Translations under genes and position numbers: made by a program
From: Ilumatobacter sp.
GTDB lineage: Bacteria; Actinomycetota; Acidimicrobiia; Acidimicrobiales; Ilumatobacteraceae
DNA: 64,000 bases
Direction: 5' to 3'
Assembly (NCBI GenBank): GCA_013002175.1
Contig: JABDKP010000038.1
Coordinates: 1,099 to 65,098, forward strand
Shown here: piece after piece, positions 1 to 64,000 of the stretch
How the letters are laid out: each line of letters begins with the position of its first letter
Position numbering within the stretch: the stretch's first letter is position 1
Notes under the pieces: generated by a model
The model's database searches: none
Seen by the model: only the letters and a program-made list of their open reading frames with translations
Told to the model about the DNA's origin: nothing

Positions 1-1
1 C

Positions 2-304
2 CCGTTCCTCGCGCTGTACGCCGGCGGGATGGGCGCGAAGGGCGCCAACTTCCACTACGAGGTGTTCGAGCGGATGGGCTATGGCGATGTTGCCGACAAG
101 GTCCAGAACCTCTACCTCGAGGGCAAGAAGGACGAGGCCGCCGCGTCGATCCCGCTCGACATGGTGGAGGCGGTGGCGCTGGGCGGCCCGGCCGGCAAGA
201 TCAGAGACGAGCTGGCCCAGTGGGAGGAGAGCTGCATCACCGAGCTGCTGCTCAGCGGCCCCGCGATGATGCTCCCCCACTACGCCGAGCTGATCCTCGG
301 GTAG
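2..304 (+). CDS. LLM-class F420-dependent oxidoreductase, C-terminal part (5'-truncated by window edge)
   Basis: Frame open from window start; ALYAGGMGAKGANFHYEVFERMGY...YLEGKKDEAAA is typical of actinobacterial luciferase-like F420 enzymes. Confidence 0.85.
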   Translation, partial: PFLALYAGGMGAKGANFHYEVFERMGYGDVADKVQNLYLEGKKDEAAASIPLDMVEAVALGGPAGKIRDELAQWEESCITELLLSGPAMMLPHYAELILG

Positions 305-333
305 TCCGGCGTCGCGGCCGTAGCCTCAGCCCG

Positions 334-639
334 ATGGCACGCCACGACATCACCTCGGTCGAGGTCGACCGGACCTCGCACGTCGAGGTCGAGTTCGAAG
401 ATGGCGTCACCGCCCGGTTCGAACTCGCCCCGCTTCGGTTGGCCTGCCCGTGCGCCGAGTGCAACGCGCGCCGCCAGCGCGACGAGCCGGCGAGTGCAGC
501 GGTCGCCGACGGTGGCCCGATCTCGATCGTCGACGCCGAGTTCTCGGGCAACTGGGGCCTCCGCCTCGACTGGAGCGACGGCCACTCGACCGGCATCTAC
601 GCCTGGACGACCCTCCGCCGGTGGGCCGACGAGTCGTAG
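334..639 (+). CDS. DUF971 / gamma-butyrobetaine hydroxylase-like N-terminal domain protein
   Basis: LRLACPCAEC and WSDGHSTGIY motifs; ATG 334 preceded by TAGCCT -10-like hexamer. Confidence 0.85.
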   Translation: MARHDITSVEVDRTSHVEVEFEDGVTARFELAPLRLACPCAECNARRQRDEPASAAVADGGPISIVDAEFSGNWGLRLDWSDGHSTGIYAWTTLRRWADES

Positions 640-667
640 TCAAAGTTGTGCCTGGCACAACTTTGAC
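639..667. repeat. 29-bp perfect palindrome GTCAAAGTTGTGCC-T-GGCACAACTTTGAC (copy 1, REP-like)
   Basis: 14-bp perfect arms; fills the whole gap between two convergent stop codons; same arms at 13123 and 61209. Confidence 0.95.
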
Positions 668-2440
668 CTAGGGCAGCAGGGAGGCGGGGATGTCGACGAT
701 GCGGGCGCGGAGCCATTCGCCGAGGGCTTTGGCCTGGGCGTCCTGGCGGGTCGACGCGGCGACACCCTCCTCCAGCAGGCCGACGATCACGAAGTTCAGC
801 GAGCGGATGTTCGGGAACCGGTAGCGCTCGATCGGCAGAGCCCCCGCCTCCGGCAACAGTTCGCGCAACCGATCGGACGTCAGGAACGCATCGAGCCACG
901 GCCACGCCTCGTCCCTGCGGACGAACACACCGAGGTTCGCGTTGCCACCCTTGTCACCCGAGCGTGCCCCGACGATCGCTCCGAGCGGGGCCCGCGTCGT
1001 CGGGCCGTCGGGCGCCGACTGGGGTCCGGCGACCTCGCTCGCGAGGCGCTCGCCGGCTGGTCCCCCGGACTCGACCTCGACCGTCGACCCGCCGAGCAGG
1101 TGGACGTGACTCGGCACGAGGTCGGCGGGCACCGTTGCCGGCCGGTACACGCCGAACGGCGTCCCGGGGCCCGGTCCGCCGCCGAGGCCGTACATCCCCG
1201 GGATGCCCGCCAGCGCCGTGTGCACCATCGCGTCCGAGAACGCCCGGCCCACCTTGCGCTCGTCACGATCCTTCACCGTCAGCCGCCAGATCGCGGTCGC
1301 CTCCTCCTGCGTCGCCGGATCCGGCTTGTTCGTCGGGACCACCCGGCTCGACACCGAGTCGAAGTCGTCGGGCCCGAACGGGCAGGCGTCCCAGAACGCG
1401 GCCTGCGCGAATTCCGCCTTCGCGTCGACGTCCAGGCCCGTGAGCGCAACCGTGAACGAGTTGCGGTAGCCGCCGAGTTCGTTCATCGCCACCTTCAGCG
1501 TCGCCGGCGGCGCCTGCCCCCGGACACCTGACACTCTCACCCGGTCGCGGTCGACCTGTTTCAGCTCGACCGTGTCGAACCGGGCCGTGACGTCGGGGCC
1601 GAGGTACTCGGGACCGCCGATCTCGTACAACAGCTGCGACGTGACCGTGCCGATCGACACCTCGCCGCCGGTGCCGTCGTGCTTGCCGATCACCGCCGAC
1701 CCGTCCGCGGCGACCTCTGCCCACGGGAAGCCGAACCGGGCCCGTCCACCCACCTCGGCGACGCCGTCGATCTCCTCGAAGAACGAGTAGTTGCCGCCGG
1801 TGACCTGCGCGCTGCACTCGATCAGGTGTCCGGCGACCACCGCACCGGCCAGCTGATCGAAGTCGGATCGGCTCCACCCGTGGTGCCACGCCGCCGGGCC
1901 ACAGACGACCGCTGCGTCGGTGACCCGTCCCGTGACGACGATGTCCGCACCGCGCGTCAGGGCGTCGACGATGCCCCAGCAGCCGAGGTAGGCGTTGGCG
2001 GTGACGAACGCGGCCGGATCGTCGATCGCATCGGTACCGGGGAACGGTTGCAGCGCGCCGGCCTCGACGAGTTCCGTGAGTCGTGGCAACAGATCGTCGC
2101 CGTCGACGTACGCGATCGTCGGCGAGAGGCCGAGCTTGTCGGCGATGTCCTGCACCGCTTCCGCGCAGCCGTCCGGGTCCAGCCCGCCGGCATTCGACAC
2201 GACCTTGATGCCGCGGTCGAGGCAGGAGCCCATCACCTCCTCCATCTGGCCGACGAACGTCCGGGCGTACCCGGACCCCGGTCGTTTCGCGCTGATCCGG
2301 CTGAGGATCAGCATCGTCAGCTCGGCCAGCCAGTCGCCGGTCAGCACGTCGATCGGCCCGCCCTCGACCATCTCCCGCGCCCCGGCCGGCCGATCACCGA
2401 AGAAGCCCGAGCAGTTGGCGATGCGGATCGGCTCGGTCAT
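668..2440 (-). CDS. Acyclic terpene utilization AtuA family protein
   Basis: N-terminus IRIANCSGFFGDR, GDWLAELTM, and C-terminal ARSGDKGG...TRQDAQAKALGEWL. Confidence 0.9.
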   Translation of the reverse strand: MTEPIRIANCSGFFGDRPAGAREMVEGGPIDVLTGDWLAELTMLILSRISAKRPGSGYARTFVGQMEEVMGSCLDRGIKVVSNAGGLDPDGCAEAVQDIADKLGLSPTIAYVDGDDLLPRLTELVEAGALQPFPGTDAIDDPAAFVTANAYLGCWGIVDALTRGADIVVTGRVTDAAVVCGPAAWHHGWSRSDFDQLAGAVVAGHLIECSAQVTGGNYSFFEEIDGVAEVGGRARFGFPWAEVAADGSAVIGKHDGTGGEVSIGTVTSQLLYEIGGPEYLGPDVTARFDTVELKQVDRDRVRVSGVRGQAPPATLKVAMNELGGYRNSFTVALTGLDVDAKAEFAQAAFWDACPFGPDDFDSVSSRVVPTNKPDPATQEEATAIWRLTVKDRDERKVGRAFSDAMVHTALAGIPGMYGLGGGPGPGTPFGVYRPATVPADLVPSHVHLLGGSTVEVESGGPAGERLASEVAGPQSAPDGPTTRAPLGAIVGARSGDKGGNANLGVFVRRDEAWPWLDAFLTSDRLRELLPEAGALPIERYRFPNIRSLNFVIVGLLEEGVAASTRQDAQAKALGEWLRARIVDIPASLLP

Positions 2441-2468
2441 GCCGCCGGCACCGTCATCGGGCCGACCC

Positions 2469-4538
2469 TCATCCGTCGCCGCCGTCACCGCTGTCGACGT
2501 CGTCGAGCGCGACGAGCAGATCGCCCTGATCGACTCGGTCACCGACGCCGAACCGAACCTCCGCGACCCGGTGTGTGCCGATCGCGACGATCTGGTGCTC
2601 CATCTTCATCGCCTCGACGACCATCAGCACATCGCCGTCGTGGATCGTCTGGCCGGCCTCGACGTGCACGGCGATCACCGTGCCGGGCAGCGGGCAGATC
2701 GGCCCTCCTCCCCCACCGTCCACCTCGTGCTCGGTGAACAGCGGCGCGCGCTCCCACACCACCGACCCGGACCGGCTGTGCGTGCGGACCATCTCGCCCG
2801 CGATGCTGACCTCGACGACATGGCGCCGTCCGTCGATCTCGACCACCTGGCGATCGAGCGACCTCGACAGCAGACGCACCCGCGCGGTGCGCCGCCCGTC
2901 GACGCTCAGTGAGCCGTCGTCGGTCGGTGTCGGCCACGGACCGAGATGCACGGTTGCCGACGTCCGATCGTGCATCACGTACTCGACGTGGTGCTCATGG
3001 CCTGCTTCGAGCCACAGCACACGCTGACCCTGCGTCCGGACGATGCGGAACCCGGATGGCGCGAAGCCGTGATGCTGATCGGCGGCGCGATCGCGGAACT
3101 CGATTCCGAACGTCGCCCCGAGCAGGAGGGCGACGCGGTCGTCGCCCTCCGGACCGGGTGGCGCCACGAGGTGCGGATGCTCGTCGAGGAACGCGGTCGG
3201 CGTCGTCGCGGCAAGGAAGTCGCGGTTGATCAGTGTCGCCGCGAGCATGTCGACGTTCGTGCTGACGCCGGTGATCGTCGAGGTCCGCAGCGCCCGAGAC
3301 AGCGCCCGCGCCGCGTCGACGCGGCGCGGCGCATGCGCGATCACTTTCGCCAGCAACGAGTCGTAGTTGGCGGAGATCACGGTGCCGGCGCGGATGCCGG
3401 TGTCGACGCGCACGCCGTCGGGCACTTCGAAGGCGGTGATCTCGCCGGTCGATGGCATCCAGTTCGCCGCCGGATCCTCGGCGACGACGCGGACCTCGAT
3501 CGCGTGTCCCGTGACATCGATGTCGGACTGCGTGACGGCGAGCGGCTCGCCTGCGGCGACACGCAACTGCATCTCGACGAGGTCGAGACCGGTGACCGCC
3601 TCGGTGACCGGATGCTCGACCTGGAGGCGGGTGTTGACCTCGAGGAAGTTGATCGTGCCGTCGAACCCGACGAGGAACTCGACCGTTCCGGCTCCGACGT
3701 AGCCGACGTGGCGGGCGAGCGCGAGCGCGCCGTCGCACACTGCGGCCCGCGTCTCCGCCGTGATGCCGGCGGACGGCGACTCCTCGATCACCTTCTGGTT
3801 GCGGCGCTGGATCGAGCACTCCCGCTCGCCGAGGTGGACGACGTTGCCCACCTGGTCACCCATGATCTGCACCTCGATGTGACGGCCCCGCTCGATGAAC
3901 GGCTCGACGAACACCGTGCCGTCGCCGAACGCCGCCTCTGCTTCCCGCGCCGCCGACTGGATCGACACGCTCAACGCCTCCGGCGAGCGGACGACGCGCA
4001 TCCCGCGCCCACCCCCTCCGGCCGCCGCCTTGACGAGTGCGGGCATCGGGACGCCCTCCGGAACGCGACCGTCGACGACCTCGAAGATCGGCGTCGTCGG
4101 GACACCGGACGCGACGGCGGCCCGCTTCGCGGCGACCTTGTCGCCGAGCAGCGTGATCTGCTCGGGCGTCGGCCCGACCCAGATCAATCCGGCCGCGACC
4201 ACCGCATCGGCGAACGCCGCGTTCTCCGCGAGGAACCCGTAGCCCGGGTGGATCGCGTCTGCACCGGTGTCGAGCGCGGCTGCGATCACCGCATCGCCAC
4301 GCAGGTACGACTCGGCCGCGGTGTCGCCACCGAGCGCGACTGCGACGTCCACCGTGTCGACGTGCAGCGCGTTGGCGTCCGGCTCTGAGTACACGCCCAC
4401 CGTGTCGATGCCGAGGCGGTGTGCGGTCGTCGCGATCCGCACTGCGATCTCACCGCGGTTCGCGATCAACAGGCGCCCGATCGTGGGCGTCGACGACGTC
4501 GCGACCGGCGGCGCCCAGGTAGCTGCATCGCCCGCCAT
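2469..4538 (-). CDS. Acyl-CoA carboxylase alpha subunit (biotin carboxylase + biotin carrier)
   Basis: LIANRGEIA, HPGYGFLAEN, ECSIQRRNQK, FLEVNTRLQVEH, C-terminal EAMKM biotinylation motif. Confidence 0.95.
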   Translation of the reverse strand: MAGDAATWAPPVATSSTPTIGRLLIANRGEIAVRIATTAHRLGIDTVGVYSEPDANALHVDTVDVAVALGGDTAAESYLRGDAVIAAALDTGADAIHPGYGFLAENAAFADAVVAAGLIWVGPTPEQITLLGDKVAAKRAAVASGVPTTPIFEVVDGRVPEGVPMPALVKAAAGGGGRGMRVVRSPEALSVSIQSAAREAEAAFGDGTVFVEPFIERGRHIEVQIMGDQVGNVVHLGERECSIQRRNQKVIEESPSAGITAETRAAVCDGALALARHVGYVGAGTVEFLVGFDGTINFLEVNTRLQVEHPVTEAVTGLDLVEMQLRVAAGEPLAVTQSDIDVTGHAIEVRVVAEDPAANWMPSTGEITAFEVPDGVRVDTGIRAGTVISANYDSLLAKVIAHAPRRVDAARALSRALRTSTITGVSTNVDMLAATLINRDFLAATTPTAFLDEHPHLVAPPGPEGDDRVALLLGATFGIEFRDRAADQHHGFAPSGFRIVRTQGQRVLWLEAGHEHHVEYVMHDRTSATVHLGPWPTPTDDGSLSVDGRRTARVRLLSRSLDRQVVEIDGRRHVVEVSIAGEMVRTHSRSGSVVWERAPLFTEHEVDGGGGGPICPLPGTVIAVHVEAGQTIHDGDVLMVVEAMKMEHQIVAIGTHRVAEVRFGVGDRVDQGDLLVALDDVDSGDGGDG

Positions 4539-6142
4539 CAGTGCCTCCACACGCCGTACTCGGTGGCGCCCTGCACGACGTTGGAATGGGCAGCCGACAG
4601 TGCGATTCCCAGCACCGTGCGCGTCTCGGCGGGATGGATGATGCCGTCGTCCCACATCCGGCCGGTCGAGTACAGCGCGGTCGACTCCTCCTCGATCTGG
4701 TGCTCGAGTGCCGTGGTCTGCATGGCGAGCGCCGCCTCATCGACCTCGACGCCGCGTCCCTTCGCGGAGTTGCGGGCGATGATGTCCATCACGCCGGCGA
4801 GCACCGCCGGACCCATCACGGCGACCCGATGGTTGGGCCAGGTGAAGATGAACCTGGGGTTGTACGACTTGCCGGCCATGCCGTAGTTGCCGGCCCCGTA
4901 GCTCGCGCCGACCATCAGGTTGAAGTGCGGCACGGTCGAGTTCGACACCGCGTTGATCATCTTCGCCCCGTTGCGAATGATGCCGCCCTGCTCGGCTTTG
5001 GAGCCGACCATGAACCCGGTGATGTTGTGCAGGAAGACGAGCGGCGTGTCGTTCTTGTTGCACAACTGGATGAACTGCGCCCCCTTTGCCGCCTCCTCGG
5101 AGAACAGGATGCCGTTGTTGCCGAGGACGCCGACCGGGTAGCCGCAGATCGACGCCCACCCGCAGACCAGTGTCGAGCCGTACAGCGGCTTGAACTCCTC
5201 GAAGCGCGACCCGTCGAGCAACCGGGCGTACACCTCACGGATGTCGAACGGGATCCGGACGTCGGCGGACGCGCAGCCGAGGAGTTCGGCGGGGTCGTAC
5301 ACCGGCTCGTCGGGGGGCTCGGACGGGCCCGGCCCGAGCTTCTTCCAGCGCAGGTGCCTGACGATCTGGCGGGTGATCCGCAGTGCGTCCATCTCGTCCA
5401 TGGCGAGGTAGTCGGACAGGCCGCTCGTCCTCGAATGCATCTCGGCGCCGCCCAGCGTCTCCTCGTCGGCGACTTCGTCGATCGCCATCTTCACCAGCGG
5501 CGGCCCTCCGAGATAGGCGGTACCGCGGTTCTTGACGAACACGGTGTAGTCGCTCATTCCCGGTACGTAGGCGCCACCGGCGGTGTTCGGCCCGAACGCC
5601 ATCGTGATCGTCGGGATGCCGAGCTTGGAGAACTGCGTGAGATCACGGAAGCTCTGCCCGCCCTGGATGAACAGGTCGGCCTGGCGGGGCAGGTCGGCGC
5701 CGGCGGACTCGTTGAGGTTGATCAGCGGCAGCCGGTTCTCCCGCACGATCTCGTGGAAGCGCAGGCTCTTCTTCCACGTGTTCGGGTTGGCGGCCCCGCC
5801 CTTGACGGACATGTCGGTGCCGGTGATTGCACACTCGACGCCTTCGACCTGGCCGATCCCCGCGGCGACGCCGACGCCGACCGGGTCCTGCGTGCCCCAT
5901 GCGGCGAGCGGCATCAGTTCGAGGAACGGCGTGTTCGGGTCGATCAGCGCCTCGATCCGTTCGCGGACCATCATCTTGCCGCGCTTGCGGTGGCGGTCGA
6001 CGTACCGCTGGCCACCGATCGTCGGGACCTGTTCGAGCTGCTCGGCGACGAGGTCCCAGAGCTGCTGCATCTCAGCGAGGTTGGTCCGGTACGCGTCCGA
6101 GCCCGTGTCGAGCCGACTCCTGATCACACTCCCGATCGTCAT
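4538..6142 (-). CDS. Acyl-CoA carboxylase beta (carboxyltransferase) subunit
   Basis: ESAGADL, GGAYVPGMSD, LGGAEMH, ITGFMVG, GASYGAGNYGM; start taken at MTIGS. Confidence 0.93.
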   Translation of the reverse strand: MTIGSVIRSRLDTGSDAYRTNLAEMQQLWDLVAEQLEQVPTIGGQRYVDRHRKRGKMMVRERIEALIDPNTPFLELMPLAAWGTQDPVGVGVAAGIGQVEGVECAITGTDMSVKGGAANPNTWKKSLRFHEIVRENRLPLINLNESAGADLPRQADLFIQGGQSFRDLTQFSKLGIPTITMAFGPNTAGGAYVPGMSDYTVFVKNRGTAYLGGPPLVKMAIDEVADEETLGGAEMHSRTSGLSDYLAMDEMDALRITRQIVRHLRWKKLGPGPSEPPDEPVYDPAELLGCASADVRIPFDIREVYARLLDGSRFEEFKPLYGSTLVCGWASICGYPVGVLGNNGILFSEEAAKGAQFIQLCNKNDTPLVFLHNITGFMVGSKAEQGGIIRNGAKMINAVSNSTVPHFNLMVGASYGAGNYGMAGKSYNPRFIFTWPNHRVAVMGPAVLAGVMDIIARNSAKGRGVEVDEAALAMQTTALEHQIEEESTALYSTGRMWDDGIIHPAETRTVLGIALSAAHSNVVQGATEYGVWRH

Positions 6143-6192
6143 GCTGTCCCTTCGCGGTTCCGAACGCTTGCTCCGGGGGCCGACCGTAGCTA

Positions 6193-6220
6193 CGGTACCA
6201 AACTGTGTCAATTGGTACCG
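6193..6220. promoter_or_regulatory. Probable TetR operator, inverted repeat CGGTACCAA-N10-TTGGTACCG
   Basis: 9-bp perfect inverted repeat between the divergent carboxylase operon and tetR, overlapping the tetR start. Confidence 0.65.
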
Positions 6221-6816
6221 CGCCACGACCACTGCTGTCACGGCAGCAGGAAGCCCAGCTCGGGCCGCGCCACCGCCAGATCCTCGATCAGCTCGAGGGG
6301 GTCTTCCTGGCCGAGGGCTTCGCCGCCACGACGGTCGCCCAACTCGCCGCGGCGGTCGGCTGCTCGCGCCGCACGCTCTACGAGCTGGCTCCGTCGAAGG
6401 ACGCCCTCGTGCTGATGGTGCTCGATCGATTCCTGCATCGCGTCGGCCGGACGGCGCGCCATGCGATCGACGAGGCCGCCCCGATCGCCGATCAACTGCG
6501 GTCGTACTTCAATGGCGCGATCGAGCTCCAGCGCCTCACCGCGGCGTTCGCGGAGGACCTCGCGGACGACCCCGCGGCGCGTCGTCTCCTCGACCGCCAC
6601 TTCCGCTACGTGATGGCGGTGCTCGAAGGCTTGATCCGCCGCGGCATCGACGACGGGGTGTTTCGCGACGTGCCTGCCGGTGTTGCGGCAGGCGTTTTAG
6701 CAGGAAGTGGGCTGTACTTCAGTCAGCCGGCGATCCTCCACGACGTCGTCCTCACCCGTGACCAGGCATCGGCCGAGATCGCGGATCTCGTGCTCCGGTC
6801 GTTGCTCGCCGCCTAG
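6205..6816 (+). CDS. TetR/AcrR family transcriptional regulator
   Basis: HTH FLAEGFAATTVAQLAAAVGCSRRTLYELAPSKD; start codon uncertain. Confidence 0.9.
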   Translation: MSIGTAPRPLLSRQQEAQLGPRHRQILDQLEGVFLAEGFAATTVAQLAAAVGCSRRTLYELAPSKDALVLMVLDRFLHRVGRTARHAIDEAAPIADQLRSYFNGAIELQRLTAAFAEDLADDPAARRLLDRHFRYVMAVLEGLIRRGIDDGVFRDVPAGVAAGVLAGSGLYFSQPAILHDVVLTRDQASAEIADLVLRSLLAA

Positions 6817-6852
6817 AGTGCGCTCAAATGAACGTCCGATGAGGCAGCGCCG

Positions 6853-7653
6853 ATGAACGTGAGAGATGTCGAAGCCGATTTGATCGCCGAGCAGAGCTCG
6901 CTCGACACGATCATCGCGGAACTGTCCGACGACGAATGGAGCCGCCCGACGCCGAGTCCGGGGTGGAGCGTCGCCGATCAGATCGGCCACCTCACCTACT
7001 TCGACGGCACCGCGGCGACGGCGATCACCGACCCCGAACGGTTCGCGCAGCTCGCGGACGAGCTGCTCGCGGCCACCGGCAGCGACACCGCCGGCGACGA
7101 CCTCACGCTGTCGGCGTACCGCTCGATGTCGCCCACCGAGCTCGTCCGCGTGTGGCGCCGCAATCGCGCCGTGCTCGCCGACGCGGCCGCCAGGCTCGCC
7201 GACGACGACCGCGTGGTCTGGTACGGCCCGTCGATGGGATCGAAGTCGTTCCTCACCGCCCGCCTGATGGAGGTGTGGGCCCATGGCCAAGACATCTGCG
7301 ATGCACTCGATCTCGACCACCCCCGTACCGATCGCATCCGCCACATCGCCCAACTCGGGTTCATCACCCACAACTGGACCTACGTCAACCGTCAACTCCC
7401 GCCGCCCACGACTCCCGTTTTCGTCCAGCTCAACGCCCCCTCGGGCGACGTATGGAACTTCGGGTCGGGTGACGCCAACAATTCGATCAAGGGCCCGGCC
7501 GTCGACTTCTGCATGGTCGTGACGCAGCGGCGCCACGTCGACGACACCGAACTCGAGGTGAAGGGCCGGGCTGCCCGCGACTGGATGGAGAAGGCGCAGG
7601 CGTTCGCCGGCCCGCCCACCGACGGCCCGCCACCAGGGCGCTCGACGACCTGA
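6853..7653 (+). CDS. TIGR03084-like maleylpyruvate isomerase/DinB-fold metal-binding protein
   Basis: PTPSPGWSVADQIGHL, ARLMEVWAHGQD, AQAFAGPP. Confidence 0.85.
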   Translation: MNVRDVEADLIAEQSSLDTIIAELSDDEWSRPTPSPGWSVADQIGHLTYFDGTAATAITDPERFAQLADELLAATGSDTAGDDLTLSAYRSMSPTELVRVWRRNRAVLADAAARLADDDRVVWYGPSMGSKSFLTARLMEVWAHGQDICDALDLDHPRTDRIRHIAQLGFITHNWTYVNRQLPPPTTPVFVQLNAPSGDVWNFGSGDANNSIKGPAVDFCMVVTQRRHVDDTELEVKGRAARDWMEKAQAFAGPPTDGPPPGRSTT

Positions 7654-7669
7654 CGGGCGCGCGACAGCG

Positions 7670-8698
7670 TTACAGCGTGTAGCCGGTGATGTCGATGACG
7701 AAGTCGGCGGTCCCGCCGCCGAAGACCTTCAGCTGACGCGAGCCATCGACGGTCGACATCGTGCCGTTGTTGAGGATCTGCCCGGTGCCGAACCAGTTGA
7801 TCGACGCGGCGGTGAGCGCGGTCGCCGTGCCGGGTGTGACCGACAGGAACCCGACGTCGACCGTGTTCACGACGGCCAGGTTGAACATCACTGCGGTCGC
7901 TCCGGACGGCACCAGGTTGAACTGGTTGATCGCACCCGTCTCGACGTCGATCGCGTCCTTGACCGAGATCACCCGCGACCCGCCGTCGACGAGTGGGCCG
8001 TCGGTGAAGCGTGAGTCGTAGACGCGCCGCGGCGCCAGCGCGTGGACAGAGCCGGACGTGGCCGTTCCGGCGAGCTTGCGCCAGACTCCCGGCGTCCCGG
8101 ACGACACACAGAACCAGAGATTGCCGCCGGTCGACCGGAACTCGCCACGGTTGTGCACATACGTATCGCTTCTGGGGTCGGCGCCGCCGGATTGCATGTA
8201 GAGATGCGAGCGCGCATTCGACAGCGCGGCGGCGACGATCGCGTGGCCGGTGTTCTGCTGGGCAGCACGCGAGCTGGCGAAGGCGTACAGTCCGTTGGTG
8301 ACGCGGTCGCCCTGGCTGTACGCACCGATCGCCGCCGGAAACCCCGACGAGTCCGCCTGATCCGTGACGGTGAGGATGTTGCGGTTGACGAGCGCGCCGG
8401 CGCCGGTGCAGTTGAGCCGGGTGTTGCCCGCCTCCGACTCGTTGTTGACACCGATCCTCATGTCGTCGCCGTCGGCCGCAGCCGCCGGCCTGCCCAGTGC
8501 CGGGGCAGTCACGACCGCAGCGGCCGCCGCCGCGCCGGTCGCGATCAGTGCCCGCCGCGACTTGCGGGGCGGTGCGTCCGCTGGTTCGGGCCCCCCTTCG
8601 GTGTTGGACGTCACGGCGCCCGTCATCGACTCGATCACGGCACGCAACTCCCGCACCTCCGACCGCAGCAGCGCGACCTCCTCGTCCGTCGTGTCCAT
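7670..8698 (-). CDS. Hypothetical exported protein (Tat-like signal; C-terminal 'PRRVYDSR...GATAVMFNLAVV' beta-sandwich module)
   Basis: KSRRALI + Ala-rich hydrophobic stretch + AAA cleavage-like site; GC3-rich codon usage. Confidence 0.7.
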   Translation of the reverse strand: MDTTDEEVALLRSEVRELRAVIESMTGAVTSNTEGGPEPADAPPRKSRRALIATGAAAAAAVVTAPALGRPAAAADGDDMRIGVNNESEAGNTRLNCTGAGALVNRNILTVTDQADSSGFPAAIGAYSQGDRVTNGLYAFASSRAAQQNTGHAIVAAALSNARSHLYMQSGGADPRSDTYVHNRGEFRSTGGNLWFCVSSGTPGVWRKLAGTATSGSVHALAPRRVYDSRFTDGPLVDGGSRVISVKDAIDVETGAINQFNLVPSGATAVMFNLAVVNTVDVGFLSVTPGTATALTAASINWFGTGQILNNGTMSTVDGSRQLKVFGGGTADFVIDITGYTL

Positions 8699-8770
8699 TG
8701 CGGTGCCCCCTCGCGTGCGCTGACGCGCCCGCGGCCCGGACGCTGCACCCAGTGTCGCACACCACGCCGT

Positions 8771-8828
8771 CCCCGAAATCTGTCGCGATCGCTGCGGTGG
8801 GCGGGCCGAGAACGCCAGATTTCTGGGG
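8771..8828. repeat. ~58-bp imperfect hairpin repeat (family 2, copy A)
   Basis: CCCCGAAATCTG...CAGATTTCTGGGG; aligns ungapped with 29492-29549 (44/58 identical by hand count). Confidence 0.75.
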
Positions 8829-8830
8829 GT

Positions 8831-9610
8831 TCAGACGCCGCGGAACTGCGGCGATCGCTTCTCCATGAACGCCGAGATGCCTTCGACGTAGTCGGGCTGG
8901 CCGGCGAGCGCGCCCTGCGCATCAGCTTCGGCCGCGAGCACGTCGGAGAAACCGAACTGCTGGTCGGCGAGGCGCTGCACGATTCGCTTCGAGGCTGCGA
9001 ACGCAGCGGTCGGGCCTGACGCGATCTGCGTCGCCAGTTCGGTCACGCGGTCGTCGAGCGAGTCGTCGGCAACCACCTCGTTGACGAGCCCCATCGCCGC
9101 CGCCTCGGCGCCGTTCAGCAACCGGCTGGTGTAGATCAGCTCGAGTGCCCGGTGGGGGCCGATCCGTTGCACGAGTGCCGCGTGGCCGCCGGAGTCGAGG
9201 ACGCAGCCGATGTTGGCGAACGGCGACCCGAGCCGGGATCGCTCCGCCGCGATCACCAGGTCACAGGCCATCGCGATGCCGAACCCCACCCCGAGGGCCG
9301 GGCCGTGGACCGCGGCGAGCGTCGGCATCGGCAGGCTGCGGATCTTCGCGACCAACGGGTTGAAGAGGTCGGCGAGAATCGCCCGCGCATCCTCCTCCAG
9401 CGGTGCTGCGTTCGACAGGTCGCGTCCGGCGGAGAAGCCCTTGCCGGCACCTCGAATCACGACGACGCGAGCGTTGGCAGCGCCGTCGAGTGCGTCGTGC
9501 AGCGCGCCGACCATCGCCTCGTCGAGGCTGTTGATCACGGCGGGGCGGTCGAGGGTGATCGTCACCCTGGCGTCGTCGGTCTCGACGAGGATCGGCGCGT
9601 CGTCGCTCAT
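8831..9610 (-). CDS. Enoyl-CoA hydratase/isomerase (PaaG-like)
   Basis: GAGKGFSAGRDL, AVHGPALGVG, FANIGCVLDSGG, EGISAFMEKRSP; last gene of the paa-like operon. Confidence 0.85.
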   Translation of the reverse strand: MSDDAPILVETDDARVTITLDRPAVINSLDEAMVGALHDALDGAANARVVVIRGAGKGFSAGRDLSNAAPLEEDARAILADLFNPLVAKIRSLPMPTLAAVHGPALGVGFGIAMACDLVIAAERSRLGSPFANIGCVLDSGGHAALVQRIGPHRALELIYTSRLLNGAEAAAMGLVNEVVADDSLDDRVTELATQIASGPTAAFAASKRIVQRLADQQFGFSDVLAAEADAQGALAGQPDYVEGISAFMEKRSPQFRGV

Positions 9611-9620
9611 GACCGAATGG

Positions 9621-10373
9621 CTACCAGGTGGCTGCGGTGTCGAGCGACAGCACCCGCTGGAGGTCGTCGTGGAATGCGTCGAAGCCCTCGCTGCGCTGCG
9701 TGCGGTGCTGTTGTGCCGCGACGACACCGGCATCGGACCATTCGGCCGCGAGTCCCCAGCGCGCGATGTCGGCGCGGATCTGGTCGTTCCAACGTGCGGC
9801 GAGGTCGGCCGACGAGTCGGTGACGAAGCCCTCGGCGAGCACGTCGGACTCCGCCGCCGTGGCGTCCCAGATGCCCGCTGCGACCGGCGCCAGCCGCCTG
9901 ATCGAGTCGACGATCCTTCCGGACGTGTCGTTCGCCGCGACACGTGACATGAACTGGTCGGCGTGCGCGAGGTGGAACGACTCCTCACGCTGCGCTCTCG
10001 CCGCGAGCGCCGCAATGTCGGCGTCCGGGCTGGCGGCGAGCGCCTCCCAGCGCAGCGCCTCGGCGCGGTCATACAGCCAGTGCCGGACGAGCGAGTCGTT
10101 CCAGTCGCGGCATTCGATCTCCGCCAACCAGCAGCTGCGATAGTCCTGCGACGCGCGCAGCAGGGCGAACGTATCGAGCTCGCCGACGTCGGCGAGCAGC
10201 AGGCCGTAGAGCCCGATCGCGTGGCCCAGCTCGTCCTGTGCGATCGAGCAGAACGCGAGATCCTCTTCCAGGAACGGACCGAGCCCGATCCAGCTCGTGT
10301 GACGCGCACCGACGAGGTGCTCGTCGTCCGCGAATGCGAGGAGGTAGTCGCGCACCGCGGCCGAGTACGTCAT
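9621..10373 (-). CDS. paaC: Phenylacetyl-CoA epoxidase subunit C
   Basis: GPFLEEDLAFCSIAQDELGHA, REESFH. Confidence 0.85.
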   Translation of the reverse strand: MTYSAAVRDYLLAFADDEHLVGARHTSWIGLGPFLEEDLAFCSIAQDELGHAIGLYGLLLADVGELDTFALLRASQDYRSCWLAEIECRDWNDSLVRHWLYDRAEALRWEALAASPDADIAALAARAQREESFHLAHADQFMSRVAANDTSGRIVDSIRRLAPVAAGIWDATAAESDVLAEGFVTDSSADLAARWNDQIRADIARWGLAAEWSDAGVVAAQQHRTQRSEGFDAFHDDLQRVLSLDTAATW

Positions 10374-10654
10374 TCGTCGCTCCCGGCACCCTCGCGACGG
10401 TCCTTCCGGCGGGCGGCCACGAGCGAACCGTCGTTGTGGCGATGCGGCTTGTCCACGTTGACCGCGAGGTCGGCTTCGTCTGCGACCAGGACGTCGGCGC
10501 GGTCGACCAGCCACATCTCCGCACCCTCGCCGCGCCGGGCGTAGCTCTCACGCGCATACATCAGCGCCATCTCGGGATCGGGCGCTTCCAGTGAACCGGC
10601 GTGGCGAAATTCATCGCGGCCGGGCTTCTTGAGGAACACCTCGTACACGTTCAT
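10370..10654 (-). CDS. paaB: Phenylacetyl-CoA epoxidase subunit B
   Basis: YEVF...HAGSLEAPDPEMALMYARESYARRGE; 4-nt overlaps with both neighbours. Confidence 0.85.
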   Translation of the reverse strand: MNVYEVFLKKPGRDEFRHAGSLEAPDPEMALMYARESYARRGEGAEMWLVDRADVLVADEADLAVNVDKPHRHNDGSLVAARRKDRREGAGSDE

Positions 10655-11133
10655 CGCATCACCTCGACCGGGTTGCGGCACGACGCACACCAGGCGATCG
10701 CACGGCACCGCGTCGGGCCCGCGTCGCTCTGCACGGCGACGTCGTCGCTGCCGCAGACGGGGCACCGTAGCCCGCCGTCCTTGCGGCGCAGCACCACCGT
10801 GTACTGGTCGGCCAGCGACGCGGTCGCCGCCGGCGACATCCTGGCCGTGCTCCACACCGGGCCCGACAGCCAGCGCACGTCGCAGTCGCGGACGTCGGTC
10901 AGGGCCGTCACGGCGTGCTGCACGTCCGTGGCGATCATGTCGAGGGCCGGGCATCCGCTGAACGTGGGGATCAGGCCGACGACGGCCACGGGTCCGTCCG
11001 AGCCGTCCTCGACCTCGATCGTCTCGACCAGGCCGAGGTCGGCGATCGAGACGCCGGGGTATTCGGGGTCGTCGACCGAGGCGACGGCGCGGCGCACCTG
11101 GTCGACCACCGTCGTGGCCGGCACGCTGCTCAT
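10651..11133 (-). CDS. paaD: PaaD-like (DUF59) metal-cluster maturation protein
   Basis: DPEYPGVSIADLG, PTFSGCPA, CPVCGS...TRCRAIAWCASCRNP. Confidence 0.85.
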   Translation of the reverse strand: MSSVPATTVVDQVRRAVASVDDPEYPGVSIADLGLVETIEVEDGSDGPVAVVGLIPTFSGCPALDMIATDVQHAVTALTDVRDCDVRWLSGPVWSTARMSPAATASLADQYTVVLRRKDGGLRCPVCGSDDVAVQSDAGPTRCRAIAWCASCRNPVEVMR

Positions 11134-12074
11134 GTGCCGACCCCCTGCCGGTCGAGCGCGTCGCGCACCCAGGCGGTGTCAGCCCAGTTCTGCGCCGCGG
11201 TCTCGATCCGCCGCTTCGAGTCCGGACCACCCATCCGCATCGTCGCCTTGAGCGGCTCCCAGTCGATCGGGCCGGCGTGCCACCGCCCGTCGTCGTCCTG
11301 CCGCAGCTCGGGGTCGGGGATCTCGAACCCGTACCCGTGCAGCAGCGGCACGTACTTCTGGACATACGCCGCGCGCAGGTCCTCGTTGCGCTGCGATTTG
11401 ATCTTCCACCGCAGCAATGGGTCGTCCGGGTCCGAATCCGGACCGAACAGCTGGACTGCCGGCCACCACCACCGGTTCAGCGCCTCCTGGAACATCGCTC
11501 GCTGCGTGCCGGTGCCCGTCGCGAGGCGCAGCAGCATCTCCTCGCCGTGGCGCATGTGGAAGCCCTCTTCGGCGACGATCCGCTTGAGCACGCGCTTGTA
11601 CGGCCCGTACGTGCACTCGGCGAACACGGCGCGCTGGCTGGCGAATGCGGCTGCGTCGACGAGGTAGGCGATCGCGATCTGGTCGGCCCACGTGACCGCC
11701 TGGTAGTGAAACACGTTGTGGAACCGCGACCGCCCGGCGAACAGGTCCTCGAGCATCTCGGTGCGTGTCTTCACGCTCATGTCGGCGGCGACCATGTACA
11801 GCAGGTGGGCATGGCCGATCTCGTCCTGGGTCTTGGCGAGGAACACCTGTTTCAGACGCAACCCAGGGGCGTGTGGGATCCAGTCCCGCTCGGTCAGGCC
11901 GCCCATCAGCTCGGAGTTGGCGTGGAACTCGATGAACCGGAACACCTCGTCGCGGTACTCGGGCGGCATGTCGTCGCCCGGCTCGACCATCCCACCCGCG
12001 TCGATGAACGCCTGGAAGTCGTCGAGATCGGCCCAGCTCCTGCCGGCCGCCGGTGCTGTCGCCAATGTGTGCAT
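11130..12074 (-). CDS. paaA: Phenylacetyl-CoA epoxidase di-iron subunit A
   Basis: HANSELMG, AKTQDEIGHA, EEGFH, ALNRWWWP, FGPD, WKIK. Confidence 0.92.
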   Translation of the reverse strand: MHTLATAPAAGRSWADLDDFQAFIDAGGMVEPGDDMPPEYRDEVFRFIEFHANSELMGGLTERDWIPHAPGLRLKQVFLAKTQDEIGHAHLLYMVAADMSVKTRTEMLEDLFAGRSRFHNVFHYQAVTWADQIAIAYLVDAAAFASQRAVFAECTYGPYKRVLKRIVAEEGFHMRHGEEMLLRLATGTGTQRAMFQEALNRWWWPAVQLFGPDSDPDDPLLRWKIKSQRNEDLRAAYVQKYVPLLHGYGFEIPDPELRQDDDGRWHAGPIDWEPLKATMRMGGPDSKRRIETAAQNWADTAWVRDALDRQGVGT

Positions 12075-12080
12075 GCGGAG

Positions 12081-12119
12081 AGTGTACCTGTCCCGCAGAG
12101 ATCGTCAAGGCCTTAACTA
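12081..12119 (-). promoter_or_regulatory. Leaderless sigma70-type promoter of paaA (TTGACG-16-TACACT) with overlapping MarR-type palindrome
   Basis: Minus strand -35 at 12108-12103, -10 at 12086-12081, ATG 6 nt downstream; near-palindrome TCGTCAAGG|CCTTAACTA at 12102-12119. Confidence 0.7.
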
Positions 12120-12634
12120 CCTTCGGCCGCTCCCGTTGGTCGTGCTGCGAGCAACGTGCGCATCGTCGTCGTGAACTGTGCCAGTTCCGACGCCGGGAGG
12201 GCGGCGAACAGCTCGCGCTCACGGGCGTGTTGGAGCCGGTATGCCTCGCGCAATTTCGTCGATCCGGCCGGGGTGACGCTGACGGTCACCAACCGGCCGT
12301 CGGCCTGAACGCGCTGGCGGGCGGCGAACCCGTCGCGTTCGAGCGTGTTGACCACTCCGGACACTGCCGCACGCGACACGCCGGAGAGCCGGGCGATCTC
12401 GCGTGGTTCGAGCGACCCGTGCACCCACACGGTGAACAGCACCCGGAACCCGGCGATCGACAGCCCGATCGGGCGATGCACCGTGTTCTCCAGATCGCCG
12501 ATCACGCGTGCCGACACGCGGAACAGGTCGAACATCGCCGCGAAGGCATCGAGGTCGATGTCGTCGCCGAGTTCGACGACCCGGCGGCGAGCGAGCACCT
12601 CGAAGTCGTCGACCGGCGCGCCGTCATTCGTCAC
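12113..12634 (-). CDS. MarR family transcriptional regulator
   Basis: GLSIAGFRVL...VSRAAVSGVVNTLERDG...DGRLVTVSVTPAG. Confidence 0.9.
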   Translation of the reverse strand: MTNDGAPVDDFEVLARRRVVELGDDIDLDAFAAMFDLFRVSARVIGDLENTVHRPIGLSIAGFRVLFTVWVHGSLEPREIARLSGVSRAAVSGVVNTLERDGFAARQRVQADGRLVTVSVTPAGSTKLREAYRLQHARERELFAALPASELAQFTTTMRTLLAARPTGAAEGS

Positions 12635-13034
12635 CGATCACCGCTCCCCCGACTGTCAACGTGTGACCGCGCACCAGCGCCACCGTGTCGCCGTCACCGT
12701 TGGTCACCGTGATGTCGTGCACCGTGTTGCGGCCCCGCTGGGCGGCCACGACACTCGTCGCGACGAGGCGATCGCCCGTCCGGGCCGGCAGCAGCCACTC
12801 GATCGACGCCGTCGTGGCGAAGCTGCGCTCGTCGCCGGCGTTCGCGGCGTGCGCCATCGCAGTGTCGGCGAGCGTGAACAGCAGTCCACCGTGGCAGACG
12901 TCGAGTCCGTTGGTCATCTCCTCGGTGACGGTCATGCTGACCACTGCATGGCCCGGTTCGGCGCGGTCGATCGACATCGCGAGTTCGTGCGCCACGTTGT
13001 CGCGTTCGTGCATGGCAGCCGAGGCGGGCGTCAT
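12624..13034 (-). CDS. paaI: Hotdog-fold acyl-CoA thioesterase PaaI
   Basis: NGLDVCHGGLLFTLADTA motif; adjacent to paa genes. Confidence 0.85.
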   Translation of the reverse strand: MTPASAAMHERDNVAHELAMSIDRAEPGHAVVSMTVTEEMTNGLDVCHGGLLFTLADTAMAHAANAGDERSFATTASIEWLLPARTGDRLVATSVVAAQRGRNTVHDITVTNGDGDTVALVRGHTLTVGGAVIGDE

Positions 13035-13122
13035 CGCCGCGACCCTAGTAGCAGCAATTCCGAGCCCGCGGCGCACGAAGCGACCTTCGGCCCTTGGCCG
13101 GCGGACAGGCCGGCGCGTCAAC

Positions 13123-13151
13123 GTCAAAGTTGTGCCTGGCACAACTTTGAC
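13123..13151. repeat. 29-bp perfect palindrome (copy 2; extends to 13121-13153)
   Basis: ACGTCAAAGTTGTGCCTGGCACAACTTTGACGT between divergent paaI and epoxide hydrolase. Confidence 0.95.
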
Positions 13152-13172
13152 GTGAGGCTCTACCGTGCGGGA

Positions 13173-14309
13173 ATGCCCAGCGACATCGTCCCGTTCAACA
13201 TCGACGTCGGCGACGATGTGCTCGAGGATCTCCGCCACCGGCTGCACGCCACCCGGTGGCCGGAGGCCGAACTCGTCGGCGACTGGTCGCAGGGCACGCC
13301 CCTCGCCTACGTCCGGGAGTTCTGTGCTACGTGGGTCGACGACTACGACTGGCGGGAGCGTGAGGCTGCGCTGAACCGATTCGACCAGTTCATGACGGAG
13401 ATCGACGGCCTGAACCTGCACTTCGTCCACCAGCGCTCGCCACACGCCGACGCGACACCACTGCTGCTCACGCACGGCTGGCCGGGCTCGATCGTCGAGT
13501 TCCACAAGGTGATCGAACCGCTGACCGACCCGACCGCGCACGGCGGGGACGCCGCGGATGCGTTCCATGTCGTCGCGCCGTCGCTGCCCGGCTACGGCTT
13601 CTCCGGCAAGCCGACCGAGACGGGCTGGGGTGTCGAGAAGATCGCCACGACGTTCGCCGAGCTGATGGCCCGGCTCGGCTACGACCACTACCTCGCCCAG
13701 GGCGGCGACTGGGGCTCGGCGGTGACGGCGGCGCTCGGCGCGCTCGACGCCGACCATTGTGATGCCGTGCACGTCACGCTCGCGATGGGTGCGCGGCCCC
13801 AACTCGACGGCGAACTCTCCCCGCAGGCGCAGCGGGCACTCGCCGGCATCCAGTTCTACAGCGAGTGGGACTCCGGCTATTCGAAGCAGCAGGCGACGCG
13901 GCCGCAGACGGTCGGGTACGGACTCGTCGACTCACCGGCCGCGCAGGCGGCGTGGATCCTCGAAAAGTTCTGGGCCTGGACCGACAACGACGGCCACCCG
14001 GAGGACGTCCTGACCCGCGCAGAATTGATCGACAACGTGATGCTGTACTGGATCAACGGCACCGGCGCGTCGTCCGCGCGGCTCTACTGGGAGAGCTTCG
14101 GCAGGGGACCGCGGCACACGGTGGCGGTCCCCTCCGGGTTCGCCGTGTTCCCGAAGGAGATCGTGCCGCCGGTGCGCGAGTGGGTCGAGCCCGACTTCAC
14201 CGACATCCGGCACTGGAACGAGTACGACCGCGGCGGCCACTTCGCGGCCTTCGAGGTCCCCGACGTGTACGTCGACGAGGTGCGCACCTTCGCCCGCGCC
14301 GTCCGCTGA
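13173..14309 (+). CDS. Epoxide hydrolase (EHN + alpha/beta hydrolase)
   Basis: HGWPGS, PSLPGYGFS, QGGDWGS, GGHFAAFE. Confidence 0.93.
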   Translation: MPSDIVPFNIDVGDDVLEDLRHRLHATRWPEAELVGDWSQGTPLAYVREFCATWVDDYDWREREAALNRFDQFMTEIDGLNLHFVHQRSPHADATPLLLTHGWPGSIVEFHKVIEPLTDPTAHGGDAADAFHVVAPSLPGYGFSGKPTETGWGVEKIATTFAELMARLGYDHYLAQGGDWGSAVTAALGALDADHCDAVHVTLAMGARPQLDGELSPQAQRALAGIQFYSEWDSGYSKQQATRPQTVGYGLVDSPAAQAAWILEKFWAWTDNDGHPEDVLTRAELIDNVMLYWINGTGASSARLYWESFGRGPRHTVAVPSGFAVFPKEIVPPVREWVEPDFTDIRHWNEYDRGGHFAAFEVPDVYVDEVRTFARAVR

Positions 14310-14457
14310 CGACCGGCCGACCCACGCACCGAGACGATCCACGTGGCAGGCGGGCGGTGACATCGAACACGTCGGGCGCTCCACCCTCGGGCCGATCGTC
14401 GCTCGTCGCTACCGTGAGCCGAGGTCGACACCCGCCACCCACCGCGACCCCCACGCC

Positions 14458-15768
14458 ATGACGACGACGACGCCGACCACCCCACCCCAGCACGGCAAGG
14501 AGCCCGGCAGCGCCCGCGCCGCGCTGTCCTACCGGCCGTTCCGGATCATCTTCGTCGGGCTCGCGCTGTCGCAGGTCGGCACGTGGATGCAGAACTTCAC
14601 GCTGCCGGCGTACGTGCAGGACCGCACCGACCGACCGGCGCTCGTCGGGCTGATGATCTTCATGCAGCTCGGGCCACTGCTGCTGCTGTCGATCCCGGCG
14701 GGTGTCCTCGCCGACAAGATCTCGAAGCAGAAGTTGCAGCTCAGTGCGCAGTCGACGATGGCCCTGCTGACGATCGGCCTCGCCGTGTTCGTGGCGCGCG
14801 ACTTCGCGCTGTGGACGATCTTCGCCACCCAGCTCGGCATCGGGATCGCCAACGCGCTCAACGCGCCGGCGTTCCAGGCGAGCATGCCGTTGCTCGTGCA
14901 CCGCCAGGACCTGCCCGGCGCGATCAGCCTCAACTCGGCGATGATCAACGGCAGCCGGGTGATGGGGCCGGTGCTCGCCGCCGTGCTCGCAGCGGCCGGG
15001 ATGTCGACGGCGCAGATCTTCGTCGCGAACGCCGCGACGTACATCTTCTACATCAGTGCCCTGCTGATCGTCCGGATGCCGGACGTCCGCGGCACGTTCG
15101 CCGAGCAGGGTTGGCGCCGGCTGCTGACCGGGGTCAACATCGTGCGCGAGCGCACCGTGCTGTCGCGACTGCTGATGGGGATGTTCCTGTTCTCGCTGTT
15201 CAGTCTCGTCTACATCGGGCTGTTCCCGTCCGTCGCCGAACTCAACTTCGGGTTCGACCCGCTCGGCAACTCGTATCGCGCGCTCTACGCGACGTGGGGC
15301 GCCGGTGCGTTCTTCGGCGCGATCTCGGTTGGCACGTTCCTGTCCGACGTGCGCCGCCAGACGCTGATCGTGCGCGGCTTCACCGGCTTCGCCGTGACAC
15401 TGGCCGTCTTCTCGCAGCTGCGCGACGCCGTCCTGCCGTTTCCCGTCGGCTTCGTGCTCGGCTTCTTCTACTTCATGACCGCCACCGCGATCACGACCAC
15501 GTTGCAGCTCAACCTCAAGGACACCGAACGGGCGTCGGTGATGCCGCTGTGGTTCATGGTGTTCGGCGGCACCGTGCCGATCGGCAACCTGGTGTTCGGC
15601 GTCGTCATCGAGTGGGTCGGTGCGCGTGCCGTGCTCGGCTTCGGCGCCGCGTTCGCGCTGTTCCTCGCGTACTGGGTCGACCTCCGTCGATTCTCCGAGG
15701 CAGCGTTCCTCGCCGAGCACGAAGGCGGCGAGCGCTACACCCCGGTCAACGCCAGCCGCTTCATCTGA
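14458..15768 (+). CDS. MFS transporter (MFS_3-like)
   Basis: LSQVGTWMQ, AGVLADK, multiple hydrophobic segments. Confidence 0.9.
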   Translation: MTTTTPTTPPQHGKEPGSARAALSYRPFRIIFVGLALSQVGTWMQNFTLPAYVQDRTDRPALVGLMIFMQLGPLLLLSIPAGVLADKISKQKLQLSAQSTMALLTIGLAVFVARDFALWTIFATQLGIGIANALNAPAFQASMPLLVHRQDLPGAISLNSAMINGSRVMGPVLAAVLAAAGMSTAQIFVANAATYIFYISALLIVRMPDVRGTFAEQGWRRLLTGVNIVRERTVLSRLLMGMFLFSLFSLVYIGLFPSVAELNFGFDPLGNSYRALYATWGAGAFFGAISVGTFLSDVRRQTLIVRGFTGFAVTLAVFSQLRDAVLPFPVGFVLGFFYFMTATAITTTLQLNLKDTERASVMPLWFMVFGGTVPIGNLVFGVVIEWVGARAVLGFGAAFALFLAYWVDLRRFSEAAFLAEHEGGERYTPVNASRFI

Positions 15769-15780
15769 CGCCCCCCAGCC

Positions 15781-15824
15781 CGCGATGACGATGACCCCGC
15801 CCCGGCGGGACGATCGTCATCGCG
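15781..15824. terminator. Long hairpin between convergent genes (probable bidirectional terminator)
   Basis: CGCGATGACGAT...ATCGTCATCGCG 12-bp outer stem with inner CCCGC/GCGGG stem. Confidence 0.6.
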
Positions 15825-15845
15825 CGGGTTGGCGTCGTGGCACGG

Positions 15846-17141
15846 TCAGCCCAGCAGCGCGTGGGCGATGCGTTCCAGGCCGGCGGCTCGGCTGGCCTTG
15901 ACGAGCACGACATCGCCGGCGCCGATGGGGCCGAGCGCCGCGATCGGATCGTCGGCTGGCGGGTGCCCGTAGAGCTCGGTGCCGGTCGCGATCACGTCGA
16001 TGCCGAGCTGCGCAGCGATGTCGGCGACCTCGCGGTGGCCTGCCGGCGGGTCGTCGAGTTCACCCATCGGCCCGAGGATCGCGATGCGCCGCTCACCATC
16101 CATCGCCGCCACTGCCTCGAGCGCGGCCCGCATCGACGTCGGGTTGGCGTTGTACGCGTCGTTGACCACGACGGCGCCCGCTGCGGTCGTCACGACCTCC
16201 ATCCGCATGTCCGACAGCGTCGCGGTGCCCAGCGCCGCGACCGCCGCGTCGAGTTCGACGCCGACCGAGCAGGCGACCGCGATCGCGGCGGCGGCGTTCG
16301 AGGCCATGTGCGCCCCGCTCACCGCCAGTCCGACCTGCGCGCTCCCCCACGGGGTCGAAACCGTGAACCGGGGTCGGGCGAGGTCGTCGAGGCGCAGGTC
16401 GCTGATCGCGACATCTCCGGATGCCCCGTAGGTGATCACCGCCGCTCCGGTGTGATCCGCCATCGCCGCCACCCGCTCGTCGTCGGCGTTGAGCACGGCC
16501 GTCCCGCGCTTCGGCAATGCCTCCACCAGCTCGCGCTTGGCCCGGGCGACGCCGTCGATGCCGCCGAGCAACTCGGTGTGCGAGTGCCCCACAGCGGTGA
16601 CGACCCCGACGTCGGGGCGGGCGACCTCGCACAGGGCGCTGATCTCACCGAAGCCGCGCATGCCCATCTCGAGCACGAGCACCTCGGTGTCGTCGGGCGC
16701 GTCGAGGATCGTGATCGGCAGCCCCTGCTCGTTGTTGAAGCTGCGCTCGTTCGCCGTCGTGCGGCGGCCGGCCGCGCATGCTGCGGCAATGAGGTCCTTC
16801 GTGGACGTCTTGCCGACGCTGCCGGTGACGCCGACGACCGTCGCCGCCGACTGCTGGCGCGCCCAACCCGCCAACGCCATGAGCGCCCGTGCCGTGTCCG
16901 CCACCTCGATCGCGGTGCCGTCCCGCCGGAACTCGTCGGGCTCGCTGGTCAGATGCACCGGCGAACCTGCTTCTCTCGCTCGACCGATGAACTCGTGGCC
17001 GTTGCGGTCGGCGGCGATCGGCACGAAGAGTTGGCCGGGCCGCAACGTGCGGGAGTCGTACGACGCACCATCGAACTCGACGTCGGGCCCGATGAGCCGA
17101 CCGCCGATGCCCGCCGCAGCCGCGGCTGCCCGAAACCTCAC
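15846..17141 (-). CDS. murF: UDP-MurNAc-tripeptide--D-Ala-D-Ala ligase
   Basis: VTGSVGKTSTKD, SFNNEQGLP, EMGMRG, NDAYNANP, LVKASR. Confidence 0.95.
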   Translation of the reverse strand: MRFRAAAAAAGIGGRLIGPDVEFDGASYDSRTLRPGQLFVPIAADRNGHEFIGRAREAGSPVHLTSEPDEFRRDGTAIEVADTARALMALAGWARQQSAATVVGVTGSVGKTSTKDLIAAACAAGRRTTANERSFNNEQGLPITILDAPDDTEVLVLEMGMRGFGEISALCEVARPDVGVVTAVGHSHTELLGGIDGVARAKRELVEALPKRGTAVLNADDERVAAMADHTGAAVITYGASGDVAISDLRLDDLARPRFTVSTPWGSAQVGLAVSGAHMASNAAAAIAVACSVGVELDAAVAALGTATLSDMRMEVVTTAAGAVVVNDAYNANPTSMRAALEAVAAMDGERRIAILGPMGELDDPPAGHREVADIAAQLGIDVIATGTELYGHPPADDPIAALGPIGAGDVVLVKASRAAGLERIAHALLG

Positions 17142-17164
17142 GATGCCAGAATCCTCACAGGGCG

Positions 17165-17178
17165 GAACGGTACCGTTC
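17165..17178. promoter_or_regulatory. Palindrome GAACGGTACCGTTC giving a TACCGT -10 hexamer on both strands (murF/ddl)
   Basis: Perfect 14-bp palindrome in the 42-bp divergent gap; + strand TACCGT is 7 nt before the ddl ATG. Confidence 0.5.
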
Positions 17179-17183
17179 AGGAC

Positions 17184-18308
17184 ATGACGGAACGCGAGAC
17201 GCCCGCCGGGACCGGCGAATCGCCGACCGACGATCGGATCCACCTGATCGTGCTGTTCGGCGGTGAGAGCGCGGAGCACGACGTCTCCTGCACCACCGCC
17301 GCGCATGTACTGGCCGCGGCCGACCCGGCCAAATACCGGATCACGCCGATCGGCATCTCGACCGACGGACAGTGGGCGCTGGCGAACGGGGCGGTCGCCG
17401 CGCTGGCTGCCGGACCGGACGCCCTGCCCGACCGGCTCGACCCCGGCGGCACCGCCGTGTCACCCACCCCGTTGCTCGCCGACGTCACGGCCCGCCCCGA
17501 GCGCACCGTCGTGATGCCACTGCTCCACGGCCCGCTCGGCGAGGACGGCACGGTGCAGGGGCTGCTCGACCTGGCCGACGTGGCATACGTCGGGTCGGGT
17601 GTCCTCGGCTCCGCGCTGGCAATGGACAAGGCGATGGCCAAGGAGGTACTCACGGCTGCCGGCATCCCACAGGCCCGCCACCGTTCGTTCGCAGACCACG
17701 AGATGACGCCGGGGCTGCCGCAGGAACTGGCCGACGACCTGGGGCTGCCGGCGTTCGTCAAGCCGGCGAACATGGGGTCGTCGGTCGGCGTGTCAAAAGC
17801 CACCACGGTCGAGGCGCTGCGCGACGCGATCGACCTCGCGCTCACGTATGACGAAGTCGTCGTCGTCGAGGAGGCGGTCGCCGGCAAGGAGATCGAGGTC
17901 GCCGTACTCGGCAACACCGACCCGCAGGCGGCGACGCCCGGCGAGATCGTGCCGGGCGACGAGTTCTACAGCTACGAGGACAAGTACGTCACCGACGGGT
18001 CGTACGCCGTCATCCCGGCGCCGATCGGCGACGACGCACTGGCCGAGGCGCAAGCGTTGGCCATCCGCACGTACCGGGCGCTGCGCTGCGACGGGCTGGC
18101 GCGGGTCGACTTCTTCTACGAGGACCCGACCACCGGCGGCCGTGGGTTGCTCTGCAACGAGGTCAACACGATGCCGGGCTTCACGCCGATCTCGATGTTC
18201 CCGAAGATGTGGATCGCCGACGGCCTCAGCTACCCCGCGATCATCGACCGCCTCGTCGACCTCGCCCTCGACCGACACAGCCGTCGCCGCCGCAACACCA
18301 AGCATTGA
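17184..18308 (+). CDS. ddl: D-alanine--D-alanine ligase
   Basis: FGGESAEHDVS, LHGPLGEDG, KPANMGSSVGV, FYSYEDKY, NEVNTMPGFT. Confidence 0.95.
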   Translation: MTERETPAGTGESPTDDRIHLIVLFGGESAEHDVSCTTAAHVLAAADPAKYRITPIGISTDGQWALANGAVAALAAGPDALPDRLDPGGTAVSPTPLLADVTARPERTVVMPLLHGPLGEDGTVQGLLDLADVAYVGSGVLGSALAMDKAMAKEVLTAAGIPQARHRSFADHEMTPGLPQELADDLGLPAFVKPANMGSSVGVSKATTVEALRDAIDLALTYDEVVVVEEAVAGKEIEVAVLGNTDPQAATPGEIVPGDEFYSYEDKYVTDGSYAVIPAPIGDDALAEAQALAIRTYRALRCDGLARVDFFYEDPTTGGRGLLCNEVNTMPGFTPISMFPKMWIADGLSYPAIIDRLVDLALDRHSRRRRNTKH

Positions 18309-18337
18309 CCGCGCTCCCCGGGGTCGACTCCCGGCCG

Positions 18338-19531
18338 TCAGGGCTCGGCCGGGACCGGTGTCGCGCGTGCGGCGCGCCATCGTGAGATCGGGTCAGCGGC
18401 TTTCGCCAGCAACGGTCCGCCGACGGCGAGGATCAGCACGTACGCAGCCGCGAGCGGGCCGATGTCGGACTCGATTCCCTCAGCCACCGCGATCCCGGCG
18501 ATCACGATCGAGAACTCGCCGCGTGCGATCAGGGTCATCCCGGCCCGCAGCCGACCGCGTGCCGAGATCCCGGCGCGTCGGGCACTCCACCAGCCGGTCG
18601 TGATCTTCGTCCCGGCGGTCACGACCGCCAGCCCGATCGCGAGTGCGAGCATCGGCGGCAGCGTCCCGGGGTCGACCTGGAGCCCGAAGAAGACGAAGAA
18701 CAAGGCGGCGAACACGTCTTTGAGCGGCGTCAGCAATTGCCGGGCGGCATGCTCGACCGGCCCGCTCAGTGCGATCCCGACGAGGAATGCGCCGACCGCA
18801 GCGGAGGCCTGCACCTGCTCCGCCAGCCCCGCCACGACGAGCGCCAGGCCGAGCAGCGTCAGCAACATGTGCTCGTCGGACCGGCTGAAGACGACTCGGC
18901 TGACCCGCTCGCCCAGGAACACGGCGATCGCGAGTGCGACGAACACGACAGCGACCGCTCCCCCGATCTCGAGTGCGATCGTCAGCGCGCTCCCGCCGAT
19001 CAGCAGGCCCGCCATCAGCGGCAGGTACAACGCCATCACCAGGTCCTCGGTGACGAGGATCCCGAGCACCACCGGCGTTTCGCGGTTGCCGACGTTGCCG
19101 AGATCGCCGAGCAACTGGGCGATGATCCCCGACGAGGAGATGTAGGTGATGCCGCCGAGCAACAGGGCGGCGCGGTAGTCCCAGCCGAGCGCGAACCCGA
19201 CGGCGAGCCCCGGCGTGAAGTTGAGCCCGAAGTCGACCGCTCCCGCCGGGACGCCGGTGCGCAGTGCGCCCATCAGCTCCTCGCCCGAGTACTCCAATCC
19301 CAGCAACAGCAGCAGCAGGATGACGCCGATCTCGGCGCCGGTCTCGATGAAGTCGCGCGCGGGTACGACCGGCACCATCCCACCATCGCCGATCAGGATC
19401 CCGGCGACGAGGTACAGCGGCACCGACGGCAGGCCCCAGCGGTGCGCCGCCCGGCCGAGCAGAGCGAGGCCGAGGAGGATGCCCCCGAGCTCCAGGAAGA
19501 GCCCGGCCGCGCCCGGCGAGGCGGCGACCAT
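18338..19531 (-). CDS. CPA2 cation:proton antiporter (KhtU-like)
   Basis: LLLGLEYS, ISSSGII, NRETP, EDL, ARGEFSIV. Confidence 0.9.
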   Translation of the reverse strand: MVAASPGAAGLFLELGGILLGLALLGRAAHRWGLPSVPLYLVAGILIGDGGMVPVVPARDFIETGAEIGVILLLLLLGLEYSGEELMGALRTGVPAGAVDFGLNFTPGLAVGFALGWDYRAALLLGGITYISSSGIIAQLLGDLGNVGNRETPVVLGILVTEDLVMALYLPLMAGLLIGGSALTIALEIGGAVAVVFVALAIAVFLGERVSRVVFSRSDEHMLLTLLGLALVVAGLAEQVQASAAVGAFLVGIALSGPVEHAARQLLTPLKDVFAALFFVFFGLQVDPGTLPPMLALAIGLAVVTAGTKITTGWWSARRAGISARGRLRAGMTLIARGEFSIVIAGIAVAEGIESDIGPLAAAYVLILAVGGPLLAKAADPISRWRAARATPVPAEP

Positions 19532-20022
19532 CAGGCAGTCGGGGCACCGAGGATGCGGGTGGCTTCGTCGATGCCCTCGTCGGTCCCGACGACGACGGCG
19601 ACGTCGTCGCCGAGCATCAGATCGTCGGGACCGGGCGCAGGAATCGTCTGATCACCGCGCAGCAGGGCGACGATCGAGACGCCGGTCCGCGTCCGCATCT
19701 GGGTTTCCCCGAGCGGCCGGCCCGCGAGACCGCTGTTCGGCGAGATCGGCAGCCATGCGATCTCCAGTCCGGCGATCTGCTGGCGCAGATCGTCGAGCCG
19801 TTCGACGATGTTGGGCCCGCCCAGCAACGTACCGAGCGACCGTGCCTCGTCGGTCGACAGTGGCACCGTCTCCGAGACGCGGTCGGGATCGTCGCGGTCG
19901 TACACGAGCAGCTCGCGACGGCCGGAGTGGTGCGAGACGACACCCACTCGCTGATCGTTCCCGCACGCGAAGTCGTGACGAACCCCGACCCCCGGAAGTG
20001 GCGTCTCGGTGATTTCAGTCAT
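19531..20022 (-). CDS. Antiporter regulatory subunit (KhtT-like, TrkA-C domain)
   Basis: ETPLPGVG...RTRTGVSIVALLRG...PAPGPD. Confidence 0.9.
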   Translation of the reverse strand: MTEITETPLPGVGVRHDFACGNDQRVGVVSHHSGRRELLVYDRDDPDRVSETVPLSTDEARSLGTLLGGPNIVERLDDLRQQIAGLEIAWLPISPNSGLAGRPLGETQMRTRTGVSIVALLRGDQTIPAPGPDDLMLGDDVAVVVGTDEGIDEATRILGAPTA

Positions 20023-20104
20023 GGCCCTCCTGCGGCCGACGCCGGCAGCGCACCGGAGCCGTGACCCGAACAGTAGGCGCGAACGAGCTCGGCCGGCATC
20101 GTCG

Positions 20105-20488
20105 TCAGCCGGACGGCGCGTTCTCCCACAGGCCGACGAGGTTGCCCTCGGTGTCGCGGACGTAGGCGGTGAACCCCATGTCGCCCACCTGCTGGCGCTC
20201 GGACACCGTCGTGCCGCCGGCGCCGTTGACGGCCGCGAGCGCGTCCTCGAGGTTGTCGACCTCGAGCACGAGGTTCGGCCCGGTGAACGGTTCCTCGCGC
20301 TGCATCATCCCGCCGTTGATGAAACCCGGCTCGGTCGGCCCCTCTTCACCGCTCGGCCCGGACATCACGAGCGTGTAGCCCATCTCGGGCATCGGCATGA
20401 CCTGCCAGCCGAACGCGTCGGCGTAGAAGGTGCGCGCCCGTTCGCCGTCGTCGAAGGGAATCTCGAAGTGCATCACCCGTCCGGACAT
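20105..20488 (-). CDS. VOC/glyoxalase family protein
   Basis: VMHFEIP...FYADAFGW...DTEGNLVGLWE. Confidence 0.9.
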   Translation of the reverse strand: MSGRVMHFEIPFDDGERARTFYADAFGWQVMPMPEMGYTLVMSGPSGEEGPTEPGFINGGMMQREEPFTGPNLVLEVDNLEDALAAVNGAGGTTVSERQQVGDMGFTAYVRDTEGNLVGLWENAPSG

Positions 20489-20670
20489 GTTGGAACCTCC
20501 TGTTGCTGTCGGCGTGATCGCTGGCGGATCGTAACGCATGCCGGCGACCGCATGCAGGTGATGAACGCTCATTCCGACCGGCTGCTTCGATGAACCCGAG
20601 TGCTCTCCGGGCCGCTGGCTGCCTCACAACAAATGCAGTATCGTCGAGGTTGCGCTGTTTGGAGGGGACC

Positions 20671-22425
20671 ATGGCGGCAAGTGATTACAAGGACACCCGC
20701 GAGCCGGACAAGGTCTTTTCGGAGATGAAGATCGTCGCGCAGGACCCGAGCGTCACGGTGGACGGACGCCCGTTGATGGCGACGGTGCGCGTGCCGATCG
20801 ACCGTCTCGACCGGGGTCCACGTGGTCACCGGCTGCGCGTCATCGACTACGACTCCTCCTCGTCCACCTTCGCCGAGCCGGCCGACATCGACTGCCCGGA
20901 CGAGCGATTCCCGGGCTGGGGTTATCGCGATCCGTTCTCGCGGCGGAAGTTGTCCGAAGCCGACCTGCTCCGAGACGACCCGGGCCGGCGGATCCGCTGC
21001 CAGAACGTCTACGCCATCGCCGCACGCACCCTGGCCGAGTTCGAGATCGCCCTCGGGCGGCGGCTGCCGTGGGGCTTCGGAACCCACGAGCTGTACCTGG
21101 TGCCGCACGCCTTCGCCGAGGCCAACGCCTACTATTCACGCGACGACAAGGCGCTGTTCTTCGGGTACATCGACAGTGCCGACGGTCGTGTGTACACCAG
21201 CCTGTCGCACGACATCGTTGCGCACGAGACGGCGCATGCGATCCTCGACGGCCTGCGGCCGGATTTCATGAAACCCGGTCTTCCCGACCAGCGCGGGTTC
21301 CACGAGGCGTTCGCCGACATCGTGGCATTGCTGTCGGTGTTTTCGATCAAAGAAGTCGTCGAGGAACTCATCGGAACTGCTGACAAGAACGGCCGCATTC
21401 CGACATCGCTCGTGAGCAAGGAAGCCTTCGAGAGCAACCCGCTGTTCAAGCTCGCCTCCCAGTTGGGCAACTTGTTCTCCGACGAGCGCGGCAACGGCCT
21501 GCGGCGTTCGGTCGTGCTGGAACCCGGAAGCGCGTGGCGCAAGGACCCGGCGTTCGAACTCCCGCACCGCCGCGGCGAGGTGTTGGTGGCAGCCGTGATG
21601 CGAGCGTTGCTCGACATCTGGCTGGAGCGCCTGACGCCGCTGGCCCGCGGGCGCGACATCGACCGCGAACGCGCTGCTGAGGAGGGCGCCAAGGCGGCCA
21701 AGCATCTGTTGACGATGAGCATCCGCGCCATCGATTACACACCACCGGCCGAGTTCGAGTTCGAGGACTTCATCGCCGCGCTGTTGCGCTCTGACCGCGA
21801 GGTGGCGCCCCACGACACGTACGGCTACCGGGACATCCTCGCGACGTCGTTCGCCGAATTCGGCATCCGGCCTCCTGCGTACGACACGCTGGACCTCGCG
21901 ATCGACAAGCCGATCTATCCCGGCGTCAACTTCGAGGCGCTGCGCTCGATGACCGACGAGATGTATCGCTTCGTGTGGGCGAACGCCCGTCTGCTCAAGG
22001 TCGACACCGACAACTACCTCAACGTCAACGACGTGCGCCCTTCGATCCGGATCGGGCCCGACGGACTCCTCGTCAGCGAGGCGGTCGCGACCTACAGCCA
22101 GGTGATGGAAGCCACTGCAGGCGAAGTGCAGGCGCTCAGCGACGCGCAGGGCAGACGCATCGCACTGCCGAGGGGGATGGACCTCGACACACCGATCTCG
22201 ATTCGTGGAGGCGGGACCCTGATCTTCGACCAGTTCGGCAATCTCAAATACCACTGCTCGAAGCCGTTGTTCGACTGGCGACGACAGAAGAAACGGCTGG
22301 ATCACCTGTACACGTGCGGTGAAAAGGACCAGTACGGCCGATACGGCTTCTCCTCGGGGGACTCCGCCGGCCAGGCATTCGCCGGCCTGCACGTGCCGGC
22401 GACCCGAGCAGGAGAGAACTGGTGA
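20671..22425 (+). CDS. Cytoplasmic thermolysin-like (gluzincin, M4/M36-related) zinc metallopeptidase
   Basis: ANAYY, DIVAHETAH (HExxH), downstream FHEAFAD third ligand; no signal peptide; GGAGGGG RBS before ATG 20671. Confidence 0.8.
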   Translation: MAASDYKDTREPDKVFSEMKIVAQDPSVTVDGRPLMATVRVPIDRLDRGPRGHRLRVIDYDSSSSTFAEPADIDCPDERFPGWGYRDPFSRRKLSEADLLRDDPGRRIRCQNVYAIAARTLAEFEIALGRRLPWGFGTHELYLVPHAFAEANAYYSRDDKALFFGYIDSADGRVYTSLSHDIVAHETAHAILDGLRPDFMKPGLPDQRGFHEAFADIVALLSVFSIKEVVEELIGTADKNGRIPTSLVSKEAFESNPLFKLASQLGNLFSDERGNGLRRSVVLEPGSAWRKDPAFELPHRRGEVLVAAVMRALLDIWLERLTPLARGRDIDRERAAEEGAKAAKHLLTMSIRAIDYTPPAEFEFEDFIAALLRSDREVAPHDTYGYRDILATSFAEFGIRPPAYDTLDLAIDKPIYPGVNFEALRSMTDEMYRFVWANARLLKVDTDNYLNVNDVRPSIRIGPDGLLVSEAVATYSQVMEATAGEVQALSDAQGRRIALPRGMDLDTPISIRGGGTLIFDQFGNLKYHCSKPLFDWRRQKKRLDHLYTCGEKDQYGRYGFSSGDSAGQAFAGLHVPATRAGENW

Positions 22426-23855
22426 GCACTCCACAGCCAGACCGTGTCCGGATCCGGATGTACCAGATGGGCTTCGGCGACGCATTCATGTTGACGTTCG
22501 AGTACCCGGAGCCGCTCGACGACGGCCGCGCGGAGCGGCACATGCTCGTCGACTTCGGGAGTACTCGATACGCCAAGCGTGGCTTCGACATCAGCGGTGT
22601 TGCCGAGCAGATTGCCACCGACTCGAACGGGGAACTCGATGTCGTCGTCGTGACCCACCGCCACAAGGACCACATGTCCGGGTTCAGCTCGAAGAAGTCG
22701 GGTGCAGTTCTCGACAAGCTCCATCCGAAGCTGGTCGTCCAGTCGTGGACCGAGGACCCGCAGGCCGCCACCGACGCGACCGGCGTCACCCGGGTCGGCG
22801 AGCAATCGTTGCGCTTCACGAACGCACTCGTCAGTGCCCAGGCCCTTGCCGATTCGGTGCACCACGATCTCCTCGAACAGAAGAAGCGGGCACGCAGCTT
22901 CCGCGGGATCAGCAACGAGCTGCTCGGCGCCGTCGAGCAGCAGACGATGGCCGTGATCGGCGAGGACGGTCTGACCAACGCCAAGGCGTACAAGCGTCTG
23001 GCGAAGTGGAGCAAGGACGGCGACTGCGAATTCCTGTGCTACGGCGCGAAATCGAAGATCCCCGACTACATCCCGGGCATCACCGTCGATGTGCTCGGCC
23101 CACCCACCGTCGACCAGCACAGTGAGGTCACCGGGGCGAGGTCCAAGGACAAGGAATACTGGATGCTGCACGGCCAGCTCTACGCGCAGTCGAAACAGAC
23201 CGGGGCGCTCGGTGCCGCCGGCTTCAAGCGGGTCTCGAAATCCGAGCTGGCTGTCCCCGCCGGGCCGGTCCGCTGGTTGGCGAGCAAGATGCAGCGCCAG
23301 CAGATCAACAACCTGCTGCGCATCGTCCGCGAACTCGACGACTCGCTCAACAACACCAGTCTGATCCTGTCGATCAGAGCCGGCGACAAGCACATGCTGC
23401 TCCCGGGCGACGCCCAGATCGAGAATTGGAACTACTCACTGCACGCGTCCGACGGCTCGCGGGGCGGCCTGTCGGCCGAAGAGGCGCGAGAACTCCTCAA
23501 GACGGTCGACTTCTACAAGGTGAGCCACCACGGCAGTCGCAACGGCACACCGCGGACCCTGTTGCAGAAGCTCTGGGGTGACAACGACGATCGCGACCTC
23601 GTGGCGCTGATGGGCACCAAGAAGAAGGTCCACGGCGGCAGCGAGCAGACCGCGGTCCCCCGGGAAACCCTCATCGAGGCGCTGCTCGACCGGACCCACA
23701 ATCGCCTGTACAGCACGGCCAGCATGCCGGCGAACGAGGACGCGGTGATCGAAATCGCGGCCAAGCTCTCGGGCGGGCACCCGTTCGAGTACGTCGGGCC
23801 GGACGACATCCCGATCCCCGAGGCCGACCCCACGACCGAGCTGGCGAACCACTGA
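22422..23855 (+). CDS. MBL-fold metallo-hydrolase, ComEC/Rec2-like, with large insertions
   Basis: GFGD, LVDFG, THRHKDH, NNTSL, LPGDAQ, KVSHHGSRNGT; GTGA overlap with upstream peptidase. Confidence 0.85.
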   Translation: MSTPQPDRVRIRMYQMGFGDAFMLTFEYPEPLDDGRAERHMLVDFGSTRYAKRGFDISGVAEQIATDSNGELDVVVVTHRHKDHMSGFSSKKSGAVLDKLHPKLVVQSWTEDPQAATDATGVTRVGEQSLRFTNALVSAQALADSVHHDLLEQKKRARSFRGISNELLGAVEQQTMAVIGEDGLTNAKAYKRLAKWSKDGDCEFLCYGAKSKIPDYIPGITVDVLGPPTVDQHSEVTGARSKDKEYWMLHGQLYAQSKQTGALGAAGFKRVSKSELAVPAGPVRWLASKMQRQQINNLLRIVRELDDSLNNTSLILSIRAGDKHMLLPGDAQIENWNYSLHASDGSRGGLSAEEARELLKTVDFYKVSHHGSRNGTPRTLLQKLWGDNDDRDLVALMGTKKKVHGGSEQTAVPRETLIEALLDRTHNRLYSTASMPANEDAVIEIAAKLSGGHPFEYVGPDDIPIPEADPTTELANH

Positions 23856-23868
23856 GGCCCGACCACCG

Positions 23869-23884
23869 CGGCCCCTCGGGGCCG
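23869..23884. terminator. Short GC hairpin between convergent genes
   Basis: CGGCCCC-TC-GGGGCCG just after the MBL stop. Confidence 0.4.
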
Positions 23885-23897
23885 GTGCGCGGATCGT

Positions 23898-24473
23898 TCA
23901 GCCGTGGGTCGCCAGGAACGCGAGCGTGCGCTCGAGCATCAGGCCGTAGAGCGCGGCGTCGTACTCGCGCCAACTCGAATCCGCGACGAGGTGTCCCGAC
24001 GACTCGTAGATGTACAGCTCACCCGGCCCGCCGTTGGCGCTCGACAGCGCATCGATCGCCTCCATGTCCTCGGCGGCGAACTCGTCGCCGTCCGCGATGT
24101 GCATCTGCAACGCGACGCCGTCGGGCCAGCGGCCGCCGAACATCTCCGGCGGTACGGCCGAGTGATACAGCACTGCGCCGCGGACGCCGGGGCGGGTCTG
24201 GGCGAGTTTCTGTGCCGGCAGGACACCGAGCGAGAACCCCGCAACGAGGAGCCGGTCGCCGAGTCCGTCGGCGCACGAGACGCCACGCTCGATCACCGTG
24301 TCGAACCCGATCTGCTGCGCGTTGGCGACGCCGTCGGTGATCGAGTCGAACGTGTCCCCGTCGTAGAGGTCCGGTGTCGACACCGCATGCCCGGCGGCGC
24401 GCAGCCCGTCGGCGAAGGCCCGCACGCCGTCGGTCAACCCGAGTGCATGGTGGAACAACAGCACCTCAGCCAC
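23898..24473 (-). CDS. Dienelactone hydrolase family protein
   Basis: FHHALGLT, TPDLYDG, GFSLG, GHLVAD. Confidence 0.85.
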   Translation of the reverse strand: MAEVLLFHHALGLTDGVRAFADGLRAAGHAVSTPDLYDGDTFDSITDGVANAQQIGFDTVIERGVSCADGLGDRLLVAGFSLGVLPAQKLAQTRPGVRGAVLYHSAVPPEMFGGRWPDGVALQMHIADGDEFAAEDMEAIDALSSANGGPGELYIYESSGHLVADSSWREYDAALYGLMLERTLAFLATHG

Positions 24474-25215
24474 GCGGCGAGCGTAGACGCAGCTCAGCGT
24501 CCTCGCCAGCGCCGTCGGCGTGGAGGGCGGAACAGTGCGCGAAGTGGACCACCTGTGGGCGCAGCGCCTTCAACCTCCGGATCGACTCGATCGCGTCGCC
24601 GCGCCGTTCCTTGGCCTCGACATTGGCGGCGGTTGCGCGCTCGTCGCGGAACTCGTCGGCGTGCCACACGACCTGACCGGCGAGCACCGCACAGCCTTCG
24701 CCCGACTCGACGAGCACCGAGTGGTGTCCTGCCGTGTGCCCGGGCGTCGCCATGATCGTCACGCCCTCCGCGATCGCCAGGTCGCCGTCGACGGCGCGCT
24801 GTTGGCCAGTCGGAGCGAGCGCCCAGACCGGGTCGGTGTAGAACTGGTCGCGCTCGACGGCGTCGAGTTCCGCCTGCTGCACGTAGCACGGCACATCCGA
24901 CCCGTAGAACAGCGGATTCTGGCCGCAGTGGTCGAAGTGGAGGTGGCTGTTGACGACGGCGACCACATCGGCGAGTTCGATGCCGACCGCGTGCAGCGCG
25001 TCGTCGAGGCCGAGATGATCCGGTGCATACACCGCATCGATGAACTCGTTGTCGGCACCGACGCCCGTGTCGAACACGATCGCGCCGTCGGGGTGGTCGA
25101 TCACGTAGCCGTACACCGGAGCCGTCGGTGAACCCGCCGCTTCGGGATGCCAGGCCGGCAGGCGCAGCACGGCCAGATCGAGCCGCTCGATCCGGGGCAG
25201 CTGTTGCAGCGCCAT
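24466..25215 (-). CDS. MBL-fold hydrolase, N-acyl-homoserine lactonase family
   Basis: FDTG, NSHLHFDHCG, TPGHTAGH. Confidence 0.8.
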   Translation of the reverse strand: MALQQLPRIERLDLAVLRLPAWHPEAAGSPTAPVYGYVIDHPDGAIVFDTGVGADNEFIDAVYAPDHLGLDDALHAVGIELADVVAVVNSHLHFDHCGQNPLFYGSDVPCYVQQAELDAVERDQFYTDPVWALAPTGQQRAVDGDLAIAEGVTIMATPGHTAGHHSVLVESGEGCAVLAGQVVWHADEFRDERATAANVEAKERRGDAIESIRRLKALRPQVVHFAHCSALHADGAGEDAELRLRSPRG

Positions 25216-25245
25216 GACGCGAGTCTCGCGCGTCGAAGCAGCGCC

Positions 25246-25845
25246 TCAGCCGGGCGTGGCGAGGGCTGCGCGCAGGAATGCCCGCAGCTCGTCGCGCAAC
25301 CGGCGCAGCCCGACGGCATCGGCGGTCCACCCGACCGCGCGCAACGCTTCCGGTTCGGTCGCGATCCCGGTCACGGTCGCATAGGCGAGCGCGGCGATGA
25401 TCTTCGGGTCACCACGGCGGAGCCGGCCGCGATCCATCTCCTCACCGAGGTAGCGGACCGCGCGATCGACGAGCGGGGAGATCATCACCCGCAGACGCTC
25501 GGCCTGCTCCGGACCGAGCCGGCTCACCTCGCGGACGAGTCCCAGCAGTGCGGGCCGCCGGACCGCCGGCCGGAACATCGCCCGCACGACTGCATCGATG
25601 CGGTCGAGCGGGTCGTCCGGTGCGGCGCGCACCGCAGCGTCGATGACGACGACGAGTTGTGCGGCGACCGATTCGAGCACGCCGTCGACGAGGTCGTCCT
25701 TTGACGCGAACCAGTAGAGGACGGTCTGTTTGCGCACCCCGACGACCCGCGCGATCTCGTCCAGCGACACCGCATCCACGCCCCGGGCGCCGAACAGATC
25801 GAGCGCTGCGTCGAGGATCCGCTCTCGCGTCGTCCGATCCGGCAT
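25246..25845 (-). CDS. TetR/AcrR family transcriptional regulator
   Basis: TRERILDAALDLF...SLDEIARVVGVRKQTVLYWFASK. Confidence 0.92.
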   Translation of the reverse strand: MPDRTTRERILDAALDLFGARGVDAVSLDEIARVVGVRKQTVLYWFASKDDLVDGVLESVAAQLVVVIDAAVRAAPDDPLDRIDAVVRAMFRPAVRRPALLGLVREVSRLGPEQAERLRVMISPLVDRAVRYLGEEMDRGRLRRGDPKIIAALAYATVTGIATEPEALRAVGWTADAVGLRRLRDELRAFLRAALATPG

Positions 25846-25873
25846 CCCCCCATCCTGACATGAAATCTGGCCG

Positions 25874-25895
25874 CTCTCTACCAATTGGTAGAGAG
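25874..25895. promoter_or_regulatory. Probable TetR operator, perfect 22-bp palindrome CTCTCTACCAATTGGTAGAGAG
   Basis: Perfect palindrome in the 70-bp gap between tetR and the lipid operon. Confidence 0.8.
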
Positions 25896-25915
25896 AGCTG
25901 CTAGAACAGACGACT

Positions 25916-28282
25916 GTGATCGCCGAGTCCCTCGCCGGGAAACGCATTGCCATCACCGGGGCAACCGGCTTCGTCGGCACCGCGCTCGTCGAGCGGCTGC
26001 TGCGGTCGGTCCCCGATTGTCAGCTCGTGCTGCTCGTCCGCGACGGCCAACGCACTCCCGCCGCGAGGCGGACCCAGCGCGAGATCCTGAAGAACGACGC
26101 GTTCGACCGGTTGCGCGCCGAGTTCGGCGACGAGTTCGACACCGCCGTCGCCGGCCGCGTCACGACGATCGCCGGTGACGTCACGATCGACGGCCTCGGC
26201 CTGAGCGACGACGACCGCGAGATCTTCCGAACCTGCGACACGATCATCCACTCCGCAGCCGCCGTGTCGTTCGACTCGCCGCTGCCGTCCGCGGTCGAGA
26301 TCAACCTGCTCGGCCCGACACGACTCGCCGAGCTGTGCCACGAACTCGGCACGACACCGCACCTCGTCGCCGTTTCGACGTGCTACGTCGCGGGCAACCG
26401 CCGGGGAAAGGCACCGGAGGAACTCGTCAGTGAGGGCCCGTTCGACATCGGTCTCGACTGGCGCAGCGAGGTCGCGTCGGCACGGCGGCTGAAGGGCGAC
26501 ACCGATGCCGAGAGCCGATCGGAGAAGAATCTGCTGCGGTTCCGCAAGGAGGCCCGCCGCGAACTCGGCGCGGCCGGCGCACCCGCGCTCGCCGCCAAGA
26601 CCGAACAGCTGCGCAACCGCTGGGTGAAAGCAGAGCTCGTGCAGGCCGGACGGTCGCGGGCCGCCAGCCTCGGCTGGCCTGACGCCTACGCCTACACGAA
26701 GGCGCTCGGGGAACAAGCGCTGACCGAGATCAAGGGCGACGTCCCGGTCTCGATCGTGCGCCCGTCGATCATCGAGTCGGCATGGGCCGAGCCCAAGCCG
26801 GGCTGGATCCGCGGCTTCCGAATGGCCGAGCCGGTGATCATCTCCTATGCCCGCGGGTTGTTGAAGGAGTTTCCCGGCGTGCCGGAAGGAACCGTCGACG
26901 TCATCCCGGTCGACCTCGTCGTCGCAGCGATCATCGGTGTCGCTGCCGCCGGACCCGAGCGGGCGCCCGCGATCACCCAGGTCGCGTCCGGCGGGATCAA
27001 CCCGCTGCGATACCGGACGATGGTCGATTTCGTCAGCAGCTGGTTCACGCGCAACCCGCTGTACGACAGCGACGGCCAGCCGATCATCGTCCCGACGTGG
27101 GACTTCCCCGGACGCGGTCGAGTCCAGAAACAACTGACGCGCGCCACGCGTGCACTCTCGACCGCCGAGAAGGCGCTCCATGCGTTGCCGCTGCGCGGCA
27201 AGCAGGCCGAGTTCGCGGCCACGCTGGAGAACCGCCGGATCGAGCTCGACGCCGCCCTCGAATACGTCGAGCTGTACGGGCTGTACACCGAGTGCGAGGC
27301 GATCTACCAGGTCGACAACCTGCTCGCACTGTGGGACTCGCTCGACGCGGCCGACCAGGAAGCGTTCTGCTTCGACCCGCGGGTCGTCGATTGGGACCAC
27401 TATGTCAACGAGGTCCACCTCCCGTCGATCGTGCAACACGCGCGGGTGAAGTCGACGCCCGGCAAGCACACGCCGATCGACCGGCCGGCCCGGCTGCGCA
27501 AGCAGGTGCTCGACCCGAAGCGCCACGTCGCGGCGTTCGACCTCGAGAACACGCTGATCGCGTCGAACGTCGTCGAGAGCTACTCCTGGCTGGCGACGCG
27601 CCGGCTCGACACGCCGGACCGTGTCCGGTACGTGCTGCGAACGCTGCTGGAAGCGCCCGGCCTGCTGCGGATCGACCGCCAGGACCGCACCGACTTCCTC
27701 CGCCACTTCTACCGCCGCTACGAGAACGCACCGGTCGAACAGATCGAGCACGACGCGCGGGAGATGATGACGCAGCTGATCATCACCAAGAGCTTCCCCG
27801 CCGGCCTGCGGCGCGTGCGCGAGCATCGCGCCGCCGGACACCGCACGATCCTGATCACGGGCGCCTTGAGCTTCAACGTCGAGGGGCTGCGGCCGCTGTT
27901 CGACGAGATCTTCGCCGCCGAGATGAGTGTCAAGCCCGACGGCACGTACACCGGCGAGATGCCGGTCGTGCCGCCCACCGGCGAGGCCCGGGCACAGCTG
28001 CTCGCCGACTACTGCGCGGCCGAGGGCCTGTCGCTGGACGAGTGCGTCGCCTACGCCGACTCGTCGTCGGACGTGCCGCTGTTCGAGGCGGTCGGGTTCC
28101 CGGTCGCGGTCAACCCGGAGACGAGGCTGGCGGCGATCGCCCGCAAGCGGGGCTGGCTCGTCGAGCACTGGTCGAAGGCATCCGGCTCGCCGCAACCGAT
28201 CCTCCCGATCGGCGAACTCCTCTCCGATCGCGAGCGAGTCGTCGTTGTGCCAGGCACGACGACGACCGGGGGGCGGCGATGA
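25916..28282 (+). CDS. Fusion: fatty acyl-CoA reductase (NAD_binding_4/male-sterility) + HAD-IB hydrolase
   Basis: ITGATGFVG, HSAAAVSF, YAYTKALGE, VRPSIIES, IPVDLV; C-terminal AFDLENT...ITG...YADSSSD...VAVNP. Confidence 0.85.
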   Translation: MIAESLAGKRIAITGATGFVGTALVERLLRSVPDCQLVLLVRDGQRTPAARRTQREILKNDAFDRLRAEFGDEFDTAVAGRVTTIAGDVTIDGLGLSDDDREIFRTCDTIIHSAAAVSFDSPLPSAVEINLLGPTRLAELCHELGTTPHLVAVSTCYVAGNRRGKAPEELVSEGPFDIGLDWRSEVASARRLKGDTDAESRSEKNLLRFRKEARRELGAAGAPALAAKTEQLRNRWVKAELVQAGRSRAASLGWPDAYAYTKALGEQALTEIKGDVPVSIVRPSIIESAWAEPKPGWIRGFRMAEPVIISYARGLLKEFPGVPEGTVDVIPVDLVVAAIIGVAAAGPERAPAITQVASGGINPLRYRTMVDFVSSWFTRNPLYDSDGQPIIVPTWDFPGRGRVQKQLTRATRALSTAEKALHALPLRGKQAEFAATLENRRIELDAALEYVELYGLYTECEAIYQVDNLLALWDSLDAADQEAFCFDPRVVDWDHYVNEVHLPSIVQHARVKSTPGKHTPIDRPARLRKQVLDPKRHVAAFDLENTLIASNVVESYSWLATRRLDTPDRVRYVLRTLLEAPGLLRIDRQDRTDFLRHFYRRYENAPVEQIEHDAREMMTQLIITKSFPAGLRRVREHRAAGHRTILITGALSFNVEGLRPLFDEIFAAEMSVKPDGTYTGEMPVVPPTGEARAQLLADYCAAEGLSLDECVAYADSSSDVPLFEAVGFPVAVNPETRLAAIARKRGWLVEHWSKASGSPQPILPIGELLSDRERVVVVPGTTTTGGRR
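28238..28266. repeat. Degenerate copy of the 29-bp palindrome inside the 3' end of the reductase-HAD gene
   Basis: GTCGTCGTTGTGCC-A-GGCACGACGACGAC; same length, ends and core; AAA/TTT replaced by complementary GTC/GAC. Confidence 0.6.
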
Positions 28283-29481
28283 GGGCATTGCAGGTCCGGC
28301 GGACGCCGGTGAAGCTCGGGATGGCGCGCATCACGTCGGCGCTGTCGCCGGCGGCCGCCGCCAAGGTCGGGCCGCTGGAGCTGCGGCGCATCGACGACCC
28401 GGTTCGGCCCGGCGGCCCCGATGCCGGCTGGCAGCAGGTCCACACCCGGCTGTCGGGGATCTGTGGATCGGACCTCGCGCTCGTCGACGGGCATGCGTCG
28501 ACCTACTTCGAGGACTGGGTCAGCTTCCCGTTCGTACCGGGCCACGAGGTCGTCGGCGAACTCGACGACGGAACCACCGTCGTGCTCGAACCGGTGCTCG
28601 GCCACGCCGCCCGCGGCGTCGCTCCCCCGTTCGACGGTGCCGCCCCGGGCGACGGCGACGACTACGCCCACCTCGCCACTCCGTCGGCCGACGGCCTGCT
28701 CGAGCCGGGCATCCAGACCGGGTTCTGCTGCTCGACCGGCGGCGGCTGGGCGCCCTGGTTCTGGGCCCACGACTCGCAGCTCCACCGCGTGGACATGCCG
28801 GACGAACGCGCCGTGCTCGTGGAACCGTTCGCCGCGGGGATCCACGCCGCGCTGCTCGCACTGCCGACGATCGACGGCGTCGACGACCCGATCATCGCCG
28901 TGCTCGGTGCGGGCACGATGGGCCTCGCCACCGTCGCCGGCCTCGCCCGCTACGTCCCCCACGCACAGATCGTCGTCGGCGCGCGCTACCCGCACCAGCA
29001 GGCCCTCGCCCGCGCGTTCGGCGCAACCGTCGTCGTCGCCGACCGCGAGTTGTTGCGCGCGGTTCGGCGCGCGGCCGGCTGCCACGTGGTGGGCGGGCAG
29101 CTCACCTCGGGCGCCCACGTCACGATCGACGCCGTCGGGTCCAACGCGTCCATCGGCGACGCGCTCGCGATCACCCGCCCCCGCGGGCGAGTCGTGTTGC
29201 TCGGCATGCCCGCCGACGTGTCCCTCGACCTCACCGGCCTGTGGCACCGCGAGACCGAGCTCAAGGGCGCCTACACCTACGGCACCGAAACGCTCGCCGA
29301 CGGCACCCGGCCGACCACGTTCCAGCTCGCGATCGACACCACGAACCATGTCGAGGCCGAACGTCTGCTGTCGGCCACCTACCGCCTCGACGACCACGTC
29401 GACGCGCTCGCCCATGCGGCCACTGCCGGCAGGCGCGGCGCCGTCAAGATCGCCTTCGACCTCAGGAACGCCACCTCATGA
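28279..29481 (+). CDS. Zinc-binding (MDR) dehydrogenase
   Basis: SGICGSD, VPGHE, GAGTMG; structural-zinc cysteines absent; ATGA overlap with upstream gene. Confidence 0.88.
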   Translation: MRALQVRRTPVKLGMARITSALSPAAAAKVGPLELRRIDDPVRPGGPDAGWQQVHTRLSGICGSDLALVDGHASTYFEDWVSFPFVPGHEVVGELDDGTTVVLEPVLGHAARGVAPPFDGAAPGDGDDYAHLATPSADGLLEPGIQTGFCCSTGGGWAPWFWAHDSQLHRVDMPDERAVLVEPFAAGIHAALLALPTIDGVDDPIIAVLGAGTMGLATVAGLARYVPHAQIVVGARYPHQQALARAFGATVVVADRELLRAVRRAAGCHVVGGQLTSGAHVTIDAVGSNASIGDALAITRPRGRVVLLGMPADVSLDLTGLWHRETELKGAYTYGTETLADGTRPTTFQLAIDTTNHVEAERLLSATYRLDDHVDALAHAATAGRRGAVKIAFDLRNATS

Positions 29482-29491
29482 CCCCTGCCTC

Positions 29492-29549
29492 CCCCAAAAT
29501 CTGCCGCTCTCGCTGCGCCCAGCGGGCTGAGATCGCCAAATTTCGGATG
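29492..29549. repeat. ~58-bp imperfect hairpin repeat (family 2, copy B)
   Basis: CCCCAAAATCTGCCGCTCTCGCTGCG...GAGATCGCCAAATTTCG; similar to 8771-8828. Confidence 0.75.
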
Positions 29550-29569
29550 ACGACCGGAGATTTACGCTG

Positions 29570-31156
29570 ATGCCCCGCCCAGGATTCGTGCTCGACGTCG
29601 ACCGTTCCACCCCGCCGATGCTGTTCTGGCGCGGCGAGAACTTCAGTCTGGAAAAGCTGCCGGCCGACCGCACCCGCGTGATCTACCCGCCCGAGCCGTT
29701 GCCCGGCATCGACGACGTCGACGGCGCGATCCGCAACGCGCTCCTCAACCCACTCGACATGGACCCGCTGCCGGCGTTGCTGACACCCGGGATGAAGCTG
29801 ACGATCTGCTTCGACGACGCCAGCCTGTCGTTGCCGAAGATGCGCCGGCCCGACACCCGCCAGCGAATCATCGAGGCGGTCCTCGAACTCGCCGCAGAGG
29901 CCGGCGTCGACGACGTGCACCTGATCGCCGCGCTCGGCCTGCATCGGCGGATGCACGACTACGAGCTGCGCCACGTGCTCGGTGATCGGATCTTCGACGC
30001 GTTCCACCCCCGTGGCCTGCTGTACCAGCACGACGCCGAGGACTACGACAACCTCAGCGTGATCGGCGAGACCGACGAGGGCGAAGTCGTCGAGATCAGC
30101 AAGCGGGTCGCCGAGTCCGACCTCGTCGTCTACGCCAACATCAACCAGGTCGCGATGGACGGCGGGTGGAAGTCGATCACGACCGGTGTCGCGTCGTATC
30201 GCTGCCTCAGCTACCACCACAACCCGGCGACGTTGCAGAACACGCGCAGCCTGATGGACCGTCACCACAGCGCGCTCCATCACAGCCTGTGGCGGATGGG
30301 CGAGGTGCTGCGCGAGCACGGGCCGAAGATCTTCACCGTCGAGACCACGCTCAACACCGACACCTTTCCGTCGCCGTTCGACTTCCTCGCCAAGCGCGAG
30401 TGGGAGTGGACGGCGAAGGACCGGGCGACGTTCCTCGCGACGCAGAAGTCGCTCGACCGCGTGCCGGTCAAGATGCGGCGCAAGATCATGCACAGCATCG
30501 AGTCGCCCTACCGGATGACCGGCGTCCACGCCGGGTTCACGCCGACCGTGCACGAGAAGACGCTCGAGAACGTCTATGCCCAGCACCTCGTCGACGTGGA
30601 GGGGCAGACCGACATCCTCACGATGGGCATCCCCTACATCTGCCCGTACAACCCCGAGGGGATCATGAACCCGATCCTCGTGATGTGCATGGGCCTCGGC
30701 TACCTGTTCAACATGTATCGCGGCAAGCCGTTGGTCCGCGAGGGCGGCGTGATCATCATGACGCACCCGACCTACCGCGACTTCCACTCGGTGCACCACC
30801 CGAGCTACATCGACTTCTTCGAGGAGGTGTTGCCCGACACGACCGACCCGGCCGTGATGTCGGAGAAGTGGGAGGCCAAGTACGCCGAGGACGAGTGGTA
30901 CCGCCACCTCTACCGCACCGGCAACGCCTATCACGGCGTCCACCCGTTCTATGCCTGGTACTGGGGCGCTCACGGCCAGCAGCACGCCGGCCGGGTGATC
31001 ATCGTCGGCGGCGACGCACCGACCGTTCGCCGCCTCGGCTTCACGCCGGCGTCGACGATGAACGACGCCCTCGAGATCGCCGCCGACGTCGTCGGACGGT
31101 CTGCGTCCATCACCCACCTCCACGTCCCCTCTGTCCTCGTCGCGGACGTCAAGTAG
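29570..31156 (+). CDS. Lactate racemase (LarA/DUF2088) domain protein of unknown substrate
   Basis: ALGLHRRM, HDAED, DGGWKSITTGVASYRCLSYHH, KPLVREGGVII. Confidence 0.8.
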   Translation: MPRPGFVLDVDRSTPPMLFWRGENFSLEKLPADRTRVIYPPEPLPGIDDVDGAIRNALLNPLDMDPLPALLTPGMKLTICFDDASLSLPKMRRPDTRQRIIEAVLELAAEAGVDDVHLIAALGLHRRMHDYELRHVLGDRIFDAFHPRGLLYQHDAEDYDNLSVIGETDEGEVVEISKRVAESDLVVYANINQVAMDGGWKSITTGVASYRCLSYHHNPATLQNTRSLMDRHHSALHHSLWRMGEVLREHGPKIFTVETTLNTDTFPSPFDFLAKREWEWTAKDRATFLATQKSLDRVPVKMRRKIMHSIESPYRMTGVHAGFTPTVHEKTLENVYAQHLVDVEGQTDILTMGIPYICPYNPEGIMNPILVMCMGLGYLFNMYRGKPLVREGGVIIMTHPTYRDFHSVHHPSYIDFFEEVLPDTTDPAVMSEKWEAKYAEDEWYRHLYRTGNAYHGVHPFYAWYWGAHGQQHAGRVIIVGGDAPTVRRLGFTPASTMNDALEIAADVVGRSASITHLHVPSVLVADVK

Positions 31157-31168
31157 AGACGTTCGACG

Positions 31169-32167
31169 ATGGCCAAGAAGTCGCTCCGCCGGGCCCAGCA
31201 GCTCGCGGGTTCCGCCGAGCAGGCGGTGCGCGCCGCCGCGACCCCGCTGCGCAACTTCGGCTTCCCGTACCGCGCTCCGACCGTGCCCCGTGGCGTCGAG
31301 GTGCCCGCCGAGATCACCGGGCTCGGCGCCCACTATGACACCGGCTGGGCGCGCCGGCCGGTCGCGTCGTTCGCCCGCGGGCTCATCACCGAGGGGCCGA
31401 TCCGACTCGCGACACGGCTGCTCACCAACCCGGAGATCGTCGGTCACGACCGGCTGGCCGACCTCGCCCGCCTCGACGACCCTCCCGCGCTGATCTTCGC
31501 GCCGACGCACCACAGCCACTTCGACACCGGCCTGATGATCCGCGCGATTCCAGTGGTGTGGCGGCGCGACCTCGTCGTCGCAGCGGCTGCCGACTACTTC
31601 TTCGACAAGAAGTGGAAGGCCGCGATCTCGGCGCTGTCGTTGAACGCAATCCCGATCGACCGTGAGGTCACCGGGCGCGCGTCGTCCGACCTGCTCGCCG
31701 CGCTGATCGCTGACGGCCACAGCCTGGTGATCTACCCGGAGGGCGGCCGTTCCCAAGACGGATGGGGCCAGGAGTTCAAGGGTGGCGCCGCCTACCTGTC
31801 GTCGAAGACCGGTGCACCGGTCGTGCCGGTGTTCATCGACGGCACGGGGGCGATCTTCGGCAAGGGGATGAAACGGCCGAAGCCCGGCCGGACGAAGGTC
31901 GTCTTCGGCCGGCCGATGCTGGCGGACGACGACGAGTCGACCCGCCGCTTCAACGCCCGGATCGAACGCGCGGTCACGACACTGGGCGACGAAGCGCTGA
32001 CCGACTACTGGACCGCTCGGCAACGGGCGGCAACGGGCGACAACCCGCCGCTCACCGGTCCGGAGTTCACCGGCTGGCGTCGCGACTGGGCGCTCGCCGA
32101 TCGCCGCAAGCTCGGTGCGGCCGGCAAACGCCGCCGTCAGCAGCGTCCCTGGCCCGACCTCGGCTGA
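31169..32167 (+). CDS. PlsC-type lysophospholipid/glycerolipid acyltransferase
   Basis: HHSHFD (HxxxxD), YPEGGRS, PVVPV. Confidence 0.9.
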   Translation: MAKKSLRRAQQLAGSAEQAVRAAATPLRNFGFPYRAPTVPRGVEVPAEITGLGAHYDTGWARRPVASFARGLITEGPIRLATRLLTNPEIVGHDRLADLARLDDPPALIFAPTHHSHFDTGLMIRAIPVVWRRDLVVAAAADYFFDKKWKAAISALSLNAIPIDREVTGRASSDLLAALIADGHSLVIYPEGGRSQDGWGQEFKGGAAYLSSKTGAPVVPVFIDGTGAIFGKGMKRPKPGRTKVVFGRPMLADDDESTRRFNARIERAVTTLGDEALTDYWTARQRAATGDNPPLTGPEFTGWRRDWALADRRKLGAAGKRRRQQRPWPDLG

Positions 32168-32227
32168 CATCGCCGGGCAGCGGACATCCCGGTGCCGCGA
32201 TCGGCACCGGGACGCCGCACTCCCGCG

Positions 32228-33139
32228 TCACTCCTCGGACGAACCGCCGTGGCAGGCGAGCGGGTCGGTCGGGAAGCCGGACCCGTTGGTCAGGTTGACC
32301 GCCGGCGCCATGATGATGTCGCTGTTGACCGACACCGAGTCGAGGTTGGCCAGCGCCACGAGGGCGATGCCGTCGTTGGCGAGGGCCGTGTAGGTGGCGT
32401 CGAAGAAGTCGTCGCCGAACGCGTCCGGACCGTACGCGTCGGAGCCGACACCGGCAATGCCGTAGGTGTCGAACAGGTGCTGTACCGCCGGGCCGGAGAA
32501 CCCGGCGTTCTCGAACTCGAACATGTCGTCGGTGTTCGCCGACAGCACGAACTTCTCCTTCGTCGCCTTGTTCTTGTACTTCTCGGTGTCGTGCGCGTCA
32601 CCCGGTCCGTCGAGGCCGAAGAACTCTTCGGCCCCGGTCTGGAGGATGACGAGCGCCCCGTCCGGGATCGGCCCGTTCGTCGCGACGTAGCCGTCGATGA
32701 ACGCGGCGTCGACGAAGTTGTCGGTGAACGACATCCCGCGCACGTCGATCTTGTAGGCCGGCCACACGAACTCGTCTGCGTGGAGTTCGTCGAGCGTCCG
32801 CGCGTCGTCGCTGTCATCGGCCTCGTCGAGGAAGTGGGCCGGCACGTCGATGTGCGTCCCGGCGTGCGTTCCCATGTCGATGTCCTCGACCTTGAAGAAA
32901 TCGACGGCGACCGTGTACAAGTTTCGGACGTGGACTGCCGGGTCACCGGGGAAGATCGACATCCCGGCGTCGAACGGGTGACCGAGCCGGGTCATCCCGC
33001 CGGGGCAGCTGAGCGAGGCGGCTGCTGCGCCCTCACCCGACACCTCGACCGGCCCAGTGACCGACGCACCGACCACCCCCGCCGCCGTGATCATTCCGGC
33101 TGCCAGGCAGCCACCCATCAACTTCTTCGAAAACGACAT
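32228..33139 (-). CDS. Cyclase (kynurenine formamidase/isatin hydrolase-like) family protein with signal peptide
   Basis: HAGTHIDVPAHF, LQTG, GVGSD; N-terminal KK + hydrophobic stretch. Confidence 0.85.
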   Translation of the reverse strand: MSFSKKLMGGCLAAGMITAAGVVGASVTGPVEVSGEGAAAASLSCPGGMTRLGHPFDAGMSIFPGDPAVHVRNLYTVAVDFFKVEDIDMGTHAGTHIDVPAHFLDEADDSDDARTLDELHADEFVWPAYKIDVRGMSFTDNFVDAAFIDGYVATNGPIPDGALVILQTGAEEFFGLDGPGDAHDTEKYKNKATKEKFVLSANTDDMFEFENAGFSGPAVQHLFDTYGIAGVGSDAYGPDAFGDDFFDATYTALANDGIALVALANLDSVSVNSDIIMAPAVNLTNGSGFPTDPLACHGGSSEE

Positions 33140-33246
33140 GAAATCCTCTGTTCCCCTTCGGCCCGCACGCCGGGCAGCTCCCGGCACGCGTCAATTGCAC
33201 CACATGTGTGGGAGGGGGGACGGCATTCGAGCCGCCCGAGTCGCGC

Positions 33247-33264
33247 TTCTTGAGAGATTCTTGA
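33247..33264. promoter_or_regulatory. Heptamer direct repeat TTCTTGA-N4-TTCTTGA (11-bp period)
   Basis: Exact repeat upstream of the cyclase gene; related repeat at 39347. Confidence 0.45.
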
Positions 33265-33293
33265 CGGATGGTGCCCGACGCGACCGCGCAGCG

Positions 33294-35129
33294 TCACCAG
33301 GTGTCGACATTCGGACGCAACCGACCACTGACTGCGGGCGCCGCCGCGAGCAGGATCGTCAGCCATCGGCGTGTGTCGGCGGGGTCGATCACGTCGTCGA
33401 TCTCGAAGTGGGTCGCCACGCTGACCGCCTTGCCGTGCTCGTACATCCGGTCGACCAACTCGGCGAACAGCGCCTCGCGACTCGCGTCGTCGCCGGCTGC
33501 GTCGAGCTCCCTGCGGTACCCGAGGCGCACCGCGCCCTCGAGGCCCATCCCGCCGAACTCCCCGGTCGGCCAGGACAGGCACGCGAGTGGTGCCTTGGTC
33601 GATCCGCCCATCATCGCCTGCGCGCCGAGCCCGTACGCCTTGCGCGTCACGACCGACACCATCGGTACCGAGACGTTCGCTCCGGTGACGAACATGCGGC
33701 TGCAGTGGCGCACCAGCGCCGTCTCCTCCACCTCGGGCCCGACCATCATCCCCGGCGTGTCGCACAGCGTGATGATCGGCAGGCCATGCGCGTCGCAGAG
33801 CTGCATGAACCGGGCGGCCTTGTCGGCGCCGTCGGAGTCGATCGCGCCCGCGAGGTGGTGCGGGTTGTTGGCGATGACGCCGACCGCCCTGCCTTCGAGA
33901 CGGGCGAACGCCGTGACCATGCCGAGCCCGAAGTCGCGACGCAGCTCCAGCACGGAGTCGCTGTCGAACAGGCCGCTGATCACGCGCCGGATGTCGTACG
34001 CGCGCAGCCGGTCGAGCGGCACCATGTCGCGCAGTGCCGTCTGGTCCGGTGCGGTCCACCCCGTCGTCCGGCCCTGGAAGTACGCAACACACCGTTTCGC
34101 CAGCGCGGTCGCCTCCGCCTCGTCCGCCGCCACGATGTCGACGACGCCGTTCGTCCGCTGGACGTCGATCGGGCCGATCGCACCCGGCTCGAACACGCCG
34201 AGGCCGCCTCCCTCGATCATTGCCGGACCGCCCATCCCGATGTTCGAGTCCTCGGTGGCGATCACGATGTCGCAGCAGCCGAGGATCGCGGCGTTGCCGG
34301 CGAAGCAGTAGCCGGCGTTGACCCCGATCAGCGGGACGGTTCCCGACAGTTGCCCGAACCACAGGAACGCGAGGCAGTCGAGCCCGCTGACACCGATGCC
34401 GTCCGTGTCGCCCGGGCGGCCGCCACCGCCCTCGGTGAAGAACACGAGCGGGATCCGCAGCTGCTCGGCGAGCTCGAACAACCGGTCCTTCTTGCGATGG
34501 TTCTGCGTGCCCTGCGTGCCGGCGAGCACCGTGTAGTCGTACGACAGCGCCACCACCTTGCGGGCCCGCTCGTCGGGGAACAGCTCACCGTTGACGTCGC
34601 CGAGCCCGCCGATCAGGCCGTCCGCGGGAGTGTTGGCGATCAGGTCGGCGAGCTCACGCCGTCGGCGCTGTGCAGCGATCACGAGCGGCCCGTACTCGAC
34701 GAACGTGCCGTCGTCGACGAGGTCGGCGACATTCTCGCGCGCGGTGCGCCGACCCCGCTCACGTCTCCTCGCGACGGCGTCGGGGCGCGCCACATCGAGG
34801 CCCGCCGCATGCCGGCCGATCACCTCGGCCACGTCGGGGCGATCGAGCCCGCGGGGGCCGTCCCGGTCGAGCGCAGGTGGCGGCAGCATCGCAGCGCCGG
34901 CTCCGCCGGGGTCGTCGAGCAGGAACAACGAGTCGCCGACCGCCAGCGTCGACCCCTCGGCCACCTTGATCGACGCGATCACGCCGTCGGCCGGCGCAAC
35001 GACCTCGTGGTGCATCTTCATCGACTCGACGAGCGCCAGCACGGAGCCGAAGCGGACCGGCTCGCCAGGCCGCACGAGCACCGACACCACGGTCCCGTGC
35101 AGTTGCGACTCGACGACGATGCCCATCAT
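33294..35129 (-). CDS. Biotin carrier + carboxyltransferase fusion (no biotin carboxylase domain)
   Basis: N-terminal ESMKM; DYTVLAGTQG, EGGGGRPGD, CFAGNA, DTPGMMVG, RKAYGLGA. Confidence 0.88.
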   Translation of the reverse strand: MMGIVVESQLHGTVVSVLVRPGEPVRFGSVLALVESMKMHHEVVAPADGVIASIKVAEGSTLAVGDSLFLLDDPGGAGAAMLPPPALDRDGPRGLDRPDVAEVIGRHAAGLDVARPDAVARRRERGRRTARENVADLVDDGTFVEYGPLVIAAQRRRRELADLIANTPADGLIGGLGDVNGELFPDERARKVVALSYDYTVLAGTQGTQNHRKKDRLFELAEQLRIPLVFFTEGGGGRPGDTDGIGVSGLDCLAFLWFGQLSGTVPLIGVNAGYCFAGNAAILGCCDIVIATEDSNIGMGGPAMIEGGGLGVFEPGAIGPIDVQRTNGVVDIVAADEAEATALAKRCVAYFQGRTTGWTAPDQTALRDMVPLDRLRAYDIRRVISGLFDSDSVLELRRDFGLGMVTAFARLEGRAVGVIANNPHHLAGAIDSDGADKAARFMQLCDAHGLPIITLCDTPGMMVGPEVEETALVRHCSRMFVTGANVSVPMVSVVTRKAYGLGAQAMMGGSTKAPLACLSWPTGEFGGMGLEGAVRLGYRRELDAAGDDASREALFAELVDRMYEHGKAVSVATHFEIDDVIDPADTRRWLTILLAAAPAVSGRLRPNVDTW

Positions 35130-35187
35130 GTGACGGTCTAGCCGAACCGGGTCGGTCGACCGCGAGACGGAGACGCACCGCGCGCAG

Positions 35188-36504
35188 TCAGTTCGTCGGA
35201 GAACGCTGGAACGTCGTGATCGACTGCTCACCCATCACGAGCTCGGCGGTCACCGCGGCGAACAGCGCCGGCACGATGAACCCGGGCTGCCCGGTCGTCT
35301 CCGCGACGAACATCACGGCGGCGAGCGGCACCCGGTAGCCCGCGCCGAGCAACGCCGCGATGCCGAGCAGCACATACAGCGTCGGGTCGAGCGGGTTGAC
35401 CACCTCGCCGACCGCACGGCCGACGAGCGCCCCGCCGACGACGAGCGGGATGAACACACCGCCCACCCCGCCGCCTGCCAACGTGGTCGCCGTGGCAAGA
35501 CAGCGGATGAAGAGGATCGCGATCAGCAGCCACAGCGCACGTGGCTCCAACAGCCAGCCGAACACGTTGTAACCGGGACCGAGGGTGAGGCTCTGCGGGC
35601 CGGCCTCCGAGCCCAGTGCGAGGCTGTCACCGGTGAGGATCCGGGTCAGGACGAACAGGCCGGTCAGCATCGAGCCGGTCACGGCGAGACGGGTCACGAT
35701 CGGGCGCAGCGTGAACGCCTTGGCCATCCGGACCAACTTCGAGAACGCCCGCGCGCCGAGCGCACACCCGATGCCGATCAACACCGCGCCGGCGAGGTCG
35801 CGGTACTGGAACGCCGACGCGCGGTCCGGCGGGAACAGGAAGATCGGCCGCACGCTGCTGAGCGCGACGAACGTGGTGTACCCGGACGCGCTCGCGACGA
35901 GCGCCGGCAGCAACATCCGTCGTGCCATCTGATCGCGGTACGGCACCTCGAGCGCGAAGATCGCGCCGGTTGCCGGCGCCTTGAAGATCGCCGCAACGCC
36001 GGCGGCCGCTCCGGCAACGAGCAGCGTCCGGTAGTCGGCGCCCTTGAAGGCGGCCGGCAGCCGGCGCTGGATGAACGAGCCGATCGCCGAGCCGCCGTAG
36101 AGGGACGGGCCTTCCAGGCCCACCGCGCCGCCCATCCCGAGCGTCGTGATCGACGCCGCAATGCGGCCCATGAACGCCCGCGGCCGCAGCGGATACTCGG
36201 GGTCGTGGAACGCTCGGAGATACTCGTCCGACGTCGCCGGGCTGGCGCCGTTGCCCAGCGTGCGCAGCAGCACCGCCGAGGCGACCAGCCCCAGGCCGGG
36301 CGCAATTGCGGCGAACCAGAGCGGACCGTGCAACACCCGCTCGAATGCCACCTCGGCGACGACGTACTCGAAGAACCGCACGAACAGGCCCGTGATCGCG
36401 CCGGTCACGGCTGCGAGCAGGACGACCTCGCGGGAACGGCGCACGAGGTCGCGCAGCTCGGTGGTGCGGATGTTGAAGTTCGTGGGACGCAGCTTCGTCG
36501 TCAC
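35188..36504 (-). CDS. CLC-family chloride channel/transporter
   Basis: [32 protein letters not shown]; start uncertain. Confidence 0.85.
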
Positions 36505-36602
36505 TCGCTGGCTCCACACGGCGGCGAAGTCTACGCGGCGCAGTGGACGTCGCCCCGACCGTCCCCGATTCAAAGGTGCTGGTCCTCGTACACTTCGCTT
36601 CC

Positions 36603-37667
36603 ATGTCGATTGCCCTGGTCACCGGTTCCGCAGGATTGATCGGCTCGCAGGCGGCCGAGCACTTCGCCGGGCGCGGGCTCACCGTCGTGGGCGTCGACAA
36701 CGACATGCGCAAGGTGTTCTTCGGCGAGGACAGCTCGACGGCGTGGATGGCGACCGAGCTCGAACGCAAGCTCGGCGACCGCTACCGGCACGCGTCCCTC
36801 GACATCCGCGACCGTGACGCGATCGACGCGCTCTTCCGCGAGTTCGGCACCGACATCGAGCTGGTGATCCACGCCGCCGCGCAGCCGTCGCACGACTGGG
36901 CGGCCCGCGAACCGTTCACCGATTTCGACGTCAACGCCGGCGGGACGCTCAACATGCTCGAGGCGACCCGCGCCCACTGCCCCGACGCCGTGTTCATCTT
37001 CACGTCGACCAACAAGGTCTACGGCGACACGCCGAACCGGTTGCCGCTGCAAGAACTCGACACACGCTGGGAACTCGACCCGGCGCACACCTATCACTCC
37101 GGCATCCGCGAGGACATGTCGATCGACCACACCCTGCACAGCCTGTTCGGGGCGTCCAAGGTCGCTGCGGACGTGATGGTTCAGGAGTACGGCCGGTACT
37201 TCGGGCTGATGACGTCGTGCTTCCGGGGCGGCACGCTGACCGGGCCGAACCACTCCGCCGCCGAACTGCACGGGTTCCTCGCGTACGTCATGCAGTGCAC
37301 GATGAGCGGAACGCCGTACCGCGTGTTCGGCTACAAGGGCAAGCAGGTGCGCGATGCGATCCACTCCTCCGACCTGATCAACTGCTTCGACGAGGTGTAC
37401 CGCGCCCCGCGCCCGGCCGAGGTCTACAACATCGGCGGCGGCCGCTTCTCGAACTGCAGCGTGCTCGAAGCGATCACGATGTGCGAGGACATCAGCGGCA
37501 AACAGCTCGACTGGACGTACGTCGACGAGAACCGGGTCGGCGACCATCTGTGGTGGATCGGCGACAACGGACGCTTCGAGGAGCACTACCCCGGATGGTC
37601 GCTGGCCTACGACGTGCCGGCGATCCTGAACGAGATGTTCGAGGCCAACAAGGACCGCTGGGGCTGA
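36603..37667 (+). CDS. NAD-dependent sugar-nucleotide epimerase (CDP-paratose 2-epimerase-like)
   Basis: [37 protein letters not shown]. Confidence 0.85.
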
Positions 37668-37675
37668 GTGCGTCG

Positions 37676-38473
37676 ATGATCGATGACGGCAAGGTGGCCA
37701 TCCTCGGCGTCGATGTCGATGCGGTCGACTACGAGGCCGCAACCTCGCGGATCATCGCCGCGGCCCACGGCCGCCGCCCGTACGGCGTGTCGGCGCTCGC
37801 CGTCCATGGCGTGATGACGGGCGTCGACGACGCCGAGCACCGCGCCCGGCTCAACGCCCTCGACCTCGTCACCCCCGACGGCCAGCCCGTGCGTTGGGCG
37901 ATGAACTGGCTCCACGGCGCGGGCCTGCCGGACCGCGTCTACGGCCCGCGCCTCACGCTGGAGGTGTGCCGCGCGGCCGCCGCGGACGGCCTGAGTGTGT
38001 TCTTCTACGGCAGCACCGCGGACACGCTCGGCGCACTCGAGCGCCGCCTGCCCACACTCGTACCGGGCCTGCGGATCGCCGGGACGCGACCGTCGCGGTT
38101 CGCGACGTCGACCCCGGCCGAACTCGACGAGCTCGCGACAGCGATCACGGCGTCCGGCGCGGCGATCTGCATGGTCGGGCTCGGATGTCCGCGCCAGGAG
38201 GTGTTCGCCTACGAGAACGCGATCCGCCTGTCGATGCCGGTGCTCGCCGTCGGCGCCGCGTTCGACTTCCATGCCGGCCTCCAACGCGAACCACCGGCGT
38301 GGGTGCAGCGGGCAGGGTTGCAGTGGCTGCAGCGCCTCGTCGGCGACCCGCGCCGGCTGTGGCGGCGCTACCTGATCCTCAACCCCAGGTTCGTGCTGGG
38401 CCTCGTGCGGCAGCGGCTCGGTCGATTCGACCCCGGTCCGGACGCCGAGCCGACCCACGTCGGCCACAGCTGA
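37676..38473 (+). CDS. WecB/TagA/CpsF family glycosyltransferase
   Basis: TPDGQPVRW, RVYGP, VGLGCPRQE, VGAAFDF. Confidence 0.92.
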   Translation: MIDDGKVAILGVDVDAVDYEAATSRIIAAAHGRRPYGVSALAVHGVMTGVDDAEHRARLNALDLVTPDGQPVRWAMNWLHGAGLPDRVYGPRLTLEVCRAAAADGLSVFFYGSTADTLGALERRLPTLVPGLRIAGTRPSRFATSTPAELDELATAITASGAAICMVGLGCPRQEVFAYENAIRLSMPVLAVGAAFDFHAGLQREPPAWVQRAGLQWLQRLVGDPRRLWRRYLILNPRFVLGLVRQRLGRFDPGPDAEPTHVGHS

Positions 38474-38476
38474 ACG

Positions 38477-39193
38477 TCAGGCGCCGCGTTCTCTGAGGAA
38501 CATCGCTGCGGGCGTGCGCAGCAGAATCCGCAGGTCGGTCCACGCCGACACCTGCTCGACGTACGCCAGATCCCATTCGCCGTTCTCGTGCATCGGCCCG
38601 TCGCTGCGGGCCGAGATCTGCCACAGGCCCGTCAGGCCCGGCTTGACGTGGTGCCGTTGCTCGAGCCCCGGTTGATACTGCTCGTCGACGACGGCGTGCA
38701 GTTCGGGCCGCGGCCCGACGAAGCTCATCTCGCCGCGCAGGACGTTGAACAACTGGGGCAATTCGTCCAGGCTGTACCGGCGCAGGAACTGCCCGAATGC
38801 GGTGTGCCGCGGATCGAGCGGGGTCTTGTGCGTGCGGCGCCGGTCGTGGATCACGGCCAGACGCTGGCCGCGTCGGTCAGGGCGCATCGTTCGGAACTTG
38901 AGCACCTCGAAGCTCGTGCCGTGCTGGCCGACACGACGTTGACGGAACAGCACCGGCCTTCCGAGCAGCAACGCCACGGCACCAGCGATGAGCAGCATCG
39001 GGATCGCCGCGAGTGCGATCGCGAGGATCGCGGCAACGCGGTCGAGGATCGGCTTGACCGTCAGCGTGTACGGCGTGCGGGGCATCCGCACCGTGCGCAG
39101 CGGCAGGTGGGCGACGATCGCATCGACATCGGCCGGTTGCGCGGGATGCCGGTCGGCCCGGTCCACTCTGTCCATCAGCATGTTCTTCGGCAC
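38477..39193 (-). CDS. Priming sugar-phosphate transferase (Bac_transf)
   Basis: KFRTM, SLDELPQLFNVLRGEMSFVGPRP, KPGLTGLWQ; start uncertain. Confidence 0.92.
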   Translation of the reverse strand: MPKNMLMDRVDRADRHPAQPADVDAIVAHLPLRTVRMPRTPYTLTVKPILDRVAAILAIALAAIPMLLIAGAVALLLGRPVLFRQRRVGQHGTSFEVLKFRTMRPDRRGQRLAVIHDRRRTHKTPLDPRHTAFGQFLRRYSLDELPQLFNVLRGEMSFVGPRPELHAVVDEQYQPGLEQRHHVKPGLTGLWQISARSDGPMHENGEWDLAYVEQVSAWTDLRILLRTPAAMFLRERGA

Positions 39194-39346
39194 CTCGGTC
39201 CGCCCTCTTGAACGCCTCAAGCCTGCTCCAGAAAAACCACCCTGAGTGGTTGTCTGGTGGCTTCGATCCCCCGTCCGCAGAGCTTCAGAGTACAGAAGTC
39301 CTGCGCCAGAACATATTCTGCCATCCGACCCGGATGATCACAAGTG

Positions 39347-39364
39347 CCTTGACACAACCTTGAC
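39347..39364. promoter_or_regulatory. Heptamer direct repeat CCTTGAC-N4-CCTTGAC (11-bp period)
   Basis: Exact repeat in the divergent gap between sugar transferase and sulfotransferase. Confidence 0.45.
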
Positions 39365-39447
39365 GACCACGTTCCGTAGCAGTCCAACGGTGATCGGGTC
39401 GGCCACTCATCCCCGGCCCGGTCCGATCGCACCGTTACCATCTCCAC

Positions 39448-40407
39448 GTGATGATGACGAACCGCATCGCCGCGGCCCTGCCGACGGCCGTTCGGGCGTC
39501 GGGGCGCCGGGTCGTACGCGCCGCCGCCATGGTCACGGCGGACCTCCGCCCGTTCCCGGACCTGGTGATCATCGGCGCCAAACGCGCCGGCACGACGTCG
39601 GTGTTCCGGGCCCTCGAACAGCACCGGTCGATGTGCCCGCTCGTCCCGTCGGCGCGGCGACTGCCGTTGCGCGAGAACATGAAAGGCGTCCACTACTTCG
39701 ATTCGCACTGGACGCGCTCGACGAGGTGGTACCGCAGTCACTTCCCGACGACGTTCTCGAAGGCCCTGCGGTCGCGAACAACGGGTGGCGCGTTCACGGT
39801 CGAGGCCAGTCCGTACTACCTGTTCCATCCGCTCGCCGCCGAGCGGGCCGCAGCCGTCCTGCCGGACACGACGCAGTTCGTCGCAATCCTCCGCGATCCC
39901 GTCGAGCGGACCGTGTCGCATTGGGCGGAGCAGACGCGCAACGGCGTGGAGACACTCGCCCTGGCCGACGCGCTCGACGCCGAGGCGGCCCGGCTGGGCG
40001 ACGCCGACGCACGGCTCGCCGATGGCACGTCGGCGTCCAGCCATCCGCACGAACAACAGTCCTTCGCCGCCCAGAGCTTCTACGCCGAGTCGCTGCAGCG
40101 CTGGTTCGACGCAGTCGGCCGCGACCGCGTCAAGGTGCTGTTCGCAGAGGACTACTACCGCGAACCGGCGAACGCGATCAACCGCATCGTGGAGTTCATC
40201 GGGGCGCCAGTCATCGACGGCGGCGACGGCGTCCATCGCAATGCCGCCGAGCGCAGCGGCGCGCTGGACGACGCCACCGAGGCCCGCCTGATCGAACTGT
40301 TCCGCGCCGACGTCGCCGCGGTGAGCGAATTGCTGGGCGTGCAGCCACCGTGGGCGCGCTGGGCACACTCCAGTTCGCCGTCGGCGGAGCCGATGACAGG
40401 ACGATGA
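39448..40407 (+). CDS. PAPS-dependent sulfotransferase
   Basis: IIGAKRAGTTS (5'-PSB), KGVHYFD, EASPYY, LRDPVERTVS (3'-PB). Confidence 0.9.
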   Translation: MMMTNRIAAALPTAVRASGRRVVRAAAMVTADLRPFPDLVIIGAKRAGTTSVFRALEQHRSMCPLVPSARRLPLRENMKGVHYFDSHWTRSTRWYRSHFPTTFSKALRSRTTGGAFTVEASPYYLFHPLAAERAAAVLPDTTQFVAILRDPVERTVSHWAEQTRNGVETLALADALDAEAARLGDADARLADGTSASSHPHEQQSFAAQSFYAESLQRWFDAVGRDRVKVLFAEDYYREPANAINRIVEFIGAPVIDGGDGVHRNAAERSGALDDATEARLIELFRADVAAVSELLGVQPPWARWAHSSSPSAEPMTGR

Positions 40408-41588
40408 AGGTCCTGCAGCTCCACGCCGGCTACCGCGTCCCGGCGGGAGAGGACACCGTCGTCGCCAGTGAGGCCGACGCACTGACGGCGGGCGGCCACG
40501 ACGTCCGGCGCCACGTCGTGTCGAACCCGAGCGAGCTCACCGGCGCGATCAAGGCGCTCAGCCTCAGCCTGCACAATCCACAGCAGGCCCGCGCGGTCAC
40601 CGCGGAGATCGCCGAGTTCGAGCCCGACGTCGTGCACGTCCACAACACGTGGTTTGCGTTGTCGTCGTCGGTGATCGGCGCCGCAGGCGCCGCAGACGTT
40701 CCGGTCGTGATGACACTGCACAACTACCGGCTCGGCTGCCTCGGCGCCGACCTCTTCCGCGGTGACGCGGTCTGCACCGCGTGCGTCGGTCGGCTTCCTC
40801 TGCGCGGCATCCTCCACGGCTGCTATCGGGACTCGCGCCTGCTGTCGACGGTCGCTGCGGCCGAGGTCTCCGTCACCCGGCGGCGCGGCACCCTCGCGGG
40901 CAACGTCGACCGGTTCGTCGCGCCGTCCGGATTCATGGCCGATCGGCTCGTGGAGATCGGTGTGCCTGCCGACCGCCTCGTCGTGAAGCCACACTTCATC
41001 GACGACCCGGGCCCGCGCTCGGCGGTGCCATCGACATCGAACGAGGTGCTCTTCATCGGTCGGCTGGCGCGGGGCAAGGGTCTGGAGTCGCTGCTGCGCG
41101 CATGGGAACACGTCAACCGCGCCGGCGGCCCCGACGACATCGAGCTCGCGATCATCGGCGACGGACCGCTTGCCGACGAGCTGCGCGAGGGTGCACCGCG
41201 CGGCGTCCGCTTCGACGGCTGGCTACCACGTGACGACGTCATCGCACGGATGCTGCGGGCACGGGCGTTCGTGTTCCCGTCGGCGTGGTACGAACCGTTC
41301 GGGATGGTGCTCCTGGAAGCCCTCGCCGCAGGGCTGCCGATCATCGTCACGGCCGCCAGCGAAGCTCCGAAGATCACCGGCGCGCCCGAGTCGCTCGTGG
41401 TGCCGATCGGCGACGAGCGTGCGCTCGCGGGAGCCATTTCATCGCTGTCGGACGCGGCGGTCGACGAGATCGGCGCCGCCAACCGCGACCGCTACGAGGC
41501 GATGTACACACCGCAGGTCGGACTCCGTCTCCTCGAGGAGCTGTACGCGGGGGTCCTGCAGGACGCCGGTGGCGGGCCGCTGCGATGA
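40404..41588 (+). CDS. GT4 family glycosyltransferase
   Basis: HVHN, TLHNYRLGC, WYEPFGMVLLEA. Confidence 0.9.
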   Translation: MKVLQLHAGYRVPAGEDTVVASEADALTAGGHDVRRHVVSNPSELTGAIKALSLSLHNPQQARAVTAEIAEFEPDVVHVHNTWFALSSSVIGAAGAADVPVVMTLHNYRLGCLGADLFRGDAVCTACVGRLPLRGILHGCYRDSRLLSTVAAAEVSVTRRRGTLAGNVDRFVAPSGFMADRLVEIGVPADRLVVKPHFIDDPGPRSAVPSTSNEVLFIGRLARGKGLESLLRAWEHVNRAGGPDDIELAIIGDGPLADELREGAPRGVRFDGWLPRDDVIARMLRARAFVFPSAWYEPFGMVLLEALAAGLPIIVTAASEAPKITGAPESLVVPIGDERALAGAISSLSDAAVDEIGAANRDRYEAMYTPQVGLRLLEELYAGVLQDAGGGPLR

Positions 41589-42415
41589 ACACCGATGCCC
41601 GGGCCGAGGCACCCTCGCCGACCGCGCCGTCGAGGGGGATGGTCCACGTCCCCGGCTCCCCGCGCGTGTTGTTGCACCCGGCTGCAGGGCGCCGGGCCCG
41701 GAGGGTGCACACCTTGACCGGCGCATCGGACTGGCGACGTGACGTGGTCGACCGCGTCGGCGGGCTGCTCGTCGCCACGCTCGGCACCCGCCCATGGGCG
41801 GCCGGCGGATGGCGCTGGCCGGCTGCGTCAGTCGATCAACTCGCCGAAGCGCTGCGCGACGCCATGCCTGGGCTGCGGATCATCGGCGCGGTGGTGCCGC
41901 GCCAGGCCAACCGCGAACGCCTGTCACTGCTGGGTCGCTACGCGGGCAACCCGGTCGTCGTCAAACTGGGTTCGGACGGCGCCGCGACGTCACTGGCCAC
42001 CGAAGGCCGGGTGCTGTCCCTCCTGACGGATCGGCCACTGCCGGGCATCGAGACGCCAGCCGTCGTCGCCCACGACACGATCGACCTCGGCGGCGTGCCG
42101 TGCGAGTTCCTGGCGACCTCGGCGGTCGGCCTCGGCGCGCAGCGCGCTGCGCTCGACGCGCCACTCCGCACCTTCGAGCGCGACCTCACCGAGCGACTCG
42201 CACCGCTCGCTCCCCCGGGCCGCGCGCCCGACGACGTCGCGGTCCACGGCGACCTCACGCCCTGGAACCTACGCCGGACGCGGCGCGGCCTCGCACTGTT
42301 CGACTGGGAATCGGCCGGTTGGGGGCACGCCGGTTCGGACCTCACCCACTACCGCGCAGCATGCGATGCCGTCCGGCCGTGGTGGAGCCGGGACGGCGGC
42401 AGGACGTCCCGATGA
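41585..42415 (+). CDS. APH/choline-kinase-like phosphotransferase
   Basis: VVKL, HGDLTPWN, FDWE. Confidence 0.8.
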   Translation: MNTDARAEAPSPTAPSRGMVHVPGSPRVLLHPAAGRRARRVHTLTGASDWRRDVVDRVGGLLVATLGTRPWAAGGWRWPAASVDQLAEALRDAMPGLRIIGAVVPRQANRERLSLLGRYAGNPVVVKLGSDGAATSLATEGRVLSLLTDRPLPGIETPAVVAHDTIDLGGVPCEFLATSAVGLGAQRAALDAPLRTFERDLTERLAPLAPPGRAPDDVAVHGDLTPWNLRRTRRGLALFDWESAGWGHAGSDLTHYRAACDAVRPWWSRDGGRTSR

Positions 42416-43593
42416 GAGCGCTGGTGATCCACAACTTCTACCGGTCGGAGAACGCATCCGGCGAGAACCTGTCCGTGCTCGACGAGGTTGCCGCGCTCCG
42501 CGAGCGGGGGTGGGACGTCGAGATCCTCAGCGCCGACAGCGACACGATCGCCGGCGGGGCCGTGTCGGTCCCCAGCATCGCGCTCCGGCCGATCTACTCG
42601 ACGCGCAGCGTGCGCCGCACGACCGAAGCGATCCAACGCTTCCGACCCCACGTCGCGCTCGTCGAGAACCTCTTTCCGATGCACTCTCCGTGGGTCGTGC
42701 GCACCCTGCACGCGGCCGGCGTGCCGGTCGCCGCCGGGGTGCGCAGCTACCGGATGTGGTGTGCCGCGTCGACGATGTTCCGTGACGGGCGGCCGTGCAA
42801 CGAGTGCGTCGGCAGCGTCGCCAACCTGCCCGCGGTCCGGCACGGCTGCTACCAGCAGTCGCCGATTCGTTCCGTTCCGATGGCCGCGAGCCTTGCCGTC
42901 CACCGATCGACGTTCCGCGCCATCGAAGCGTTCCTCGCTGTGACCCAGCACGTCGCCGACGAACTCGTCGCCGCCGGAATGCCGTCCGAGCGGATCATCG
43001 TCCGCCCGAACTTCGTCCCCGACCCGGGGCCGTCGCCCGACGTCACCGGCGCGGGGTTCATGTTCGCCGGCCGCTTGACCAGCGACAAGGGCGTCAACCT
43101 GATGGTCGATGCCTGGCGGGCGTCGAACGTGTGGCGCGGTTCGACGCTCCGGATCGCCGGCTCCGGCGAGTTGCGACCGTCGCTCGACGCGCTCGACGCC
43201 GAGCTCAACGTGGAACCGCTCGGTCTCGTGGAACACGGTGCGCTGATGGAGATGATCCGCACCGCAGCAGTGATGGTCGTGCCGTCGGTCTGGCCCGAGC
43301 CGTTCGGCCGAGTCGTCATCGAGGCCGCATCGGTCGGGCGGCCGTCGCTCGTCACGGCAGCCGGCGGCCTGGCGAGCCTCGTTGTCGACGGCGTGACCGG
43401 CTGGATCGCCGAGCCGACCGTCGACCAGCTCGCGGCCGGCTTCCGCCGCGCCGCCGACCTCGATGCGCAACTCGCCGCGGGCCCCGCCGCGAGACAGCGG
43501 TACCTCGAGCGCTACACGAGCGACGTCAGCGTCGGCATCCTCGACGACACGCTGGCCCGTCTCGCGGAACGCGGCGTCGACCTGACCCGTTGA
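42412..43593 (+). CDS. GT4 family glycosyltransferase
   Basis: ASGEN, FAGRLTSDKG, WPEPFGRVVIEA. Confidence 0.9.
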   Translation: MRALVIHNFYRSENASGENLSVLDEVAALRERGWDVEILSADSDTIAGGAVSVPSIALRPIYSTRSVRRTTEAIQRFRPHVALVENLFPMHSPWVVRTLHAAGVPVAAGVRSYRMWCAASTMFRDGRPCNECVGSVANLPAVRHGCYQQSPIRSVPMAASLAVHRSTFRAIEAFLAVTQHVADELVAAGMPSERIIVRPNFVPDPGPSPDVTGAGFMFAGRLTSDKGVNLMVDAWRASNVWRGSTLRIAGSGELRPSLDALDAELNVEPLGLVEHGALMEMIRTAAVMVVPSVWPEPFGRVVIEAASVGRPSLVTAAGGLASLVVDGVTGWIAEPTVDQLAAGFRRAADLDAQLAAGPAARQRYLERYTSDVSVGILDDTLARLAERGVDLTR

Positions 43594-43596
43594 CGG

Positions 43597-46500
43597 TCAG
43601 ATCGTCACGACCGCCGACGGCGTGCGGTACGAGCTGTTGCCGGCAGCGTCGAACGCCTGCACCTGGATGTAGTGCGTGCCGGCGCCGAGCCCGGTGATCA
43701 CCACCGTCGTCTCCGTGCCTGGCACGATTGCGACTTCTGTGAGGTTGCGGGTGACCCGGTAGTAGTCGACGCCGACGTTGTCGGTCGACGCCGTCCACGT
43801 CGCGATGATCGAGCCATCGGGCTGCGCCGTCGCGGTCAGATCGCGCGGCGTTCGGGGGTTCTCCGTGTCGGGACCGTCGATCACCACCATCACCGACGGC
43901 GTCTTGTACGACTGGTTCCCCGCTGCGTCGACGGCACGGACCTGGATGTAGTGGGTCCCCGCACCGAGGTCGGTGATGTTGACCGCGGTGTCGGTGCCGG
44001 GCACCTGGAGGATCTCGACGCTGTTGCGGTAGACGATGTAGTGGTCGACGCCGACGTTGTCGGTCGACGCCGTCCACGCCGCGTCGACGGTTCCGTCGGG
44101 CAGCGCCACAGCGGTCAGGTCCCGCGGCGTGCGCGGGTTCTCGATGTCGGGACCGACCTCGATGAAGACCGGGAGCGTCTTCCACGACTCGTTGCCGGCC
44201 GCGTCGTACGCCCGCACCTGGAGGTAGTGGCCCCCGTAGCCGAGGTCGAGGTCGACCGACAGCGTCGTCCCGTCGACATCGGCGACATCGGTCAGGTTGC
44301 GGCGCACGATGTATCCCTCGACGCCCGTGTCGTCGACCGATGCGGTCCAGCTGAACGTGATCAGCTCGGTGTCCTCATCGTAGGTGGCCGTCGGGTTGCC
44401 GGGGATCGAGGGCTTCTGCGTGTCGGGACCCTCGATGTCGACCCGCACGGACGGCGTCTTGTACGACTCGTTGCCGGCGGCGTCGACAGCGCGGACCTGA
44501 AGCCAGTGCGACCCCGGACCGAGGTCGGCGATGTTGACGGCGGTCTGGTCGCCCGGCACCTGGAGGATCTCGACGCCGTTGCGGAACACGATGTAGTGAT
44601 CGACGCCGACGTTGTCGGTCGACGCCGTCCAGGTCAGGTCGACCGAGTCGTCGGGCAGCAGCGTCGCCGCGAGGTCACGCGGGGTCCGCGGCGGGCTCGT
44701 GTCGCCTGCGATGTCCGCGGTCAACACCGTGGTGCTCGCAGAGCGATTGCCGGCCGGGTCGACGGCACGGACGAAGTAGCGGTCGTCAGACGTGCCGGCC
44801 GGGTCGGTCCACTTCGAGCCGTAGACGAGGGGGCTGACCACCCGATCGTTGCGGAGCACCTCGTAGCCGATGAAGCCTGGGAAGTCGTCGGTCGACTGCG
44901 TCCACCGGACCTCGACACCGCCGGCCGGTTCGAGATCGGCCGAGCCGTTCGTCGGCACGGTCGGTGCCTGCACGTCGCGCTGACAGAACTTGGAGAACCC
45001 CTCGAGGTACTGACGTTGGCCGGAGACGTACGGTCCGCCGATGAAGTCGCCGCCGAACCATGTGCAGCCCGAGGCGTCGGTGTGCATCGCCCAGGTGCCC
45101 TCACTGAATCCGGAGTCGAGCGACGGCACCCAGTTGCGATCGTACGCCCGCGTGGAGGCGTGGAACGCGCCGACCCATTTGTAGTCGTCGGCGCGGGTGT
45201 AGTCGTCGAGACCCGGCCACTTCGTGGCGTCGTGGTAGATCCAGGCGTTGGCGTGGCTGCCCTGGTAGACGACACCGTCGTTGACCGCGAACGCCTGCGT
45301 GTCGCCACCTCGGTTGGAGGTGACGTAGCCCTTCTCGTACCCGTAGTCCGCAGCCCGGTATGCGTGCGTGTTGTGTTCGGATCCGCCCTGCCACACGTCG
45401 GAACCGACCGCGACCACCGCCTGCTGGTATTGGCGGGACGCGTTGCCGGCAGTCTGCACCGGTGCGAACAGGCCCGGCACGATGTCGCCGTTCGTCCAGT
45501 CGACGACGCCGACGCCGTTGAACCCGCCTTCATTGATGCCGAAGATCTTGCCGACGACGTACACCCGTCCACCATTGGCATCGATGTCGTACGGCACACC
45601 GTCGACGTTGGGGAGGAACGTGTTGTTCGACGAGCCGGTCGTCGCTGCGAGCCGCGCGAGTCGCCCGCGAGAGCGGACGATCGTGGCGCTCTGCCTGATC
45701 GCGGTGAAGTTGCCGCCGACGTAGATCGAGCTCCCCTCGACGTCGATCGTGCGCGCGTACGGACGATCCGATGAGTTCCCGAGTTCGAGCGATGCCCGCC
45801 AGCCCGGGAGCACCGCACCGGTCGTCGGATCGAGCGCAGCCAGGCCGGCCGTGAGCGCCACGCCGTCGACGTTGGTGAACTGCCCGGCGACGATCAGCTT
45901 GCCGTCGACCGTGTCGAGGTCCCACACCGTGCCGTCGAGGTCCGGATCGAACGAACTGATCCAGGCGCCGGTCGTGCGATCGAATGCGGCGAGGTACGGA
46001 TGGGAGACGAGATTGCCCGTGGCGGTGTCGCGTACCTGGGAGAACTTGCCGCCGACGTAGACGCGGTCGCCGATGGTCGTGATCGCCAACACGGGGGCGT
46101 CGACGGCCGGCTCGGTGTCGCCGATCTTCAGGACGCCGACGACACCGCCGGCGATCTCGAGCGGGCGATCGTCCAGCAACGGTGTCTGCGTCTGCGCCGC
46201 GACACCACCGTCGGGAATCGACGGCAGGGTCGGCGTGGTGATCTGCGGGCGGATGTACACCTGCGTGAAGGGGATCGCATGGTTCTCGCTGCCGAACTCC
46301 CAGAGATAGCTACTGGCGTTGTTCTGGCCGCCGACGTTGCCGGCATAGGAGAACCCGGCCGACCCGCCATGGCTCCCCCACGGATACGTGAACCACGCAT
46401 TGAACTGGTCGGCGCCGCGATTGCCCGAGCCGACCTCGCCGGTCATCCTGATCTTGGAGTCCTTCGTGTTCGACCCGGTCCCGCCCGACCCGTTGATCGA

Positions 46501-47109
46501 GAACGTCGACAGGCGGTGGCCACCACCGACCGACCACGACCAGCTCGTCAGATCGAGCATGTGCCAGCGGATCTCCTGCCACGCCGTGCCGCCGGTGTTC
46601 GTCGCCCGCCGGAGCCGGATCCCGTCGGCGAGGGCGTTCACGGCGCCGCCCTCGAGAAGTCCGTCGATCGTCGAGGAGGACAGTGCGCCCGGCGAGAACG
46701 CGCCGGGACCGTTCGGGGTCGTCCGGATGTTCTGCGGCGTCGACTGTCCGTAGTCGCGGAATGTCCAGCCCTCGCGTCCCCGGCCGATGAGCACCCAGCC
46801 GCCACCGTCGGTGGTCATGTCGCAGTAGAACTGCTCGGGGCGCTCCAACGAACTGGTCCGCAGCCAGTACTGGCCGTCGGGGCTGCTCGGGTGCAGCTGC
46901 TTGATCTCCCAGCAGGAGGCCGCGGCATCGTGGGAGTTCAGGCCATCCCGGATGGGCAGCGTCGGCGCGGCCGCAGACGAGGCACCGGAGGCCCCGACGA
47001 CCGCAGCGCCGGCGAACAGCGACATCGCTGCGCCCCGCGCTGCGAAGCGACCGAGCGCGCCGGGCGCCGTCCGTCGAGCACGTCCGATTCCGCCGATGAT
47101 GTCGTCCAT
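43597..47109 (-). CDS. Secreted protein: fibrinogen-like YCDxxxxGGGW domain, beta-propeller-like region, ~5 fibronectin-III repeats
   Basis: SCWEIK...FYCDMTTDGGGW; repeated YVGGxF blades; repeated WTASTDNVGVD...QVRAVDAAGN units. Confidence 0.85.
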   Translation of the reverse strand: MDDIIGGIGRARRTAPGALGRFAARGAAMSLFAGAAVVGASGASSAAAPTLPIRDGLNSHDAAASCWEIKQLHPSSPDGQYWLRTSSLERPEQFYCDMTTDGGGWVLIGRGREGWTFRDYGQSTPQNIRTTPNGPGAFSPGALSSSTIDGLLEGGAVNALADGIRLRRATNTGGTAWQEIRWHMLDLTSWSWSVGGGHRLSTFSINGSGGTGSNTKDSKIRMTGEVGSGNRGADQFNAWFTYPWGSHGGSAGFSYAGNVGGQNNASSYLWEFGSENHAIPFTQVYIRPQITTPTLPSIPDGGVAAQTQTPLLDDRPLEIAGGVVGVLKIGDTEPAVDAPVLAITTIGDRVYVGGKFSQVRDTATGNLVSHPYLAAFDRTTGAWISSFDPDLDGTVWDLDTVDGKLIVAGQFTNVDGVALTAGLAALDPTTGAVLPGWRASLELGNSSDRPYARTIDVEGSSIYVGGNFTAIRQSATIVRSRGRLARLAATTGSSNNTFLPNVDGVPYDIDANGGRVYVVGKIFGINEGGFNGVGVVDWTNGDIVPGLFAPVQTAGNASRQYQQAVVAVGSDVWQGGSEHNTHAYRAADYGYEKGYVTSNRGGDTQAFAVNDGVVYQGSHANAWIYHDATKWPGLDDYTRADDYKWVGAFHASTRAYDRNWVPSLDSGFSEGTWAMHTDASGCTWFGGDFIGGPYVSGQRQYLEGFSKFCQRDVQAPTVPTNGSADLEPAGGVEVRWTQSTDDFPGFIGYEVLRNDRVVSPLVYGSKWTDPAGTSDDRYFVRAVDPAGNRSASTTVLTADIAGDTSPPRTPRDLAATLLPDDSVDLTWTASTDNVGVDHYIVFRNGVEILQVPGDQTAVNIADLGPGSHWLQVRAVDAAGNESYKTPSVRVDIEGPDTQKPSIPGNPTATYDEDTELITFSWTASVDDTGVEGYIVRRNLTDVADVDGTTLSVDLDLGYGGHYLQVRAYDAAGNESWKTLPVFIEVGPDIENPRTPRDLTAVALPDGTVDAAWTASTDNVGVDHYIVYRNSVEILQVPGTDTAVNITDLGAGTHYIQVRAVDAAGNQSYKTPSVMVVIDGPDTENPRTPRDLTATAQPDGSIIATWTASTDNVGVDYYRVTRNLTEVAIVPGTETTVVITGLGAGTHYIQVQAFDAAGNSSYRTPSAVVTI

Positions 47110-47424
47110 GTCCGCCTCATGTGTTGTCCGGTCCCCTCACATCGGCGCTGGCTGAGGAGATCTTGAGACGTGCTCGAACTCTTCACCGCCGCCACGGAGA
47201 AGTTGTGATGTGCCGGTTCAGACTACGTGTCGCCCTGTCCGGTCGCTGCCGACGAGCCGTCAAGATCCGGCAAGGTCACGCGCAGTGCGTCAACCGAGGT
47301 TCACCGTGGGTGGCGCGATGGTCCCGAAACGTCAACGTATCCTCAAGCTCGATCCACAGATTGCCGAAACATCCAGCGTGGACAACGTGAACTCGCGCGC
47401 CGGCCGCCGGCGGAGGAACCCGAC

Positions 47425-48897
47425 ATGAACACATTCGCGACGGCAACGCCGATCGGACCCGTCGAGGCCTTCTGGCGATTCCGCTCCTGGACGGTCCCGG
47501 TGACGGTCGTGATCGGCATCCTCGCGGGGCTCGCCGCGCTCGCCACGTCCGGGACGTCGACCGCCACGACGACGCTGTACCTCACCGACCCGCGGGGTAC
47601 GCCGGTGTTCCGCGACGGGTCGACCAACCCGACGGACCTCAATCGTTTCGCCCGCCAGCGGGCCGCCTTCGCCGAGTCGGTCACCGTGCGCGAGGCCGTC
47701 GTCAGCGAGATCGATGCATTGCGTGAGCAGAACCCGGACGACCCTCCCGCCCCCGAGAACGTGATCGACCTCGATGACGTGATCTCGGCGTCGGCAACGC
47801 CCACGTCCGACATCGAGATCACCTGCACGACCGAGGACGAACGGCGGGCACTGCTGGTCTGCGACCTCGTCAAGAACGCCTACGTCCGGCTCACCATCGA
47901 GGACACGAACGCCCGGGCCCAGGCTGCGGTCAGCGCATATCTCGCCGACCGCGACCGACTGATCGCCGACGAGGACGTCAACCCCGGTGCGAGCGCGATC
48001 GACGAGATCGACCTGAAGATCGCCGAAGTGCGCTCCGCGGCGGCGCTGTACGGCAGCGGAGTCGAGTTCATCGACTCGCCCCAGGTCGACGAGGACTCGC
48101 GCATCGTCCCTGCGGCCCAGTTCGCGTTGGCCGGCCTGCTGTTCGCCGCGTTCGCGATGGCCGCCCTCGCCTGGTTCCGGGCCGGCCGCCGACCCGTGAT
48201 CGCCGACAGCGCGGACGCGACGTCAGCGCTCCGGGCACCCCTGCTCGGCGAGATCACCGAGGCGCCCGCAACGCCCTTCGACGCGATCACACCACCCGGC
48301 GCGGCGTACCAGTTGCTCGCGACGAGCCTCAGCGCGGTCCATCCCGGAGGCGGTGTGGTGCTCGCCGGCACGGCGCTGCCGAGCACCGGCGCAGCCGAGA
48401 CGATCGCCCGCGTCAGTGCCGCCTCCGCTCGAGAGGGCCGTCGCGTGCTCGTGATCGACGGCAATCTGCGGGATCGCACGCTCAGCAAGTTGTTCGGCGT
48501 CGAGCAGTCGGCGGGAGGTCTGACCGAGTTGCTCGCGGGGCTCACCACATACGACGAGATCCGCCGCTCCGTCGGCGTCGGCGGGGCGGCGTCGCTCGAC
48601 CTGGTGACCGGAGGCCGCCCGATCGACGACCCGTCGAGCCTGTTCCGGTCGCAGGTCGCCCGCACGACGCTGGCGTCGCTGCGCGAGCGCTACGACCTCG
48701 TGCTCGTCCACGTGCCGCCGCTGCTGTCGGTCGCCGACGGATCGGCGCTGGCGGGCGAGGCCGACGGCGTCGTGCTGCTCGTCGACCGCGGGACGGAGTC
48801 GCACGACCTCGACACGGTCCGGCAGCGCCTCGACGTGCTGCGCGCGCCGGTGATCGGTGTCGTGTTCGACCATCGATCGCGCGACCACGGTCGCTGA
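47425..48897 (+). CDS. Polysaccharide co-polymerase/Wzc-like protein with degenerate BY-kinase domain
   Basis: Two TM segments flanking an extracellular loop; RVLVIDGNLR, GLTELL; GGAGG RBS before ATG 47425. Confidence 0.8.
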   Translation: MNTFATATPIGPVEAFWRFRSWTVPVTVVIGILAGLAALATSGTSTATTTLYLTDPRGTPVFRDGSTNPTDLNRFARQRAAFAESVTVREAVVSEIDALREQNPDDPPAPENVIDLDDVISASATPTSDIEITCTTEDERRALLVCDLVKNAYVRLTIEDTNARAQAAVSAYLADRDRLIADEDVNPGASAIDEIDLKIAEVRSAAALYGSGVEFIDSPQVDEDSRIVPAAQFALAGLLFAAFAMAALAWFRAGRRPVIADSADATSALRAPLLGEITEAPATPFDAITPPGAAYQLLATSLSAVHPGGGVVLAGTALPSTGAAETIARVSAASAREGRRVLVIDGNLRDRTLSKLFGVEQSAGGLTELLAGLTTYDEIRRSVGVGGAASLDLVTGGRPIDDPSSLFRSQVARTTLASLRERYDLVLVHVPPLLSVADGSALAGEADGVVLLVDRGTESHDLDTVRQRLDVLRAPVIGVVFDHRSRDHGR

Positions 48898-48915
48898 TCG
48901 GGGTGGCGAACGAGC

Positions 48916-51612
48916 ATGGCTGTTGAGATCCCGTCGCAGGTCGGACGGCCGCTCGGTGCGCTGATCTCGCAGGGCATCGTCGCCGCCTCCAGCCTCGCCC
49001 TCCAACTGATCGCCCTCAACCAGCTCGGCGCGCCAGGGCTCGGTGCGTTCAGCCTGCTGCTCGGCATCCTGATCACCGTCAACGCCGTCCAGAGCGGCTG
49101 GATCGGTGATTCGCTCACGGTGCTCGACCGGTTCGAGCCGGGCACCCGTCGGGCGCTGTTCCAGTCGCAGCTGATCGTCGTCGTCCTGGTCGCCGTGTCG
49201 ACGACCGCACTCGCGCTGCCGGTCGGCGGCATCGACGCCACGGCCGCGGTGTTGTTCGGGGTGGCGTCGGTGATGTGGGTGATCGAGGAGACGATGCGGC
49301 GCCTGTTGATCGCGCGGCGCGAGTTCTGGAAGCTCGTCGCCAATGACGCGTCGTTCGCGCTCGGGTCGCTGGGGATGATCGGGTTCACCGCGGCCAGAGG
49401 CCACACGTTCACGCTGGAAACCTTGATCCTCGCGCTCATCTCCGGCGCAGTGGTGGCGATCGGAGTTGCCGTCGTACAACTCCCGTCGATCGAGCTGTCG
49501 CCCGGCCTGCTCGCCGCATCGCGGTTGCGGGAGATGTCGTCGTTCGCCTTCTGGCGCGCCGCCCAGGTCGGGTTGCGCCCCGGCAGCATGGCGATCGTGC
49601 GGGCGGTCGTGGCCGGCGCAGTGTCGCTCGAGGCGCTCGGCCGGCTCGAGGCCGCGCGGCTGCTGCTCGCGCCGGTGCTGACCGCGGTCGGCGGTGCCGG
49701 CGTCTACCTGCTGCCGACGTACTCGGCGCAGGCGAAACGGGCGGAACGGTTCCGCCCCGCCGTGCCACTGGCGATGGCTCTCGTCGGAGGCATGGCGGCT
49801 GCGTACGGTGCCGTCGCACTGCTCGCCCGCGACCCGCTGATGCGGTTGCTCGATGACGGCACGACGATCGTCAGCGCCGCAGCACTGATCTCCTGGAGCC
49901 TGTACTCGATCGGCTTCGGCGCCGGTGTCCCCGCCGGCAACGCCGTGGTGTCGACCGGTCGCTCTCGCGTCGCGTTCCGGCTCCGCTGCGTCGACGCGCT
50001 GGTCGGGGTCACCGCGGCGTCACTGTTCGCGCTCGTCGGGTGGATCGACATCGTCCCGGCCGGGCTGGCGATCGGCACGTTCGTCGGCGCATTCCTGCTC
50101 CTCCAGGAATTGCAACAGCGCTCGACCATGCCGCTCGGCCCCCCGGAGTTCGCGACCCGGCGAGCCGACCTCGACGACCCGCTCGCGCCGTCGGACGACG
50201 ATGATGACGACGACGACGACGACGCGCCGTGGGTGTGGCAACCGCAGGCACCGGCCCCGCCGACACCGCGCGGCGACCGCGCGGTGATCGCCCGGCCCCG
50301 GCCGTTCCTGCCGGCACCCGCGGTCGAGCCCCGGGCAACCGTGCGGCGGGTCGCCCGCCAGCCCCTGCAGCAACGCCTGGTCTGGATCGTGCCGCTCGTG
50401 TTGATCGTCGCCACCGAGTACAAGGTGCGACGCCGCAGCATCAACGATGCCCTCAGTGGCGCGGTCGACCCGCTGATCGCGATCGAACTCCTCGTGTACG
50501 GCATCGTCGGCGCCTGGGCACTCTGGCGGCTGGTGCCGTTGCGCAGCAGCGTGTCGGTCCTCACCGTGGTGCTGTGGGGCTACGTCGCGACAACCGCAGC
50601 GAGCGCGTTGTACTCGAGCTTCCCGCTGCTCGGCATGGCCCGGGCAGTGCAGTTGGTCGTGATCGGGACGGTGATCCACCTGGTGATGGCCGTCGGCACC
50701 GTCGACACGATCAGCCGTCTCCTGCATGGATGGATCGTCCTGATGTCGGCGTCGATCGTCGCAGGGCTCGCCTACGTCGCCCCGACGACCGGTCCGCAGG
50801 TCGGCCGCTTCACATGGCTGTCGGTCCACAGCGTCAGTGCCGGCGCGATGCTGGCGATCTCGGTGTGCGTCACGTTCGGACTCTGGCTGGCCGCGGGTAC
50901 CCAGCGGCTGCGCTGGAAGCGCAGCGTGTACGGCACGTTGTTCGCCGTGCAATTCGTGTTCCTGCTGCTGACCCGGACGCGCGGCTCGATCGGCGGGGCA
51001 TGTGTCGCCATCGCCGTGATGGCGTGGGTGTGGTCGGGGACGACGATGAAGCCGCAACTGCTCCTGAGCAGCCTCGTCGCGGGCGGTGCCGCCGTCCTGG
51101 CGTTCGGCGCCCAGATCATCGACTTCCTGACGCGCGGGGAGTCGACGGATTCGATCGGCACGTTCAACCGTCGGACCGAGATCTGGTCACTCGCCTGGGA
51201 TGCGTTCCTGGAGCGGCCGCTGCACGGCTTGGGGTTCACGTCGGCGAAAGGCGTGTTCTTCGACGACACCGGGCTCGGCGGTGCGCACAACGCACTCGTC
51301 AACGTGATGATCGACGTCGGGCTCGTCGGGATGATGTGGTGGATCGGGCTGATCGTCGCCGTCGTGGTGACGGTCGACCGGCAGCGTCGTCGCCGGGCCC
51401 ACGGGCCGGGCCGCCTCGGGGCTGCGGGATTCGAACGGGCCGACCACGTCATCGTGATGGGCATCCTGATCGCCAGCCTGATCAACGGGGTCACGACCGA
51501 GGGCCTCGGGGCGGGCGTCAACGTGTCGGCCGTCTGGTTGTTCGTCGTCGCCGCGTGGCTCAGTGTGCTCGACCGTGAGACCCGCGCGGCAGACGAGCCG
51601 ATCGAGTCCTGA
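48916..51612 (+). CDS. Fusion of Wzx/MATE-like flippase domain and O-antigen ligase/Wzy-like domain
   Basis: Two hydrophobic halves joined by a Asp10/Pro-rich linker; LTRTRGS, RTEIW...PLHGLG...AHN in the C-terminal half. Confidence 0.75.
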   Translation: MAVEIPSQVGRPLGALISQGIVAASSLALQLIALNQLGAPGLGAFSLLLGILITVNAVQSGWIGDSLTVLDRFEPGTRRALFQSQLIVVVLVAVSTTALALPVGGIDATAAVLFGVASVMWVIEETMRRLLIARREFWKLVANDASFALGSLGMIGFTAARGHTFTLETLILALISGAVVAIGVAVVQLPSIELSPGLLAASRLREMSSFAFWRAAQVGLRPGSMAIVRAVVAGAVSLEALGRLEAARLLLAPVLTAVGGAGVYLLPTYSAQAKRAERFRPAVPLAMALVGGMAAAYGAVALLARDPLMRLLDDGTTIVSAAALISWSLYSIGFGAGVPAGNAVVSTGRSRVAFRLRCVDALVGVTAASLFALVGWIDIVPAGLAIGTFVGAFLLLQELQQRSTMPLGPPEFATRRADLDDPLAPSDDDDDDDDDDAPWVWQPQAPAPPTPRGDRAVIARPRPFLPAPAVEPRATVRRVARQPLQQRLVWIVPLVLIVATEYKVRRRSINDALSGAVDPLIAIELLVYGIVGAWALWRLVPLRSSVSVLTVVLWGYVATTAASALYSSFPLLGMARAVQLVVIGTVIHLVMAVGTVDTISRLLHGWIVLMSASIVAGLAYVAPTTGPQVGRFTWLSVHSVSAGAMLAISVCVTFGLWLAAGTQRLRWKRSVYGTLFAVQFVFLLLTRTRGSIGGACVAIAVMAWVWSGTTMKPQLLLSSLVAGGAAVLAFGAQIIDFLTRGESTDSIGTFNRRTEIWSLAWDAFLERPLHGLGFTSAKGVFFDDTGLGGAHNALVNVMIDVGLVGMMWWIGLIVAVVVTVDRQRRRRAHGPGRLGAAGFERADHVIVMGILIASLINGVTTEGLGAGVNVSAVWLFVVAAWLSVLDRETRAADEPIES

Positions 51613-51614
51613 GT

Positions 51615-52565
51615 TCAGTCGAGGCCGAGTTCGGCTGCGAAGTACGGGATCGTGAGGGCGAGACCCTCACGCAGCACGATCTCCGGCTCCCACCCGAGAT
51701 GGGTACGGGCCAGCGTGATGTCCGGCTGCCGCTGCTTCGGGTCGTCCTGCGGGAGGTCGCGGTGGACGATCGGGCTCGCCGAACCGGTGAGCTCGATGAC
51801 GAGGTCGGCCAGCTCGAGCATCGTGAACTCGCCGGGGTTGCCGATGTTGATCGGTCCGGTCTGATCGCCGTCGAGCAGGGCCAGCAGGCCACGCACCTCG
51901 TCGGCCACGTAGCAGAAGCTCCGCGTCTGCCGGCCGTCGCCGAACACGGTCAGCGGCTCGCCGCGCAGCGCCTGGACGATGAAGTTGGACACGACGCGGC
52001 CGTCGTCGGGCTGCATCCGTGGCCCGTACGTGTTGAAGATGCGCACGATCCGGACGTCGAGCCCGTGGGTGCGGTGGTAGGCCATCGTCAGCGCTTCGGA
52101 GAATCGCTTGGCCTCGTCGTACATGCTGCGCTGACCGATCGGGTTGACGTGCCCCCAATAGGTCTCGGGCTGCGGATGCTCGAGCGGGTCGCCGTAGACC
52201 TCACTCGTCGATGCCATGAAGAAGCGGGCACCGTGGCGGCGACTGACTTCCAGCAGGTTGCGCGTCCCCAGACTGCCGACGTCGAGCGTTTCGATCGGCA
52301 GGGCGTAGTAGTCCTTCGGTGAGGCTGCGCTGGCGAGGTTCATCACCGCGTCGATCTCGCCGTCGAGCGCGTCGGTCAGCGCCCCGGCATCCACCACGTC
52401 GACCTCGACGGACTCGAAGTCCGGGTGCTCGGCGACGTGGGCGATGTTCGCCGGCCGCCCGGTGACGAAGTTGTCGACGGAGACGACGCGGTCGCCGCGG
52501 GCGAGCAGTGCGTCACACAGGTGCGATCCGAGGAACCCGGCACCGCCGGCGACGACGACCCGCAT
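51615..52565 (-). CDS. UDP-glucuronate decarboxylase (UDP-xylose synthase) family
   Basis: [52 protein letters not shown]. Confidence 0.92.
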
Positions 52566-53917
52566 CAGCGGCGGCCGACGCCGTCGTAACCGAGGCCGGC
52601 GTCCTTGACGTCGGACGGGTCGAACATGTTGCGCATGTCGACGATCGTGGTTCCAGGTCGGGCTCGCTCGGCGACGTCGTCGAGGTCGACCTTCGTGAAC
52701 TCGGGCCACTCGGTGAACACGCAGATGACGTCGGCGTCGTCGGCGACCTCGATCAGCTCGTCGACCAGTTCGACGCCGGCCAGCGCTGCGGCACGGTGCG
52801 ACGTCAGTTCACCGCAGGTGGTCGGGTCGAATGCCCGCACCGTTGCCCCGGCGCGGCGCAACTCGTCGATGATCGCGATCGCCGGCGATTCACGCAGGTC
52901 GTCGGTGCCCGCCTTGAACGTGAGCCCCATCGCGCCGACCGTCACGCCGGACAGGTTGGAGTGATGACGGCCGACGGCGCGTGCGACCTTGTCGACCATC
53001 CGCATCCGTTGCTCGTCGTTGACCTCGACGACACCCTTCATCATCGAGAAGTTGTAGCCGTGCTCCTCCGCGATCTTGACGAGCGCGCGAGAGTCCTTCG
53101 GGAAGCACGAACCGCCCCAACCGGGGCCGGGACTCAGGAATTGACGGCCGATCCGCTTGTCCGACCCGATTCCGTCGACCACGGCGGCGACGTCGGCGCC
53201 GACCGCCTCGCACATCGCGGCGACCGCGTTGACGAAGCTGATCTTCATCGCGAGGAACCCGTTGGCGGCGTACTTGATCGTTTCGGCCGACGCCGGATCG
53301 GTGATCAGGACCGGCGTGTCGATGTTGGCGTAGAGCTCACCGACCCGTTCGGCCGCAGCACGGTCGGCGCTGCCGATCACGACGCGGTCGGGCAGGAGGA
53401 AGTCCCGTACGGCGGTGCCCTCGCGCAGGAACTCGGGGTTGGAGACGACGTGGACGTCGTCTCGCTGGAGCACGGCTTCGACGACCAGCGTCGACCCGAC
53501 CGGCACGGTCGACTTGTTGACGACGACGGCGCCCGGCTTCAGCACCGGAGCGATCGAGCGGGCCGCGGCCTCGATGTACGACAGGTCGGCGCTGCCGTCC
53601 TCACTCTGCGGCGTCGGCACGCAGAGGAAGACGATGTCGGCGTCGGCGGCCGCGCCGGCCGCGCCGAGCACGAACTCGAGCCGGCCGAGCTGGCGGGCGT
53701 CGACGACGATCTGTTCCAGGCCGTCCTCGACGATCGGGAGGTGACCGGAATTCAGCTGTTCGATCTTGTGCTCGTCGATGTCACCGCACACGACGTGGTG
53801 GCCGAGATGGGCGAAACATGCACCGGTCGTCAGGCCCACGTACCCGGTGCCAACCACTCCGAGGCGGATCGACGTCGATGGCATTGGGGTGAATCCTTCG
53901 GTGATGTTCTCGGACAC
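52565..53917 (-). CDS. ugd: UDP-glucose 6-dehydrogenase
   Basis: [38 protein letters not shown]; start may be 53884. Confidence 0.93.
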
Positions 53918-54049
53918 GGTGCCCGCTTTCCGATGCTGAGGTGGTCAATGACGATGTGGTCCGCTCCAGCACAGGGTGTCGGACTCACAAAGTTATCGGT
54001 GCAAACACACGGAATCTTGAGAAATGCCGGGCCTGCGACGCGGTCGATC

Positions 54050-56176
54050 TCAGCGGTCGGAGACTGCCTGGACGAGGACGTGCCATCCGACCTCCGGCTC
54101 GTCGGGCTCGACGGCCGGTGCGTCATCGGTGACCGGAGTCTGCGGCGCTGCATTCGCCGTGGCCGCTGCCGTGAGGGTCGCCGCGTCGCCGACGACGATC
54201 GCACTGCGCGGCACGGTGGTCGACACCAGGCGGACGGCGGGCTGTGGGGCCCTCGATCCGGCGGCCGCACCGGTCGACACGGCCGCCGCGCCGGCCCGGT
54301 CTGTCGATGCCTCCGGTGTCGCCGTCGTGGTGAGGGTCGTGGTGAGGGTCGTGGTGGTGGCGGGCGTGGTCGTGGCGAGCGTCGTGGTCGAGGCGGTGCT
54401 CGTCGTCGCCGGCTGAACAGGTGTCACGTCGAGCGTCGGAGCGCTGCTCGGCGCCGTCGGAGCGGGAGGGCTTGTCTCGGCGGTGGGTGCCGGGGTCGCG
54501 GGGGTCGTCGGTGCGGGCGGCATTTCTGATGCCGAGAGCGGTCCGGCGGGGTGGGCACTGTTCGCCGCGGCGCCGGCCACGAGCGCGATCCTGCCGGGCA
54601 GCGGATGCCCGAGCGGGGCACCGTCGACCTGTCGGAAGTCGCCGGACGCAGCGTGGCGGGTGTACGGGTTGACCGACCCGGCATCGAACGTCGCGTCGCC
54701 GTCCAGCCCGGCGGCGACGCGGTGCTGCTCGATCGTGGCGGAGAGGGCGAGGTCCGCAGGCCAGTGCGCAAAGCGGGAGATGAACGGCGTCGGCGAACCC
54801 GCCGGCAGCCAGTAGCGGTTGCCGGCCATCGTCAGGTTCATCTCGCCGGTCGAGCGGTCCTTCGTCCAGTCGTCCACCGCGATGACCGACTGCGCCGCCG
54901 CGCTGCCGCCGCCGAACGTGTTGTTCACGACGGAGACGTCGAACACGTCCGAGCGGGGACCGTCGAGGATCCACAGGTCGCGGAAGTTGTCGAACGCGGC
55001 GTTGTGCCAGACGTCGACATCGCTGCTCTCGAGCACCCAGATCCCGGTCATCGCGTTCCCGGTCGACACGTTGTCGACGATCGTCGCCGCCGTCGACAAT
55101 TCGATCATGATGCCGTGGCGGGAGTTGTCCTGCACGAGGTTGCGGGCGACCGTGATGTCCGAGGTCGACAGGTCGGTCCAGATCGCAGGGCCACCGTTGC
55201 GGGAAACCGTGGAATCGGTGACGACGACACCGGCCGACTCGGTCACCTTGAATCCGCCGGCAGCGTGGTGGAAGTTGAATCCGTGGGCGTTGTTGTCGAC
55301 GATCGTCGAGTCGGTGATCGACAGCGCCGTGCTGCGGTGGGCGTGCGCCCCCAGATGGCCGTTGCGGCGCGCCGTCAACCGCTCGATCGAGATGTTGTCG
55401 CCGATCGCCGAGACGCCCATGTAGGCGTTGTCCTCGACCGTGACGTCGCGCAGCGTCAGGTCGTCGGCGTACGCCCGGATCGCAGCCATGTTCGTGTACG
55501 GGGTGGCGTAGCGGCGGACGGTGATCCCGGTCAGCGACGAACCGTCGGCATGGTTGAGGTACAGGCCCCACGCCAGCTCGGAGCCCTCGACGAGCCGGCC
55601 GGCCGGGTCGTCGCCGATCCACACCTGTCCGGCCGCGACGTCGTAGAAGAACGTCCCGGGCTCGACGGCGCCGCGGGTCGCCACCTCGACGAGTTGGACG
55701 CCGTCGACGAAGAACTGCTCCGACCAGCCGGCCACGGGAAGTTCCGGGAGCACGTGCGGCTCGGGAGCGCGCTCGAAACCGGTCGTCCACGGCGCCCGCC
55801 AGTCACCATCGGCGGCAGACCAGCCGTGCACCTCGGTGGCGCCGTCGAACACCACGGTCGCACCGGGGGCCGCAGCGAGTTCGACCGCCTTGCCGTAGAC
55901 CTGGACCTGCTCGTGGTACGTGCCCGACCCGACGACGATCCGGTCGCCGTCTCGCGCCAGCTTGACCGCTCTGGCGACGGTCCGAACCGGCCTGTCTGCG
56001 GTGCCGTCTGCATGGTCGGCGCCGGCTGGGTCGACGTGGATGGTCGCCGCCGCACGGACCGGCTCGGCCACGTGCAGGGCGACCGCACTCGACGCCACCG
56101 TCGTCATCGTCAAGAGTGCGATCGCGAGGCGCGTCGGACGGTTGATCGGACGGAGCGAGGTGAGGTGCGCAGACAT
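54050..56176 (-). CDS. Secreted right-handed parallel beta-helix protein with Pro/Thr-rich C-terminal tail
   Basis: Signal peptide, DGTADRPVRT...GTYHE start, Asn-rich beta-helix coils, TTTL/PA-rich tail. Confidence 0.85.
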   Translation of the reverse strand: MSAHLTSLRPINRPTRLAIALLTMTTVASSAVALHVAEPVRAAATIHVDPAGADHADGTADRPVRTVARAVKLARDGDRIVVGSGTYHEQVQVYGKAVELAAAPGATVVFDGATEVHGWSAADGDWRAPWTTGFERAPEPHVLPELPVAGWSEQFFVDGVQLVEVATRGAVEPGTFFYDVAAGQVWIGDDPAGRLVEGSELAWGLYLNHADGSSLTGITVRRYATPYTNMAAIRAYADDLTLRDVTVEDNAYMGVSAIGDNISIERLTARRNGHLGAHAHRSTALSITDSTIVDNNAHGFNFHHAAGGFKVTESAGVVVTDSTVSRNGGPAIWTDLSTSDITVARNLVQDNSRHGIMIELSTAATIVDNVSTGNAMTGIWVLESSDVDVWHNAAFDNFRDLWILDGPRSDVFDVSVVNNTFGGGSAAAQSVIAVDDWTKDRSTGEMNLTMAGNRYWLPAGSPTPFISRFAHWPADLALSATIEQHRVAAGLDGDATFDAGSVNPYTRHAASGDFRQVDGAPLGHPLPGRIALVAGAAANSAHPAGPLSASEMPPAPTTPATPAPTAETSPPAPTAPSSAPTLDVTPVQPATTSTASTTTLATTTPATTTTLTTTLTTTATPEASTDRAGAAAVSTGAAAGSRAPQPAVRLVSTTVPRSAIVVGDAATLTAAATANAAPQTPVTDDAPAVEPDEPEVGWHVLVQAVSDR

Positions 56177-56350
56177 GGGCCGGATCCGCCGCCGACGTCG
56201 TGTGTCGTGCGGGGTACCAGAGATGTCGGCAGCGCGATGGGCGCGCTCGATTCATGGTTGGGACAAGGATGTGTCCGGTGCGAGTCAAGGCCGCACCGTC
56301 GATCGCGCGCCCGATGGCCGGGCGGCCACGGTGCGTCGACGATCGACGGC

Positions 56351-57592
56351 TCAGTTGCGCGGCACCTCGTTCCACGGCGGCGCTTTGTCGACGCGCGGCT
56401 CGCCGGGGAGCCCGAGGACTTGCTCACCGATGATGTTGCGCATGATCTCCGACGTCCCACCCTCGATCGAGTTGGCGCGCACACGGAGGAACGCGTAGCG
56501 CAGGCCGTGGGCGGTGCCGGTGACGTCGAGGTCGCCGGGACGGCGGAACGTGTAGTCGTAGCCGGTGAGCGCGTCGGCGCCCAGGAGGTTCATGCAGAAG
56601 TCGTACAGCGCCTTGTTCAATCGCGAGTAGGCCAGCTTGGCGATCGACATCTCCGGGCCGGGGTTGCCGGCCTTGGCGTTCTGACCGGCGCGCATGTTGG
56701 TCAACCGTCCGACCTCGGCCTCGACCCAGAGCTGCATCAGGCGATCCTTGGCGACCGGTGTGCGCGCCGTCTCGTCGAGCGAGCCCCACAGCTCGACGGC
56801 ATCGTTCGCCGCGCCGCCGCGGCGGACCGCTCCCCCACCGCCGGCACCGATCGCGTTGCGCTCGTTCATCAGCGTCGTCAGACTCGCCCGCCAGCCCTCC
56901 CCGACGTCGCCGATGCGGTGCTCGTCGGGCACCCGCACGTCGGTCATGTAGACCTCGTTGAACTCGGCTTCCCCGGTGATCTGGCGCAACGGCCGCACTT
57001 CGACGCCGGGCGCGCGCATGTCGAGCGCGAAGTACGTCATCCCCTTGTGCTTCGGCGCCTCCGGATCGGTGCGCGTGACGAGCATGCCGAAGTCCGCGAG
57101 GTGCGCCAGCGTGTTCCAGACCTTCTGACCGTTGACGATCCACTCGTCGCCGTCACGCTCGGCCCTCGTCGCGAGGCCGGCGAAGTCCGACCCGGCGCCG
57201 GGCTCGGAGAACAGCTGGCACCACGTCTCCTCGCCGGTGAACATCGGGCGGAGGAAACGACGCTGCACGTCCTCGCTGCCGTGCGTCGCGATCGTCGGCC
57301 CGGCGAGGTTCATGAAGAACGTGCGCGGGTCGGTGGGCTTCGCACCTGCTTCGCGCAGCCGCCGCTCGACCAGGCGGTTGAGGTCGGGCCGGACGCCCAG
57401 CCCGCCGCTGCCCGGCGCGAAATGCACCCACGCGAGACCGGCGTCGAAGCGTGCGCCGCGAAACGCGACGTTGTCCGTCGCGGCCGGGTCGTGCTCGGCG
57501 AGCAGCGCATCGATCGCGTCGAGGACGAGCTTCGTCTCGTCGTCGGGCGGCGTCCCGGACGAAGTTTCCTGGGCGACGTCGATCGTGGTCAT
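56351..57592 (-). CDS. Acyl-CoA dehydrogenase
   Basis: WCQLFSEPGAGSD, NGQKVW, FNEV, IEGGTSEI. Confidence 0.93.
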   Translation of the reverse strand: MTTIDVAQETSSGTPPDDETKLVLDAIDALLAEHDPAATDNVAFRGARFDAGLAWVHFAPGSGGLGVRPDLNRLVERRLREAGAKPTDPRTFFMNLAGPTIATHGSEDVQRRFLRPMFTGEETWCQLFSEPGAGSDFAGLATRAERDGDEWIVNGQKVWNTLAHLADFGMLVTRTDPEAPKHKGMTYFALDMRAPGVEVRPLRQITGEAEFNEVYMTDVRVPDEHRIGDVGEGWRASLTTLMNERNAIGAGGGGAVRRGGAANDAVELWGSLDETARTPVAKDRLMQLWVEAEVGRLTNMRAGQNAKAGNPGPEMSIAKLAYSRLNKALYDFCMNLLGADALTGYDYTFRRPGDLDVTGTAHGLRYAFLRVRANSIEGGTSEIMRNIIGEQVLGLPGEPRVDKAPPWNEVPRN

Positions 57593-57719
57593 CCGCAGAG
57601 TGTCGCAAAGCGATCCGATCACGTCGCAGTCGGAACCTCCCGCGAGACCGATGGCACATGCCGCCGTGCCGGCGGGAGCATCCCCCCGACCCATCGCCCT
57701 GCTTGGGTACGTTCGTCGT

Positions 57720-58724
57720 GTGCCATTCGTGCTCGCCCCGCCATCCGATCTCGCCGATGCCTGTGGGGACGACCCCGGCTTCCTGTGCGAGCGCGTCTTC
57801 GACGCCTCAGGGGGCAACGAGGCGCTCGCCGCGTCGGCCGACTGGTTCATCGATCGCCCGCTGACGGTCCTCCTCATCATCGTCGTCGCATGGATTGTCA
57901 CGCGGCTCGCGAGGCGGTACGTGCGGCGCGTCGTCCGCCACCTCGTGGCACCCGACCGTGCCGCGACGGCGGCCCGGCTCCAGCGGGTCGGCATCGACGA
58001 CCCGTCGCTGCTGCTCAGCGACGAGATCGACCCGCGCCGTGAGTCGCGGGCGAGTTCGATCTCCGCGGTCGTCGGCAGCACGATCACCGTCCTGATCTGG
58101 GTGATCGCCCTGATCATGGTCGTCGGCGAACTGGGGATCGAGCTGGGGCCGCTGGTCGCCGGCGCGGGGATCGCCGGCGTGGCACTGGGATTCGGTGCGC
58201 AGAGCCTGGTGAAGGACTGCATCGCCGGTCTCTTCATGTTGATCGAAGACCAGTACGGCATCGGCGACGTCGTCGATCTCGGTGAGGCGACCGGGGTGGT
58301 CGAGGAGGTCACGTTGCGGACCACGGTGCTGCGCGGCGTCGACGGCACCGTCTGGCACGTCCCGAACGGCGAAGTGCAGCGCGTCGGCAACAAGTCGCAA
58401 CTGTGGTCGGTCGCGGTGCTCGACGTCGATGTGGCCTACGACAGCGATCTCGCCCGGGCGCGGGCCGTGATGCTCGAGACCGCGCAGGAGGTCTGCGCCT
58501 CCGAGACATGGCGCGAGAGCGTGCTCGACGACCCCGTCGTGCTGGGCGTCGAGGCCCTCGCCGCCGACGGCATCACGATGCGGTTGACCGTCAAGACGAC
58601 GCCGGGTGCCCAGTGGGGCCTGCAACGGGCGCTGCGCGAAGCCCTCAAACAGGCGATGGATCGGGTCGGAATCGAGATCCCGTTCCCCCAACGAACCGTG
58701 TGGATGCGCAGCGAGACCGAGTGA
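57720..58724 (+). CDS. Small-conductance mechanosensitive channel (MscS family)
   Basis: GVALGFGAQSLVKD, EDQYGIGD, VPNGE, IPFPQR; TACGTT 6 nt before GTG. Confidence 0.92.
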   Translation: MPFVLAPPSDLADACGDDPGFLCERVFDASGGNEALAASADWFIDRPLTVLLIIVVAWIVTRLARRYVRRVVRHLVAPDRAATAARLQRVGIDDPSLLLSDEIDPRRESRASSISAVVGSTITVLIWVIALIMVVGELGIELGPLVAGAGIAGVALGFGAQSLVKDCIAGLFMLIEDQYGIGDVVDLGEATGVVEEVTLRTTVLRGVDGTVWHVPNGEVQRVGNKSQLWSVAVLDVDVAYDSDLARARAVMLETAQEVCASETWRESVLDDPVVLGVEALAADGITMRLTVKTTPGAQWGLQRALREALKQAMDRVGIEIPFPQRTVWMRSETE

Positions 58725-58797
58725 CCGAACATTTCAAGGCATCGTCAATTTCTTGAAAGTCTGACCCCTGGGGCGTGTCCGGTGGCACAATGACCGG

Positions 58798-60279
58798 ATG
58801 CTGATCGGGTTGTTGGGCCTCGGATGGGACGTGCTGGCACCGGCCCACGACGGCGGCCCGCTGGTCACCTCGATCATTCTGCTCGTCGCAGCGGCTGCGA
58901 TCCTGAAGTGGGCCGAGCATCGCGTCGCACCCGAGCGGCCCGAGCCGAGCGACACTCCGCCGATCCTCCGCAAGGAGAGCCCTGCGGTCGTCAACGTGCT
59001 GTGCAACGACGCCACGCTGACCGCAGCCGGGTTCCGCGCCACCATGATCGATCTCGCCGCCCGGGGGTGGCTGCGGCTGTTGCCTCCCGGTGACGACGAC
59101 GACGAACTGGGCCGGGTGCGCCCGGCGGCGACCGCCTACGAGGGCGATGCCCTGCTGCCCCACGAGCGCCTGGTGCTGCAACACGTGATGGCCCGGTTCA
59201 CCACCGACCAGGCGATCCCGGCCCGCTTTCTCGCCGTCGACGTCAAGGGCTCGTGGTGGCGCCGCTTCCGGACACTGGTCGTCGACGATGCCCATCGGGC
59301 CGGGCTCGTGCGTCGGCGCTGGTCGCTGATCGAACTCGCCGCCCCCACGGCGCTCACCGTGCTCTCGGCCGCGTTCTGGTGGCGCGGGCGCCAGTCGGGC
59401 AACGTCGAGATCGCCGTGATCGACTCGATCGAGCGTCGACTCTGGGCAATCGCCGCGCTGGTCGGCCTGATCGCCATCGCCTACCGGATCATCCGCCACG
59501 TCGTCGACCGCACCCTCACGCACACGTCGGCCGGCCTCGCCGCGACCTCGCAGTGGCTCGCCGTCCGGTCCCGCCTGACCGAGGCCGGGTTCGGGCCGAT
59601 GGCGCCGAGCTCGATCGAGATCGGCGACCGCCGCCTCGCGTACGCGACGGCGATGTGCATGGCGGAGGGGGCAGCGGTGGAACTGCCGCTGGCCCGCGAA
59701 GACCACTACCGCGCCTGGAGCAGCGTCGGCCGGCGGGCGCGGCTCGTGCGCGTCAAGTACCCGACGAGGCTCGGCTACGGACTGCATCCGCTCGTGGCGC
59801 TCGGGGGTGGCGTCGTCGTGGCGTTCATCGGCATCAGGCTCCGGCGTTTGTTCAGCAACACTGCCCGCGGGGAGGCGCTCGGGTCGCTGTACGACCGGTT
59901 CCCCGATCAGGACTGGCTGATCGCGGACGTCGCGACGGGGTTGACCGTGCTGTCGTTCATCCCGATCCTGGCCGGTGCGTTCGTGGCGCTCGCCGGCGCG
60001 GCCGACGTGTTCAGCACCGTCGAACGCACGGGTGTGGTCCTGCGCGCCCGGCGCCCTGCCGAGGTCGCCCCGCTGCCACGGTTCATCCGCAAGCGGCTGG
60101 AACGTGATCGGTACAGCCTGTTCGTCGCCGTCGACGACGGGTCGTCCGGCACGGTGGTGGCATGGCGCGCGGGCGAACGCAACGCGATCCCGCAGGGTGC
60201 GAACGCGATCGTTCGGGCGACGCCGGTGCTGGGTTACGTCCGCAAGGCGATGCCCGTCGGGCACGTACTCGTGGAATAG
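58798..60279 (+). CDS. Membrane protein, DUF2207-like
   Basis: ESPAVV...ATMIDLAARGWL, LAYATA, several TM segments. Confidence 0.6.
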   Translation: MLIGLLGLGWDVLAPAHDGGPLVTSIILLVAAAAILKWAEHRVAPERPEPSDTPPILRKESPAVVNVLCNDATLTAAGFRATMIDLAARGWLRLLPPGDDDDELGRVRPAATAYEGDALLPHERLVLQHVMARFTTDQAIPARFLAVDVKGSWWRRFRTLVVDDAHRAGLVRRRWSLIELAAPTALTVLSAAFWWRGRQSGNVEIAVIDSIERRLWAIAALVGLIAIAYRIIRHVVDRTLTHTSAGLAATSQWLAVRSRLTEAGFGPMAPSSIEIGDRRLAYATAMCMAEGAAVELPLAREDHYRAWSSVGRRARLVRVKYPTRLGYGLHPLVALGGGVVVAFIGIRLRRLFSNTARGEALGSLYDRFPDQDWLIADVATGLTVLSFIPILAGAFVALAGAADVFSTVERTGVVLRARRPAEVAPLPRFIRKRLERDRYSLFVAVDDGSSGTVVAWRAGERNAIPQGANAIVRATPVLGYVRKAMPVGHVLVE

Positions 60280-60282
60280 GCC

Positions 60283-61152
60283 TCAGCGGGCGCGGTCGGC
60301 GTTGCGGCGGATCGCCTCGACGATCTCGACGCGCCGGGGCGCCGGCAGGTCGTGGCCCATGTCGGGGAACATCAGCAGGCGCGCATTGGGGATGGCCGCG
60401 GCCGTCGCGATCCCCCCGCTCGGCTTGACGAGCGGGTCGACCAACCCGTGGATCACCAGCGTGGGCACGTCGAGCCGGGCCAACGCCGGGGTGCGATCGG
60501 GGCTGGCCATGATCGCAGCGGTCTGGCGGGCGACGCCGGCCGTGCGGAACGAGCGCTCGACGCCGATCTTCGCCCGCCGACGGTGCTCTTCCTCGTCGAA
60601 GTGGGGGCCGGCGAACAGCGTGAAGTTCTGCACCGACTGCTCGACCGCCGTCTCGCGGGTCGGCACCGGCATCCGGGCGAGCTTCGTCATCAACTTCGCC
60701 GCGATTCGACCGTTCTTGCGGTCACCGGTATTCGACATGATCGAGGTCAGTGAGCGCACCCGGGCGGTGTGCTCGATCGCCATCGTCTGGGCGATCATCC
60801 CACCCATCGACATGCCGACGACGTGGGCCGCCTCGATGTCCAAGACGTCCAGCAGGCCGGCCGCGTCTGCGGCCATGTCGGCGAGGAGGTACCCGGCCTT
60901 CGGGGGCCGGCGGACGAGCATGCCGGCCACCGACCTCACCTGCGAAGGTGCCTCCCAGTCGAACTCGGTCGACAGGCCGAGGTCACGGTTGTCGTAGGTG
61001 ATGACCTGAAACCCCTGCTCGGCGAGCATCTCGGGGAACCCGTCCGGCCAATCGGTGAGCTGGCCACCGAGCCCCATCACGAGCAGCAGGGGGTCACCCT
61101 CGCCGATCGTCTCGTACTCGACCGTGATCCCGTTCGCCTGCGCCTGTGCCAT
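60283..61152 (-). CDS. Alpha/beta-fold hydrolase
   Basis: MGLGGQ, DNRDLGLS, GMSMGG, MGHDLP. Confidence 0.9.
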   Translation of the reverse strand: MAQAQANGITVEYETIGEGDPLLLVMGLGGQLTDWPDGFPEMLAEQGFQVITYDNRDLGLSTEFDWEAPSQVRSVAGMLVRRPPKAGYLLADMAADAAGLLDVLDIEAAHVVGMSMGGMIAQTMAIEHTARVRSLTSIMSNTGDRKNGRIAAKLMTKLARMPVPTRETAVEQSVQNFTLFAGPHFDEEEHRRRAKIGVERSFRTAGVARQTAAIMASPDRTPALARLDVPTLVIHGLVDPLVKPSGGIATAAAIPNARLLMFPDMGHDLPAPRRVEIVEAIRRNADRAR

Positions 61153-61208
61153 GGCCCCGGAGCGTAGCGGCGCGCACCGCCCACCACCCGAGCGCACCTG
61201 GCGGCAAC

Positions 61209-61237
61209 GTCAAAGTTGTGCCAGGCACAACTTTGAC
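61209..61237. repeat. 29-bp perfect palindrome (copy 3, central A)
   Basis: GTCAAAGTTGTGCC-A-GGCACAACTTTGAC. Confidence 0.95.
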
Positions 61238-61251
61238 GCAACCCACGACCC

Positions 61252-61403
61252 GGGGGAGTCGCAGCAGCCGATCGTCGCGGGCGATGACACCCCCTCACGT
61301 CTCGGACAGGAGTCCGAGACTGCGGACGCAGTCCGCACAACGAGCGGACCGGCGACAGCCGGTCAGGCGGCGCAGCCGCCCTCTGACGCCGGAGGCGTCA
61401 GAG
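61252..61403 (+). repeat. Tandem array of short hairpins with GNA/GNNA-type loops
   Basis: Five perfect stems at 61299-61320, 61321-61337, 61347-61364, 61366-61380, 61381-61403 plus an imperfect stem 61252-61294. Confidence 0.85.
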
Positions 61404-62648
61404 CGCTCGCCAGAAGCCGGCCTTGAGGTAGGCGCCCTCCGGGAAGCTGACCGGGTGGTCGATGTCGTGGCCGGTGCGGGCGATCTGGCGCAGCTCGCGC
61501 CCGGCGGCGTCGGCAGCGTCGAGGACCGTCGCGAAGAACAGGTCGGCCGGGACACGGCTGGAGCACGACGCCTGCATCAGGATGCCGCCGGGACGGATGA
61601 GCCGCAGCGCGAGGTGCGTCAGCCGGGTGTACGCCCGCACGGCGACGTCGACGCTCGACTGGCGCTGGGCGAACGACGGCGGGTCGACGACGACGATGTC
61701 GTACGACGCGCCCGACCTGGCGAGCGACACCATCACGTCGAACGCGTCGCCGACCTCGGTCGTGTGCATGCAGCTGGCGACCTCGGGGCGGTCGGCGTTG
61801 AGCGCCATGTTGCGCGCGGCGACCTCCAGCGTCGGTGCGGAGACGTCGACGCTGTGGACGCTGGTCGCGCCGCCGGCCGCGGCGTGCACGCTGAAGCCGC
61901 CGGTCGCGGCGAAGACGTCGAGCACGTCTCGTCCCGCGGCGAGACGACCGATGCGCCGACGGTTCGCCCGCTGGTCGAGGAAGTGCCCGGTCTTCTGCCC
62001 GCCACGGACGTCGGCTTCGAACGTCAGGCCGCCCTCGGTGAACAGCACCGGGCCGTCCGGGATCGAGCCGGCGATCACGTCACCGTCGTCCAAACCGAAC
62101 GTCTCGCCCGCGGCGACCGTCCGCGCCATCCGCAGCACGACCGACCGCGCCGCCGTGACCTCGGCGAGCGCGCCGACGAGATCTGCGAGGTGGGCGAACC
62201 ACACCGGTGAGTAGAGCTTGACGACGAGCGTGTCGTCGTACCGGTCAACGACGCAGCCCGGCAGTTCGTCGTTCTCGCCGTTGATCAGCCGGTAGGCGGG
62301 TCGGTCACCGGGTTCTGCGTCGATCAGCGGTCGGCGGATCGTTGCAGCATGCTCGATCTTCGCCGCCCAGAAGCCCCGGTCGACGGTCGCCGGCTTGCCG
62401 GCGTGGAGGATTCGCACCGCGATCGGCGACTCGGGGTCGTACAGGCCGATCGCGGCGAACGTGCGGTCACCGTCGAAGATGACGGCGAGGTCGCCGACGG
62501 AACCGTCGTGGCTCGTCGACACGATCGAGTCGCGAAAGACCCACGGATGCCCGGCTCGCACGTGGCGCAGCGCATCCGCGGTGACGCGGACGGCGATGCG
62601 GCGCTCGCCGACGGACGGGAGCGCGTCGGAGACGTGGACGTCCAGCAC
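61398..62648 (-). CDS. RlmI-like class I SAM-dependent (rRNA) methyltransferase with PUA domain
   Basis: GHPWVF, GQKTGHFLDQR, VLDVFAATGGFS, DPPSF, SCS, FPEGAYLK. Confidence 0.88.
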   Translation of the reverse strand: MLDVHVSDALPSVGERRIAVRVTADALRHVRAGHPWVFRDSIVSTSHDGSVGDLAVIFDGDRTFAAIGLYDPESPIAVRILHAGKPATVDRGFWAAKIEHAATIRRPLIDAEPGDRPAYRLINGENDELPGCVVDRYDDTLVVKLYSPVWFAHLADLVGALAEVTAARSVVLRMARTVAAGETFGLDDGDVIAGSIPDGPVLFTEGGLTFEADVRGGQKTGHFLDQRANRRRIGRLAAGRDVLDVFAATGGFSVHAAAGGATSVHSVDVSAPTLEVAARNMALNADRPEVASCMHTTEVGDAFDVMVSLARSGASYDIVVVDPPSFAQRQSSVDVAVRAYTRLTHLALRLIRPGGILMQASCSSRVPADLFFATVLDAADAAGRELRQIARTGHDIDHPVSFPEGAYLKAGFWRAL

Positions 62649-62687
62649 GCCGTGAGCGTAGAGCGGCGCGGCGCCGTTGGCTCGGAG

Positions 62688-63809
62688 TCAGCCGTCCGCG
62701 GCCTCCTTCGGCAACACCACGATGCCGACGTCGGCGGCGACATTGCCGTCGTGGACGTCGGCCCATGCGGACTGCATGCCCGCGGCGCCGACGCGGTGCT
62801 CGACGGTCAGCCAGCTGCGGCTGCCGTCGACGAACGCGGTCAGCGCCTCGGCGGTGCGGCGCTGGTAATCGTCGCGGCCCCACTCCTGTTGACGCCGGCC
62901 CACCTCGGTCGGCGCGAAGAACAGCTGCGGCTGCGGCCCGGGAAGCGGCTCGCCGCCGGTGGGCGGCGGAGCATCGTGGTGGCTGCGCCCGACCGTCATC
63001 GAGTACTGCAGCCGGTCGCCGAGCCGGCGGTGGACGGCGCCGAGCACCGTCGGGTTGCCTGCCATGTCGATCGAGACGGCATCGAGGTCGGCGTCGAGCT
63101 CGTCGACTTCGTCGTAGGTCACGACCGTGTCGTAGTACCCGAGGCCCCGGACGAAGTCGGCGTTGGTCGCCGACGTGACGCCGACGACCTGCGCCACGCC
63201 GCGTTGCGCCGCGCGCTGGGCGAAGCCGATCGCGGTCTTCGACGACGCGGACAGCACGATCACCTGTCCCGCTCCGAAATACGGCGCGGCCGCTCCCCCA
63301 CCGTCGGCGAAGAACTCCTCGGCCAGGTACCCGGTGAGGAACAGCCCGCGCAGCAGGACGTGGCGGTCCTCGCCGTCGGGCGCGTCGTCGTACAGTCCGT
63401 CGCGCGTCGTGTCGACGTAGGCCCGGTACACGGGGGCGTGGGGCTGGCGGTGCGCTCCGTCGTCGCGGAAGCCGTCCGTGGTGGCGGTGGCGGTGATCAC
63501 CGTGGACGTCGCCATCGGGTACCACCCGTAGAAGCGGGCACCGACCGCGATCTCGTCGTTGGCCGACTCGGTCACTTCGGCCCACCCCATCGCCGGCACA
63601 CGTCCCCACGGCAGCTCAGTCGGGAAGAACTCCCAGTACGCGAGCATGTCCCCGAACACCGCGTAGGTGATGTTGTTGGCGGTGACCGCGTACCGGTCGA
63701 TCCGCAGCCTGACCTGCCCGGCATCGAGGTCGTCCGGCCCCGCCTGGGTCAGCTGGGTGTCGGCGATCGACGTTCGCTGCACTTCGAGCACGGACGATGG
63801 TTCGCTCAT
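62688..63809 (-). CDS. DUF2855 family protein
   Basis: TANNITYA...YWEFFP...VPAMGWA, SASSKTA, FFAP. Confidence 0.85.
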   Translation of the reverse strand: MSEPSSVLEVQRTSIADTQLTQAGPDDLDAGQVRLRIDRYAVTANNITYAVFGDMLAYWEFFPTELPWGRVPAMGWAEVTESANDEIAVGARFYGWYPMATSTVITATATTDGFRDDGAHRQPHAPVYRAYVDTTRDGLYDDAPDGEDRHVLLRGLFLTGYLAEEFFADGGGAAAPYFGAGQVIVLSASSKTAIGFAQRAAQRGVAQVVGVTSATNADFVRGLGYYDTVVTYDEVDELDADLDAVSIDMAGNPTVLGAVHRRLGDRLQYSMTVGRSHHDAPPPTGGEPLPGPQPQLFFAPTEVGRRQQEWGRDDYQRRTAEALTAFVDGSRSWLTVEHRVGAAGMQSAWADVHDGNVAADVGIVVLPKEAADG

Positions 63810-63867
63810 CGTCCCAGCATGGTCGTTCGGTTGCTGCCGGACGCGATCGAGCGACTACACACGGGCC

Positions 63868-64000
63868 ATGACCGCACCCGAGTCCTATCGCTCCGCCGCC
63901 CCCACGACGCTGGACGTCAGCAGCCTGTTCGGGCTGTCCGGCAAGGTTGCCGTCGTCACCGGCGGCTCGCGCGGCATCGGCTACATGATCGCGGCCGGGC
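63868..64000 (+). CDS. SDR family oxidoreductase (3'-truncated by window edge)
   Basis: LFGLSGKVAVVTGGSRGIG. Confidence 0.85.
   Translation, partial: MTAPESYRSAAPTTLDVSSLFGLSGKVAVVTGGSRGIGYMIAAG

What the first reader, a model, noticed from the sequence alone, without database searches (positions are those of the whole stretch)
25246..32167. Candidate actinobacterial ether-lipid (alkylglycerol) pathway: FAR-HAD fusion, Zn-dehydrogenase, LarA-like enzyme and acyltransferase under a TetR
Seen: four co-directional genes encoding a fatty acyl-CoA reductase fused to a HAD-IB phosphatase, an MDR dehydrogenase, a LarA-domain protein and a PlsC-type acyltransferase. They follow a perfect 22-bp palindrome and a divergent TetR. 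Known (from memory, to verify): the Myxococcus elb ether-lipid operon combines a reductase/acyltransferase multidomain enzyme (ElbD) with a HAD-IB hydrolase. The eukaryotic route needs fatty alcohol, acyl-DHAP, acyl/alkyl exchange, ketone reduction and dephosphorylation. Inference: the domains here map one-to-one onto those five steps, with the LarA-like protein as the unexplained candidate ether-forming enzyme, in an architecture different from ElbD (no adenylation or carrier domain). Wax ester or another neutral lipid is the main alternative.
Basis: partly seen in the sequence, partly recalled or inferred. Interest (0 to 1): 0.82.

Follow-up and report, generated by a model that had tools for sequence, protein, structure and literature searches.

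The report
Elb-type ether-lipid operon with nickel enzyme
This repressor-controlled four-gene operon of an Ilumatobacter-like actinobacterium is a rearranged relative of the myxobacterial elb ether-lipid genes, and its lactate-racemase-like nickel-cofactor enzyme matches the unexplained elbC gene, which gives a testable candidate for the unknown ether-forming step.

Summary
A divergent TetR (25246-25845, -), a perfect 22-bp palindrome (25874-25895) and four co-directional genes are all present: a FAR::HAD-IB fusion, a Zn-MDR dehydrogenase, a LarA homologue and a PlsC acyltransferase.

The gene order is kept in 17 of 17 Actinomycetota loci examined, from many families.

The LarA-like protein is not an unexplained extra. 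It belongs to NCBIfam "LarAH14/15/16". That family includes MXAN_1529, the gene beside ElbD that I infer to be ElbC. Relatives lie next to ElbD-architecture genes.

FAR, HAD, MDR, LarAH and acyltransferase modules recur in shuffled fusions in other lineages.

Rubrobacter, which is documented to be rich in ether lipids, carries the gene set.

Nickel-pincer cofactor genes co-occur with the gene in Acidimicrobiia, and in one family they sit directly behind the operon. Another family lacks LarB and LarC.

An ether-lipid product is therefore likely, but no chemistry has been shown. The assignment of steps to genes is inference.

This scan has reached the same reading on other genomes at least ten times. 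Desguin 2020 tabulated the gene context without interpreting it. A 2023 Rubrobacterales paper, which I recall but could not read here, apparently proposed such an operon.

The parts
25246..25845 (-). TetR-family regulator (199 aa), divergent from the operon
   Evidence: TetR_N scores 48 bits and TetR_C_24 is weak. No NCBIfam equivalog passes its cut-off. A homologous TetR lies next to the cluster in 12 of 17 relatives, either divergent or downstream.
25874..25895 (.). Perfect 22-bp palindrome, the probable TetR operator; core TACCAATTGGTA
   Evidence: TACC-N4-GGTA occurs once in the 64-kb window. In all 12 relatives' loci that have a TetR it occurs only 16-64 bp upstream of the FAR::HAD start. 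It is absent from the 5 loci that have no TetR.
25916..28282 (+). Gene 1: fatty acyl-CoA/ACP reductase (residues ~1-510) fused to a HAD-IB hydrolase (residues ~536-750), 788 aa, GTG start
   Evidence: Pfam and NCBIfam hits. The Rossmann TGxTGF motif, the YxxxK motif and HAD motifs I and IV (FDxE/DxT, YADSxSD) are conserved in 18 sequences. The FAR part is 30-35% identical to the FAR parts of ElbD-like and FAR::AT proteins. The HAD part is 30-33% identical to stand-alone ElbB-like HADs.
28279..29481 (+). Gene 2: zinc-type medium-chain dehydrogenase/reductase, 400 aa, start overlapping the gene 1 stop (ATGA)
   Evidence: Frame. Pfam ADH_zinc_N and ADH_N. The best NCBIfam neighbours are polyol or secondary-alcohol dehydrogenases, all far below cut-off. 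GICGSDL, PGHE, EP and GAGxxG are invariant. It is 38% identical over its full length to the MDR gene that is translationally coupled to the LarAH gene in L147.
29570..31156 (+). Gene 3: LarA homologue of the LarAH14/15/16 (ElbC-type) family, 528 aa; the best-conserved gene of the operon
   Evidence: NF052592 scores 867 bits against a cut-off of 740. 139 of 528 residues are invariant in 18 sequences, including D83, H125, K201 and H217. No His lies at the LarA His174 position (PMC12611868). The closest solved structures are 9q2u and 9q3j.
31169..32167 (+). Gene 4: PlsC-type (lysophospholipid/GNPAT-like) acyltransferase, 332 aa
   Evidence: PF01553 scores 54 bits. The HxxxxD and PEGxRS blocks are conserved. 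It is 34% identical to the AT domain of the FAR::AT fusion in L147.

Best explanation
The locus is a TetR-repressed biosynthetic operon for 1-O-alkyl (ether-linked) glycerolipid precursors. It is an actinobacterial rearrangement of the myxobacterial elb gene set.

Shown:
- the genes, their families and their intact catalytic motifs;
- their conserved linkage;
- homology of the FAR, HAD, LarAH and AT modules to elb-type clusters;
- the link between the LarAH gene and nickel-pincer (NPN) cofactor genes;
- the conserved operator.

Inferred mechanism:
1. The FAR domain reduces a long-chain acyl thioester to a fatty aldehyde or alcohol.
2. An acyltransferase supplies or finishes the glycerol-phosphate lipid. 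This is PlsC here, PlsY in Rubrobacter and an AT domain elsewhere.
3. The single-histidine LarA homologue uses the NPN cofactor for a hidden-redox step at C2 of the glycerol phosphate backbone, and this step makes the ether bond possible. Two variants are conceivable. In variant (a), transient oxidation of 1-acyl-glycerol-3-phosphate to the acyl-DHAP level allows an AGPS-like exchange of acyl for alkyl, followed by return of the hydride. In variant (b), a hydride shifts from C2 to the hemiacetal carbon formed with the fatty aldehyde, giving alkyl-DHAP.
4. The zinc dehydrogenase reduces the resulting keto intermediate. SDR-type ElbE/ElbA would do this in myxobacteria.
5. The HAD-IB domain removes a phosphate.
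6. The TetR releases the operator TACCAATTGGTA on binding a lipid-like ligand.
For: 1. Linkage. FAR::HAD, MDR and LarAH are adjacent and in the same order in 17 of 17 loci from many Actinomycetota families, and PlsC is adjacent in 15 of the 17.

2. ElbC link.
- The LarAH belongs to NF052592, 'LarAH14/15/16'.
- Desguin 2020 lists MXAN_1529 (M. xanthus) and STAUR_2303 in group 15. The context of that group is 2x COG0451, COG0560 and COG1022.
- The elb operon is described as elbA/elbE SDR, elbB HAD, elbC 'unknown function' and elbD FAR-ACS-ACP-AT (PMC9131029).
- P0129, 43% identical to the window protein, is followed by a 1561-aa NAD_binding_4 + AMP-binding + PP-binding + Acyltransferase protein and then an SDR.

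3. Module shuffling. In L147 the order is MDR, LarAH (50% identity), DAG-kinase-like, FAR::AT, HAD, PlsY. Each of the five modules is homologous to the window's proteins, with E-values from 1e-25 to 1e-77.

4. Chemistry in a carrier.
- L047 encodes a LarAH about 95% identical by eye to Rxyl_2107 of Rubrobacter xylanophilus.
- Its family has the gene in 31 of 31 genomes.
- The locus holds PlsY, FAR::HAD and MDR.
- Rubrobacterales have about 46% ether-linked core lipids (PMC10821996 citing Sinninghe Damste 2023).

5. NPN link.
- D83, H125, K201 and H217 are invariant.
- Within the window's class, LarC and the LarAH co-occur without exception: 17 genomes have both and 13 have neither.
- LarB, LarC and LarE are present in 5 of 5 complete relatives.
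- In L043 and L044, larE, larB and larC lie directly downstream of plsC.
- The window's genome has only this one LarA homologue.

6. The catalytic motifs of all the enzymes are intact.

7. The operator is conserved and is present exactly where a TetR is present.
Against: - No lipid data exist for this organism or for Ilumatobacter. No paper in the library links Ilumatobacter or Acidimicrobiia with ether lipids.
- In M. xanthus only elbD, and possibly elbE, have been tied to ether lipids. The effects of elbB insertions were attributed to polarity, and no test of elbC is reported in the review.
- Homologues of elbD do not guarantee ether lipids. Pontiella has them but no ether lipids were detected.
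- The Frankia LarAH14 enzyme was inactive in the seven assays tried, so no activity is known for this group.
- Four of five near-complete genomes of family f27 carry the operon with H/K/H intact but have neither LarB nor LarC. In the phylum sample, 20 of 22 f27 genomes have the LarAH but only 12 of 22 have LarC.
- Some family members have lost the cofactor residues and still sit in the same context. These are L137 (H125N, H217Q) and L140 (H, K and H all lost).
- LarB and LarC were not found in the window's own assembly, which is 89% complete.
- The two mechanistic variants are chemical reasoning only.
Confidence: 0.6

Rival explanations
1. The operon makes a fatty-alcohol-derived lipid that has no ether bond, such as fatty alcohols, wax esters or an acylated polyol or hydroxy-acid lipid. 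The LarA homologue would epimerise or isomerise a hydroxylated head-group precursor. The dehydrogenase and phosphatase would prepare that precursor.
For: FAR and acyltransferase together are the minimal set for wax-ester-type products. Characterised LarA homologues act on small 2-hydroxy acids and sugar acids. The nearest NCBIfam hits of the MDR are polyol and sugar-acid dehydrogenases. Pontiella has elbD homologues but no ether lipids were detected.
Against: The acyltransferase is of the PlsC/GNPAT type, not a WS/DGAT wax synthase. The same modules associate with PlsY and a DAG-kinase-like gene, which points to a glycerol-phosphate backbone. The family is tied to the elb operon, the only member set with genetics, and those genetics concern ether lipids. 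Rubrobacter carriers are rich in ether lipids. The group lacks the residues that bind and racemise a 2-hydroxy acid: R75, H174 and K298.
Confidence: 0.17
2. The LarA homologue inverts or isomerises the C2 stereocentre of a lyso-glycerophospholipid or of glycerol phosphate. The operon would then produce glycerolipids of unusual backbone stereochemistry, or 2-keto/2-hydroxy variants. The ether bond, if there is one, would come from another enzyme.
For: LarA chemistry is hydride abstraction and return at a carbinol carbon. The backbone stereochemistry of the Rubrobacterales ether lipids was not determined. A keto-reducing MDR next to the LarAH could supply the second face.
Against: Only one catalytic histidine is present, and the published view is that this cannot support two-way inversion. 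No other candidate ether-forming enzyme is linked to the cluster in any of the architectures seen. No CarF homologue was found in the genome.
Confidence: 0.1
3. The LarA homologue is a non-catalytic or NPN-independent subunit, for example a scaffold or a lipid-binding partner of the reductase and acyltransferase. The ether chemistry, if any, would be done by the FAR, MDR and AT enzymes.
For: Family members that have lost H125, K201 or H217 still sit in the same context. Genomes of f27 keep the gene without LarB or LarC. Group 16 of Frankia has Gly at the tethering Lys position.
Against: In the operon type of this window the cofactor residues are invariant across 18 distant sequences. It is the most conserved protein of the set, with 139 invariant residues. 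LarC co-occurs with it without exception in Acidimicrobiia. In f20, larEBC are fused to the operon.
Confidence: 0.1

Closest known systems
Myxococcus xanthus elbA-E ether-lipid operon (Lorenzen et al. 2014, as reviewed in PMC9131029)
   Same: It shares a HAD-IB hydrolase (ElbB), a LarAH14/15/16-family protein (MXAN_1529, inferred here to be ElbC), a FAR-type reductase and a PlsC/GNPAT-type acyltransferase (domains of ElbD). It also has a dedicated NAD(P) oxidoreductase.
   Different: The window operon has no adenylation or acyl-carrier domain. FAR is fused to HAD rather than to ACS-ACP-AT. The acyltransferase is a separate protein. The oxidoreductase is a zinc MDR, not an SDR (ElbA/ElbE). It has a TetR and an operator. 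The product is unknown here.
LarAH group 14 of Desguin et al. 2020 (PMC7583248): YM304_22240 of Ilumatobacter coccineum, Afer_1430, Franean1_4168 'LarAH14', Kfla_3040, Noca_2000, Rxyl_2107
   Same: It is the same orthologous group. The window protein is about 85% identical by eye to YM304_22240. The signature residues match (D, H108, K184 and H200 kept; H174 absent). The gene context matches too (COG0204, COG0560, COG1063, COG3320).
   Different: The paper lists the group as 'unknown function' and found no activity for the Frankia enzyme. It made no link to lipid or elb genes.
LarA(Sp) and LarA(Bw), single-histidine LarA homologues of group 17 (PDB 9q2u, 9q3k, 9q3j; PMC12611868)
   Same: They are the closest solved structures (E 4e-36, both domains aligned). 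They are about 500 aa long, have one catalytic His and keep the NPN-tethering Lys and the Asp.
   Different: They have Asn at the His174 position, whereas here that loop is shortened. Their gene context is glycolytic or carbohydrate, not lipid. Their substrate is also unknown.
Putative ether-lipid operon and mixed ether/ester lipids of Rubrobacterales (Sinninghe Damste et al. 2023, Syst Appl Microbiol 46:126404). The paper is not held. The lipid data come via PMC10821996, and the operon statement is from my memory of the abstract.
   Same: The Rubrobacter-type locus L047 carries FAR::HAD, MDR and a group 14 LarAH. The sampled family has the gene in 31 of 31 genomes.
   Different: In Rubrobacter, PlsY precedes the genes, four regulatory or sensor genes separate the MDR from the LarAH, and no PlsC or TetR is adjacent.
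Aerobic eukaryotic / MXAN_1676 route: FAR1, GNPAT, AGPS (flavoenzyme), acyl/alkyl-DHAP reductase
   Same: Reductase, acyltransferase, keto-reductase and phosphatase functions can all be matched to it. L147 has a FAR::AT fusion like MXAN_1675.
   Different: No AGPS is part of any of the clusters seen. A LarA-family protein occupies the place of the unexplained step.

Membership tests
LarA superfamily (NPN-dependent racemases/epimerases) | Lar_N domain and overall two-domain LarA architecture | tested here: met
   PF09861 scores 121 bits. NF052592 scores 867 bits against a cut-off of 740, over the full length. Both domains align to 9q2u.
LarA superfamily (NPN-dependent racemases/epimerases) | Cofactor residues: Asp72, tethering Lys184 and Ni-ligand His200 (L. 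plantarum numbering) | tested here: met
   D83, K201 and H217 (K+16) are invariant in 18 sequences.
LarA superfamily (NPN-dependent racemases/epimerases) | Two catalytic histidines (His108 and His174), plus Arg75 and Lys298 for a 2-hydroxy-acid substrate | tested here: not met
   H125 corresponds to His108 and is present. The His174 loop is shortened and has no His (I191-Q193). The row for the ~85%-identical YM304_22240 reads D L H - - Q K H ... N, so R75 is L and K298 is N. PMC12611868 states that groups 14 and 15 lack His174.
LarA superfamily (NPN-dependent racemases/epimerases) | NPN biosynthesis genes larB, larC and larE in the genome | tested here: inconclusive
   In the own MAG (89% complete), LarE is present at 296 bits but LarB and LarC were not found. 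All three are present in 5 of 5 complete relatives. They are contiguous with the operon in L043 and L044. LarB and LarC are absent in 4 of 5 f27 carriers.
LarA superfamily (NPN-dependent racemases/epimerases) | Racemase or epimerase activity on a 2-hydroxy acid | not testable with these tools
   The published Frankia group 14 enzyme was negative in 7 assays.
elb ether-lipid operon (Myxococcus type) | ElbD multidomain enzyme with adenylation (ACS) and acyl-carrier domains | tested here: not met
   No AMP-binding or PP-binding domain occurs in genes 1-4.
elb ether-lipid operon (Myxococcus type) | ElbC-type LarAH14/15/16 protein | tested here: met
   The equation ElbC = MXAN_1529 is inferred plus my memory that ElbD is MXAN_1528.
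elb ether-lipid operon (Myxococcus type) | HAD-IB hydrolase (ElbB), FAR-type reductase and PlsC/GNPAT-type acyltransferase modules | tested here: met
   HAD is 30-33% identical, FAR 30-35% and AT 34% to the modules in L140 and L147. The AT domain of a true ElbD could not be compared, because no DNA is available for the P0129 contig.
elb ether-lipid operon (Myxococcus type) | SDR (NAD-dependent epimerase/dehydratase) genes ElbA/ElbE | tested here: not met
   A zinc MDR takes that place. The MDR is also coupled to the LarAH in L147.
elb ether-lipid operon (Myxococcus type) | Operon-dependent alkyl ether lipids | not testable with these tools
   Only indirect evidence exists: Rubrobacterales carriers have about 46% ether-linked core lipids.
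TetR-family repressor with palindromic operator | N-terminal TetR HTH and an inverted-repeat operator between divergent genes | tested here: met
   The operator core is conserved and co-varies with the presence of TetR. Binding and the ligand were not tested.

The most novel reading that the evidence does not exclude
The ElbC/LarAH14-type protein is the missing AGPS-independent ether-bond-forming enzyme of aerobic bacteria. It would use the nickel-pincer nucleotide for a redox-neutral 'borrowed hydride' reaction on the glycerol-phosphate backbone. This could be transient C2 oxidation of 1-acyl-glycerol-3-phosphate that permits exchange of acyl for alkyl. Alternatively it could be a hydride shift from C2 to a fatty-aldehyde hemiacetal, giving alkyl-DHAP, which the zinc dehydrogenase then reduces. 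Either route would give the orphan single-histidine LarA groups 14-16 a function and would explain the unsolved ElbD pathway.
Probability: 0.3. Interest if true: 0.88.

Novelty: new variant of a known kind. Interest (0 to 1): 0.66.

Why it matters
Two open questions meet at this locus:

- How do aerobic bacteria that use the ElbD route, rather than AGPS, make the alkyl ether bond?
- What do the orphan single-histidine nickel-pincer enzymes (LarAH groups 14-16) do?

No paper in the searchable library holds both 'DUF2088' and 'ether lipid', so the two fields appear unconnected in that literature.

The actinobacterial operon is compact: four separate, soluble-looking enzymes under one repressor. 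It occurs in cultured strains such as Ilumatobacter, Nocardioides, Kribbella, Frankia, Acidimicrobium and Rubrobacter. It is therefore a practical system for reconstitution.

If the reading is confirmed, it would widen the known chemistry of the nickel-pincer cofactor. It would also provide a gene marker for bacterial sources of non-isoprenoid alkyl glycerol ethers in sediments and soils.

Tried and rejected
- ORF-list frames 28421-29530 and 27927-29570 for gene 2 gave no Pfam hit. They were rejected after the GC3 profile.
- Literature searches for 'DUF2088' with 'fatty acyl-CoA reductase' or 'ether lipid', and for ether lipids in Ilumatobacter or Acidimicrobiia, found nothing relevant.
- The 2023 Rubrobacterales paper is not held, so its operon description could not be checked.
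- No CarF (PF10520) homologue was found in the genome. The control rang nowhere, so this result is uninformative.
- The simple promoter and terminator scan found nothing useful.
- No RNA holder was listed for the stretch. DNA holders are beach-sand metagenomes.
- The gene downstream of the LarAH in L145 showed no similarity to the window's proteins. The P0125, P0126 and P0159 contigs were too short to be informative.
- Exact peptides of Rxyl_2107 did not match L047. A translation then showed about 95% identity by eye, so L047 is a congener and not the same strain.
- The best hits of the search for homologous proteins were all close Ilumatobacteraceae relatives and added no context.
- Structure prediction, fold search and complex prediction were not run, because none would distinguish between the competing readings.
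- AGPS, Ger and PlsA homologues were not searched for in the genome.

Full report
**Observation.** The window has about 68% G+C, so ORF lists are full of spurious frames. The third-position GC profile and Pfam/NCBIfam scans give the following genes.

- A TetR regulator at 25246-25845 (-).
- Gene 1 at 25916-28282 (+), 788 aa. It has NAD_binding_4 plus 'Sterile', which is the fatty acyl reductase type, followed by a HAD-IB hydrolase.
- Gene 2 at 28279-29481 (+), 400 aa, a zinc medium-chain dehydrogenase. Its ATG overlaps the gene 1 stop.
- Gene 3 at 29570-31156 (+), 528 aa, with a Lar_N domain.
- Gene 4 at 31169-32167 (+), 332 aa, a PlsC-type acyltransferase.

The 70-bp TetR/gene 1 spacer holds the perfect palindrome CTCTCTACCAATTGGTAGAGAG at 25874-25895.

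**Organism.** The closest relatives of gene 3 are MAGs and isolates of Ilumatobacter and Ilumatobacteraceae, class Acidimicrobiia. The assembly has 3.3 Mb in 191 contigs and is 89% complete. Beach-sand metagenomes hold the stretch.

**Conservation.** The NCBIfam model NF052592 ('NPN-dependent hydroxyacid isomerase, LarAH14/15/16 family') matches gene 3 over its full length at 867 bits, against a cut-off of 740.

- In a sample of 401 genomes of the phylum, 98 have a match over the cut-off. These are concentrated in certain families, for example f24 with 31/31, f23 with 20/21, f21 with 10/10 and f27 with 20/22.
- I fetched 19 kb around the gene in 20 genomes.
- In all 17 genomes whose LarAH is of the high-scoring type, FAR::HAD and the MDR lie beside it in the same order. 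PlsC is adjacent in 15 of them.
- The three genomes with weaker LarA homologues show no such linkage.
- Counts include genomes flagged as unpublished (G088 and G318; also G001, G048 and G120). No individual claim rests on them, except that G318 is one of the 31 genomes of f24.

**Enzyme integrity.** Across the 18 sequences the following are conserved.

- FAR: the Rossmann TGxTGF and YxxxK motifs.
- HAD: motifs I and IV. The nucleophile Asp is invariant and the Asp+2 position is Glu or Asp.
- MDR: the zinc site and NAD motifs (GICGSDL, PGHE, EP, GAGxxG).
- Acyltransferase: the HxxxxD and PEGxRS blocks.
- LarAH: this is the most conserved protein, with 139 of 528 residues invariant.

**Regulation.** The operator core TACC-N4-GGTA occurs once in the 64-kb window. 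It is found in all 12 relatives' loci that carry a TetR next to the cluster. There it lies only 16-64 bp upstream of FAR::HAD, whether the TetR gene is divergent or downstream. It is absent from the five loci without a TetR. By my own arithmetic from base composition, about 0.2 chance hits are expected per 19-kb locus. This is a strong phylogenetic footprint for TetR control. The ligand is unknown.

**What the LarA homologue is.**

- Desguin et al. 2020 (PMC7583248) divided LarA homologues into 25 groups.
- Group 14 holds Ilumatobacter coccineum YM304_22240 (about 85% identical to the window protein by eye), Acidimicrobium, Frankia, Kribbella, Nocardioides and Rubrobacter xylanophilus.
- Their Table S1 lists the context of group 14 as COG0204 (PlsC), COG0560 (HAD) and COG1063 (Zn-dehydrogenase) in 88% of members, and COG3320 in 50%. 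The group is labelled 'unknown function'.
- The Frankia enzyme was inactive in seven racemase and epimerase assays.
- Groups 14 and 15 lack the second catalytic histidine (PMC12611868).
- In the window protein I find D83, H125 (the His108 equivalent), K201 (Lys184) and H217 (His200). There is a shortened loop without His at the His174 position.
- The closest solved structures are the single-histidine group 17 enzymes 9q2u and 9q3j. Their substrates are also unknown.

**Link to elb.**

- Group 15 of the same table contains MXAN_1529 of M. xanthus and STAUR_2303. Its context is two COG0451 genes, COG0560 and COG1022.
- The elb operon is described as elbA and elbE (NAD-dependent epimerase/dehydratase family), elbB (HAD-like), elbC ('protein of unknown function', adjacent to elbD) and elbD (FAR-ACS-ACP-AT) (PMC9131029).
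- MXAN_1528 is a FadD-like gene. From memory, it is ElbD. ElbC is therefore almost certainly the group 15 LarA homologue.
- I tested this independently of locus tags, starting from an exhaustive HMMER search.
- P0129 is 43% identical to the window protein and keeps H, K and H. It is followed directly by a 1561-aa NAD_binding_4 + AMP-binding + PP-binding + Acyltransferase protein and then by an SDR.
- P0123 is 50% identical. It lies in the order MDR, LarAH, DAG-kinase-like, FAR::AT, HAD, PlsY. All five shared modules are homologous to the window's proteins: FAR 35%, HAD 33%, MDR 38%, LarAH 50% and AT 34%.
- Other variants exist. L140 has HAD, LarAH, FAR-ACS. L137 has TetR, FAR::HAD, LarAH and AT without an MDR.
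- The repeated re-fusion of the same modules (FAR::HAD, FAR::AT, FAR-ACS-ACP-AT) is strong evidence that they act in one pathway on a glycerol-phosphate lipid.

**Chemistry in a carrier.**

- The LarAH of L047 (genome G011, family f24) is about 95% identical by eye to Rxyl_2107, so f24 is the Rubrobacter family.
- Its locus reads CorA, PlsY, FAR::HAD, MDR, protoglobin, MarR, GAF, MOSC, LarAH.
- Rubrobacterales contain about 46% ether-linked core lipids (PMC10821996 citing Sinninghe Damste et al. 2023).
- I recall that the abstract of the 2023 paper mentions a putative operon for 1-O-alkyl glycerol phosphate that resembles an operon of other aerobic bacteria. The paper is not held, so this remains a recollection.

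**Cofactor.**

- The window's genome has one LarA homologue and a LarE. No LarB or LarC was found in the 89%-complete assembly.
- Five complete relatives have all three genes.
- Within the sampled class, the 17 genomes with the LarAH are exactly the 17 with LarC, and 13 have neither.
- In two loci of family f20, larE, larB and larC follow plsC directly.
- Against this, four of five near-complete f27 genomes carry the operon but have no LarB or LarC.
- Some distant family members have lost the cofactor residues.
- NPN dependence is therefore well supported for the window's lineage, but it is not universal for the family.

**Mechanism.** The step assignments are inference.

- The FAR domain is of the alcohol-forming 'male sterility' type.
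- The nearest named relatives of the MDR are secondary-alcohol and polyol(-phosphate) dehydrogenases. This fits reduction of a keto intermediate better than fatty aldehyde reduction.
- A single-histidine NPN enzyme is suited to abstracting a hydride from one carbinol and returning it either to the same face or to a neighbouring carbon. Desguin et al. anticipated this possibility.
- I therefore propose a hidden-redox step at glycerol C2 that enables ether formation, in one of two variants. These are given under Best explanation and the section on the most novel reading.
- Neither variant has direct support.

**Comparison and novelty.**

- The locus works like an elb operon, but it fails two membership features: it has no ACS/ACP and no SDR.
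- It is a member of LarAH group 14.
- The gene context is already in a published supplementary table, and the ether-lipid reading was probably proposed for Rubrobacterales.
- The connection between ElbC and the nickel-pincer enzymes was not found in the searchable literature.

**Earlier notes of this scan.**

- After I had reached the elbC link, the scan's own notes showed that follow-up agents had reached the same reading on at least ten other genomes.
- Two leads from those notes were tested here and held: PlsY in the Rubrobacter locus, and larBCE joined to the operon.

Noticed in passing
L142:2400-5243 and L143:784-3627: A 947-aa protein (P0187, from marine/TARA metagenomes) fuses a LarAH of this family (37% identity) to a chlorophyll a/b-binding domain. 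It probably comes from a eukaryotic alga.
   Followed up: no
L137:5032-12373: A low-GC (40%) lineage has TetR, FAR::HAD, LarAH and AT without the MDR. Its LarAH has Asn and Gln in place of H125 and H217. Two genes with no Pfam match (388 and 240 aa) follow. A TACCAAATGGTA-like site lies in the TetR spacer.
   Followed up: partly
L140:7144-13084: This elb-like trio is a stand-alone HAD, a LarAH that has lost all of H125, K201 and H217 (to R, N and M), and a 1166-aa FAR-ACS protein with no recognisable acyltransferase domain.
   Followed up: partly
L047:8749-18122: The Rubrobacter-type locus has protoglobin, MarR, GAF and MOSC genes inserted between the MDR and the LarAH. A CorA-type metal transporter and PlsY lie upstream of FAR::HAD. 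This may indicate oxygen- or redox-sensing control and metal supply.
   Followed up: partly
genomes G014, G387, G183, G116 (family f27): These genomes carry the four-gene operon with the cofactor residues intact, but no LarB or LarC was detected, although they are 94-98% complete.
   Followed up: partly
window 33294-35231 (-): A single 645-aa ORF combines a biotinyl/lipoyl carrier domain with a carboxyltransferase domain. It is conserved next to the operon in the same-genus genome L037, together with a CLC channel (35188-36573, -).
   Followed up: no
window 24466-25215 (-) and 32228-33187 (-): A metallo-beta-lactamase-fold lactonase-like gene (AiiA-like, 107 bits, far below cut-off) and a 'putative cyclase' (PF04199) flank the operon. 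Neither is conserved next to it in other genomes.
   Followed up: no
L002:1408-2979 (G000 contig C77): The genome's LarE homologue is not next to larB or larC. It is followed by a ComB-like 2-phosphosulfolactate phosphatase and a luciferase-like monooxygenase.
   Followed up: no
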